Assembly: GCA_001938485.1 (NCBI GenBank)
Contig: MQRK01185218.1
Location: 33,482 to 94,979, forward strand
DNA: 61,498 nt
Direction: 5' to 3'
Origin: Girardia tigrina
Taxonomy: Eukaryota
Positions 1 through 61,498 of this stretch are shown in pieces. The position numbers and the translations under genes were made by a program. The notes under the pieces are model-generated. The model was not told where the DNA came from. It saw nothing but the letters and a program-made list of their open reading frames with translations, and ran no database searches. Positions within the stretch are counted from its first letter, which is position 1. Each line of letters begins with the position of its first letter.

Positions 1-313
1 AATACCTCGATTTCAGCACTTTAAAAATCTGTACGTACGACTGTAAAATAATGCTTATTACAAAGGTTACACCATCTCTTAGAAAATCCAAAAAACTAAG
101 TTATACACCTAATAGTAAAATGGTTAACTATTTTAGTGTGCATTTCATTTCCCACCAGAGAAATACACAGCGAGAAATATCGATTAATTATCCGACAATC
201 CGAAAGGATCTAAATAATTTTACTACAATATTCGAAGGAAATAATAAGGAATATTTTAGTCGAATTAAAAAATCGCATGAGATAATAAATATGAGTGAAG
301 CAACAGTGCTTAC

Positions 314-2522
314 ATCGAAGATTCGCTATGGTCCATTACCGCGATCCTGGACGGGTCGGAGTTGGTTTGGGCGATCTTGATACTGGATTGATCCTGCAGT
401 GTTATTATTATTCACAGATAACGTGCACCAATCTCATCTCATTTTTACTTTTGATATATCCGATTTCAATTTGTTACTTTGAACTTGAATCTTTTGCAAT
501 CCATTTGCAACCTCGGAAATGGAGTGACGAAGTATTTGAGATTCCTCGTCGACTCTCGTCATTAAATTCGCTATATCGTTTGATTTCACGATTTCTTCAC
601 GTAATTTTTTCTGTTCCGCTACAAACTTTCTAGATTGGAGTTATTGAAATTTTTAAACTACATTAATTGTACTTGAATGCTTCAACTGTTTCTTTGATTT
701 CCGGTTGCAGTTCTGTATCCTTTACTTGCTTCACAATGCTATAGATATAATAATTATCATATATTGTGATTATTTATTAAATAATTTGTGATTATTTATG
801 ATTATTTATTAATTAATTTGTGATTATTTATTAATTAATATGTAATTATTTTTTGATTAATTAGTGAATATTTACTAATTATTTTATGAATATTTATTAA
901 TTAATTTAGGAATATTTATTAATTAATTTGTGATTATTTATTAATTAATTTGTGTTTATTTATTAATTAATTTGTGAATATTTATGAATTAATTAGTGAT
1001 TATTTATGAATTAATTTGTGATTATTTATTAATTATTTTATGAATATTTATTAATTAATTTATGATTATTTATTAATTAATATGTAATTATTTATTGATT
1101 AATTAGTGAATATTTATTAATTAATTTATAATTATTTATTAATTAATTTGTGATTATTTACTAATTATTTTATGAATATTTATTAATTAATTTAGGAATA
1201 TTTATTAATTAATTTGTGATTAATTATTAATTAATTTGTGATTATTTATTAATTATTTTATGAATATTTATTAATTAATTTATGATTATTTATTAATTAA
1301 TTTGTGATTATTTATTAATTAATTTGTGATTATTTATGAATTAATTAAATAATTAATCATATCGAATAACAAAAAGCCAAATTAAACAACAAGTAAAAAC
1401 TGATATCGAACAATCGAACCTGAATTTTTGAGCCGAATCTTTCGAAACGTTCGATTTCGAAGATTCCGATATCGGCGATCCCCCTAAGCCTTTCTTGGCG
1501 CTAACAGACGTGCTGGCGAGCGGAGATGCCGTACTGGCCAGCGATTTAAAGCCGCCAGCAAGCGCTCCAAACGGCGCTGGTTGGACCGCAGTCGACGGAG
1601 TAGCGACCGACAGATTGAGAGACAATCCCCCGCTCGTCGTCGACGACACCGCGCCACCAAGCCCCAGTCCGAATCCCGATTGAATTGGCGCAGTAGACGA
1701 CGCGACAGACGCCTGAGGCAACGCGAACGAGAATGCCGGCGACGTCACCGCGCCAGAGGACGATTGAGTCGTCGAAAACGCTCCAAAACCCGATTGAGGC
1801 GCGTTATTGGCGGCCGTCGACGGTAGCGCTTGATTTGTGCCGCCAAATGGAGAATTTCCGGTCGATTTGGAGAGGAATCCGAGCGAAGTCGTGCCGGCAG
1901 AAGCCGTAGCGTTGCTCGTCGAGAGACCGAATGAAAATGTGGGGTTACTTCCGGAATTGTTGATCGAGATCGGATTGGGTGGATTGAGAGAGAACGCGCC
2001 GGTCGGATTTTGATTGGCGGTTGCTGGTGCGATCGATTGACCGACGAGTGAAGTGCCGTTGGTCGATAACGAGTTGGAATTGACGGAAAATATCGACGAA
2101 TTTGCGGTCGATTGATTGGCGGAATTTGGGAAATTCGAACCGGTGATATTTGTATTATTAAAGCCGAAATTTGTGGTTGTTGATTGACCGAAATTTACAG
2201 TTGACGGTTGACCTAAATTTGCAGTTGAAGATTGACTGAAAATTCCGTTTTGATTGGCGTTGAAACCGGTCGATTGATTTGTCTGATTCGAGAGATTTTG
2301 GAACATGTTTGATGATTGATTATTGATCGCTGTGGAGAAAGTCGATGATGGATTTGATGAAATGATACCGAAAGTTGGTTGGGGTTTGTTTAAATTAGAA
2401 TTGAAATTTGGTGTTTGTAATGAAAATGAACTGATAGTCGATTGTTGGTTGGAAGAAGTGTTGGAGTTGGGAAATAAATTCGTGGAATTATTATTGCCGA
2501 ATGTAAATCCTGATGTGTTCAT
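314..2522 (-). CDS. NUP58: Nucleoporin Nup58/p58-p45-like, partial. Exons 2522-1420, 738-673, 629-449, 393-314; the 3' end was not resolved.
   Basis: Exon 1 encodes an FG/S/T/N-rich domain. GT-AG splicing in consistent phases gives ..KKGLGG..KQVKDTELQPEIKETVEAFKKFVAEQKKLREEIVKS..LRHSISEVANGLQKIQVQSNKLKSDISKDQSSIKIA. This matches the Nup58 coiled-coil start (GLGG..KALKDENLP..VENLQKFVKEQKQVQEEI..AANGIQR). Confidence 0.85.
750..1352. repeat. AT-rich minisatellite (~21-22 bp unit, TTATTAATTAATTTGTGATTAT) in Nup58 intron 1
   Basis: Many degenerate tandem copies are directly visible. Confidence 0.9.
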
Positions 2523-3087
2523 TGGATTTGAATTGCTTTTTGTTTTGTTTTCTTTCGTTTGAAATGTTACTTGATTTTAAATGAAGCACGACAGTTGTTT
2601 ATTAAAACAAATTTTAATTTTTAATTTTTAATTTTTTATTAATATTACCGGAATTCTCCAAAAATAAGCCCATAAGCGTATTTTAAGCTGGGATTATTTT
2701 CGGAAAATTTCTCGAAATTACTTTTTTTTGAAAAATAAAGCATCGCAGATTTTATAAAATTATGTTTATTCATTTTTACTTAAATTAATTTTTTTCTTTT
2801 TATTTTTTTTTTTTTTACTCGCAAAAAAATTTTACTCCGAAAGATGTCCCAGATATTATCTACGGAAATATCCGATATATAGGAAAATCATAGCAAATGT
2901 TTATCATAATTAAAAACGCTATTTGTGTCCAATAATTTTAATTCATAATAAAATTATTAATTTGTACATTTTTCGAACATGAATGCGTTTTTGATGTTGT
3001 AAATAATATCTTCCATTCTTTTTATTAGCTTACTTTCTATAAATATATATATCCATGGACTTTAAAAACATATTTTTGAAGATTGGG

Positions 3088-3250
3088 GTCGAGAATTTCC
3101 AAAAACAAAATTTTCTAAATCGATAATTTCTAAAACTAAAATTTCTAAAATCAAAATTTAAAAAAAATAAAATTTTTAAAACGAGAATTTGTAAAATTAA
3201 AATTTATAGGACGAGAATTTCTGAAAACGAAATATTTGAAATAAAATTTA
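3088..3250. repeat. Degenerate short tandem repeat (CGAGAATTTCTAAAA-like)
   Basis: Recurrent gaatttc/aaatttctaaaa motifs. Confidence 0.55.
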
Positions 3251-3435
3251 TGTCGACGAACATAAAAAATGTAGTTTAGGTTTAGAGGTATTATTTCAAT
3301 ATTTTTCAAATCATAGTAAAATCACATTAACCTTTAACCATAAAACAGTCATTATTTTCTTTTAAGAAAAAAATATGAAAATGAAAAATATAAAACTTAG
3401 CTAAATTTCCAAATTAAAATAAATCAGATAAACAA

Positions 3436-6400
3436 ATTTATTAGTTTTGATAATAATTCTCCTCACATCCCCCTCTGTTTAAAAAGTCGTATCCATTCAA
3501 CGTTTCTTACAATGATACGCCCCCCATCAAATCTAATAATATAGCTTTTATCATGTCTCTTCTCAACAATTTTAGCTGGTCCTTCATATCTATCTTCGGT
3601 TTTTGACACATTTGGTTTTTTGATCAATACCAAGTCACCTACTTTAAATTCTCTTTCGATAAGTTGTTTGTCATCTTTATTATCGTTATTATTATTTTCT
3701 ACGATTGCTTTATACAATTTTGATCTTTTCTCTTGTCGTATTTCTACGTATTTAATTTCATCATCTTCTTTGTCAGTTTCGTCATACCATTCTCTTGAAA
3801 TCTTCTAGCCAAAAACGAGTTCTGCTGGGCTCATTTTTATTGTACTTTGTAGAGTACCATTGATTAAGAATTCTACTTCAGGCAGAATTTTAGTTCAATC
3901 TCTGCTTTTTTGTCTTTCAATGATATATGGATGGCATCTCTTATTATCCTAAATGGTCTTTCAATCTGCCCATTAATAGAATGATGATAAGGACTAATAA
4001 TATTTTACTTTTACAATTTTCTGCTAACTCTTTTACTAGTTTTGATTCAAATGATCTACCGCAATCACATATTATAATTTTTTGGAGTGCCAAACTTTAA
4101 AATCCATTTATTTTTCAAAGTATTTGCTACAGTGCGTTCTCCTTGATCTGGAACTGCAGTCAGCATTATATATTTACTGAATTGATCAATGATTGCCATT
4201 ATATATTTTTGTCTTCCAAATGATGTATTAAAAGGGCCACAAAAACCAATATGAATCGTTTCAAATAATGAAGTTGGTTTACTTTTAACTACTTTTTCTT
4301 TCGTTTTAGTCGTCAACACTTTTCTCTTCTGGCAATTTTCACAACTCTGCACAATTTCTTTAATTTTCTCTTTTCTATTTGCCATATCAAATTTTCGAGA
4401 TATGTATTCGTGAACTTTCTTAACTCCCGCGTTACATAGCAGCTCGTGAGTATGGGTTATAATTTTTCTTGTATTTTCTTCAGGAATACAAATTTTATCT
4501 TTTTGTGTATAAACAATGTTGTTCAATATTTTCCACTTTGTTTCCTTATTATTTTCAATCTCGTTCTTTATATCGTTTATTTCTTTGGAATCTTCCTGCC
4601 ATTCTGAATCATTATATTTGAACATTAAAGCCAAAATCTTGGTCTTCAGCATGCCGGTTTTGTGGTCTTCATGTATTGTTTGACATTGAGCACAAGTTTT
4701 ACAATCTATTCCTGATTGTGCATCGGCATTAGAGTGTTCTTCCCCTTTTCTATACTCCAACTGGATATCTAAGCTACTCAAATGATTAATCCATATCTGA
4801 AATTGAGGAGTTATGGGTTTCTTTGTTTTCAGCATAAACGTTATGGCTTTGTGGTCAGTACGGAGTTTGAAGCGTTTTCCGTACAAATAGTGCTTAAAAT
4901 GTTGGGTAAAATAAAATATAGCTAATAATTCTTTTCTTGTTATGCAATAACCAAGCTCATGCTTATTCATGGCTCGTGATCCATAAGTTATTGACTTTTC
5001 TCGTCCATTTTCGTCCAATTGCAATAAAACCGCTCCGATTCGGTCAAAACTTGCATCAGTATCGAAGATAAATTCATTTGAAAAATCTGGAAATGTTAAA
5101 ACTGGAGCTTTTGTAAGTTCTTTTTTCAAATTTTGAAACGCCTTCTCGCAGTCGTTTGTCCAACAAATTTTATTTTGTGTACTGCCACATAACGATTCTA
5201 GAACTTTCGAATATTTCGTATAATCCTTTATAAATCTTCGATAGTAATTGGTGAATCCAAGGAAACTTCTTAGTTTTTTAACACTTTAGCGTGTGCAGTT
5301 TGCACCACCAACTTCCGTCGTTGGAACGGGAAGAAAAAACAAATAGAACAAGCGTAAAATATATTGATACATGACATGAGAATACGAACCGAATCGGCAA
5401 AATAGGCGCATCTATCGGCATGATCATTGAATTGAATACTCGTGTATTGTTTGGGGATAATTGATTTGACGACTGAGTGTTTGCTAAAGTTGCTGGCTGT
5501 GCATTTGCTTTTGGTCGTGGTGGATTCCATATTTCTTATTTTTTAAATTTGTTTGCCACTTTGTTTAGTAAAACAAAAACATTAATTTTTGTTTATTCAT
5601 TTAATTTGTTGAATTTTTCTTTATAATGATTTTTTGGAATACCACAAACATATTTGGGACTTTCGAATTTTTCAATAGCTTCAATTTTTGATTTCTCAGT
5701 TTGAATTCCAATTGCATTTATTTGATGACCTAAAAATCTAATTTCTTCTTTCAAAAAGTGACATTTACTAGGGTTTATTTTTAGACCAGCTTCCTTTATC
5801 TTTTCAAAAATATTTTCAATTCTTTTATAGTGTTCTTTCAATGAGTTGGATAATATCAGGATATCATCTAAATAAACCACAGCTTCTTTCCAATTGAGTG
5901 GTCCTAGAACTTTATTCATTAATTTTTGAAATGTGGCGGGTGCAGCAGCTATACCAAACGGCATTCGATTAAAACAATATTGGGAAGATTTAGTTGAAAA
6001 AGCTGTTTTTAACTTCGAATCATCACTGAGCTCCACTTGATAAAATGCGTTACCAAGATCAATAGTACTAAAATACTTTTCTCCATATAAAATATCCATC
6101 ATTTCTGTAGTATTAGGAATAGGAAAAATTGGTCGTTCAGTGACTCCATTTAAAGCTCTATAATTCAAACAAATTCTTATATCTTCACTATCTCTTTTCT
6201 TTACACACACTAATGACGAATTCCACGGTGATTCACATTTATTTATTATACCATTGTCTTCCATTTCTTTAATGCTTTTATCAATTCTTTCGATTAAATG
6301 ATATGGTTGACGCCGAGGATTCATTACGATTGGTTTGCTATTAGTCACTATCTCAGGTTTTAATAAATTAGTTTTCCTGATATCCCAATTGTGTTTCATT

Positions 6401-7080
6401 ATAATATTTTCATATGTTTTTAATATTTCTTTTAATTTAATATCATTTACATTAGGGCTTTCATAAATATTTCGTTGATCTTCCAGTACATTTAAAGATT
6501 GAGAGATACTCTTATATTCTCTCATCAATTTAATATTAAATTGACTAAATAAATTAATACCTACAATTATACTCGGGGAAATTTTAGATGCTATATAAAA
6601 TTCTATTTTTTTCTTAATATTATTTAATTCGACATCCAAATAAACTCTTCCTACTATTTCTAAATTACTATCGTTAGCGCATCTTACTTTGGCGAATGAT
6701 TTATTAATCTCAAACTTCCCTATTTTGTTTAACAATTCTTCCTTAATAACACTTATTCTTGCTCGTGTATCAAGTAGGCACTTATTGTGGATTCCATTGA
6801 CTTTAATATTGACAATTGGTCTGCCATCGAATTTATCATAATCAATTATTTCATTTTTATTATTGAGTCTATCAATATTTTTAGAATTATTATCCTCAGA
6901 CAGTATCGCTATTTTATTATTATATATTACATCATTTATTAATGTACTTAATTCAATTAAACCATCTAAAATATTATCATCATACAATTTGCAAACATAC
7001 GTATTATCATTAGATAAATCATTTTCATGAAAATTATCAGTATTTAAATTGTTATAATTGTTGGGATATCTGCGTGAATT
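3436..7080 (-). mobile_element. Decayed Ty3/Gypsy pol (PR-RT-RNaseH-IN) with polypurine tract and truncated 3' LTR start
   Basis: Protease LLDTRARISV (DTG mutated); RT MPFG/YLDD; RNase H DTDAS/RTDH/NADA; integrase H..C..C and IDQFSKY; C-terminal FKVGDLVLIK..YEGP. Stops and frameshifts lie around 3800-4065. The PPT AAACAGAGGGGGA is followed by TGTGAGGAG at 3467. Confidence 0.95.
5285..5651. other. 367-bp unclassified insertion interrupting the Gypsy RT/connection region
   Basis: Removing it restores ..FESPK-C-VKKLRSFLGFTNYYRRFIKDY in frame. Confidence 0.75.
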
Positions 7081-7085
7081 TTATA

Positions 7086-7580
7086 TGTTAAAAGAAAAAC
7101 AAAACAATAAGACTTTTTTTAATAAATATTGTAATTCTTATTCACAATTATACAAGAATAAAAGAATAAAAGGTACACAAGTTTTAAAGAACTTAACTTA
7201 TTTATGAATTTCGATGTTGGGTAGCGGGACAACAACGTTTTGTTTATCCCAAGATGATTTTAGTTATATATAAAAATATATTACAGAAATATATAAATTA
7301 TATTTTAAATTCTTTTTGCTCGCACTTTAATCTCAATTGCCGATAGTTTTTTTTCCTTTTGTGAGGTTCTCTCTCTTACTGAATTTCTCAAGCATTTATA
7401 TAGTCAATTTAATCAGAAATTCTGATTACTTAACCTTGACTGGTGCACACGCACTAGAGATAATTTTCTTATTTCTATTAATTCCCTTGAGAGTGCTTTT
7501 CTTGGCTAATCTTGAATTGTGTCACAGGCAATAGAGATAATTTTCTTATCTCTATTAATTCACTTGAGAGCACTTTAACA
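7086..7580. mobile_element. Solo-LTR-like insertion between gag and pol
   Basis: Termini are TGTTAAA...TTTAACA, with an internal ~40-bp direct repeat (7454-7498 and 7533-7572). No target-site duplication was seen. Confidence 0.45.
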
Positions 7581-8219
7581 CGTCGTAGATAAGAAAATAA
7601 ACTTCTTTAGTTTTCTTTTTCAGTTAAAGTTGCAATTAAGTAATTAATTAATATAATTAAGCTTCCTTTTATAATATATTTTTAAATTAAAACTTTTTCT
7701 ATTTACTTGTAAAATAGCTTAATTATTTCCTTCTTAAAATTATCTTTCTTTTCTTTATTAGCTTGTTTACGCTTTTTATTTATTTTAATTCATTTATTTA
7801 TATATATTTTATATTTAATATGATAAAAGGATAAATAATTTTTATTATATCCATTTAATTAAAACAAAATATTAATTCTTAATATTTATAATTTTATATA
7901 CTCAACATAATTATTATTCGAATTATACACGTGAGAGTTACTATCAGAAATATTGATAAATAGCACACCATACTGGTTATCATCATAAAAATCATTATCA
8001 TACAAATTATCAGATTCATTATTCAATATACAACTTACATGATTCAGTGAATCGCCCCGATAACCTCCTCTCATGGCAAGGCTTTGGCATTTGGGTGTTT
8101 GTCAACCATCTCAGACGACTCGTCTGACACGAGTCCAGCTCCGAATCTTGGTATTCCACTTGATCATCGAATTCAGCGACTTTTTATCTCAGGTATGACT
8201 CCTTCCTCCTAGATTTGTA

Positions 8220-9416
8220 GCATTAGTGACGAAAATGTCCGGGCGTCTTGCAATGATAACATTGCACGTGTGGGCATTGACTTCGAACATGGCCTTTTTC
8301 TCTACATGCTCAGCATGTTTTTATTTGATGGGACAATTCTCTTCCTTGATATGCTTCTTTATTACTATAATGTTTACCCCTTCTGTTAAAATATTGTGTT
8401 TGTTTGGGCTTTTATATTTCTCTTCTTTCGCCATTATAGTTGTTATCTTCTTTCGGAACGGCCGAATACTCCATCTTCTCCATGTTTTCGAGCCGCATCT
8501 GCAAACTTGATAATATTGAAGTAATACTCGCAATCTGCGTGAGCATGTCTGCATTTTGTGTTTCAGGTGCGCATACTGTGACAGGGCTCGGAACAGGCTG
8601 AGTGCTGACCTGAAAACAACTGCTCTCATTTGATTGCTGAGTAAGCCAGATGTTGTCGGCTACAAGTGCCAGCGTCGGAAGCTCCTGATTTTCCATGACA
8701 GCCAAGATAGCTTGAGTCATGGGTGGCAATGATTTGAGGAAAAATCGCGACAGGATTTTGTTAGTGGGGTCCTGTGCTAATCCTGGTTGGATCTTCTCCA
8801 AGTCATTTGTGACCCGCTTCAGGAACTCCGAGGGCTTACTGAGACCGAGGACTTGCGTCTTGAAGTACTCCGCAAATGTGTCCTCAAAAGACGGCTCATG
8901 GGCGGCGAGAATGATTCGGCGAAGTTCGTCATATGGCTTCTGATGCTGGTACAAATGATCGGTGTGTTTGTACACCACTTGCATCAGTTCAGCCGGTAAG
9001 ATCGCCAGAGTATTGAGGAAGAAAGTCGGCTGTGCAGTGATGTGCTGCATCTTGAACCGCATGTCGACCACACTCAACCATCCTTTCGGTGATCCATCAC
9101 TGTCACTGAAATATGCCGGTGGGGGAATATTCACAGTGATTGCACTGATACTCGGGTCTGAATCGTCGGCGGGGGGTGGATTTGTCCCCGTATCCGATCC
9201 CCCGGGAAGATTCATGTGCACGATGACACGTGCATGATCTCGGATTCCGTACGCGGCCCAGGTGAGATGTGGTCGAATCGGCTTTGCGGCACACTCAAGC
9301 AAGAAACCGGTACGGAATTTTTTGGGAAGTGACGTAATTGCGTCATTTATTCGCGCCTCAAGGGCGACCGTCAACGTCGAGCTACCAAGAGCCCCCTCAA
9401 ATGTGATTTTGATCAC
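8220..9416 (-). pseudogene. Ubiquitin-like domain fused to Gypsy-type Gag, with two in-frame CCHC zinc knuckles beyond internal stops
   Basis: 9416-9198 encodes VIKITF..KPIRPHLTWAAYGIRDHARVIVHMNLPGG. A Gag core follows (PKGWLSVVDMRF..PYDELRRII..LGLSKPSEFL..FLKSLP..QAILA..LALVADNI, DUF7041-like). The same frame continues past TAA at 8412 to C*ACREKGHVRSQC and CYHCKTPGHFRH*C. Confidence 0.8.
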
Positions 9417-9659
9417 TCTTCGACCGGAACGACAGCGAGTAATGTCGTCTGTTGCTTGAAGCGGGCGGTTGGCGTGATGGCGCTTTATTGCGGGCAGGGT
9501 TAAGGGTGATGGGGTCAAGAATCGGGCAACAGTAGCAACAAAAAAGAATTTAAATTTAAAGAATTTAAATTGATTATTAACAAAAATTATTAAAATTATA
9601 GAATATAAAATATTAATACTCGCGACCCGAAATTTTAAAACTGAAAAAATCAGACTTAC

Positions 9660-10330
9660 ATCAATCGGTGCCGCATGACCGGTCACCGAGCGCGGCTGGA
9701 TCCATCGGGCTGGAGTCTGCATCTACTCGTCTCCCGTCAGGCGCTTGAAGGTTCGAAGCACTTCTGACACTATTTTGATGTGGATAAAGTCACCAATATC
9801 AGCATCCCTCAGCAGCACAGCGTCAGTGGACAGCGCGTCCTCGAGCTCCAGCCACTGTCCTCGTCGCAGAGCCGTCACGAGAGCGCCACTGGAAGTCTCC
9901 GGGCGAGTCCGTGCAGCAGTATCCGCCTAGGATAGCGCGCGCATCCGTGTCGTCGCTCACTTGCACCCGATTGATCGATCGGCCCATTTTATCGGCCATG
10001 AAATCTATCAGTGCCAATTTGCCTCTGCCTACGGGACCGAACACGAAGATTGATCGATTCGCCGCGATAAATGTCGCGATATCATCGATCTGCGAGGCGA
10101 ATTGACCAGGTTGCACGAATCGGTTCATTATCGGCCGATCGAGTTTCGTTTGAGTCGATGATTCCGATCGATTGGAATCGATATTATTCGGGGAAATTTT
10201 CGAACGTTTTTCAATCATATTTGAAATTTTCTTGGATTTTTTTCGTTTTTTCGATTGTCTATCTATCATTGTCGAAAATTGTTAATCGATTATTTATGAA
10301 ACCACTCAGTAAATTGCAATTGTGAAGACA
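9660..10330 (-). pseudogene. MDN1: Midasin (MDN1/Rea1) first AAA-domain fragment, frameshifted and interrupted
   Basis: IFVFGPVGRGK..RVQVSDDTDARAILGGYCCTDSPGDFQWR, then after a frameshift ALVTALRRGQWLELED, a ~155-bp insert, and HAAPID followed by a GTAAGT donor. This matches midasin GPIGCGK..VQLGDQTDSKMLLGMYRCTDVPGEFVWQPGTLTQA..GHWILLEDIDYAPLDV. Confidence 0.85.
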
Positions 10331-10559
10331 AGCAAATGATTTAGTAAAATGCAAACAAATTTCTTTGAATTCAAAATTTTTTATTTATTTACAACGATGA
10401 TTCAAACAAGTGTTCGATTTTTTTAATTCTCATTCACATCATAATATAGTTTTTAACATAATATAGTTTTTAACTTTTTTTAATGCAAATCTGAATTTCT
10501 CAGTTTCAAAAGTTTCAGGGGTCGCAAATCCAATTAAGATTTTTTTTTAAATTAAAAAA

Positions 10560-10824
10560 TTAAATTAAATATCACATTAAAAAAACTCTTAATTGGTTGC
10601 TACTGCTGATGCGATTTAGTGAACACTACAATGAGGAATATCATCAGTATATATATGGATTAATGCCGTCATCAATCTGGGTCAAACATACACTCATTCA
10701 TTTCACAATACACACTATTTCGGTCGTGACCTATTACATAACAATACAAAGATCACACCAAAAACATTCCATACATAAATTACACAACATGCATTTATTA
10801 GTTTTGATAATAATTCTCCTCACA
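10560..10824 (-). mobile_element. Candidate 5' LTR of the Gypsy element
   Basis: The first 32 bp (10824-10793) are identical to the post-PPT sequence at 3467-3436. The inner boundary is approximate. Confidence 0.6.
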
Positions 10825-11231
10825 GGCACTTCCCAGAAAAACAAATAATATATCATATATAATTAAAAAATTTATAAATAATGGTTTTTTTATAATTTAA
10901 CCATTTAATTTAATTTTTTTAACACTTTTGAATAATTATTTAATTTTTTTAACTTTTTAATGCGGTAAATATAATTTCAAATACATATTAAGCCAGAAAG
11001 GCTTAAAAAATAACTTTTTTGATTAAAACTTTTTTTTTAACTTTTATTATTTTTTAACTTTTTTTTATTAACTTTTTTTTATTAAAACTATTCATATAAG
11101 ACATTTTTGAATCCGTACAATTTGTTATTATAAGAATCATTTTTGTGAAATAAAAAACCATTACTTATAAATTTTTTAATTATATATGATATATTATTTG
11201 TTTTTCTGGGAAGTGCCTGTGAGGAGAATTA
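10811..11231. repeat. ~80-bp inverted repeat (10811-10890 and 11152-11231), plus an ~80-bp direct repeat (11076-11155 and 11311-11391)
   Basis: Near-identical copies read directly from the sequence. Confidence 0.9.
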
Positions 11232-11676
11232 GTAAATAGTAAACTTTTTATCAGCGATGTTTTGTCGTGATACTAATGATTATATATTATAATTCATTAT
11301 TAATTCAGAATTTTTATTAAAACTATTCATATAAGACATTTTTGAATCCGTACAATTTGTTATTATAAGAATCATTTTTTGTGAAATAAAATTTCTGGAT
11401 GTAAGAATCGTTTTTTTCTCACTTTAGATTTATTTCTGAACGATTCTGTGTCAAATAAAAAGAGAAGATAAACGACTTGATGAAATATGAATATTTTAAA
11501 ATAAATTTATGTATTTTGTATGTTTTGTTTTGATTGGTCATGAGGGGTCATGGTACTGATTTTGGTAACTTGTGATTAATCCGTGGTCGGCCTACGGACT
11601 GAAGTGCTTTACAATGTATCTTAGTAGTGTTATGTGAGTTTTTTATGACTGCGCGAATGAGTGTCCACAGTTTGAG

Positions 11677-13062
11677 ATGATACAACTACCGAAGATTGCT
11701 GTAATCGGGACCGGGTTTGCCGGTCTATCTGCGGTCGTTCGTCTTAAAGAATTAGGATTGAAGAATATTGTGATATTAGAAGGTCGAGCTGACGTCGGTG
11801 GTAGAGTTCGCACGATTGATTTTTGTGGTAAGAATTGAGCTTTCGAATTATTTTAAAATGAATTCGAGAATTTGTAATTGAAAAGTAAGAGTGAGCATTT
11901 CCTAGGTTCGAGATTCAACATCGGTCCGGAATGGTTGCACGGCCAAGACAGTAATCCGGTTTATAATTTAGCTAAAAATAAACTCGGATTACAAGTGAAA
12001 GATTCGAATGATTATAAATTTTATTTCAACGAACCGAAGAATTTGTCAATTGATCGACGCGAGAAAGTGTTTAAATTAAAGTTAAATGATTTACAAAGGT
12101 CGATTGACAAGCATTTCATGGACGAAAATATATGGACCTTTGAAAATAAAAGTATTTTCGATGTGTTGATTGATCATGAGAGAGAACAAGAACCTGTTAA
12201 TAAGTTTGCGGAATATTGGGCATTTAATTTTGGAAATGGTTATTCTATTGACGAATATTCTGCCCTAATGTATAAATTGTCGTCAGATATTTATGAAAAT
12301 GTTTCGCCTTTCTCGGACTTCTATTTCGTGGAAAGTGATGGATATTCACAAATGATAAATTATTTTGTAAAAGAAGCCATTCTTAAGGAAAATGATATTC
12401 GATTTAATGATTCAGTTACGAAGATTTACTTGACGGCGGATGGAGTGGAGATTGTTACGAAGAAAGGCAAAATATATCTAGTAGATTATTGTGTATGTGC
12501 GGTACCTCTATCGGTCATTGCCAATAAATTTATTAGAATTTATCCTGATTTTGATGATGACCTTTATGCGTCTGTTAAAAAATTGAAATTCTCAACCTAT
12601 ACGAGGATATTTGTTGAATTAGAAAAGCCCATGTGGACGAATGAATATGACTGGTTGATCGATCTTTCGGTCGATTTTAGAAATGATATTAGTTTGTGGC
12701 AGAATCGGCAAAATACGAGGGTACTAATTGGTCATGTCTCTAGTTTTAATGAGAGTATCTCTTGCCATTTGAAGAATAACATCGACAGAAGTTTAATGAA
12801 TATTATTGGTAATGATTATAAAGGAATACGGGAATGTAGATCGGTGACACTGGAACAATGTCCTTACAGTTTCGGTGCGTTTCCGGCTGCCACTCGTGAT
12901 TTAAATTTAGTTGATCTAAATAATTTCCAAAGATTACATCAATTTAAGTCATTATTGTTTGCTGGTGATAGTTATTGTTTGGAATATTTCGGAACCGTCC
13001 AAGGAGCAGTCAAGAGTGGCATGGAAGCTGCAAACAATATATCATATCAATTAACAAAATAA
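11677..13062 (+). CDS. Flavin-containing amine oxidase (polyamine/spermine oxidase-like). Exons 11677-11827 and 11906-13062.
   Basis: Exon 1 reads MIQLPKIAVIGTGFAGLSA..ILEGRADVGGRVRT (FAD Rossmann GxGxxG and GGR). A GT-AG intron in phase leads to NIGPEWLHG..CAVPLSV..LLFAGD..GTVQGAVKSGMEAA. The start codon is not certain. Confidence 0.9.
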
Positions 13063-13162
13063 TGTCCAAATATAAAAATTATATTCTTTTTTTGCAGTGA
13101 AATATTTCAAAATAATCACAAATTAATTCTTCAAAAAGTTTTTAATATAAAAGTTATTTTAA

Positions 13163-13311
13163 CCCGTTGACTAACGAATATTTTTGGAGATATATTAATA
13201 TTATTTAAGTTTTAGACGTAACAAAGGTAATTCAAACCGCATTAAAAATTTCCTCTTCGTTCAAAAGTTATAAGCCGTAAACCCATATACGGGTCTCCGG
13301 TAGTCAACGGG
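13163..13311. mobile_element. piggyBac-type MITE
   Basis: TTAA|CCCGTTGACTA ... TAGTCAACGGG|TTAA, giving TIRs and a TTAA duplication. Confidence 0.8.
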
Positions 13312-14113
13312 TTAATAAAATTCGTTAACAAGTTCGGGAATGAAACGGTTATAGCCGTCTAAGAACTTATGCTGACGTAGGACGAAATGGTAATTACCAT
13401 CTTGAAAAAACATCATCAAAAGTACAAATAATACTGTCAGTGTTCCTTTGGTGACAAAACACGCGGTAATAACACAGCGCGAATTTGAATTAGGAAATCT
13501 TAGGAAAAAAATTATTTTTTCCAAAGTAAAACTAAGTGTAACATTATGAAGCGAGAAATGTATGAAAAATTGGTGTTTTTTAGCCTACCTCACATTTCGT
13601 GTGTCCGCGAACGTGTTATCAGACATTTCATGTCTCGAGCGAGATTAAAATAAGTGCTATAAAAGGTCTTTTAGAGCATAACAAAAAATTAGATGATAAA
13701 ATCTAAAAATTAGCAAAAAATACATGTCTTAAAAGTGAATTCATTTGAAAAAGATATTACTAAGTTGAAGATAAAAATTAAATATCATAAAAAATCTCAA
13801 TTTAAAATGAAAAATAACAGTGACAAGGAAGCTCAAACGATTAATTTGACTGCAGAATTCTACCTGATCAATACAAAACCAACAACAATTGCTAGTAATT
13901 GTTTTTGTACAATTCATAAAACAAAGTCATTTTTAAATATTTTTAGAGATATATACAAGAATGGGACAAAATAATTGACATATCTAACATATTATTATCG
14001 TAATCTTTGAATATTTCATAAACAACGAAAGCTTGACATATTTTAATGTTTTTAGTTTATTATTTTTGTTATTTGATAATTTTATTTTATGTAACAGTTT
14101 TTAACTGTATAAA

Positions 14114-14420
14114 AATGGCATACCTCTCGGACTTTACAAGAAGCTAAATTATCGTACTGGTATGGTAGACGCTGGAATAAGAGTAACTGCCAAATGCTTG
14201 GGATTGCTAGACGTACTGTATCATAAGTTATGACTGCTTTTGATAGAGAAGCCAAAGCGTTCTTAGCAAAGCACGGGTTTGGTCGAAAGATTAAGTTGTC
14301 TTAAAGACCGTCGGACTTTAACTTAAATTGCTAGTGTAAATTGCAAAACCATGTCTCCTAAAATCCCTGAAGAGCTCCATGAACAAATCCGGAACCCAGT
14401 TTTGACAAAAATTCGAATTC
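14114..14420 (+). mobile_element. Tc1-like transposase N-terminal remnant
   Basis: Broken frames give MAYLSDFTRS..LGIARRTVS*VMTAF..AKHGFGRKIKLS, resembling the Tc1 paired-like HTH and GRPR-like linker. Confidence 0.6.
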
Positions 14421-14507
14421 AATGAAAGAGCTACAATTATAAAACCTCGGCTATACACGGCAATTAATTCCAAGCGTTTAGAGTGATAATGATTTTTCTA
14501 AAATAGG

Positions 14508-16148
14508 TCCTTCGTTATAAGGCTTAGGCTTACTAGAGAAAAAAAGTTTTTTTTTCAGCTTGGTAGAGGCTTAGTAAAAAATAGAGGCTTAGTAAAGAAA
14601 TTAGAAAAATTAATTAAAAATTTTTTTACTTTATTATAAAAAATTAAATCTGATCTTTATCATCATTTTCTTCATCCCTTCCAAAGTTTCTCTCATCCGT
14701 TAAAATGTCAATGAGTTGATCACGAATTTCTTCATCATTAGTTTCCATGTCATCATGGCTATCATGTGGGTCTTCTTCGGAGACTTGATCAATTTCTTCT
14801 TCATCATCACCGTAGAATTTGATTGTTGTCTTTTTGAAACCACTTGTAATTGTTCAGACTGGAACTTCATTCCATGCTTCTGAAATCCATTTTGTAATTT
14901 ATTCATATGATACACGCTTTAAATTTCCAGATTTTGTGTTATTTTTGTAACTGTTTATGAGCCAATTTTCCCACCTGCTTCGAAGACATAATTTGAACGA
15001 TTTATTGACACTGATATCTAAGACTTGTAGTTTTTTAGTTAGACCTCCTGGAATCATAGCCATCAAAGTACCACTGCGATGGAATTTTTCCTTGGCGTTA
15101 TCAGTTTTGTGATCAGGAGCACCATCGAGCATTAGTAACGATTTACGATTGAACATTACATTTTTTCACTTCATCCAAATTGCTTCATGCCAAAGTAGAG
15201 TTTTTGAAGCAGTCATACATGATTTTTCATTTGCCGAGACGATGACATTTGAAGGATGATTGAATTTAGGGAATTGTTTTGCGACGAAAAATGATATAAG
15301 CTGGAAGTTTAATTCTACTTGATGTTACGCAAAGAACAACCGTGAAGCGTGAGTATTCAGAACCTGTAGTGGTAACACGAATATCAGATGACCCTTGAAA
15401 ATCTATGGTGAATTTTGATGGCATATCAAAATATACTGGAACTTCGTCCATATTTCTAATATGATCAAGTGAATAGTTGTCTTTATGTTGAGTTACGAAA
15501 TCAACGAAAGATTGCATTTTTTGTATCCAATCATCTGGGAGTTTCTGACCGACTGATGTCACTGCACGGCGAACAACACCATTTCGTTTCATGAAATTGG
15601 AAACCCAACAGCAAGATCCTTTGAAGTCATTAATTTTCATCTGAATTGCATGTGCTTTTGCTTCACGCTTAATAACAGTTCCAGACACTGGATGACCTTC
15701 TTTACGCTGTGCCGCAATCCAGGTCTTCATATGTGCCTCTATTGCTGGGTATTTTGCTGATCTTTTTCGTCTGACAACATTTCCTTCCTTCTTTGTCGCA
15801 GCTTCCATTTCTACTTGTTGTTTTTTCCATCGCCTAATTTGACTAATGTTTACTCTAAAGTGCTCAGCAGCTTTTGCTAGAGAATTATCGACTGCAAACT
15901 TTACAGCTTCAAGTTTGTAATTCAACGTATAAGACTGTCTTTTTTGTGATGACATTTTAATTACCCTAAACTTTTAAAATTAATTATTCAATAACATGGA
16001 TTTTATATTAAAAATTAATTGCGAAGATTTTAGATAAAAATTCAGGTAGCGGCTTAGTAAAGAAATTAGAAAAATTATGATGACAGAAATTATTTACTAA
16101 GCCTCGGGCTTAGTAACTAGTAGAGGCTTATAACGAGATTTCAGGGTA
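14508..16148 (-). mobile_element. pogo/Tigger-like DNA transposon, frameshifted
   Basis: N-terminal HTH (RQSYTLNYKLEAV), CENP-B-type HTH (FKGSCCWVSNFMKR), DDE_1 motifs NMDEVP / LMLDGAPDH / LQVLDISVNKSFK, and an acidic tail. A TIR-like TACCCTGAAATCTCGTTATAAG lies at 16148 with a partial partner near 14510. Confidence 0.9.
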
Positions 16149-16169
16149 GTGGAAATATTCAATATTCTC

Positions 16170-16378
16170 TGTTGGGCATATATGTAAATAGTATTATTAT
16201 TATGAGCATGTTATTTTTACTTTTCAATTTTTTAGTGTGTTATTTTTATTTTTTATTTATTGAAAATACATTAATTAATGTATTTTTAATAAATAAAAAA
16301 TAAAAGCAACACACTAAAAGTCGAAAAGTAAAAATAACATGCTCATAAGAATAATACTATTTACATATATCCCCAACA
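16170..16378. repeat. ~209-bp near-perfect palindrome (foldback)
   Basis: TGTTGGG..CCCAACA arms match across a centre at ATTAATTAAT (~16275) with essentially no spacer. Confidence 0.9.
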
Positions 16379-18019
16379 CCTCTGATGAATAATTTTTACC
16401 ATATTTCGAACTTCATGTCAAGTGTACGTTCAAGAACAGCTGAAAGAAGTATTTCATCCAAACTGTTTTCTCCAAACCACAAATTTAGAGTTTCTGTGAT
16501 GATCTCTGTGCTATTTGTTGATGTATATTTGGCGTGCAAGGGTGAAATAAGGGTATTTATCAATATCTCAACACCTTGGTATTACTAATGATAAGTGAAG
16601 TTGACTTTGATTATTATCGTTAATATCCTCATAATCTTCTTATACTATTGTGAAGTGCCTCTCAATCCTCCGCCTCTGCAAACAGTGCTGGATCATTTGA
16701 GAATACGCGTTCGGTTACCTATTACAAACATAAGTTCCGATAGATTAACTCAGCGTTTACAGGATATGGCTATAACTTAATTTATTTAATGATTTAGTTT
16801 AACGTTCAATATTTATTTACCAATAAATATACTTATAAAGGTCAAAATCTTCATTCCACAGGTTAGTAATTATTTTCTTAATCATTTTCTTAACCCGAAT
16901 GGGGCCACCGTCCTTTTAAAAGAACACTGCTCAAATATTGTTTTACATCAATTTGACGACTCAGCAACAGGCGGCATTAGGTGCAATAGTCTTTGTATAT
17001 GTGAGTCATGAGTTTGAACTCATCAGTTTATTATGTTTATCTTTACTCTGTTTACACACGTTCATTATAGTTAAACCAGAATTAATATCAAAAATTCATT
17101 TTTTCTAAAGGAAATAGTTTCGGCCCCATTATAGTTAATCTGTGATCGTTCAATTCACTCAACATTAATTCGTTGCGGCTCCTCAGTTAACTATCAAATA
17201 TACAGCTAAAAACATTTTCTTTGTTTGATAGCACATAAAATGTCAATCGTTGACTTTATCTTAAGTCAAATTCTAACCTTAACACCAACCATAAAACCGG
17301 ATTATTGAGTTTAATAATCAATAATTTTACGAAACCGAGTTCATAAAAGTCATTTTAATCTTAGCTACTGATTGATATACTGTCAACCAGTTTTAACCCG
17401 GTTTCTGAATAAGTAAAAAAATATAAACCTACGTATTAATAGTGTCACACATGTTCTCTGAACTACCTGAGACCAGCACAAATCTTTTGTACTAAGCTCT
17501 TTTTTTAGAGAACTATCAAATTATTAAATAACATAACAACTCGAGAAGAAACATAAAGATAAAATACAAGATTAATTAAAACTGTAAAGTTGCATAATAT
17601 AATAAGTGGTAAGGTCATCCCATAATTAATAGAATATGAGTTATCGGTAAATTAAACAATTAACTAAGCAACTGGAAAATACTTTTCAAACTATTAGTTA
17701 AAGATTGAATATAAAGAAATAATTTATATGTAGATCAAAATAAATTATCTGCAAATATCTGTGTTGTGATACTCTATCTAATTATATATAATTATTTTTC
17801 TTATCAACACTAGCCGAGACACAAGATAATCCGGATGCGGTGCTCCTATTTTAAATAAACTCTTGAAAATTGAGAAAGAATTAAAAGTTCTTGTTCAAAT
17901 ACACTTATTCACTACAAATAGAAATTGAATAAAAATTTGAAAATGCGTTTCGTTCTTAACTAAAAAATGGTGTAGCAAATCTTTTTATCAATATATTCCG
18001 GCTTCACCGACTTCGATCA

Positions 18020-18421
18020 TGTGGCATGACTGCTGGTTATTATTGGGTGAAGGGAATCAATAACAGTGAAGAATACATAATTTATAGACCCGACGAAGTC
18101 TCCGTTGTTCTGGAGGTATTCCGATAAACCGGAACTCAAAAACATTGGCACAACCAAAGCAGCCGATGTAATCACTAACTCGAAAGAACGTCAAAATGAC
18201 AGTAATAAAGGACCTCTGTCGGTCCACATGAAATCCATAAAACATCGTCAATCGGGGCATACCCGACATCTCTGGACCGGTCCTCGATGGGCGGGATTAC
18301 TGGGGAAGCAGAGAAACTACTCTGAACCAATAGGATACCCGATCTAGTCTCCTGGATGAAGAGGTCGTCCACGGTTGAGTGACCCGGAACGCGGCTGGCA
18401 CGAGTGGCGGCTCGAACCACA
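18020..18421 (-). mobile_element. LTR-like segment
   Basis: GC-rich island with TGTGG...CCACA termini and internal TATAAA and AATAATAA on the minus strand. No TSD was seen. Confidence 0.45.
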
Positions 18422-18877
18422 ATGTACTTTAATTATTATGAATTAATTAGTAAATGACCCGTCATGTATGACGGGTTATTTAAAGTATTTTACTTATATA
18501 TATATATATATATATATATCACAAAAGTCTAAAAATTTTATGAATTCATATATTTATTTATTAAGAAAATTCAAATACATTATTTCATGATAAAAATATG
18601 TGATTGATATGAACACTTGGGTTTAAAATTCAAATTCTAATTAAAATTTTACAGCATTTCTTTGTATACTATATTTTATATTATTTTATATTTATATTAT
18701 ATTATATTATAAATATATTATATTTATATTATATTAATTATATATATTTAGTAGAAGCCATTTTGAGATTATTTGATTTGTTCAATTGATACGTTATAGA
18801 AAAGTACAATTACCCTGAAAATTTCAGCTCGATAATATTATGGGAAGTGGGTTAAAATTGCAAAAAATGGTTTAAAC

Positions 18878-20414
18878 TAGGGATTCGCCGGAGGGCAAAA
18901 TTCGTCTCCGTCCGGAGCAGGAGCCGGACTGGAGAATCAGCTGCCGGATTGCCGGAGACCGGAGCCACAGAAAGACTTTTAAACAATATATTGATATTTT
19001 CTCTGAGTGCTTTTTAAATGATTTGTTTTTAAGTCCTTCATTTTCAATCAGATTATCTCATCCTCCACCAACTGACATTTTAGTACAAAGTATTTTTATG
19101 AATAAATGATTTCATATTATAAGGATACATCTCCAACAATTATTGAAGATAAAATTATCTTGAACAAATTCGCCTAAAATTACCGTTAGGATTTAAATAC
19201 TGCGGAATTTGATCATTACGATCAATCGACAGTGTGTTACATCCACATCCATACATGCGATTGATAGCTGGACTTTTCTGTGTATCCGTGAAATCCATTA
19301 CCTACCACATTTCTTTTTCTTCACACACACTCACACGAGAAAGATTGAAATAAAACCTATTCGTGTATTAAATGTTACGTGTGTTTGTCACAATGTAAGG
19401 GAGGGTTTTGAATCACATGCATCGAACTTATGTGGCTGGACGAGTGAAGTTACTATTAATCGGATTCTAGAATATTCTTTTGTACATTCATTGACCAGAA
19501 ATTGCGGAAGATTATTCTAGAATATTTTCTACTCTTCTAAGTCTAGATTGTAAAAGCTATTTCCATTGACCCGTAAATTTTTCAAGTTGTAGAAAATCCA
19601 GGTTTTCGACTTGTATTATCAGTTTCAACTCCTCAATATCAACCTCCTTCTCGAAGGTACTTCTCGGAAAATGAAATTGAAGCGCTCTACAAATAAATTG
19701 AAGAAAATATTTCGGAATGTCTCAGAGAAATAGACAAAGCTTCTTTCGTAGTGGATATGTGAACTGATCAGTATTCAACACAAGCATATCTAGATCTTAC
19801 TGCCCACTGAATAACTTCTCAATTTGAACGTAAAGATGAATTGCGAACCTTATGATGAAGCACAAACTGCTAATGAAATGGGAAATACTTTTAATGGTAT
19901 GCAAACCAGATGGAATTTGGTTGATAGAGTCTACAATATCGTTCATGATAATGGTCACAATATTGTTAAAGCCATTGAAGATCTCCAGTTTCCGCACGTT
20001 TCTTGCCTCACCCACACTATACAATTGGTCATTCGAAATGGCTTATTAGATACACGGTGACGGAACACACAATGAAGTTTCAACAATAGTCTCATCTTCA
20101 ACATCAAAATGACAAAGAGTAGGGGGGGGGACAATCAATGGGAAATCATCGATGAATTTATGATATCCAAAACAAAAAACAGTTCTGGTTTCGAAGAAAA
20201 ATTAGAAATTATCTCTCGGAACCGCCTTATTTTAATGAAAGCGAATATGTTACTTCGAAAAATTCACATTATAAACATTTATAGAAATATTGCAATGCTT
20301 TTATAATGAAATAAAGGTTCTAATAAAAAAAATAATCACCAGTTAAAAACGGCCGATTATGACCGCAGCTGGTTGGTAAAATATCGCCGGAATATCGAGT
20401 TCGGTTCACCCCTA
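18878..20414 (+). mobile_element. Deleted hAT (Ac/ZBED4-like) transposon
   Basis: 8-bp TSD GTTTAAAC (18870-18877 and 20415-20422), TAGGG..CCCTA termini, CCGG subterminal repeats, and a transposase remnant IVHDNGHNIVKA..HVSCLTHTIQLVI. Confidence 0.85.
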
Positions 20415-21559
20415 GTTTAAACATTTGTGTTAGTCACAGAATCATTTTCAGAATCAGAAATATTAATGATTCTTATACAAATTAATACAATAAATTAACA
20501 AGAATCTCAGTTTTCATTAATATATACTTATAAATTAATAACCAAAAACAATAGACAGTAAACCAATAATATCCTAGTTATATTTGAAAACTAAGTTATT
20601 AAATAATATTGAAACTATAATGAGACTTGTGTTTTTCGAAAAATATAAATTAAAACTAATAAACATAACATAACAATTACATATTATCGTGTCAGGGACT
20701 GCTCGTACAGTTTGCCGATAAACAGATTATATTGAAAAACATGAGCAAAATTTTTTATTTAGTACAAAAAAAGATTATTCAAACAAGATTATTTTTTACA
20801 AAAATTGATTGAGAATTAATTATTCAATTTTTGTGCTCGATTAACTTCAATTTAAAGATTTTGACGATGACCGAAAAATAATTTCAGATTAACTGTTAAA
20901 AAAAGTAAAATTTAAAAGTATACAAAAATTAACATTTTATTAATTATATTTCGTTTACATAATTTTTATTTGAAAATTGTGTTCACTACACATAATTAAA
21001 GTTATTAGGCCCTAAACGTTTGTATCATACCTTTATTTAACTTCTTTTATTTTGAATCTGTCGTTAGAAGTTGTAGTTGGATTGACCTCAATTGGATTAT
21101 AGAATTTGGTTTCTTTAAGTGTTAAGCTTTCACATTTGAGTCAAATATTATCGAATCTTGTTTTTTCTTGTGTCATGTTCTGTTGTATGCAGTGTATCCG
21201 CCAGAACTTTTCTTTGGAGGGGGAAACAGGAAAACATTGAGGGTACCACGATGTGCATGCACTTTCTTCCACTCTAAATTGGAGCGGATGCTGATGAGGA
21301 AGTAAGGTAAAATTCGAGTAATTAATCATAAAATAAAAAATAAGAATTTCAAATTGATTAAGAAAGAAATTATATTACCCGTGGAAATTTTGTTTCTGTA
21401 TCTTCACATTAGATTTATTAACAAAAAAGTAAATGATCATCAGGAAAACACACTTTTTTACTAGAATGCAACAAATAAACACACGAATAAATATCCGAAT
21501 AGCGTAAAACGACTAGGGTGTCGCTGATTCACAATATTCCATGCATCATAAGATGAGAA

Positions 21560-22850
21560 TAATGGAATGCGAAAACTTCTTATCTTTTGCTTGTGCCATT
21601 TTTGGAAAATGTCTCATGCTTCCTCATCTGTCATCTTTTCTGGACCCTCTATCGTGACCAGCATACATGCTTCCAAGTTTTCAAGGGATATACGTTGCCT
21701 TAAAGGCATGAGGATTCTATTCATGCTTCTGTAAGACCTCTCACAACTTGGTGTTCCAAAAGGACACAGAAGAATAACAGACGCCATCTTTGAGAGGTTA
21801 GGAAAAGTTCCTGCCAAAACTTTTTATTAAATCCACCAAAGATTGAAGTACATCCGAGGAAGAAGGAAGGATTTCCTTTTGACGAAAAAATGCCAGATGG
21901 TTGTGAAACACTTTGAACTCATCCAAAGTTTTATCTGTTATGTTGTTGAAAACTGGATGACTTGCACAAATCAATCGCAGCTGTGTGGCCATCTGCACTC
22001 AGTATGAAACCAAACACTTTTCTTTAAAACATTTCATAAAATAAACACAGTTAACACAACAGCAAGGCAAAGTTTGTGATGATATCGATAAAGTCACGTA
22101 TTTTCCGTGAGTCAGCGATAATTCCATATTTATCGAAGCTTATTATTGCGTCAACTGTGTGGGAAATGTGTCCTTCACACCCGTGCAACTCAAAAAAATT
22201 GGAGGTACTCACCTTGACAATCTAATGAAGGATCAAATAATGAAGTCGCATAGCACATCGCCATAACTTGACTTGAAAATCGATCTGAAAAGTTTTTCAT
22301 CAGACATATGATAAATGGTTTCACAATTTTTAGATGCATAGAAACAGAACCAATTGGATTTTTATAAACAAGAGGTGTTGATATTGATTGAATGAAGTTC
22401 TGTGTTTCATCTTGATAAAGAATAGAATTCTCCATTAATTCATTTAAAGTACATTTGCCAGTTGATATGTACTCATCCATTCTTACAAGAGTAGAGTTTG
22501 GAGACTACAGCTGCTTTGATAAAACGGAGAGAGGTTGGAGAATACTCTTCAATGCAAATAATAGAGTAATTCCTCTTGATATCTGGAGGTCAACAACAGA
22601 CCACCATCTTCTGATGATAAGTCACCAAATCTGCATAAATTTCTTGCAAGGTGACTAATATTGATTCCAAACATTTGTTTGTTGATGCAATGCACTGATA
22701 GTGGGATATCCACCTGGTGTTGTCAGATCAGACAAGATCCGTGTCTGGTCCATCAAGAAAGTCTTGAATTGCTTTAAATTTTCTGAGGTTCTTCGGACTG
22801 TTTTAGAGGAGCCGCCAGGGACTGTTGTTTACTTCAAAACAAACTATTTC
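21560..22850 (-). mobile_element. hAT transposase (ZNF862/KIAA1586-like) C-terminal half, decayed
   Basis: SPKNLRKFKAIQ..NTRWISHYQC, and the dimerisation domain FPNLSKMASVILLCPFGTPSCERSYRSMNRI..IEGP. Confidence 0.8.
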
Positions 22851-22859
22851 AATTGCACC

Positions 22860-23680
22860 AATCCCAAAGGCTCAGATGGATCCTATATAAATAAACCTTT
22901 CCAGAATTTCAAGAAAGCCCCTGCTTGTTCAGCAAAGCGTATTAAGCTTCTGAAGCATGCGGAATCGGAAATCCACAGGAAAGCAAAAGTTTTCTATTCG
23001 ACCAGAAAAGAATCTCTCAACAAGGAACTGTGTTTAACCAAATATACATTTCTAGTGATACCGAGAAAGAAGAAAATATGCAACGGCTCGTGGATTACGC
23101 TAAAGCAATATACTGGCTTATAAAAGAGGAAATTCCTTATTCGACAAAGTATAGTAGTCTCCTGAATTTTTGCAGAGAATTGGATGGAAGTAAACGCAAA
23201 CAAGTGTGGAACGAATCGAGAGCCGTTAATTCTACCAATCTTTCCCATGACATTCCTGGTGAGTTTTTGCAAACCATTAAAGAACATTTAGAAACACGTA
23301 CAGTAAAACAAATTAAATCAATCTCTTACATTGCAGTTATGGTTGATGCAGTAACAGATTTGAGAAGACGAACTGTTTTAGCAGTTTGCATACTCAATTT
23401 TACCCTTAAAGATGTCCCAGTGGAGATTTGTATCGGACTCAAAGAGTTGGAAAATATCGAAGAGGTGACTGTGACCGACGGCATTTTGGATGTGTTTGGA
23501 AAAAAGGATGTTCACCTCAAGGATGTATTGTGTTGTCCGCATGGCTGGTAAAAAAATGGCACGCAAGCCCTGCTGGTTAAAAATCACACGAAAGAGGTGG
23601 TTTATATTCATTGATGTAGCCACGCATTATAGTTCGTGTGCGTTAATGCCGAGCAAATGTATCCGAAAATTAATAGGATC
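22860..23680 (+). mobile_element. hAT transposase (ZNF862-like) N-terminal half, decayed
   Basis: PFQNFKKA..KLLKHAESEIH (TTF zinc-finger end), IPYSTKYSSLL, IAVMVDAVTD, and a C..H-like motif near 23610-23630. Confidence 0.8.
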
Positions 23681-23699
23681 TTCTTCATTCTAATATTAA

Positions 23700-24110
23700 A
23701 ACATATAGGTATTCCTTTAATTAAAATTTTTAGAGTAATATTTACTACATATAAATTATCGAGATATTTTAGCAATAAATCACGAACTCCTTTGAGTGTT
23801 AAAGCTAATCTAGTTTATCAATTTAAATGTCAAAAATGTGAATCCTTGTACATTGGAGAAACACATCGTCATCTTCGTACTAGAATAGCAGAACACACTC
23901 AAATGAGTAGAAACAATTATATTTTCGATCATATACATAGTAGTCGTGATCCTGAAAAAAATTAATTATGAAAAAGAATTCAAAGTGTTGAGTAAAATTT
24001 TGACACAAATTTCGAGCGGAGATCACTGAGGCATTATTTATTAAGTAATTAAAACCATGCATAAATATACAAAGTGATTTATCTAAACATGTTAAAGTTT
24101 TTTAAAAAAT
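23700..24110 (+). mobile_element. Penelope-like element GIY-YIG endonuclease fragment
   Basis: NLVYQFKCQKCESLYIGETHRHLRTRIAEH, followed by a decayed ITEALFIK*LKPCINIQ. Confidence 0.85.
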
Positions 24111-25197
24111 ATGGAAATTATTTATGGTGAAACAGTCAGAAAACCATTTAAATGACTTATAATTTTGATTTAATTCATTTTAAATCACGATGCATATAAA
24201 GACAACACTAGTTTTACGAAATAAAATTATTGAAAAATAGCGTGTTTGTTTTGTTTTATCTAAGTTGGGATTGCTTTATTCAAAACGTTTTTATGTTTTT
24301 TTTGTAAATGAAATTTAAAAATATATGTATAAATATGCAAAGTGGAAATTGGGGTTATTGTTTATTTGGTTTGGTATGATGTTTTGATCGTGAAGGTAAC
24401 TTGTGAAAAAATTAAAAATATTGTTTACGTGACTAAATTGTCTCGTGATTGTCACTCAAATAAAAGTTTTTGTCAAATTGGAGTTTGAATTTTTGATTAA
24501 TAAACGATTAAAATCGATTCGATTTTTTTGGTAAATTTTGATTTTATGTCATATTTATTAATTCTAAAAGACGCTGCCGAAGATCCAAAGATTCGATTTC
24601 TCATAGAGTTAGAATTTGTTCTATGCTTAGCTAATCCTATTTATTTAAATTTTCTGCCTCAAAATGATGATTTACAATCTCCAAAAATGATAAATTATTT
24701 AGCTTACTTGCAATATTGGAAAGAACCGTCTTATTCTAAGAGTATTAAGTGTCCGTATTGTCTTTATGTGCTCGATCAGTCGTAACATGTCGAATTTCGG
24801 AGAGAATTGGCTGACCTTTATTTTTGTAAAAGTATTGAAGATCAAATGTCATTACGTTGGAAATGCTATTTGTCTAGAACAAGGGTCTCCAACGGGGGCG
24901 ATATAGACCCCCAGTGGTCGATTAGAGTTCCTTGGGGGTCGATTGAAGTAGATGGAAAATAGCTAGAAAACTTTAATTGATTTCATAAATTTTATCTTTT
25001 TTCATTATTAAAAAAATACTGTAAAAAATATTTAAAATATTTGTTTTAATTACACGAAACTTTAAAATTTAACAAGTAAATTTTTTAAGAATTGTTTTCC
25101 AATTTATTCATTTTTAGAATCCAATTTTAATCTACCCCATGTCGACTTTTAATGCTAAGAAGAAATGCAGACAATACTCTGACGAGTATTTGAAATA

Positions 25198-25338
25198 NNN
25201 NNNNNNNNNNNNNNNNNNNNNNNNNNNNNNNNNNNNNNNNNNNNNNNNNNNNNNNNNNNNNNNNNNNNNNNNNNNNNNNNNNNNNNNNNNNNNNNNNNNN
25301 NNNNNNNNNNNNNNNNNNNNNNNNNNNNNNNNNNNNNN
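25198..25338. other. Assembly gap
   Basis: Run of N. Confidence 1.
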
Positions 25339-25529
25339 TCGAGTACTTTAAAATGCTTAAAGAGAGGTTTATAACTCGACCGAATTTGACTACATTTTTA
25401 AAATCGTCTACCAGTGCTAATAATGAAGGAGGATTGAAAGCATCATACAGCATCTCTTTTAATATTGCAAAAAAAAGGGAAGACGTATACCATTGGTGAA
25501 GAGATTATATTACCAGCTATAAAAGATGT

Positions 25530-26403
25530 TGTAGTGCCCTACTTATTTTGTTGTTTTTTTTTAGGATGTGTGTATGTTCTATGTATTTTGTTTATTTTTG
25601 GTGACATTTGTATTTAGTCGAGTGTTTGTGTGGTGCTCACTTGTATCGTGTATTATATTTTTATTATTTCCATTTTGGTGCCAATTGACTCCGCTCCTCC
25701 AAAACCAAATAATTTTGATTCGGCAACAAATAACATTTGCGAAAATAAAGTCTTTTCAAGAAAAGCAAACGTTGGAGTAAATCCCCAAAGGGTCAATTAA
25801 TCTTAAAAAAAAAGTCACAAAATCAACAATCTTCAAAAACTCAAGTAGAAAAGATTTTTGTGTGACCTTTCATATGTCTCTAAAAAGAAAAGCAAGCGTT
25901 GGAATAAATCCAAAAGGGGTCCTTGAACGATTGACCGAACAGTATTCACATAGAAATGATTTTACTGCTGTGTTTTTTTTTAATTGGCAATGTTTGAGTG
26001 TTTTTCAAAGTGTTGAATTTAGAAAGACTATGGGATAAAATTAATATTATATATTTAATATTAATATTAAATTAAATCCTAAGTATAAATTTGAACAATT
26101 AATAAAAATAATAATATGTAATAAAAAAAATCAATAAGCAGATCGAAGAATTTAATTACAAATAAAACAACTAATTACCAAGCTTCGATATTACTGACCG
26201 GATTAATTAACGTTTATTATTCATGAACTGTGACGATTTAATCTTCATTCATGTACGTAATCGCGTTTTTCTTTATCGAATTTGCTCTTATTTTTGTTAA
26301 AGATTAAAGATTGTTATTAATTTTGCGTGTTTGTTTTATTTATTTTTATTTATTTCTAGTAAAATTTGTTATTTCCATCATTGCCGAAATAGCAAATTTT
26401 ACA
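25530..26403. mobile_element. Solo LTR inserted in the hAT transposase
   Basis: TGTA...TACA termini with 5-bp TSD GATGT (25525-25529 and 26404-26408). Removal restores ..PAIKDV-IENVMK. Confidence 0.85.
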
Positions 26404-26521
26404 GATGTAATTGAGAATGTTATGAAAACAGATCCACAGCCAGTTCTGAAATGTATACCATTAAGTGGAAATACTGTACAACGACGTATTGAGGAAATGG
26501 CTAATGATGTAGAAAGAACTT

Positions 26522-27520
26522 NNNNNNNNNNNNNNNNNNNNNNNNNNNNNNNNNNNNNNNNNNNNNNNNNNNNNNNNNNNNNNNNNNNNNNNNNNNNNNN
26601 NNNNNNNNNNNNNNNNNNNNNNNNNNNNNNNNNNNNNNNNNNNNNNNNNNNNNNNNNNNNNNNNNNNNNNNNNNNNNNNNNNNNNNNNNNNNNNNNNNNN
26701 NNNNNNNNNNNNNNNNNNNNNNNNNNNNNNNNNNNNNNNNNNNNNNNNNNNNNNNNNNNNNNNNNNNNNNNNNNNNNNNNNNNNNNNNNNNNNNNNNNNN
26801 NNNNNNNNNNNNNNNNNNNNNNNNNNNNNNNNNNNNNNNNNNNNNNNNNNNNNNNNNNNNNNNNNNNNNNNNNNNNNNNNNNNNNNNNNNNNNNNNNNNN
26901 NNNNNNNNNNNNNNNNNNNNNNNNNNNNNNNNNNNNNNNNNNNNNNNNNNNNNNNNNNNNNNNNNNNNNNNNNNNNNNNNNNNNNNNNNNNNNNNNNNNN
27001 NNNNNNNNNNNNNNNNNNNNNNNNNNNNNNNNNNNNNNNNNNNNNNNNNNNNNNNNNNNNNNNNNNNNNNNNNNNNNNNNNNNNNNNNNNNNNNNNNNNN
27101 NNNNNNNNNNNNNNNNNNNNNNNNNNNNNNNNNNNNNNNNNNNNNNNNNNNNNNNNNNNNNNNNNNNNNNNNNNNNNNNNNNNNNNNNNNNNNNNNNNNN
27201 NNNNNNNNNNNNNNNNNNNNNNNNNNNNNNNNNNNNNNNNNNNNNNNNNNNNNNNNNNNNNNNNNNNNNNNNNNNNNNNNNNNNNNNNNNNNNNNNNNNN
27301 NNNNNNNNNNNNNNNNNNNNNNNNNNNNNNNNNNNNNNNNNNNNNNNNNNNNNNNNNNNNNNNNNNNNNNNNNNNNNNNNNNNNNNNNNNNNNNNNNNNN
27401 NNNNNNNNNNNNNNNNNNNNNNNNNNNNNNNNNNNNNNNNNNNNNNNNNNNNNNNNNNNNNNNNNNNNNNNNNNNNNNNNNNNNNNNNNNNNNNNNNNNN
27501 NNNNNNNNNNNNNNNNNNNN
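26522..27520. other. Assembly gap
   Basis: Run of N. Confidence 1.
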
Positions 27521-28399
27521 TATTGAAATGAGTGTAGATCTCGAAGCTAAAGTCTTATTTAAAGGAGGAGACATCAGTGGATATTGGAGGAACATCAATA
27601 TTGCTACAAAGTATCCCAAGCTCAGGGCTGCAGCTGAGCTTTTCTTACTTTAATTCCCAACGTCGTATATGGTTGAAGCTGGTTTTAGCCATGCTAACAC
27701 AATTTTGACAAAACAGAGGAATAGATTAAACCTGGAAAACCGTGGTGATTTAAGACTTAAGCTCACTAATTTTCAACCTAATATCAATAGTCTTGCAGCT
27801 GCTCATCAACCACAACCATCTCATTAATGTAATTATTATAAAAAATAAATATTTACATGTCAGTAAAGTTTTTTTGATTATTTAAATCGAAAAATATATT
27901 AAATTATTTCAAAAATAGTTGTTTTCATTAAACTTAGGTAGGGGTCGAGGATAAGATAATTAGGTCATAAAGGGGTCGACGAGTTAAAAAGGTTGGGGAC
28001 TCCTAGTCTAGAAGAAACTAGGTCATGCAAGCAAACGTCCAATCAATTTCGATATTGAAAGAACACGAGCCAAGTTTGATCCAAAGTTACAGAAAAACAG
28101 ATCGAGGTCCCCACCCATAGTAAGGTCCCCATCATTTATAATAACTGCGATCTTATTGACCTAATAACATGTCAAAATAAGCTTATAATGTCTTTAAAAG
28201 TTCATTTCTCAGCTTTTCCTATTAATCTATTTTTAATTTTTAAATTTGACTTTTTGGCAAAAATCGCCCTATTAATGGAGAATCGTAATTTAAATTTGTA
28301 ATAAATGTTTAAATTGAACGTGTAATTAACGTACTTACGTACTTAAGTATTATCAGTTTACCAATACTAAACTTTACCTGGTACCAGGGACGGATTGAA

Positions 28400-28915
28400 T
28401 AAGTATTTGGGAAAAAGTACCTCCAAAGGAACTCACTGTTGCTGAAAGGCTGACAATGTATTATCATTTATCGAATTCTCCACCTGATGACAATGTAAAT
28501 GTCGCTTTCCAAAGAGAAACGGCTTTTCATCCATCGAGTGGTCAGCGTGGGAAAATACTGGAATCTCTATATTAATCCTTAATGGCCATTCAACCTAAAA
28601 CATACTATGCAGAGCGAGCTTAGTAGTCTTTTGCCAGTAGTCTTTTTATGACAAGGCTTTGCTCTAGACTTTATGATGATACTCTTAGTAAACACACTTT
28701 ATTGAGTTTTTAATTTCAACATGTGGATGACTGTATTAAATTGTATTAAATGCGTAATTTGTGGTACAAAGTTTTTCATTATTTGAAAATAAATGTATCA
28801 CGTTCGTTTTACAATTTTCTAAAAATCAATCCGGAAAGTTCGAGATTCAGGGATTCCGGGATTAGAGGAAAACTTGTTTCGGGATTTTGGTATTGTAAAA
28901 ACGACCGGGATTAAA
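28400..28915 (+). mobile_element. hAT 3'-end remnant
   Basis: Degenerate LMAIQP..AERA..FMTRLCSRLYDDTL, with CCGGGATT subterminal repeats at 28830-28912. Confidence 0.5.
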
Positions 28916-28929
28916 TTAAACAGTCACTA

Positions 28930-30460
28930 TATGGCTCTCATCGGCACTATAAGGACGCGAACCGATTAGATCTCAGACACTCAGCGACTTTCTAATCAGG
29001 CGGTGGGAAGGCCTATTTAAAAAATTTGTCGAGGAAGAGAAATTGAAAGTCACCATAACACTGGTCCAATCAGAAGAAAACAAAGTGGACGCACTGACTC
29101 GGGTTCCAACCAGCTGGTGGACTTGGCGAGAAACCCCGCGGTGGCAGCAGCAGTAACTGTCAGAGATCAATTGAAATCAGTGGACGGTCTTAAGTAACTC
29201 CACAAGATGCATCATTTCGGAGTGAGAAGATAGATGTTCCTAGCTAGAAAAATATGGGGTCCGGGCAAGGTCTAAGAAGACCAAATCAGAGCAGTGATTT
29301 AGGGGTGCGAGCAGTGTGCATCAATAGATCCATCGTCAATTCAGTGGGAGAAAGGTGATATCGCGGTAAGGAAATCGTGGACCCGAGTTACTGTGGATGT
29401 AACAGACGTTTGGGCGGCACAATTTCTGACCATGGTGGACTTCGGTCCCGGGGCAATTTATGATATGGCGCCAAATTGTGACAGAGAGTGAAGCTGACAT
29501 ATTTTCTGAAATGAACAGCGTATGGAACGAATTCGGTCCATCAGATGAAGTAATTCTCGATAACTATTAAACTTTCAGGGTGTCGGGCGTGTCGAGACTG
29601 CTAGAACAAGTGGGTATCGAAGGTCACTTCAGATGCGTGAACTGTCCGAGCGGAAATGGAATTGTGGAACGCGGCTACATGACTATTAAACGAATTGTGG
29701 CTCGGAGTAACAGGCCGGTGGGTGAGATGGTTGCATGGTATAATGCAACGCCAAACGCAAGTGGCGTCATTCCAGCCTCAACCATCTTTGCACACAGACG
29801 GAGGGTATTATTATTAAAGACATTCAACCTCACTAACATTAGTCGGAATCGAGAAATACGAACTAACGGATTTCGAATCGGAGATGAAGTATTTGTGAAA
29901 CCGGCACCACCGTATTCGTGCATGTCACAGTGGAGACGCGCAACCATTACCGGGTTGCACCTGCCGCATCAAGTAGAAGTCACCAGCAGACCCTATCACA
30001 TAAGTCACGTGCGGTTGTCCCCACCCGCGGCGAGCAGTGATGATGTCGGACAAACCAAAATCAGGGATACGGGCGATCCCCGCGCGACTTGTGAAAGTAA
30101 CGATCGGGACGGGCGACAAGTCGTCGAATGCGAGTTAGAAGAGCGAGGAGAGTCTCCGATGGGGCGACCACAAAGAGCTATTCGCCGTCCAGCGAGATTC
30201 AAGGAATTCATTTGTACTAGAATTCAAGCCAGTGTCGGTGATTGGGTCCCCATCTGCTCAAGTAGTGTCTACTTGTGTACCTTGAGGGCATGGGGCGTGT
30301 GGAGAAATAGCCATCGGATTTAATTACGATTGTTTAACCGAACTGAGAAATTGCGGTAACTTTGAGCGTGCAGGGTTTTGATTAGAAAATAAAACTCTGC
30401 TATCAGTTTCGACTTATCATTTTCATTTAAATTAAATTTGGTATTTCAGTTTTTTAACAT
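28930..30460 (+). mobile_element. Decayed Gypsy RNaseH-end/integrase with possible 3' LTR start
   Basis: SEENKVDALTRVP, HHFGV..CEQC, WTRVTVDVT, PSGNGIVERGYMTIKR..WYNATP, FRIGDEVFVKP, RPQRAIRRPARF. A purine-rich tract precedes TGTGG near 30298. Confidence 0.8.
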
Positions 30461-31250
30461 TTTTCAATTAGTTTTTTAATATATTCTTTTTGTATTTAGT
30501 TATGATATTGTGCACCTGATAATTTAATTTATTTTCTACTCTCTTCGAATAATTTTCGACTTAATAATTTTTAGAAATTAAAATTATTTTGTCACCAACT
30601 GATTATATTTTATGAACATCCACTGAATACTGGATTTCATAATAAACTACTAATTGTTTTCTTGATTAATATAAATATTTTCATTACATCGCAAAATATT
30701 GCACATTATTTTTACTTTTTAATTGAACTTTAATCATAGAAAAAAATTTCCAACATCGAGCTCAACTGGAAGAAATTGTTAAAGTTTTATGGTCTATAAA
30801 AAAATCCAAGTAAAAAGTTATGTAACTAAGTTTTCAATATAAGATCTAACGAGATCTCCACGATTTTCTAACTTTCGAGTATTAGATATTCTCGCTATAA
30901 TTCCATTCCAGCTACGTATCTGGTTCGTTAGAATAACATCCTTTTATTTCTGAACTTGTTTGGTTAATATATTCAGGGTAATAATAATAATATTAATGTA
31001 TATAATTATAATTATATACAAAGTGATAATTAATTTTAATAATAGAATCACAATTTAATTTGTTCTTTATATTCATGTATTGTATGACACGAAAATGCAA
31101 TTATGTTTATTACACTTTCATCTTACTTGAAAAATACCAAAAATCTTTAGTAATTGGTTGTTATGATTACTTTTATGACTGTCATTTTTGAAATTATACT
31201 TAGAAAAAAGTTTTTAAAGGCATAAAACAACATTTTATTATACAACATAT

Positions 31251-32184
31251 TTAACTTTTTTCAATTTTGATACTGGATTTTTTTTCAACCATTTTTCTGT
31301 CTTTAAAGACATAGGATTGAGTTTCGTTTATACTTTCGATAAGATCTTGTCGAAATTTTCTCTGGCAAAGTGCTACTTTGTTATAATGTTCTTCAACTTC
31401 TATCTGTGTTTGATTTGCGTATCGATTATGTCGAAGTTTTCTTACTCTAAGTGCCTCCTGTCTACGACGTTCTTCGGCTTCGAAAGGTGTTTCCCTTTCG
31501 TATCGGCTTTGACGTAGCTTTCTTATTCTAAGGGCTTCATGTCTGCGACGTTCTTCGGCTTCAGAAGGCGTTTCCTTTTCGTATCGATCCTGACGCAATT
31601 TCCTAACTCTAAGTGCCTCCGCTCGGCGACGTTCTTCTGCTTCAATTAGTGTTTCATTTTCAATTCGATTTTGACGCAACTGTCTTCTCCTATATGCTTC
31701 TTGTTTGCGACGTTCTTCAGCTTCCGATTCTGTTTCCTTTTCATATCGAAGTTGACGTAGCTTTCTTATTCTAAGGGCACCTTGCCTACGACGTTCTTCA
31801 GCTTGACTTGCTGTCTCCTTTGCATACTGACGTTCTCGAAATTGACGTTTTCTTAGCGCTGCGCGTGCTTTTCGATTAATAGACTCTTGTAATGTCTCAT
31901 TTTCAAATTGAATTTGACGTGATTGTCGTTTTCTATAAGCTTCACGTGTCCTTCTTTGAAAAGTATCAGATTTGTTTGTTTTTTGTTGTTGTCGCCGAAT
32001 CATAACTGCAACTTTCTCTCGGTGTATTGAATCAACTGTTAAACTTAAAATTTTGATTTTGGATTGAATTTCTCTCTCCTCATCGATATTGACTGTCTCT
32101 TCGTCTTTCACTGGGAAAATTTCTAATAGAAAATAAAAATTCTTAAAAATGCTTTCGTTCTGACAGCATTTCACTTGTAGACAT
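31251..32184 (-). CDS. Basic helical 27-aa tandem-repeat protein (STPR-like). Main exon 32122-31251; 5' end uncertain.
   Basis: Uninterrupted ORF with at least 7 repeats of ETxxEAEERRRxEALRxRKLRQxRYEK at exact 81-bp spacing (31898-31332). There is an acceptor TTTTCTATTAG at 32123 and a candidate micro-exon ATGTCTACAA at 32184-32175. Confidence 0.65.
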
Positions 32185-32634
32185 AAAATCATGATAAACA
32201 CAATTTGTAGATAATTTAGTTTTAATTTAAAATTAAACTAAATTATTTAATTTATTATGCAACCATTATTATTATATTTCGATAAAATAATATTTTTTAA
32301 ATTAATCTTTTTTGGGATTGTAATTAGAATAATAAATGAACTCTAATCAATTCATTAAAAGTTACTTTATAATATTAACGACATAAATATTTTACTTGCT
32401 GCTACAGAATGTCTCAAAGTCATTTCACATTTATAAATTCAAGAATAAAATATCCGATTATTGTAAAAAAAGGTCAGCTTAATTTTGCATTTCAGAGTCA
32501 AATATTGTTTATATTCTATAAAACAAAACAAAACAAAATAGTCAAAAATTTATATAGTAGAAAACAAATAGACTTGTACACAAATAAATACGCATGAGTC
32601 ATTGGGAGGTCCCTTCAAGGACAACCTTCAATAA

Positions 32635-34696
32635 TCATTTGTCAGAATTTGCTGTTGCCTGTTGTTGTTGCAACATCGAGAGATAATAATTTAAAAGAGC
32701 GTTATTTGTAGTATTGTTTCCACTGGCACCAGTTGTATCAGGAGTTGTTGTGGGATTATTTATGAGGCCTGCCATACTGCTGAGAAATTGAACAAAAGAA
32801 TTAGCAGCAGCTGCGTTATTCGTCGATCCACCAAGAATAGTGCTTGCACTACTCATGTAGGCCATCTGAAGAATCTGCTGCATAAGCTGCTGCTGTTGAC
32901 GGGTGGCTTGTTGATTCACTGGTAGGAGATGGTAATGATTATCATTTGTATAAACACCAGTTCAATGAGTAATGTTATAATGAATTTTATATCGTTATTT
33001 TGGCATTAAAACCCCAATTATCCGATTTTATTATCCACAACCGAATCTCTAATTCTAAACCAGAATTTTATGAACTATTTAATAGGTCCTATTTAAATTT
33101 AAACGAATTTGATGAACCCGTAAGTAATAGCTATAAACTTTGGAAAAGTAGCCCAAAAATTAATAATAAAAAAAGAAACGCAAATTGATATGAAAACAAG
33201 AATATATAGTAACGGAAAGTATATTTTAAGCAAACTGAAACTCATTGAAACTAAATACAAAAATTAAACTTAAATTTTAAATAAATGAATACCTAAGAAT
33301 GGGTTTATCACATCCAGAATTCACTGCATTTTATCGATAATATATTTGAGAAGCATTTCATATGTTTTTAATGTTTAACTTAAAAATAGGTTTAATATTA
33401 GGTCGTTAAGTATGAAATTAGTAGGACTAAAGTCAAAGATTATTGATAATTTACCAATACAAATATTGATGCCATTTATTGGCCTGTCATTCGTACTTCA
33501 AATTTTTAAATACTGATTATTAAAACAAGTTATCGATAATTTTAATTCATTTTTAGTGTTGTGCTCAATATCCAAGATTGTGGCCATCAAACACAAAAAC
33601 TTAGCAACAAAATGTTAAGTCATTGTCTAATTATAACTATTTGAATTCATTGTAATGACATTTGGAAGTTTCATACTTGATAAACTAATAATTAAAAAGT
33701 TCTTTGCATTAGTCTTGTAAGAAAATATTTTATCAAACTATTAAGGTACTGATAACTTTTTATGTAATTGATAATGGTGAATCATCGAAATATTATAAAT
33801 TAATTTCTGTTCTCTTCTCATTGATATACATAAAATAGATCACTAAAAATAGCAAGAAAATTCCAGGGTAAATATCCCGAAAAAATGCGAATCACGAATA
33901 AATTAAAAGCACCACAGTTATAGTTAAATAAACCTAGAAATAATCAAGCAACACTCAGAAAGATGGTTGTCTTCTTTGGAGTCGATAGTTATGAATCTAA
34001 GAGTTTGAAATGGAAAAAAGAAAACAAAAAACTAAACACTCCTTACATTATTTCAAACTCTTTCTTTTGCATTGTTCGAATAATTGGATTTGAACTGCTT
34101 TAATTATAATTGAATGATGTAACACAAATGATGTAATGAAGATCATTTTTGATTTTATAGAAATATAATAACAATTATTACCCCATTAATAATCAATTTT
34201 TCCCACACGTTTTCAAATATATCAAGACAATCAACCCGCTTAAAGGTGTCAATAATTAAAATTTCTTCTAACGACAAGTTTTATAATATTTCGAGAAATA
34301 CGCTGTGCACTACAGAAGAAACGCTTTATCTTAATCTCATAATGTTCTTAAAACGAAGTAGGTTTTTTTAATATGCAAAAATTGTGATCATGATAGGTCA
34401 AGGTCAACATTTTGATAGGTCAAAATTTTTTATTATTCGGCTGAAATTGATTGCGAAACTACAAGTCATAAAGATACTTAATGGTATACGTCATTTTACT
34501 CATTTATTCTTTGTACTAGTTCCAAATTATAGATATTACTAGAAGCAAATGCCGTTTTAGTGTAAAAATATGAATTTCAATAGCATGGTCATCAATGTAT
34601 ATTAACAAATTTCAATTCGTTCAATTTCATTGAAACAATATTTCAATAAGACATACTATTCAATTCATTTATTCCATTCTTTTTATAAGCTTACTT

Positions 34697-34745
<49 letters not shown>

Positions 34746-37700
34746 ATGGAATTTAGAAACCTGTTTTTGAAAGCTTTTTACTCAATCAATTTTCTCCAAA
34801 CTTGACACACTTACTCATTCTCGAAGACAATAAATGATTATATTAAAATTTGATCGAAAAAAACTTGTTAAGATCCCAAAATGGGGGAAAACGGAAAAAT
34901 CAGAGTTCTCGAACAATATTAATTGCAAGATATCCACTTATAAATTATAAGTAGTTTATATTAATTTTAAATGTCTTTTTCACTAAAATTTTTTAAATTT
35001 TATAAAACTTTGTTGGCAAAGTAGAGTCCTATCTGCATAAAGAATGGATTTAAAAATTAATTTTTTGATTTACTAGTTTAAAATAAAAATAAGTAATATT
35101 ATTTTACTATAAATTCATCTGGATAACTGAATAAAATATGTTGAGAAAAAGCCGTATTATTCGAGTTGAGTATTAAATCGAAATGCTTGAAAAATAATTA
35201 TCATATTTTTATTATCCTTTAGTTTCACAAAATAATCAACAAAAATAAACTAATGCATTTTAAATGAATTTATGACATCTGAATTTTATTAACTAATAAT
35301 TATCACGATAAACATATAATGTTTGCCGTAGTTGAATCAGATGAATTCCATTTTATTATATAAGAAATAATTAAAAGATAATTTGAGGATATATTATATG
35401 TTTATATTGATGATACAAATGAAAAGACTTATATATTTTGAAAATTTTTATGGAAAATATTCATTTTAATAATTTATTATTTAGTTGTTATATTATTAAT
35501 TTCACTCGAATATAAAATACTAAAAGATTATTTTTCAAGGAATATTTTACCAGGAAAAGGATAACAACCGAACTCGTTAAGTTAACTGGGAATTATTATT
35601 CCGTTAATTTTGATTGTAAAAATACTTCGAATGTTTTTAGAATTAGTCTGAACGAATGTTCTTTTATTTAAAAATCGATTTTATTTAATTTTGTCCTATT
35701 AACCGAATAAGCGTAACGAGATTCATCCCAAACAAGAGCAAAAATCTGTAAATATTCTAACACGATATTTAAAGCTATTAATGGTATATAAAATCTTATG
35801 GGTCATATATGTATGTTATAAATAGAAAATAACAACAATTACAATTCAGTAAGCCTACAGAAGTCGGAATACAGTCCTAAATTAGGATAATTATAATATG
35901 AAGTCATTTAAGGTCATTTAAGGTTACATCCGCTCCTAAGAAATTTTATGATATGAAAAAATAGTTGCTTTCCTATTAAATGCATTTGTAAAAGATTATT
36001 GGTCTGAAGTCTCGGGTTAAAGTTAATTGGCCTTTGTTTTTGAGACTTGTTAATTACTAGAGCATTTAATTCAAGATTTATTATTTTGCGATCAATTTTG
36101 TCTTTAAATTTATAATAATAACAATAATGATTACATAATATATGTGAATTAATGCTACAAAACCTCTAATTGTTCCAAGGAGGAAATATTTGCGGCCCAT
36201 AGATAACAATCATAAATAATTTAATTCTAAATTAATTATTTATTTAATATTATTAAAATTAATAGTTTATTTAGTGGCCCTGAGTTTTTATTTCGCTATT
36301 TTAACCCAGGAATTATTAGAGATTTTATAGTAAACATATTTTTCATTGGTAAAATATTAAAAAATAATATATTAAACACTAATTAATACACAGAATGTTT
36401 AAAAAACAACTCTCTGCTTGGCTAAGAGTTGAGAGTAAGAGAACTCTGCTTGGCCAACAGAATTTTATAATTTTTTATTGTGTGTTTTTTAAATATTTTT
36501 TTAATTAAAATTTTGTTGGCAAAGTAGAGTTCTGTCTGCATAAAGAATGGATATAAGAAATTTAATTTGTTGATTTACTAGTTTAATGAATGTTATTTTA
36601 AATGAATGTCACTTATGAAAACAAAAATAATGGTGAATAAAACACACCAAAAAGCAATTATCATTGCAATGTTTTTTTGTCTTTTTGCAAAACAAATGTC
36701 ATTTGGTAACATACGATGGTTTGTGGAAATTTCTATTTCCTTCAATGACATCCGGAACTCGTGAAAAATATTTATTAGTCTAATTTAATTAATTTTATGA
36801 TTACAAAAAAAACTTAATAGAAACGAAATGGAAGCAATGTTTATATAATAAGATGGACAATTATTAAAGAAGAGTGTAGAGAACTTGATTCACCTAAATT
36901 TAACCTTTGAATGTTGAATAAATAAACATTGTAGTCAGTATTATTCAGTGACATTTGTAAAATAACAGAAACAATTTATTTATCTTTTAAAAAATTTGAT
37001 TTGATCATCGTTAGAAGTTTCCGATATCGAATTCCGTAAATAATGTCAGACCTTAATATAGATTGTCGGATGTATCGGAATAACATTCAAGATAAAGAAT
37101 CTCAGTGTGATTAAATGAATCATTTTACATATTTAACCATTGATTGATATATTTAATAAACATTAAAATGTTTCAAATAATTTTCTCACCATTAATAATT
37201 CTTTTATTCCACATAATAAATTTCAGAGATCAAGTTAGAGACACTTATTGATTAAAACTAATTTTATCAACCAAAATAATTAATAATATACACTCATGAT
37301 TTTAGGTAAATGTAAGCATTTAGAAATAAGTTTACAAATTAATATAGGACACGTTTCTTTCATCTTTGATCATCATCTGATATCATAGTATTTTTCTTTA
37401 TACAGTTTTCGCTGAAGGAGATTAAATATATTCTTTCAATTGTAAGTTTAAAAGTAAATTAGTACAAAATAAGAATGTAAATATTCATAGATTTAATAGG
37501 TTCGTTTAACTTATTATTATTTCTCATTAATGTAGAAGGTCGAAAGTTAATTGGATATAAAAATCTCTAATGAACAATACCGTGATTTATTAATGAGCTC
37601 TTTGACCTTTAGTAAAAAAAATCATAAATTTTATTACTATTCTTTTCAAATAAACAAGAGCGAGTTCCCAAAAATATTCCCAAAAAAATATTAGTCCTCA

Positions 37701-38297
37701 TTAGGTAAATCTATTTATCGTTTGAACGATTATAGGACATCTTTTAAAATCGGAATGATTCTAAGATGAAGAAATACGTGTAGGAACTAAATCCTACATT
37801 CAAATAACTGCACAATTAAAGCATCTTAAAAGCTTCATAAGAAAAATCAATCATTTTTTCATGAAAAGTTGGTAAATATGGATTGCAAAACATCACCTAG
37901 ATTTTAATTAAGAATAATTTCTGCAAAAACAAATGAATATTCTTATTTTTAAACTTTATACCTGCGGTTTCGAAAATCACAATTAAATTGCATCACCGTT
38001 CATACTTCTTTTCATAACAAAAGATTTTCAAAAACATTTCCTACTCGTGAGCATTTTATGAATACTTGTGACAAAATAAATGTTACAGTTGAAACTCATA
38101 CTTCTTCAGAATCTAATTGTGTAATCTAAATGTCAATGTCCATACATAGGTCGCGAATTAACTTAATTCCGTTACGTTATACTTTAATGAAATTTTAATT
38201 TATTCATATTGCGTCACATGAAAAGTCTTGTTCGACATCGTGTTCAATGAATACTTTTCAATTTAATATCTTTTCTAATTGTGTTACTTATAATTTT

Positions 38298-38342
<45 letters not shown>

Positions 38343-40338
38343 GAATAAATTTTTGATAAAGCGCTTTTTAAAAATTTTTTAATAGAGAACATGTTTCGAT
38401 CAGCAGTGACCATCATCATCTGTTAATTAGTGTTTGATGTAATCGGTTAAATGTTAACAAAAATGAAATTAATATTTTGGAAATAAGTTAATTAAACATA
38501 ATTTTGTCGCTGCCCTACTCAACCCATATGGATATTAATCAATGGGTTAGTGTTTGTTAAACATTGATTGTCAATATAACCTCTCTTAATGTGAATCAAA
38601 GTTAATTTAAATAATAGATAACTCATTTTTTGAATAATATTTTTAATACAATTACAACATTATTTTTGTTAACATTTAACCAACTAAATCAAACACTATT
38701 AAACACTAATTAATAGCTGATGATGGTAAATGCTAATCGAAACATGCTCTATATTAGCAATTTTTTAAAAAGCGCTTTTTCAAATATTTATTAGAATAAT
38801 ATCAATCGAAGGTGAAAGAATAATTAATATTCGTGATTCGTGAATTGAAGAACAATTTTCAAAGATCATCCTCAACTATGGGAAAACTCGAAATTTGAGT
38901 CGGAAGCCATTCATTCATGAACTGATCCATGTACACGTTTGCTCCAAAGCCCATTTTATAAACAATTTTGATAAAGAATTGTTATAAGAGAAGAAAAGTG
39001 AATATATTTCCAATACACAACAATCCATTGGTTAGATGCTGAAAAACATTTTAGATCTGTTGTCAAACGAGTTAGATTTGAAAATCCAATATTGTCATAA
39101 TTACAGTGGAGTTATGAAACCCAATGCACTACGGATTTATTCCAGATGACCAAGATTTGAATGCTGAACTCCACTGTTCCAAACTCGAGAGAATAAATAA
39201 TGTTCTAGTTCGACGTTGCTCTAATCTGACCGAGCAAAAATTGACCTTTTGGCCATAATAAATCATAAGATTCAACAACTTTTATATATTGTCTATAGTC
39301 CAACTCTTTCACCATCAAACCATTATATTTGCCACTCAAATGTACAAGAATGAGGTTCTAAATTATTTTTCTATAAAAGCTAGTATCATCATGGAATCCA
39401 AGAATAGACAGAGAGATGGGCTAGGACTGTAGATCATCATGGTTTGTATTTTAAAAATGAGATTAATGGATTTTCTTTGTTCTTCAAACCTTTATGTAAT
39501 AAATTTTATAATAAATCATTTAGTTTTTATTGAATGCAGCATTCCTTATAACTTAGCATAATGCGTTGTAAAAGTATTCCATATAAAAATATAAATAATG
39601 TAAAAAAGTTTTATGTTTTCAAAAATCTTAATTTTGATATAAATATCTTCTAAATGTCATGATAATGATTAAAAAAATCAAAATTGCTTAAAATATATTT
39701 TAAAAAATCTAAATTTAATTAATATTATTTATTTTTAAAATATGTTTATCAATAACTTTGATTTGTGTATTAAACATATTACTATCATTTTCACAATTTA
39801 TTTATAATGATGATCATGGTCATAACTATTATGATCATATATATTATATATTTATAAAATATTAGCACATTGTTGACCGGCAATTTTACACTGAATTTAT
39901 CACATATAACCGGCTATTATTTTTTTATAATAAAAGGGACACGTATAAACACGATCAACAACGCTTTTGCAGTATTCTATATTGATCTGGGTTTCATAAA
40001 TTGAAATAGCTAATGCAAATGCAAAACACGAATTAACTCGTGATGGGTCAACAATGTTTTAATAATAAACAATAGACGAAATTCGATTCCTATTTCTAGG
40101 TTATATTATTGCAAATCCGATAATATAAACCAGTGATTAATATCCAAAATCGGGAAAGTAAAGCCGCCTTGATATGAAATATTTTCAATTCATTTTTAAC
40201 AATAAGAAATAATAATTAATATTATTATCTAATAAATTTAGATCGTGATAAAATTTATTATAAAGCTGATTTATTTTTCTAATTGATTGATTGTTCCAGA
40301 TGATCAATGAAATATGTTGAACGATTGTGTTTTATTAT

Positions 40339-40388
<50 letters not shown>

Positions 40389-43300
40389 ATATTGGACAAG
40401 AATAATGATCACCATAAACGGATAGACATAAGTACATCAAATGATAACATTATTATCTTCACAAAACTTCATATGAAATAGTTTTTCAAGAAATAAAATT
40501 AATGGAAATCATTCTTGCGAGGTTTCTATCCAGTTAATTTGCAAAATAGTGAAAGGAAAGACCGGATAAAATAGTGTCATTGAACGGTAACCTGTCGCGA
40601 GCATCGCAGCTCTCCTCAACAAGCGTCTGCAGTCCGCATTGCATGAACACTGCAACAGCATCATCAGCAAATAAAGCCGTTCGTGTCGTAATTAATCGAT
40701 ATCAGCGGTGGTGGGCAGTGTGCACAGTTTATAGCACAAGTTATATGATCGATTGGAGATGAGACACGCTACTGAAATAAGTTCTATTTGTTTATTAATA
40801 ACTTGCTAATGTTTATCGATAAACAATCCATTCTTCATACGGAACATCTCATTGATTTCTATTTCTTGTGTATGTGTGTCAATATGTGTGTTTGTCTGTG
40901 AATGTATGTACGTGAATGTAAGTGTGTTGGGTTATGATTTCATGTAGAAACAGTCGTATATTTCTATAAAAACAAGCAGCAATGACTCACGATTGTTTGA
41001 TGAACCAAGTTGATTGAGAGCCTGGAACATCTGCATGTATGCTAATTGGTCTACAGTTAACTGATTCGTAGCAGTTGATGGAGCACTGATTCCAGTTGTT
41101 GTGGTATTCTGGTGTCGCATCTGCTGTTGTCCGTACTGCTGAGAACCGGTCGTCGGGGCTGTTCGGCCGGTGTTGTTGACCGTTGAGACTGTATTCGAGG
41201 TTCGGTGTGACGGACGACCCTGCGATTGGGATGCTGTAACGGTGCTTGAGGGAGTCTGATGATGGTGTCCGGTCGTTGATGTCCGAGTTCCAGTTTGTGC
41301 AGTTGTTGTATTGGGGCGCGCATTTGTAGCACTCATTGCCAATAGTTTTTTCTCTTGTTCTTTACGGAATAATTCAAATTTCTTTGGGCTGTCTAACATG
41401 TCTTTGTAATCACGATCCAAATCGCGTTCCTATAAATGATCAATTTGTTAATTCCCAGAAAATAATATTTTTTAATTTTTTTTTCAAGAAATATTTTTTT
41501 TAATCAGTGAGTGTTGGTAGGTTCTGTAACAAACATTTACACATTTTTAATTAAAAATAATATTATTGAATTGGTTTTTTAACTTTTCAAATTGATCTCG
41601 ATATCCGATAAAAATACCAAAAAATTGTTATAAATATTTTAGAAAATAATTGTATCTTAATTATGTATACACAGTGTTTCAGATTTTAGATGCAAATAAA
41701 AATTTTATTATATTATGCGATATTTTATATTTTAGGTGAAGAATAAATTTTGATTATTTCTCTATGAAAATTCAAAACGTCGCTATGTAGCATCAAAGAC
41801 AGATTCATATAAGCGAGACATATTATGAGAAGAAATCTCTTATTTTGGCGCAAAGTTCCTGACAAAAAAACAATCAACTCCCAATTAGAAAAAAACTTAT
41901 TAATTTACACAAAAAGTTCGAATTTATTGGAGAAGTACTCAATATACATAAAGAATGAAGTCCAAAAACAGCGAATATGTCTAAAAATCTTGAAACGACT
42001 GGATCAATCATTGGTCGACAACTGGCTAACTCATTTAGAAGATTGCTTAACCAGCTACCTGAAATTTCAAATAGGAATGTTTTTAAATACGTAAACAGGT
42101 CTTACAATTTCAATCTTTCAATCCTCGTTTGATTCTTCTATTTTTACAGGAGTGAATTCTGTGAAGCGTTAACAGAACATTACACTGATGAAAAATGTCT
42201 GATCGAATGCATTTTATGAATTGCCCGCACCAAAACCAAAGAGGGTCATATTTCCAGATAAGAGATTTGATATTTATCAAAGAAATAATTGATTTTTTAT
42301 GGAACCACTAATTTGCCGCTAAATTATCTTGAAATATTAGATAACCTCTTCTGTCCCTACCTAAGGGAAAAGAATTTGGGCGAATCGTAATTCATACAAG
42401 ATGGGGTCCCAGCACAGTTTGGCAATCAAGTTACAACTTAGTTAAATATTAATTTCAGTAGAAGATCAGTTGAATGAAGAGAACTTATCTGGTGGCCTCC
42501 TAGATCACCTGATATGACCTCATATGATTTTTATTTATTTAGTTGCCTAAAACATCTGTTTTAAAGAAAAAATGGTAGGAGATTTGTCAGAACTGAAAGT
42601 AAATATTAAACATTCTAAGAAATCCCGTCAAAACAGCTGATTAGAAAATGATTTATGTCAAAGACAATGGTCTAATTTGCTTTGAAAGTTTCGGTTTTTA
42701 ATTCGAATATTTGGTAAAATTTTCATAAAAATAAAAAACAAGTTTTTTCACTATAAAATTTGATAATAATATTTTTAGTTTTTAGAATCATATCCTTATT
42801 TTTGAAGCAACTATAAATTAAATAATGGCCTTTATATTTACCGTATTAACTCGAATATAAGACAAATTAGTGTTTTAGGTATACAAAAATGTACAAAATA
42901 AACAATATTTAACAAATTATGTTTAAAAAAAAGAAATTTTACAAGTTATAAATAATTTAATTGTTATCGTGACATTTATCATAAACATTGAGTATGGTAA
43001 AAATGACAGAGATGGTTTCATTACTGATAAGGAAATGGTAAAAGAAATATCTAATTGACTATGTAATAATTGAGTAAGATGAAATAAAATTAATATTTAT
43101 TTTGTCCAAAACTATTTTGGGACGGACTCATTCATAATAATTAAATATTCTATGTCATAAAGAATGAATTTTTTAATTAATAATATTCACAAAAACAATG
43201 GTAGCGATATTATCAACTTTCAAAAATTTGACGGGCTTAAGAAAAGCTGTTAGAAATTGTGATAAATATTTATCAAGATGAAGAAACAGGAAAAATAAAT

Positions 43301-46300
43301 CATATTCTACGATAAATAGAGAATTGTTAGCAGGTTAAATTCACAGGTCGACGCCGGTGATCCGGTAATTGAAATAAATATCTTTAGGTACAATTATTAG
43401 ATGCTTACAAATCTTAGATGCTTATAATATTTTATTAGAAGAAGAAAGTCTATTCGAATGGTAAATATTCAGTGGAAGATAATATTGAATTTTTACTTAA
43501 ACAAATATTCACAATTAAAAAAGTACAAAATAATTGATTGTATGGAAATATAATTTTCGACATAAGAAAGTGTTGAGTGTTGTAAACGCCAATTTGATAT
43601 TATTGCAATATAATTTAGTTAAAGCAAATTGTAAAATATAATAATTGTACAAAACTTAGCCATTGACCACTTAATACTCGGATTATTTTTTACAAAAATA
43701 GTAATAAGTTTAAAAATAATGTCAATCAAATAAAATTTCATAATTTGTTAATATAAAACAAACCAAGATTAAAAAAGACATACCGAAGTTATACCTTTAT
43801 GGATCGTATACATGCAGACAAGTCGAAACTCGGGGACAACGTTCGTGTTAAGGCTATTCGATATGTACAAAGCGTGCGAGTGCCACTCGTTCAAAATTGA
43901 GCATTTCAAAAATATTTTAACAAAATATAATTAAGTTTGTTATATTAGCACTTTCTGTCTTTTTTAAATTTTTCAAAGTTATCATTGTTGATGGTGATGT
44001 ATGAAACATCGAAAACTGAACAATGATTATATTTAAAAACGAGCTTTAACCCTTTCAACACGATTTTTTTTATTTCAGTAATCCATTATATATTATAGTC
44101 CAAAATATTTTTTCCAACTTATTTTGACTAATTTGATCATACTCATTGATTTCAAAAAATTATTCAATCTAGTCAAAATAAATTAGAAAAAAATATTTTA
44201 GACTATAATATGACATGGATTACTGAAATAAAAAGAATCGTTTTGACATGGTTAAGTAAATTATATTGCAGCAATTATTAGTATGTACATCTCTTATATA
44301 ACTCTGTGTAAGCATGGACATGATTTCAAAAGATCATGAGACCTTAACAGCAATATTTTTATTAGATTTGACGATCATTTTAAAATCATTACAGCTCTAT
44401 TAAATTTTAAACTTTTTTATTAAAAAAAGCGTCTTGTGAAAATATTTGTCATGATGATTTCATTCGAATATCAATCACGTTATATTTGAAAAATAACGAC
44501 AATCTTCTGTTCTTTTGCTTTCGAATTCTTAAATCGTAAATAACCGTACAACTGAAATAGTGTCAATTTAACATTTAATTATAAATCTAATTAGTTCAGA
44601 TCATTTCTCTATTACCGTTGATTATTCTACAATGTCGTGTATTCATTTTAATGCTCGTTTGTACGTTATTTGATTATAATTTCATTGATATCACTCTTGT
44701 CGATCTATTTAAGCCCCAAAGTCCCATAGAATTTACTATAGTCAACAAAACATATCGCTTGTGTGTAATTGAAGAGGATAATTATATGAACTGCTATCTC
44801 TTAATATCCGCATTTATCCATGGAAACTGGACATACAGATTCTACATGTCCACAAATGTCAGCGGTGGAACAGCCAAGTCTGATATTGGAAATACTATTC
44901 CAATACTATTATTTGCCATTACTAAAATTATTGAATTTTTTTACCTTTAAGAAATATTTTTTTATTATTAATCTAGACATAATTAAAATAAATTTGAACT
45001 TGTTCATATCACATTTTACTGTAATTTATGAAATGGATTCCACTTATAAATACCGAAGTTTCTATTTTATATTAATTTATTTTATAATAAATATAAATAA
45101 ATTATCAAAATCACTTTTATGTAACGATTTCGTTTTTGAAAGATTGAAATCGATTACAAATTTTACCAAATTAAATAATTTCAGAAATGTCATAGAACAT
45201 TCGTTTTCTGAACCCCAACTTACAGTATGGTCATAAGTAGTTACAAGCAACTTCAGACCTAAATAAGCTCTTGAAATAAGTGCAAAACATGAAATTCCCA
45301 CTTCAAAACAATTTTTAGTTTTCGTTATGATAAGATAAATAAATTCTTTTTGTTTATTATATTATAAACTCATACTTTATTAGTATGTTTTAATTCATTT
45401 TTAATGTTTCTATTCACAAATTTTTCATTTATTATTTATTAATGTTCTTTAACAACATAAATTTGTATAATCATGACAAAAATATTGAAAAAAAAACTTG
45501 GTTTTAATGAATTTAATTTAAAAATTCAACAATATTATTATAAACTTTTTCATTTGTTGCAATGAAATTTAAAAAAACAAAAATGTATATTAAAGACAAC
45601 GAAAATAAGTATCGAGGCGGCCACTAAGAATGGGAGATCTGAACCGATACTTGCAAGTAAACGAGGAAATATATTCGATTTTGAAATTCGATCTGACTAA
45701 CAATTATCAATTGCATTCAGTCGCTGACATTCGGTCAGTGGGCATATTATTCACATTTCACGACTTTTCTCCCAGACTGAATATCATAAAGTCGCTTGAA
45801 ATGGTATATGATGTCATACATCGGGAAAACTATCCCAGGTGCAATTACTTAATCCTATCTTAACTATTTCACGACAAAGACCTTAAATATTATAGGCCAC
45901 ACCCTCGTTTCGAATCAATTTATTCGATTTGAAAAAAAAGCACATGAAAACAAGCTATACGAAAATCTTTCTGTTCCAGTGAATCATATTTTCAACCCTA
46001 ATACAAGGTATGCAAGTGTAAATAGCCAAGTTGTATTATTTAATTTATCTGATAATTCAAATTTATGATCAATAAAATATGCCAACAGTTCCTTTCGCAA
46101 TTCAAATATTCGTACAAGAATTTTACCACGTGATAACCCTCTAACTTTCGTATGAAGAAGTAAAGTGGTGTGGATGCTACCCATATCTACGCACATAGCT
46201 ATAAAAATACGTGATTGCAATGGTTTACTTTTAATAAAAATAATAATCTTAACTGCTTCGTCTAGCACAGATTTTAATGTCACTGAAATCCTTTTTGTTA

Positions 46301-47399
46301 CAAATGCAAATCTGTGTAGAATGCAAAGAGTACTGTTACATTTTTTTTGCAACATTTTCAATCCGTGCTAAAGCACCTCCCACTTTTCCCGTAATTGCAC
46401 TTGCTCCATCACTGCATACATCAACACATTTTTCCCAGTTAATTTTATGCGTTGTCATAAAATTATCAATGCAGTTAAATATATTCTACCGCGTGGTGTT
46501 AATTTTTTTTATTTAATAAAATTTGCCACACGGAACCCTTAAATTTTTTCATGGAACCCCTGGGTTCCGCGGAACACACTTTGGGAATCACTGTTCTAAA
46601 GTATCCTTATATACCTGACATAAGCACAATAGGAGAGAATCTAAATTTTGTGAACTCGAGTAAAGATAAGGAGTTATTTGGGACCGAGAAAACTACCTCT
46701 TTATAGCTAGAATATTTAAACGCTGTTGCTTTAATCAGCTTTCATGTTAGCGGGAATACCATTTCATTACATTTATGTATATTATGTGCATATACATTAA
46801 AAAAATATTGTTCCTTATAGAGAATTACATCTTATAAAGAGGGAACTTTATAGAGATTTTACTGTACAGATTAATATTTAAAATAATTTAATTTGTTTGG
46901 AAAAAAAATTAAAATATCATTATCTAACATTTAAATTTAGGAAAATAAAAACGGTAATATATTAAATATTTTAATTAAAATAAAAAATGCAATTGTCTAA
47001 ATAACAGATATTATCTAAAGATGATAATAATCGAGAAAACGATAAATCCATTCAGCAGATTCTACATTATGACTGTAATTTGAAAATAGTATTACGAAAT
47101 ATAAATATTAATTAAATATAATTATACATAAATTGCATTAAAGAAAATCATTATTGCTCTTCAAGACTCGTAATGGAGTTTTGTAAATTGACTCGAAATA
47201 GAATTACTACAATTAAATGCACATCATTAAACATAAATATATAATCCATTAGACTTTTCTTAATAAATTGCTTCTTTATTCGTAATAAAATATAATTAAT
47301 TCTCCATTTATTTAAAGAGAAAAAAACTGTCTCTGCAAGAAACAGTCTAGGAGAATATTTTTCTAATTAATTTACAATTCATAAATTATAAAAATACAC

Positions 47400-47434
<35 letters not shown>

Positions 47435-50400
47435 ATTAAATTTTATTTTATATGTTAAATAAAAATAACAAGCAAATAATATAAATCTAAAAAAATCAAA
47501 ATTTATTTATCAGAAAATATTAGTTAAATATTGGGATAAATTAGAGGAATTGAAAATAAAAAAATGATTTTAAAATTACAATCTCACCTGATCTTGATAT
47601 TTTTTAAGAACAAGACGGATCTTGTCCTGGTAATCGTTCTGAAGGGCCCGCCGATAGTTTTCTCCACAACAAGATTCACACACAACTTTACTACTACCCG
47701 GGCGTTCTCTTTTCCAAAGGGGAGTGAAATCTGTTCCACATTGAACACAATTGAAAGGGGTAAAAACCATTCGTACTTCATTTGTATTGTGACCCAATGC
47801 CAAATTACGATATTCCTAAAAAAATTGGTATTAATTAAATCTGTCCCAAAACTAAAATCAATTCTAATAATTCATAAACAATGGCAAATCTTTCAAATAT
47901 TCGAAAATAATAAATTTCTCTGACCCAAATTGACGTTTTTTGATAAATTCTAGGATTAATTTAACTATTATATCTCATTGTTGAATGAATAGTTCTAATA
48001 GTTTATAATATTAAACGTCATAATTTACGATTTTTTCAAGATTTTTAAATACCTCTACTAAATCAATAATAAACAAATTTTAACAACTCGCAATTAGTAC
48101 ACTAAAAATTTTATGAGAAAACACGGTTCCATTCTGTTTTAATAACTATAGAACTCTCGATTTCCGGGTGATATGGAGGAGATTCTTTTATTAATTTTTT
48201 CATCAGCTGTAAAGACCATTAAATCGAGAGGATTTAAAAAGAATGGTATGCATTTTGAATTTCGAAAAAAAATTGATGAGTTTGTGCCATGTGATATCAA
48301 TTAACCCTAATTACCCTGGGATGAGTCTTCGCAAACTCATTTCGAAATTATCTTTTTTATTTGTTTTTATTTTTTTCCACAAATATTTTGAAATTTTCAA
48401 TATTTTTGTATCAATTTAATTTTTCAAATATATGAATTTCATATATTTTCTGTGTTAATTTTACTATGAGTCTAAAAGACTCATCGTAGGGTGTTACGCA
48501 TGTAAAATAATATGTTTAATAAAAATACATTGAATTAGAGGATTATTTTCGTTTATTATATACTTGTGTCGATTTTATCTTTAATTGTTACTGTGGATAT
48601 TCAATGGATATTTAAAGAATACGAATAAGAAATAAACTAATAAAAATAATTACTATTTTATTAAAATTAACGCTGCATTTTGTTGATGTAAAAATAAATG
48701 ATAGAATAATGTGGATTGTCAAAAAAATCGGTTTTTTTCTAGATAATTGTAAATTACCACTGGAATATTAATTGGGAAAATTTTAAGCTGCAGAACACGA
48801 CTATCGCAATAGTATTTTTGATAAATGTATTCTGTAACCTAACATTATGTGTGTCATGCATATAAAAATATTAAATAAATAGTTATTTTAATATCGCATA
48901 TAATATTAATTGAGAAATCTTCAAAAAATAACTATTTCTACTTATTTAAAAAAAATTGAAAATATTTTTCATAAATTATTTTTTTGTTAATTTTGACAAA
49001 TTTAATTAACTTCAGTTGTTGTGATTATGTAATCATTTGCGTCATAAATTTTTATTTGAAGATGTTCAGTTATAAGTTGAGTGTCAAGCTTAGATATGAA
49101 TTTTAGGAATATTCGATCTGTGTAATGAACTTAAAAATAATTTGAAGTGTTGCACAGGGCCTTATTAATGGATCTGAAAATCAATATTCAACTTCCCAAT
49201 CAACTTCTCTGCTAAATATTTTCAAATAGATTCTGGCTACAAAATTTATTAGGTAATCACAGCTTTCATATTTTTTTTTCAACAAACTTACGTTAATTCG
49301 GTCTAACGGCTCTATGTCGTTCATCGAAATAAGTTACAATATAAATTATGAAAAATGGCATTCTATTCGTTTAATATTAAACGGATTATTGTTTTCAAAT
49401 TCCTTATGCTATTTTCCTTGAATAGATATCGGGGATGTTTATTAAATAAATCGACCATCATTATGTCTGCGTGTATCTCTAAAGAAGTATTATCGAACAA
49501 AGAAGCGGTTGTCGTGGCAACAAGCATAACACATCTCATAATTTATCATACATAAATGACTTTAAAATTCAATGAATCCAGAAAAAAATTTAATGGATAA
49601 AATAATTCCAGTATTTTTTCATTATTTATGTTATAATAATTGTTAATATCTGATTAAATAATTAATGAATTTAATTTTTGGTAATTTTTTAGAAAGGTTA
49701 GTTTTATAGTTAAAAAACTACGTTTTTTAAAAATTATTTTATTAATTAATTTCAGTGAATTTCCTCTAATAATTAGATTAAATGGATATTAGTTTAATGA
49801 TGATTGCGGAATCACATTCATGCAAGAAAAACTTTTAAAATACAATTTTTTTTCAAAAATTACATTACTTATGTTTTGTAGTAATTAATTAAAATATAAA
49901 GTCTAAGATTCTGGATATTCCAAGAATGAAGGCTTAAAGAAACAAACGGTTTGACTAAGATAGATTATTGTATACCAAGATATCTTAATAAAGTTTTTGT
50001 CTTTGCTCATTCAAATCAATCATAAAATAAGATTATATTCGAAGATTTCTATCGAATCTGTTAATAATTTCAAAAACCTTCAAGAGAATACATAAATTTA
50101 CAAATGTAATAAATAAGAATTACTGATCAATCATATATTGAAAAATTGACTCTTCAAATGTTAGATAAAGTAATAAGTGAATCAATTAACTGTTACAATA
50201 ATGTGAGAATAGCATCATCACACTACGACCCCTAATATCAATTAAAATCCATCTGAATATTATATATTTTATCATTTCGTTATTCAAAGAGTTTTTAACA
50301 TTTTCAACCATCAATTTTGAAAAACGTAATTCGAATCACGATTCACTTAAAAATGATTTCTCAATCTTATAAAATTTATGATATATTTAATAAAAATCCC

Positions 50401-53400
50401 CCATGTCTTTCGATTAGTGCTTTGATATTGTTTATAAATACACTTAGATTGAGTGCAATGCCCCATACATCGGAGAGACATTCCATCATTTGTACAAACG
50501 GATCTCAGACTATAGTCGATTTGACAATGAACCATATTGCTGAACATAATTTAAAAGAAATAGATAAAAAAAGATTTTCAAATTCTTTGTAATTGATTTT
50601 TTAATTATTTAGAGTGACGTTTGAGACCTTCGTTAATAAGTTCAATCTATCCGAAATCTTTCATATCTGTGATAAATACCTTCAAATAAAACCTTATGAC
50701 TCGTTTCATTGTGATTTGTTTGTTATTTTAACCCATTTTAGAAGCCGTGAAGTCGTGAAATCTTGATAATAATCATTTACAGTTATCTTTCAAATAAAAA
50801 AATCATTAAATTTAGATAAGAAAGTGATAGTAACATTCATTTTCATTTACGTTGAGAAATAAAATAATACGATAAACACGATAAATTTGCCAGATAAAAT
50901 ATCGAATAATCGGATTATAAGACGCAGGTATATACAGATTGTCTGAAAAAAAATTCAGCACTAAAATTCGGATTGAAAAGGTCAGACGAATTGAAAATGA
51001 TTATTAATATAACAAAAAATAAGCCGTTTCAATTTAGATCTTAATTCTATATAATAATATTTTTATAATATATATTGAAATTTAAGTATTTTTATTCAAT
51101 ATTCAAAATATTTAAATAAGATTTGAATTTTCGTATTTCTAAACAATATTCACAAATCATAATATGGAAATATCAATGAAAACGATTAACTAGCAGTAAC
51201 GTACATAAGGGGGGGGGGGCAGGTTTTGGATTTAATTATTAATTTTGACATTGTTTAATAATAAAATAAGTAATTGAAAGCGGTGTTTAAATTTAGTATT
51301 AATTAAAATTCTTTGGTTTTTTGCGGAATTTTCAAATGAAGAAGCGTACATCTGAGTATCGCAAAATCGATGCTTGTTTTCAAAAAAGTCAAAGCAATCA
51401 ATTGAAGAAGAACCAGTTGAACTCATTGAAATAATTGCTAGCACTTCAAGCTCATGTTTTATAATGCCTAGCAAAGTAGCGTGCATAAGGAGGGGCCAGG
51501 GGGGGCAGGCTACCCTCCAGAACGAAATGGTATGCATGCCCCTGTTCAATAGTCATTATTTTTTTATCTTTGAAAAGTAACTTTTTTAAGATATAACTGA
51601 ATCTAAAATCAATATTAAAATAAATAAATAATCGCAATATCAAACTGAGACATAAAGAATTGAATGATTCTACAAAATTTTCAAATCAAACTAAAAATTG
51701 TTCAGGTAACATTGTAATGTAAACAACATTAAAGCATATTCGAAAACAAGATATAATGAATCACAAATCGAATATTAAAATGTAAATTTATGAAAAATAT
51801 TTGTCTTACAAATTTTATTGAAAAACCAATTTTAGTAATACAATCCGTTTGACAATCAAATCAAGACCATTAGTATCATTTCAATTATCTATTTTCAAAT
51901 ATATTTTACATCACATCAAAAAATCTCTCGTAAATTCAATAAAATAAATTAACATTTCAAAAAAAAAATAAACTTGAACTGATAAAATTTTCTAGATGAG
52001 TATATAAAAACAGAATATGATAATTATTATTATTATCAAAAAAGTGATTAAATAAAAACCAAAAATTGCTTTGTGTTTGTTGTCAAGATATGTAAGAATA
52101 GTAAATGTGTAGGTTAGAAGAGAGGTTATTAGAGACAATATTTTTCTGCTGCGGCTGCTTCAGTTTTTATTATTTGATACGATAGGGCATGGTACATAAA
52201 TAATTATTATCAGACACAACTTCAGCAGAAGATCATGTGACCGATATATCGATTATTTGTCGTAATTAATGACTCTTACTGTATCAATGTGATAATGATA
52301 ACATACAGCGAGAAATGTGGACAAGTCAATTAATGAAAAGAATGAAACATGTTTGTGTGTCGACACACAGACACCGACACACCCGCATTCATACAACACA
52401 TTTCCAAAAATAATTGCAAAGAAACTTCACTAATAATTGAATATGTAATTTTATTTTATATCTACAAAAATTTTCATTTGAGAACATAGGAAAATTCATT
52501 TTCTTTTTTGAAAAAAAAATACAAAAATTATCTTTAATTTTGAGAAATTTATTTATTTAGTTTTCAAATTCGAAAATTTGTATCAAAAAAATTGGGATAA
52601 AATATCACAATTGAATATTTTTTTCGTTTTGTTTTTTTTCCTAACAAAAGAAATCAATTGGAATTTTTTGTTTGAAAATTTGAAAAAAAAGTCTTTTTAA
52701 AATTATCTAATTTTAATCAAAATTTTTCGTTGAATTTGAATTAATTCATAAATTAAAATAAAAAAAAAAGATTGCCAAAATTTTATCTAATTTGATTGCT
52801 CAAATGTGAAAATGAGTAACTCGCGATTTCATTTAGAAAGAGAGAATTCTAAATGAATAGGTTAGAAATAATTTTAAGAAGACTCAAATAACAATTTCTT
52901 CCATTGCTCATTTATTTTAATTTAATGTTCTTCATTCCTGTTAAACTGAGTCGCAATAGGAAAATTCAATACTTTTCTATAAGTACTCAATTTATAAATT
53001 TGATATTATTTTGAGCACATTGTAAATTGTTTCAGATTTACTTTTGTTCGATTTTATTTTACATGTTTCAGTAATTATAAAAACTAAGACTTTAATGGTA
53101 TATGGTTTATTTAGGGGACATGAAGACACTTTTGAATAATATGTATTGTATTTTTTAAAAAATTAAGTTAACAAATATAAACATAAATAATGCATTAACA
53201 AAAAAACTTATTTATGCAATTATTTTTCATATGCGAAAATTAATTTGTACAGTCGTTTAGGGTTATTTCTTGAAACAACTCATCAAAACCTTCGACTATC
53301 TTCTACTAATTTAATTTTAGAAAATCAGTTTTGTATTGAGACAGAATATAAACTACGATAATACATAGGGATAAATTATTCTCCTGAACATATTCCTTTA

Positions 53401-56400
53401 TAAGTCTACTAAATGTATCCAGGCGTCACTAACAATGTCACTAAATTGTCCTAAAAAGTAGTGTCTGCATTCCCAGCCAATTCTGTCCATTGTTCACATA
53501 ATCTCAGTTTTAATAAATGTTAATACCGTGCTTCTCCAAATATAAGACATACCACAGTATAAGATCTAGTCCAAAAATTAAAGACTTTTTTGGGAATATT
53601 AATAAGGCATCCCTTAATATAAGACCTAGTATTTTTTTAAAAAATTGTTTTACAAAATTAGTTTTAAAAAGTAATTTCAAATTAATCATTTTTCATCCCT
53701 TCATGAACCAAAAAAGAAAAAGTTACACAGTAAAATATAGAATGGATGTCGTTGAGGAGTCTCGCAACAGAAATTTAACGGAATATTGTAAAATTAATAT
53801 AAGACATTGTCTTATATTTCGAAAAAGACGGTATTAAGAATATATAAATATCAGGACTGTCATCTTGAGGGTTAGGTTCAATAATAAATTGCGGCCTCGT
53901 CTTTTAATTGTTAAAATTTCAGGAGAAAATTCACTCCATATTGTGATTAATAAGGACTTTAAAAGGTTTGATAAATCATCCCATTAATGGTTTATCTCAT
54001 TCAGGTTTGCTTTCAATAATATCGTCAATAAAATTGGTTACTTCTATTTTTACTTTTAATTTTCATTACTTTTTTTAAAATCGATTCTTCCTAGATTTTT
54101 ATAAATCGAAATAGTTTTCCTAGGGAAATTTCAAATAAAAACTTAGATTTTAAAGAAAATCCTTCATTGGTAGCTTTATCTATCAAATATTTCTTTGTTT
54201 CTTCGTCAATTGCTGAAGTTCTTGATTTAGTATTGTCCTCAAATTCGTCCGATTCTAATTGAACACAAGTTTGACAGCCATCTGTAAGGAAGAGGAAATG
54301 GACGCGTCAGTGAGGATGCAGGTCATGGTGAACAGTTTTCTTTGGAATAGACGAGTGCCTAGTTACAAAGGTATAGCAATTGAGAACATGGTCAACTCAT
54401 ATCAAGTCATGGGATGCATCTCAATATTAAGGGACTTATCAGTTGCTTGACACAAGAGAGTCCAAAACAAAGTATTGTTAGAGTAAGTTAACTTTACTGT
54501 TGGTCTTTTGGTTGTGCAAATAAAAACACTTATAAATATAATGTTATGGTGCCTTGAGACTCAAATCTCAATTTATTTTTCCAATTACTCTGAAAATGGT
54601 TTGTATTTTTGAAATCAGCATGTGCAAAATCACCCAGAATACTCAAATCTTTTCTATGGACTAAAGTAATTCATGTGTCATTAAATTGTGACAAAATAAT
54701 TAGATTGAATATTCAATAAAACATTCAATGGCCATTGACAGGGCCGTCGTTAGCAGGTGTGGCGTCTCGAGCAAAGTGTAATACAATCGGAAATTCGGTA
54801 ATCCTCCATAAATAAGGACATTTGAGAAGTTGTGCTTTTCTGAAATTTAGATCATTTTGCAATGCTAAAAAATCACTTAATATTATTAAAATAAATTAAG
54901 TACCAGAATCTAGTTTAAAAAAGCTTAAATTCAAAGTTCAACTTCAAGATATCGGAGATGAATACATACATTGAATACAAAGTAATATTTAACCCTAAAA
55001 CGCGCAAAATGCATGAATCACCCCGAATTGATGCACATATGAATCAAATACTCTCCGTCCTATTATTTTTAAATCAAATATGACAAATAGGAAGCGTGGG
55101 CTGCTCATAGCACGGACGAGTCACCTTCGTTATGATACAATAGTGGCGTTGTAACGGTTTTGAAGTATAAGTATACTTTTTAAAATAAAAATTTGTCCAT
55201 TATTGTCTGCAAAAAATAAGAAATTTATAATGTACATTAAATACTTTTTTAAAAATCAATTTTATTGATTAAACATTGTTTATTTGACATATTTTCTAAA
55301 TTTGTCAAATCGATATCTAATATTTTTTAATATCATTTCCAGACAGGACAAATGAAACATATTTTGAGAAATTAAAAATATTAATATGCATATGTACATT
55401 TAAATAACAAAAATGTGATTTTTTATTTATTATAAAGCTTTACTGTTCCTCTTACAAATGTTCATTTTAATCAATTAATGACGGAATTTTTATTTTTAGT
55501 TTCAACTGTCCGTAGAAATATTATTTACCGTGAACTCGGTGCCCAAACATCATAGAACGACACTCATATATTACACAATCTGATAACACCCACTTAACAG
55601 CGTAATTTAAAATCTAGCGTCTGCATGTAAACATTTTTTGAAGTGGTGTTTTGCGTTACTAGTATCTAATGGGTTAATGATCCCCAATAAAACAAGACTG
55701 AGACAAGAAATTGGCAAATTAACCTCACCTTTTACATAATGAAAGAATTATATAAAATTATGATTGTTTAAGGAAGTGTATTATAATTTTTAATGAAAAA
55801 TGTCCTTATTTACGAAATTGTTAATATTGGGTTCGTGATTAAAATTCAAAGTCATTATTTGCAAACTTTATTTCCAATACAATTTTCATTATTCAAACAA
55901 ATTTATGAGGAACAATATTTCAGTTACATAAACCAGATTTTGAAATTCTAAATATAAATAATAATATCGATGTATAGATATAACTGTTAATTTATTCAAT
56001 TTTGCATAAATCCTATTTTATTTTTGTTTTATTAATTTTTACAATGTTTATTAATTTGGAATATAAATTTAGACCTTCAAAATTATTTTAATGGACATGT
56101 CCTGTAAAAATTCAATTCCTGAATAATTTTTCTTTAATTTTAAAAATTCAATTAGAAATTATTTTTTTAATAAAACTTTCCGTTGACAATTAAATTCAAT
56201 AAACATATTGATTTTTATTTTAAAAAGTGTTACAAAATCTTCTTTACAATATTCTTTTACTCTGAAACTGTTATTTTAATTGTGATTTTTTAAACCTAAT
56301 TTTTTTATAAAAGTTCTTTCAATTTAATTAGTAAAATATTATCATTACACTATATTTTTTTATAAAACTTATTTCATTTTAATTAGTAAAAATATTATCT

Positions 56401-58027
56401 ATAAACTTAAATTTTTTATATATAATTTCTTTCAAAAGTTCTTTCAATTTAATTAGTAAAATATTATTTTTTTAATTTTTCAAATATAATTATGATTTTT
56501 AATTTAAAAATATCAAAAAATTTACAGTTCACAAAAAAGAACCCCTATTAAGGTCCCATTAAATTATTTTTTGTTTTTTTATCCAATCACAATGAGAAGA
56601 AATCTCAACTTCCTTAAAATCAATATATATATATATGTATTTCTAAATATGAGAAAAAACACAATAAATCAGAAACATTCTACAGCTGAGAAAGACAAAT
56701 TAATTTTTTTTAAAAACGAAATTTTCTGCTAGACAAAAAACATCAAAATTTGATTGGTTTAAATAATAGGAAAAACAATTTTTTTCTAAAATTTACTGAA
56801 ATAAATTTCTTAAAATTTAATAAATAGAGAAATTAATATTTGACTTGGTTATCCTAAGTTACAGTGGTAACTCTGTTTCCCTCTTTGTTGGGATTTGTCT
56901 ATGTCCCATATCCAGCTCTTTCCTCTCTCATTTCTAGACAAAAGAACACTGTTTTTATTTGCAATATTGTAAGAAATTTTTTATAAAATATTATTTTTTG
57001 TAGAAATAAAAAATCGCAATGAAATTAATGTTAACGGATCGAATTTATTGGGTTTTCATTGTGTCAACTGAAATTTTAATAATACATTTAATCTATCATT
57101 GTCAACCGGATTGATTGAAGTAATTCGTCCAAAATCAACTTTATATTTTGACTCTTATTATCTTATTTTTGCATCCATAAAACTAATTCGAATACAATGT
57201 TATCATTTCGTATATAACTTTCTTCATTTATCTATCATACCTTTTAAACATTGTTGAAGTATTAATTTTGATAGACTTTGTCTTTCAATATTGAATAAAT
57301 AAGATAATAGAGTAATTGTTATTATTTTAAAGTTGTATTTCTCCTGTATATAGTGACACATTGGTAAAGAATGACGAAGAAAATAATATCAGGGGGATTA
57401 ACATGGTATCATTAATTATCAATTTATTAATGTTAACACACTCTAATTTGATAAAAAATATTTAACATTCGTGTAATCATTGTCAGATAACTTTTCTATT
57501 TATTTCGACTTTCACGAGAAAGTTAAATTGGTTTTTCAGATTATTATGACTCTCGATCCCCAAAGATATTCTTAATTATATCAAATGGAAAATATTATAT
57601 TTGTGAAACCGAAATTAAGAAAATGATTTTTTTCAAACAATTAAATCCCTAGCCTTTAAAGGACCCTTAATACCATTTTATAATAATTTTAATAAAAATA
57701 TACCTTTAAATTTTAATTTTAAATAATTATTATAAATTTTAAAATTAAATAAAATATATAGAGTTGAAATTAAAATAATCCAGTGATTTAATTGTAATTA
57801 ATTTTGTAAAATCAAATATTGTATTTAACTGAATATCGAATTAATATCAAGTTTATATTGAATAATAATAATTAAATAAAATATTTACATAAATAATATA
57901 AAAATTAATTACTGAATAAATCCAATAAAAATTTAATCTAAATTAATTCTTAAAAAAATATTATTATTTTTATGAAATAAATTATATTTTTCATCAAATA
58001 AAAAGTTCCTGAATAATAAATTAAATG

Positions 58028-58058
<31 letters not shown>

Positions 58059-60280
58059 TACTAAAATATTTACTAAATTAGAATTAAAAATCCTTTCGAA
58101 GATAATCACAAAATATTTATATAAATTTCATTTACTAAAATTAATTAGTGATGAATTAAAGCAGATTTTGAAAATATATTTTAACAAAAAAAATAATAGT
58201 ATATTATCAAATCAGTTTGAATAAAAATTTATTTATTTATTCACAAATAAATTTTCGAAAATTATGTAAACCTTAAAACATTAATTCTAAAATGTTTCTT
58301 TAATGTTCTATTAAATATGATAATTAAAAGAAATATAATATAATATTAGACACAACACGTATGAAAACCTAATATTTATTAAACCAATGAATGTTTTTAA
58401 GTTCAAGTGGTGCTATATTAAACATAATTTACATTTTTCATTGATGAGGTCATTCTAAATTAAAGGATAATAATCGGAAATTTGATGAAAGAAATCCCTT
58501 TCTACGTGAGATTTTACTTAGATATTGTTAAGACGTTACCTAGCACACTTCTTATAGCTTTGAATTTTTGCTTTGTTGTAAACCACATAGCTGCCACGTG
58601 GTCGGAACATAGTCCAGTCACTGGATCCTTAAAATTTTTGGTTTAGTCGAATGTTTGGCTAATATGTCACAGACTGCTGTATGATCATCATTCAACATAT
58701 TGATTATGGGTAACAACGTTGCATAATATTTTTTTAACTTTCAAGTTAATGTTCCGTTTCTTGAACTGAACAATTAAAAGAAATATTTTCATGAACCCAT
58801 GTCGAGCCTTATAAACTAATTCATTTAATTGATAAGACGTTCTAAGATTTGCAATTATTTTTTAAAGATTCAAAGAATAATCCAACTCAATTTAATTTAG
58901 ACGAAGAGTTTTATAAATGTTAGTGATGAAATCAACAATTTACAAAATATTAGCAAAAAAAATCTGTATAAGGTGGATAAAAAGAATATTATTGATAAAT
59001 AATACTGATAAATCAGCGCTAATAAATTTGAGGCGATATTTTTACGTCAAATATGTTAAGTTTTGCTGGCTTGTAATATTTGGTAATTATCGACGATTTC
59101 TTGGATAGAATATTAATAAAAATATAAATTGATAAATCTTATAAAATAATAAAAACATATAATTTATTTAACAATAAAATAATTATCAAAGTCTCACCTG
59201 AAGATTCTTAACAACCTCCTCGAGTCCAACGAGTGCAACAAACTCATTTGTAGCAGTACTCGGAATCAAATTCAAATCCGACTGGGCGACAGATCCTTGT
59301 GGGGGCCGTGCCAGCGGTACTTCACTTAACGCTTTATCGGCCTGTTTTCGTAACAACGCTTTCCTCGCCAAATACTGTTGATCGAGTGCTTGCATCGCCA
59401 TTTCTCTCGTCATTCTCGGACCACCCGCACCCGATTTATTAGTGCCCCCACTCGAATCAGCCCCCCCACCAATAAACCCAGTAGACCCAAGCCCACTCGC
59501 ATTGGACGCCCCATGAGCACTCGTCCGATTGCCGGACATCGCGAGCGAGTCTGACTGATGATTGGGACTATTATCAATACCGAGCTCCGAGTTTGATTGA
59601 CGATTAAGCGATTGATTATTCGACTGATTATTGTTATTATTACTATTGATATTGTTTGTGCTGTTATTGATTATTGAGTGATTATTTGAGATTGATCCAC
59701 CGGTACCCACATTGAGCCCGTTATTATTATTACTGTTACTACCGTTATTGTTGTTGATGAGAATCGTGGAATTGCTCAAATTATTGTTGTTATTGATCAA
59801 TGAGGAACTATTGTTGGTGTTATTGATGTTACCGGTAGCGGAATTTGATTGGTTTGGGTGGCCGTTTTGACGAGACGAGGTGGAATTGTTCGCGGAACCG
59901 TTTGCCGGAGGTATTTTCTTCTGTGTGTGTTTCATTTGAGCCAAAAGGATTTCAATTGTTTCTTCGTTTCGTAACCGTTCGTCCAATTGATGCAATAATA
60001 ATTGACACGCTTCAAATGTTTTCGATGATGGATTTTCGATGTTCAATTTATTCAATAATTGATTGATACTGTCGTCATCTTCGTCTTCGCTCAAACAAAT
60101 CACACCGGAACTCTATAAAATCAAATTGATTTGATTTAATTAAATTATTCGATTTTTTAAAATTATTTTTTATTAAATTACTTGAGAGTGTACTTTCCGA
60201 GAAAGATCCATTGCGGTTGGTAAATCGTTCTCATTTAAACAAATCGGTTTTTGGCTTAAATCAAGGACTTCCACTTCCAT
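32635..60280 (-). CDS. GATAD2: Transcriptional repressor p66/GATAD2 (simjang-like NuRD subunit). Exons 60280-60182, 60112-59198, 47815-47588, 41429-40991, 32918-32635 (654 aa).
   Basis: CR1 coiled coil QLDERLRNEETIEILLAQMKHTQ; CR2 KALLRKQADKALSEVP..LIPSTATNEFVALVGLEEVVKNL; GATA-type finger PFNCVQCGTDFTPLWK..CESC. All four introns are GT-AG with matching phases (0,0,0,1). Confidence 0.93.
38303..38340. repeat. (TA)n microsatellite; others lie near 18496, 34696 (CT/TA), 40338, 47402 and 58030
   Basis: Directly visible. Confidence 0.95.
38340..38797. repeat. Inverted pair of Penelope pLTR-like repeats (38340-38470 and 38655-38797)
   Basis: The arms are reverse-complementary over ~130 bp, and each carries a hammerhead-like motif. 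Confidence 0.7.
38711..38756 (+). ncRNA. Degenerate minimal type-I hammerhead ribozyme motif
   Basis: TAATAG-CTGATGA-stem II-GAAACATGC.., with a mutated stem III. The sister copy on the minus strand (38380-38425) reads ATGATGA-TGGTCACTGCTGATC-GAAACATGTT. Confidence 0.55.
38820..39460 (+). mobile_element. mariner transposase remnant
   Basis: LNAELHCSKLERI, YSPTLSPSNHY (YSPDLAPSDY-like), and ERWARTVDHHGLYF at the C-terminus. Confidence 0.65.
41670..42750 (+). mobile_element. Tc1/mariner-superfamily transposase remnant
   Basis: FIQDGVPAQ and WPPRSPDMTSYDFYLF motifs in broken frames. Confidence 0.75.
44050..44251. mobile_element. piggyBac-type MITE with ~85-bp imperfect TIRs
   Basis: TTAA|CCCTTTCAACACGATT...AATCGTTTTGACATGG|TTAA, with long inverted arms. 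Confidence 0.7.
45995..46593 (-). mobile_element. hAT Buster/Charlie-type fragment with one terminus
   Basis: CSDGASAITGK, CILHRFAF..VLDEAVKII..LLLHTKVRGLSRGKIL..LAYL, and the terminus CAGTGATTCCCAAAGTG at 46593. Confidence 0.85.
51194..51544. mobile_element. Non-autonomous hAT-like element
   Basis: CAGTAACGTACATA / TATGCATGCCCCTG termini, G-runs, and similar 8-bp flanks TTAACTAG / TTCAATAG. Confidence 0.5.
53524..53833 (+). mobile_element. pogo-derived MITE (internal deletion derivative)
   Basis: TA-CCGTGCTTCTCCAAATATAAGAC / GTCTTATATTTCGAAAAAGACGG-TA TIRs. It retains the transposase start MNQKRKSYTVKYRMDVVE. Confidence 0.8.
54255..54680 (+). mobile_element. DNA transposase remnant (Chapaev/Transib-like, tentative)
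   Basis: VNSFLWNRRVPSYKGIAIENMVNSYQVMGC resembles the FLGN..NY..VENM..Y..MGC motif of that group. Confidence 0.4.
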
Positions 60281-61245
60281 TAATTAATTTATTTCTAAAA
60301 TTATTCCCAATAAAAATAATTTTTTAATTGATTATTTAAAAAAAAATTAAATCAATTTGTAATATTAAAATTAAATTTGATTTCAATAATAACAAAATCA
60401 ATTTTGAGTTAATTGATTTTAAATAAATAATTAAACTAAAAAATATTTAATATTGAAAGATGGCCATTTACAAATATCAACATTATTGGTCATTAATGTG
60501 GTAAAACAAAATGCGAGGTTGTGTCAAAAGATTTTTTAAAACAAAATCATTTTTTTTTCGATAATCCATTAGAAAGTTATCAGTTGAAATCAAAATATTA
60601 GAATGAACTAAGATAGAAATTAATCAATTGATTAATATTTTCGAAAATTCTTTATAAATTTTGCTGTCTTTAAATCAATATCAATTAATTATTTCACCGA
60701 AAATAGTTTTAATATATTAATTAAAATTTTAAATTATTGATAATTCTTTTAGAAAGGTGATGTTATCTAATTTATTTGATTATAATTATTGTTTGATAAT
60801 AAATCTATCTAATTACATTAAATTTAAAATGAAAATTAATAGTGTTACGATGAATGTTTTGAACATAATACTTTTATTGTATCACTTTTATTTGATGTTA
60901 CCAGAGTATATTAAATTGTGTTTATGGTTCAAATTAACTTTTTCAACTAACATGAATAATGAAGGTTTATTATTAACAACATCAGTATGATTTTTTGACC
61001 ATTTTATTATTATTACAAATAGAATTGTCATTTCTATAATTCTTCAAATCACTTTCACTATACGACATGTTTCTTGGTTAATATGTTTCTGTCCTAGTTT
61101 TTTAAAAAACAAATGGCAAAGTATTTATAATATAAATTAATTATCAAAACTATCATTGGTTAAAATCAAATATAAACATTATTAAAAAGCTGTATTAATT
61201 AAATTAATATACTAAAATTTTGACATTTGCCACATCAAATATAAA

Positions 61246-61498
61246 TTTTTTATTTAATAATCAATGGTACAAACAAGTGGATGGTGTTGCAATGGGATCT
61301 CCATTAGCACCAACATTAGCCTCAATTTTTTTGTCCAAAATTGAAGAAAATATTGATTTGTTTTCCGGTTATAAACCAGTTGTATATAAAAGATATGTAG
61401 ATGATGTATTTTTGATTTTCGAAAATAAAGATCATGTAAAACCATTTCTAAATTATATGAATTCGATCCATTCTAATATCAAATTCACAGTAGAGGAA
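61246..61498 (+). mobile_element. Penelope-like reverse transcriptase fragment running off the window end
   Basis: FLFNNQWYKQVDGVAMGSPLAPTLASIFL..YKRYVDDVFLIF..MNSIHSNIKFTVEE. Confidence 0.9.

What the first reader, a model, noticed from the sequence alone, without database searches (positions are those of the whole stretch)
8412..9416. Ubiquitin-like domain with terminal di-glycine fused in frame to a retrotransposon Gag
Seen: 9416-9198 encodes 73 aa ending LPGG, followed with no stop or frameshift by a short S/D/P linker and a Gypsy Gag capsid core. Its last 35 residues align ungapped to ubiquitin 42-76 (LLECAAKPIRPHLTWAAYGIRDHARVIVHMNLPGG vs [35 protein letters not shown]). L43, A46, K48, T55, Y59, I61, L73, G75 and G76 are kept, while the I44/V70 patch is lost (E/H) and R74 is P. 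The N-terminal half has a plausible strand-strand-helix pattern. Base composition looks continuous with gag, suggesting an integral part of the element. Established: Ub/UBL N-terminal fusions (UBA52, RPS27A, FUBI-eS30) are cleaved after GG by deubiquitinases, pestiviruses use ubiquitin inserts as polyprotein processing signals, and ubiquitin fused to Gag can drive ESCRT recruitment. Inference: an LTR-retrotransposon family may use its own divergent UBL as a cleavable leader, giving Gag a defined Ser N-terminus, aiding folding, or releasing a conjugatable modifier or decoy. This copy is probably dead: the likely start is GTG and there are downstream stops.
Basis: partly seen in the sequence, partly recalled or inferred. 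Interest (0 to 1): 0.88.

Follow-up and report, generated by a model that had tools for sequence, protein, structure and literature searches.

The report
Ubiquitin-released Gag in gene-trapping retrotransposons
A family of jumping genes carries a ubiquitin-like domain just ahead of its capsid protein and has repeatedly taken pieces of host genes, in the same reading frame, into its terminal repeats; host ubiquitin-cutting enzymes likely clip the capsid protein free, which would let the element be translated from borrowed host gene starts.

Summary
The domain is real. It predicts as a beta-grasp fold (pLDDT 78, Foldseek ubiquitin/ISG15 hits), occurs in nine subfamilies of a Ty3/Gypsy family and is followed by Gag in 112 of 117 copies. 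GG is kept in 23 of 23 outside relatives, three with near-canonical ubiquitin.

It is not N-terminal. The frame runs from inside the 5' LTR through the primer-binding site and an AT-rich leader into the UBL. In this subfamily the LTRs share a ~160 bp head and then carry different host-gene pieces: midasin (this window), Arf-like, CUX1, BTB and RRM. All 5 are in Gag's frame at their commonest length. The CUX1 piece is spliced; the BTB piece runs from 40 nt before the host ATG to the exon-1 donor.

Best reading: translation starts in a variable upstream segment, often a trapped host start, and a host deubiquitinase cuts after GG to release Gag, as with pestivirus ubiquitin inserts. Cleavage and translation are inferred, not shown. 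The window copy is dead and truncated at 8474 inside another Gypsy element. Ten literature searches found no description.

The parts
9776..10630 (-). 5' LTR, 855 bp, TG...CA
   Evidence: siblings 93-99% alike over the head, 11 solo LTRs with exact 5-bp target-site duplications, polypurine tract before the head in L155, L163, L165, L175
10471..10630 (-). Conserved LTR head (~160 bp) shared by all group-A LTR types; probably U3/promoter (inferred)
   Evidence: eight LTR types match each other over bases 1 to 142-281 and then part (one RRM pair and one short repeat match again further on)
9806..10218 (-). Captured host midasin (MDN1/Rea1) AAA1 coding piece inside the LTR; frame broken by small deletions in this copy, open 181-187 codons to the LTR end in siblings (ends approximate)
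   Evidence: AAA_5; sibling L154 vs yeast midasin 288-403, domain E 6e-14
9761..9772 (-). Primer-binding site, one mismatch to the family motif; read through as x-V-S-E in the UBL frame. tRNA-Leu identity is recalled, not tested
9417..9773 (-). Leader, 119 codons, partly AT-rich, in frame with the UBL; one stop here (9725-9723) and no start codon at the LTR/PBS junction in this copy
   Evidence: (stops 1/7/12 in the three frames, shuffle mean 5.7)
9654..9659 (-). Splice-donor-like GTAAGT, conserved in groups A-D, use not seen
   Evidence: 17/19, 10/13, 3/3, 12/16; 0/11 in E, 0/5 in F; no joint there
9198..9416 (-). Ubiquitin-like domain, 73 aa, beta-grasp, ends LPGG (GG codons 9203-9198)
8474..9197 (-). 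Linker and DUF7041-type Gag, truncated before the C-terminal Cys/His knuckles
3463..8473 (-). Rest of gag and the pol of a different Gypsy element in which the fragment sits; its LTR lies beyond 10631
   Evidence: RVP, RVT_1, RNase H, integrase; one 4545-nt contig covers 8300-8440 and 10678-10800

Best explanation
This Ty3/Gypsy family encodes Gag at the end of one long reading frame (variable LTR-encoded start, primer-binding site, leader, ubiquitin-like domain, Gly-Gly, Gag), and a host deubiquitinase or UBL protease likely cuts after the Gly-Gly to release Gag from whatever was translated ahead of it. Shown: the fold prediction, the fusion, the open frame, the host-gene pieces inside LTRs, their RNA origin (CUX1) and exon-exact limits (BTB), their frame, and GG conservation. 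Inferred: (1) the frame is translated from an AUG in the LTR, often a captured host start; (2) pieces enter the LTR when an element in a host intron is spliced onto the host's first exons, or when reverse transcriptase switches to a host mRNA, and the extended strong-stop DNA jumps to the element's 3' end; (3) out-of-frame captures would block Gag synthesis and are lost, in-frame ones are tolerated because the UBL removes them; (4) host ubiquitin is re-captured now and then into the same slot, resetting the cleavage signal. The element would thus work as a natural exon trap that can borrow host promoters and start codons.
For: Fold: (265 PDB matches at E<=0.001, the top 50 all ubiquitin-fold proteins, TM ~0.7); profile hit ISG15 E 0.002 with GG aligned to GG. 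GG is the commonest pair in all nine subfamilies, 86 of 112 scorable decaying copies, written with different synonymous codons; 23 of 23 outside proteins that cover the region, 18-27 residues before the Gag motif, while most of their UBLs are 17-26% identical to P0021's ubiquitin. Near-canonical ubiquitin ending RLRGG in P0021, P0027, P0033 (Pfam E 2e-24 to 1e-22); on the Gag tree P0021 is sister to degenerate P0015 (99/97) and one clade of the three is rejected, p-AU 0.016. Leader: 29 of 62 N-free leaders have <=1 stop in their best frame where shuffles average 3-15 per frame; the commonest codon is never a stop in 90, 116 and 178 scored columns of groups A, B, E, and shared variants give dN/dS 0.54, 0.22, 0.29 against 1.0-1.2 for rare ones. 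LTR frame: commonest capture length in frame for CUX1 (16 of 23 copies with an end found), Arf-like (14 of 17), midasin (7 of 12) and BTB (607 nt); RRM in frame. RNA origin; exon-exact BTB limits and an AG before the partner segment. Intact outside ORFs start with ARP8 (P0006, E 2e-6) or Hsp90 (P0011, E 2e-12) pieces. An RNA-library contig spans 8474-9784 unspliced. No deubiquitinase or ULP domain in two pol regions. Precedent: pestivirus ubiquitin inserts cut by host hydrolases (PMC8310069).
Against: No protein-level evidence for translation or cleavage. The local families end in PGG with Pro at ubiquitin position 74 and lack the basic tail; whether any host protease cuts this is untested. 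In dead group-A copies GG is no better kept than the average column (0.88-0.91 vs 0.88), so the signal comes only from between-family conservation. UBL dN/dS is uninformative in B (3 non-synonymous/1 synonymous) and E (5/1), 0.49 in D. Group D and G leaders are mostly out of register and group D mostly not stop-depleted. Groups C, E, G2, P0006 and P0011 keep a Met right after GG, and groups A, C, D, G have an ATG at the LTR/PBS junction, so a captured start is not needed everywhere. Host-gene capture is identified only in group A and two outside proteins; group-B LTRs have long in-frame ORFs (9 of 13 over 100 codons) but no Pfam hit. The midasin and Hsp90 pieces are not from the extreme N-terminus of their model proteins. 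The splice reading of the BTB junction rests on one L144-type LTR; the host's second exon was not found. Profile comparison of A2 with P0021 gave the expected register but probability 1%.
Confidence: 0.7

Rival explanations
1. The UBL stays attached to Gag as a folding aid or interaction domain (for example for trafficking or ESCRT-type factors), and GG is only a flexible linker; any trimming is done by the element's own aspartic protease.
For: Fold and core residues are conserved across subfamilies; Pro before GG is unusual for a deubiquitinase substrate (recalled); the element has its own protease motif.
Against: Surface residues drift to ~20% identity while GG stays in 23 of 23 outside proteins; re-captured ubiquitin ends exactly at the same GG and canonical RLRGG fusions are cut in cells (established knowledge); an uncut Gag would carry 200-400 unrelated residues.
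Confidence: 0.12
2. Gag is made mainly from a downstream start (the Met after GG or at the first UBL codon, or a spliced message using the conserved donor); the long upstream frame is kept open to avoid decay or to regulate translation versus packaging, and the host pieces are passengers.
For: Met after GG in several subfamilies; ATG at the first UBL codon in 14 group-A copies; donor motif in groups A-D.
Against: Groups B and D and most outside proteins have no Met there; no splice joint at the donor in four runs of contigs; purifying selection on UBL amino acids in group A needs the domain to matter as protein.
Confidence: 0.11
3. The main product is the released leader-UBL itself, acting as a conjugatable modifier or a decoy for the host ubiquitin system.
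For: Cleavage would expose a free C-terminal GG; three outside families carry near-canonical ubiquitin; Burro elements carry ubiquitination-related domains (PMC6431247).
Against: The hydrophobic patch and basic tail are lost in the local families; the released piece would differ at its N-terminus in every sub-lineage.
Confidence: 0.07

Closest known systems
Ubiquitin and UBL insertions of cytopathic pestiviruses (BVDV Osloss, CP1, CP Rit)
   Same: Captured host ubiquitin sits inside a polyprotein behind unrelated host-derived sequence, and host hydrolases cut after it to give the downstream protein its true N-terminus (PMC8310069, passages).
   Different: There it is a sporadic recombinant in an RNA virus upstream of NS3; here it is fixed across a retrotransposon clade, upstream of Gag, has drifted to a private UBL and has been refreshed more than once. 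Cleavage here is untested.
Burro/GYPSM1 giant Gypsy elements of planarians
   Same: Gypsy element with a Ubi2/SUMO-like domain and, in one species, midasin homology in its ORF1 (PMC6431247, passages).
   Different: Burro ORF1 is ~5000 aa with Gag at the N-terminus and the SUMO-like domain downstream; here internal regions are ~4.5-5 kb, the UBL lies before Gag and host pieces lie inside the LTR.
LTR-mediated retroposition by template switching (Tan et al. 2016; Bs1, Ty)
   Same: Host mRNA pieces, often several, joined to element sequence at short similarities and spread further (PMC5131818, passages); the CUX1 junction here has a 14-nt similarity with 2 mismatches.
   Different: There the pieces replace internal ORFs and give non-autonomous elements; here they sit within the LTR, stay in Gag's frame and leave gag-pol in place.
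Ordinary DUF7041 (Mag-type) Gypsy Gag
   Same: Same Gag family, Cys/His knuckles, A-rich slippery site before the gag stop, PR-RT-RH-IN order. The clade name Mag is recalled.
   Different: Distant DUF7041-type gags L208, L209 and L211 begin at their own Met with no UBL or open leader.
Host ubiquitin-fusion precursors (UBA52, RPS27A, FUBI-eS30) (recalled)
   Same: Beta-grasp domain ending in GG fused before an unrelated protein.
   Different: Those UBLs are N-terminal and start at their own Met; this one is internal and mobile.

Membership tests
Ubiquitin-like (beta-grasp) superfamily | Beta-grasp fold | tested here: met
   AlphaFold2 on 56 sequences, pLDDT 78.4, strands and helices in ubiquitin order; Foldseek E 1.5e-5, TM ~0.7
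Ubiquitin-like (beta-grasp) superfamily | Sequence-profile similarity | tested here: inconclusive
   Profile hits ISG15 E 0.002, polyubiquitin E 0.06; Pfam ubiquitin in 4 of 25 members, best E 0.03; clear only for outside relatives
Processed (type I) UBL precursor | Di-glycine at the end of the fold | tested here: met
Processed (type I) UBL precursor | Cleavage after GG by a cellular protease; charging by an E1 | not testable with these tools
   Needs a bench assay
Ubiquitin proper | Ile44/Val70 patch and LRLRGG tail | tested here: not met
   Window domain has E, H and NLPGG; met in P0021 and largely in P0027, P0033
Ty3/Gypsy LTR retrotransposon | Paired LTRs with TG...CA ends, 5-bp target duplication, PBS and PPT | tested here: met
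   L032 LTR pair 97.6%
Ty3/Gypsy LTR retrotransposon | pol order PR-RT-RNase H-integrase | tested here: met
   (groups B and C; for group A only PR and RT motifs were seen)
Mag clade | Placement by reverse-transcriptase phylogeny | not tested
   Only the DUF7041 Gag and knuckle pattern were seen; clade features are recalled
Burro elements | >25 kb element, Gag at the N-terminus of a ~5000-aa ORF1 with env and accessory domains | tested here: not met
   UBL start to 3' LTR is 4.1-4.5 kb in L023, L032, L034; no accessory domains

The most novel reading that the evidence does not exclude
A widespread Gypsy clade lives as a self-renewing gene trap: it takes host transcription starts, 5' exons and start codons into its LTR, translates them through its primer-binding site, and uses a captured and periodically re-captured ubiquitin as a universal release linker, so that almost any host gene can serve as promoter and initiator for Gag-Pol; LTR swapping would then be selected (for expression pattern or escape from silencing), not just tolerated.
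Probability: 0.4. Interest if true: 0.93.

Novelty: new variant of a known kind. Interest (0 to 1): 0.85.

Why it matters
It would be an LTR retrotransposon that depends on host deubiquitinases for Gag maturation, an expression strategy so far described for RNA-virus recombinants and host precursors. It gives a mechanism for serial in-frame capture of host exons into LTRs, scatters tens of copies of housekeeping-gene 5' ends per gene (56 CUX1_N matches; 95 Arf-like), which confuses annotation and could cross-wire small-RNA silencing, and offers a natural series from true ubiquitin to a PGG-ending UBL for testing protease specificity. The key prediction is a simple reporter assay.

Tried and rejected
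Single-sequence Pfam, PDB and AlphaFold on the 73 aa gave nothing (pLDDT 55.6). Midasin as a flanking host pseudogene: rejected, it lies inside multi-copy LTRs with target duplications. UBL as a host gene juxtaposed here: rejected. AT-rich leader as an obligatory intron: not supported, it is stop-depleted and unspliced in contigs; contigs cannot show absence of a minor spliced form. Leader as a conserved membrane anchor: best 19-residue hydropathy 1.3-1.9 in A, 1.1-1.7 in B, E, F, not consistent. Host midasin AAA1 exon not found (all 29 new loci examined were LTR pieces or too short to tell); host CUX1 upstream exon not found; host Arf-like gene not identified. Metagenome scans: one search found nothing, only four distant gags, so no DNA was seen for P0006-P0037 and their PBS is inferred from peptides (14 of 23). 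L210 in the first tree was read in a wrong frame and is junk; the second tree left out L208-L211, P0002, P0023 and all genomic rows. Homolog search with the group-A ORF found none at E<=1e-12. ESM Atlas gave only sub-0.9 DUF7041 leads and no ubiquitin-plus-Gag cluster. The gag-linkage count failed by a script error and was redone. Runs with small word shares were not used. Earlier-findings look-ups were empty.

Full report
1. Observation. Window 9416-9198(-) translates to 73 aa ending LPGG and runs on without a stop into a linker and a DUF7041-type Gag. Alone it hits nothing in Pfam or PDB and folds poorly. In the window's own 1.43-Gb assembly it has 150 scored matches out of 659 candidates. 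From 148 fetched loci, 120 distinct copies fall into nine subfamilies: A 38, B 13, C 5, D 25, E 26, F 7, G1-G3 2 each. A 25-sequence alignment is gap-free, with 37-49% identity between group A and the others. Its profile finds ISG15 at E 0.002 and polyubiquitin at E 0.06 with GG on GG. AlphaFold2 on 56 sequences gives pLDDT 78.4 and Foldseek returns ubiquitin, ISG15, NEDD8 and SUMO at E 1.5e-5 to 2e-4, TM about 0.7. Gag follows within 450 nt in 112 of 117 scorable copies; the other five break off in the linker. The host is an AT-rich eukaryote; I did not establish its taxon.

2. The element. Full or near-full copies have PR-RT-RNase H-integrase order, an A-rich slippery site before the gag stop and, in L032, two LTRs 97.6% alike. 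No deubiquitinase or ULP domain was found in two pol regions. The window holds a 5' fragment: LTR 10630-9776, PBS 9772-9761, leader, UBL, Gag to 8474, where homology to siblings ends. A 4545-nt contig from an RNA library covers both 8300-8440 and 10678-10800, so the fragment sits inside another Gypsy element. The copy is broken at the LTR/PBS junction codon, by a stop at 9725-9723, by small deletions in the LTR and by the truncation.

3. The UBL is internal. The PBS lies 305-790 nt upstream in most copies. Of 62 N-free leaders (9 more had gaps), 29 have at most one stop in their best frame and 17 are in register with at most one stop in the UBL frame, where block shuffles average 3-15 stops per frame. 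Groups A, B, E and F carry this signal; D and G are mostly out of register and D is mostly not depleted. Counting variants against each column's commonest codon, those shared by three or more copies give dN/dS 0.25 (UBL), 0.39 (Gag) and 0.54 (leader) in group A, against 0.87-1.03 for rare ones; leaders of B and E give 0.22 and 0.29; UBL counts in B and E are too few and not below 1 in E. An RNA-library contig of depth 21.6 covers 8474-9784 unspliced, with one 15-nt in-frame gap, and no joint was seen at the donor-like site at 9659 in four runs (contigs only, DNA carry-over not excluded).

4. Host genes inside the LTR. Group-A LTRs share about 160 bp and then differ. A three-frame Pfam scan of the sequence (up to 750 nt) upstream of the PBS in 27 of 31 prepared group-A and B copies found midasin-type AAA_5 (window), RRM (L002, L148), BTB (L005), Arf (L131, E 1e-17), CUX1_N (L147), a transposase piece (L137, other frame, not followed up) and one weak chance hit; group B gave none. 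These are true LTR contents: 11 solo LTRs have exact 5-bp target duplications and four heads follow a polypurine tract. At their commonest length all five host pieces are in the frame of PBS, leader and UBL: CUX1 16 of 23 copies with an end found (25 loci), Arf-like 14 of 17 (25 loci), midasin 7 of 12 (22 loci), BTB 607 nt in four copies, RRM. Taking captures as the independent unit, 5 of 5 has chance 0.004. In 35 of 38 LTR rows the longest terminal open stretch is in that frame, but these rows share tails and include duplicates. Pieces are nested: newer fronts are joined to older tails.

5. How they got there. The CUX1 piece matches a host exon at 98.75% starting exactly after an intron's AG and continues upstream as CUX1 coding sequence, so it came from spliced RNA. 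The BTB piece matches a host locus from 40 nt before the ATG to exactly the first-exon donor; the segment it is joined to follows an AG in another LTR type (L144, one example), as expected if a host exon was spliced into an intronic element. Its 5' join lies about 10 nt after an AATAAA in the head region, where the element's poly(A) site would be (inferred). The CUX1 3' join has a 14-nt similarity with an older LTR, as expected from template switching.

6. Outside relatives. A profile search of 1.84 billion representatives gave 10 hits, three of them from this family. Two word searches added 27 more unnamed metagenome proteins. Of 29 examined, 23 cover the region and all 23 have GG 18-27 residues before the Gag motif; 14 show a PBS-like peptide upstream, in all three frames (DNA not seen). 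P0006 is an unbroken 661-aa frame starting with an ARP8 piece; P0011 begins in an Hsp90 piece. Three carry near-canonical ubiquitin (P0021 56 of 75 identical). On a Gag tree of 20 proteins P0021 is sister to a degenerate form and a single clade of the three is rejected at p-AU 0.016 (the group was defined by Pfam but tested after seeing the tree). This points to at least two re-captures of ubiquitin into the same slot; retention of an ancestral state with fast decay elsewhere is not excluded. Distant DUF7041-type gags start at their own Met without a UBL.

7. Mechanism. A variable translated front, an invariant GG at the end of a drifting fold, re-capture of true ubiquitin ending at that GG and no element-encoded UBL protease are what a host-cleaved release signal predicts (0.7). 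Weak points: nothing is shown at protein level, the local tail is PGG, several families keep a Met after GG or an ATG at the PBS junction, and capture is documented only in group A and two outside proteins. Rivals are an uncut domain (0.12), downstream initiation with passenger captures (0.11) and a released modifier or decoy (0.07).

8. Literature. Ten full-text searches returned no paper describing a ubiquitin domain ahead of a retrotransposon Gag or in-frame host pieces inside LTRs; I judged most hits from listings and abstract starts. I read passages of PMC8310069 (pestivirus ubiquitin signals), PMC6431247 (Burro), PMC5131818 (template-switch capture), and of PMC9289625, PMC8502044, PMC6875170 and PMC2774510, which added nothing on this point. 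No supplements were read; most subscription journals and Repbase are outside the library and could hold an annotation. Recalled, not checked: Mag-clade features, tRNA-Leu priming, Ty1 gag starting inside its LTR, FUBI processing, and a possible report of ubiquitin fused to L1 proteins in protists.

9. Verdict. Real, selected and family-wide; a new variant of Ty3/Gypsy with an architecture that I found undescribed and a directly testable mechanism. Interest 0.85.

Noticed in passing
P0007, residues ~505-543 and ~802-875: An unnamed 1887-aa protein with an endonuclease (Exo_endo_phos) domain has two ubiquitin-like units ending LPGG and LLGG; possibly a non-LTR retroelement using the same trick.
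   Followed up: no
window 9654-9659 and equivalent sites in groups A-D: Conserved splice-donor-like motif 180-290 nt before the UBL, followed by AT-rich sequence; no use seen in contigs.
   Followed up: partly
L215 vs host exon L237/L239: Most CUX1-type LTRs lack a 51-nt GT...AG stretch that looks coding in the host exon; the loss is in frame and may be cryptic splicing. L212-L214 keep most of it.
   Followed up: partly
L274: A midasin-type LTR end joined in frame to an RRM-type LTR, giving a 1253-bp double LTR.
   Followed up: no
window 9883-9885, runs X1 and X2: Contigs join the midasin piece directly to the tail seen in RRM-type LTRs, a further chimeric LTR type.
   Followed up: no
L140, L143, L171, L009/L136 LTRs; group-B LTRs: More in-frame LTR ORFs without Pfam hits; L140 looks like a DEAD-box helicase start by eye.
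   Followed up: no
groups C-F, last 60 nt of the LTR: Pyrimidine-rich stretch and AG shortly before the PBS, resembling a built-in splice acceptor (by eye).
   Followed up: no
L041, ~700-1200 nt upstream of the UBL: Sequence that looks like 28S rDNA by eye next to a group-D copy; recalled resemblance, not tested.
   Followed up: no
window 1353-2576(-); 11878-13062(+): A 407-codon FG/N/S/T-rich frame like a nucleoporin (no Pfam hit) and a single-frame flavin amine oxidase (E 2.5e-28).
   Followed up: no
window 10808-11234; 662-1400; 31307-31924: An 83-bp 98% inverted repeat pair (MITE-like), a 22-bp tandem array and an 81-bp tandem array.
   Followed up: no
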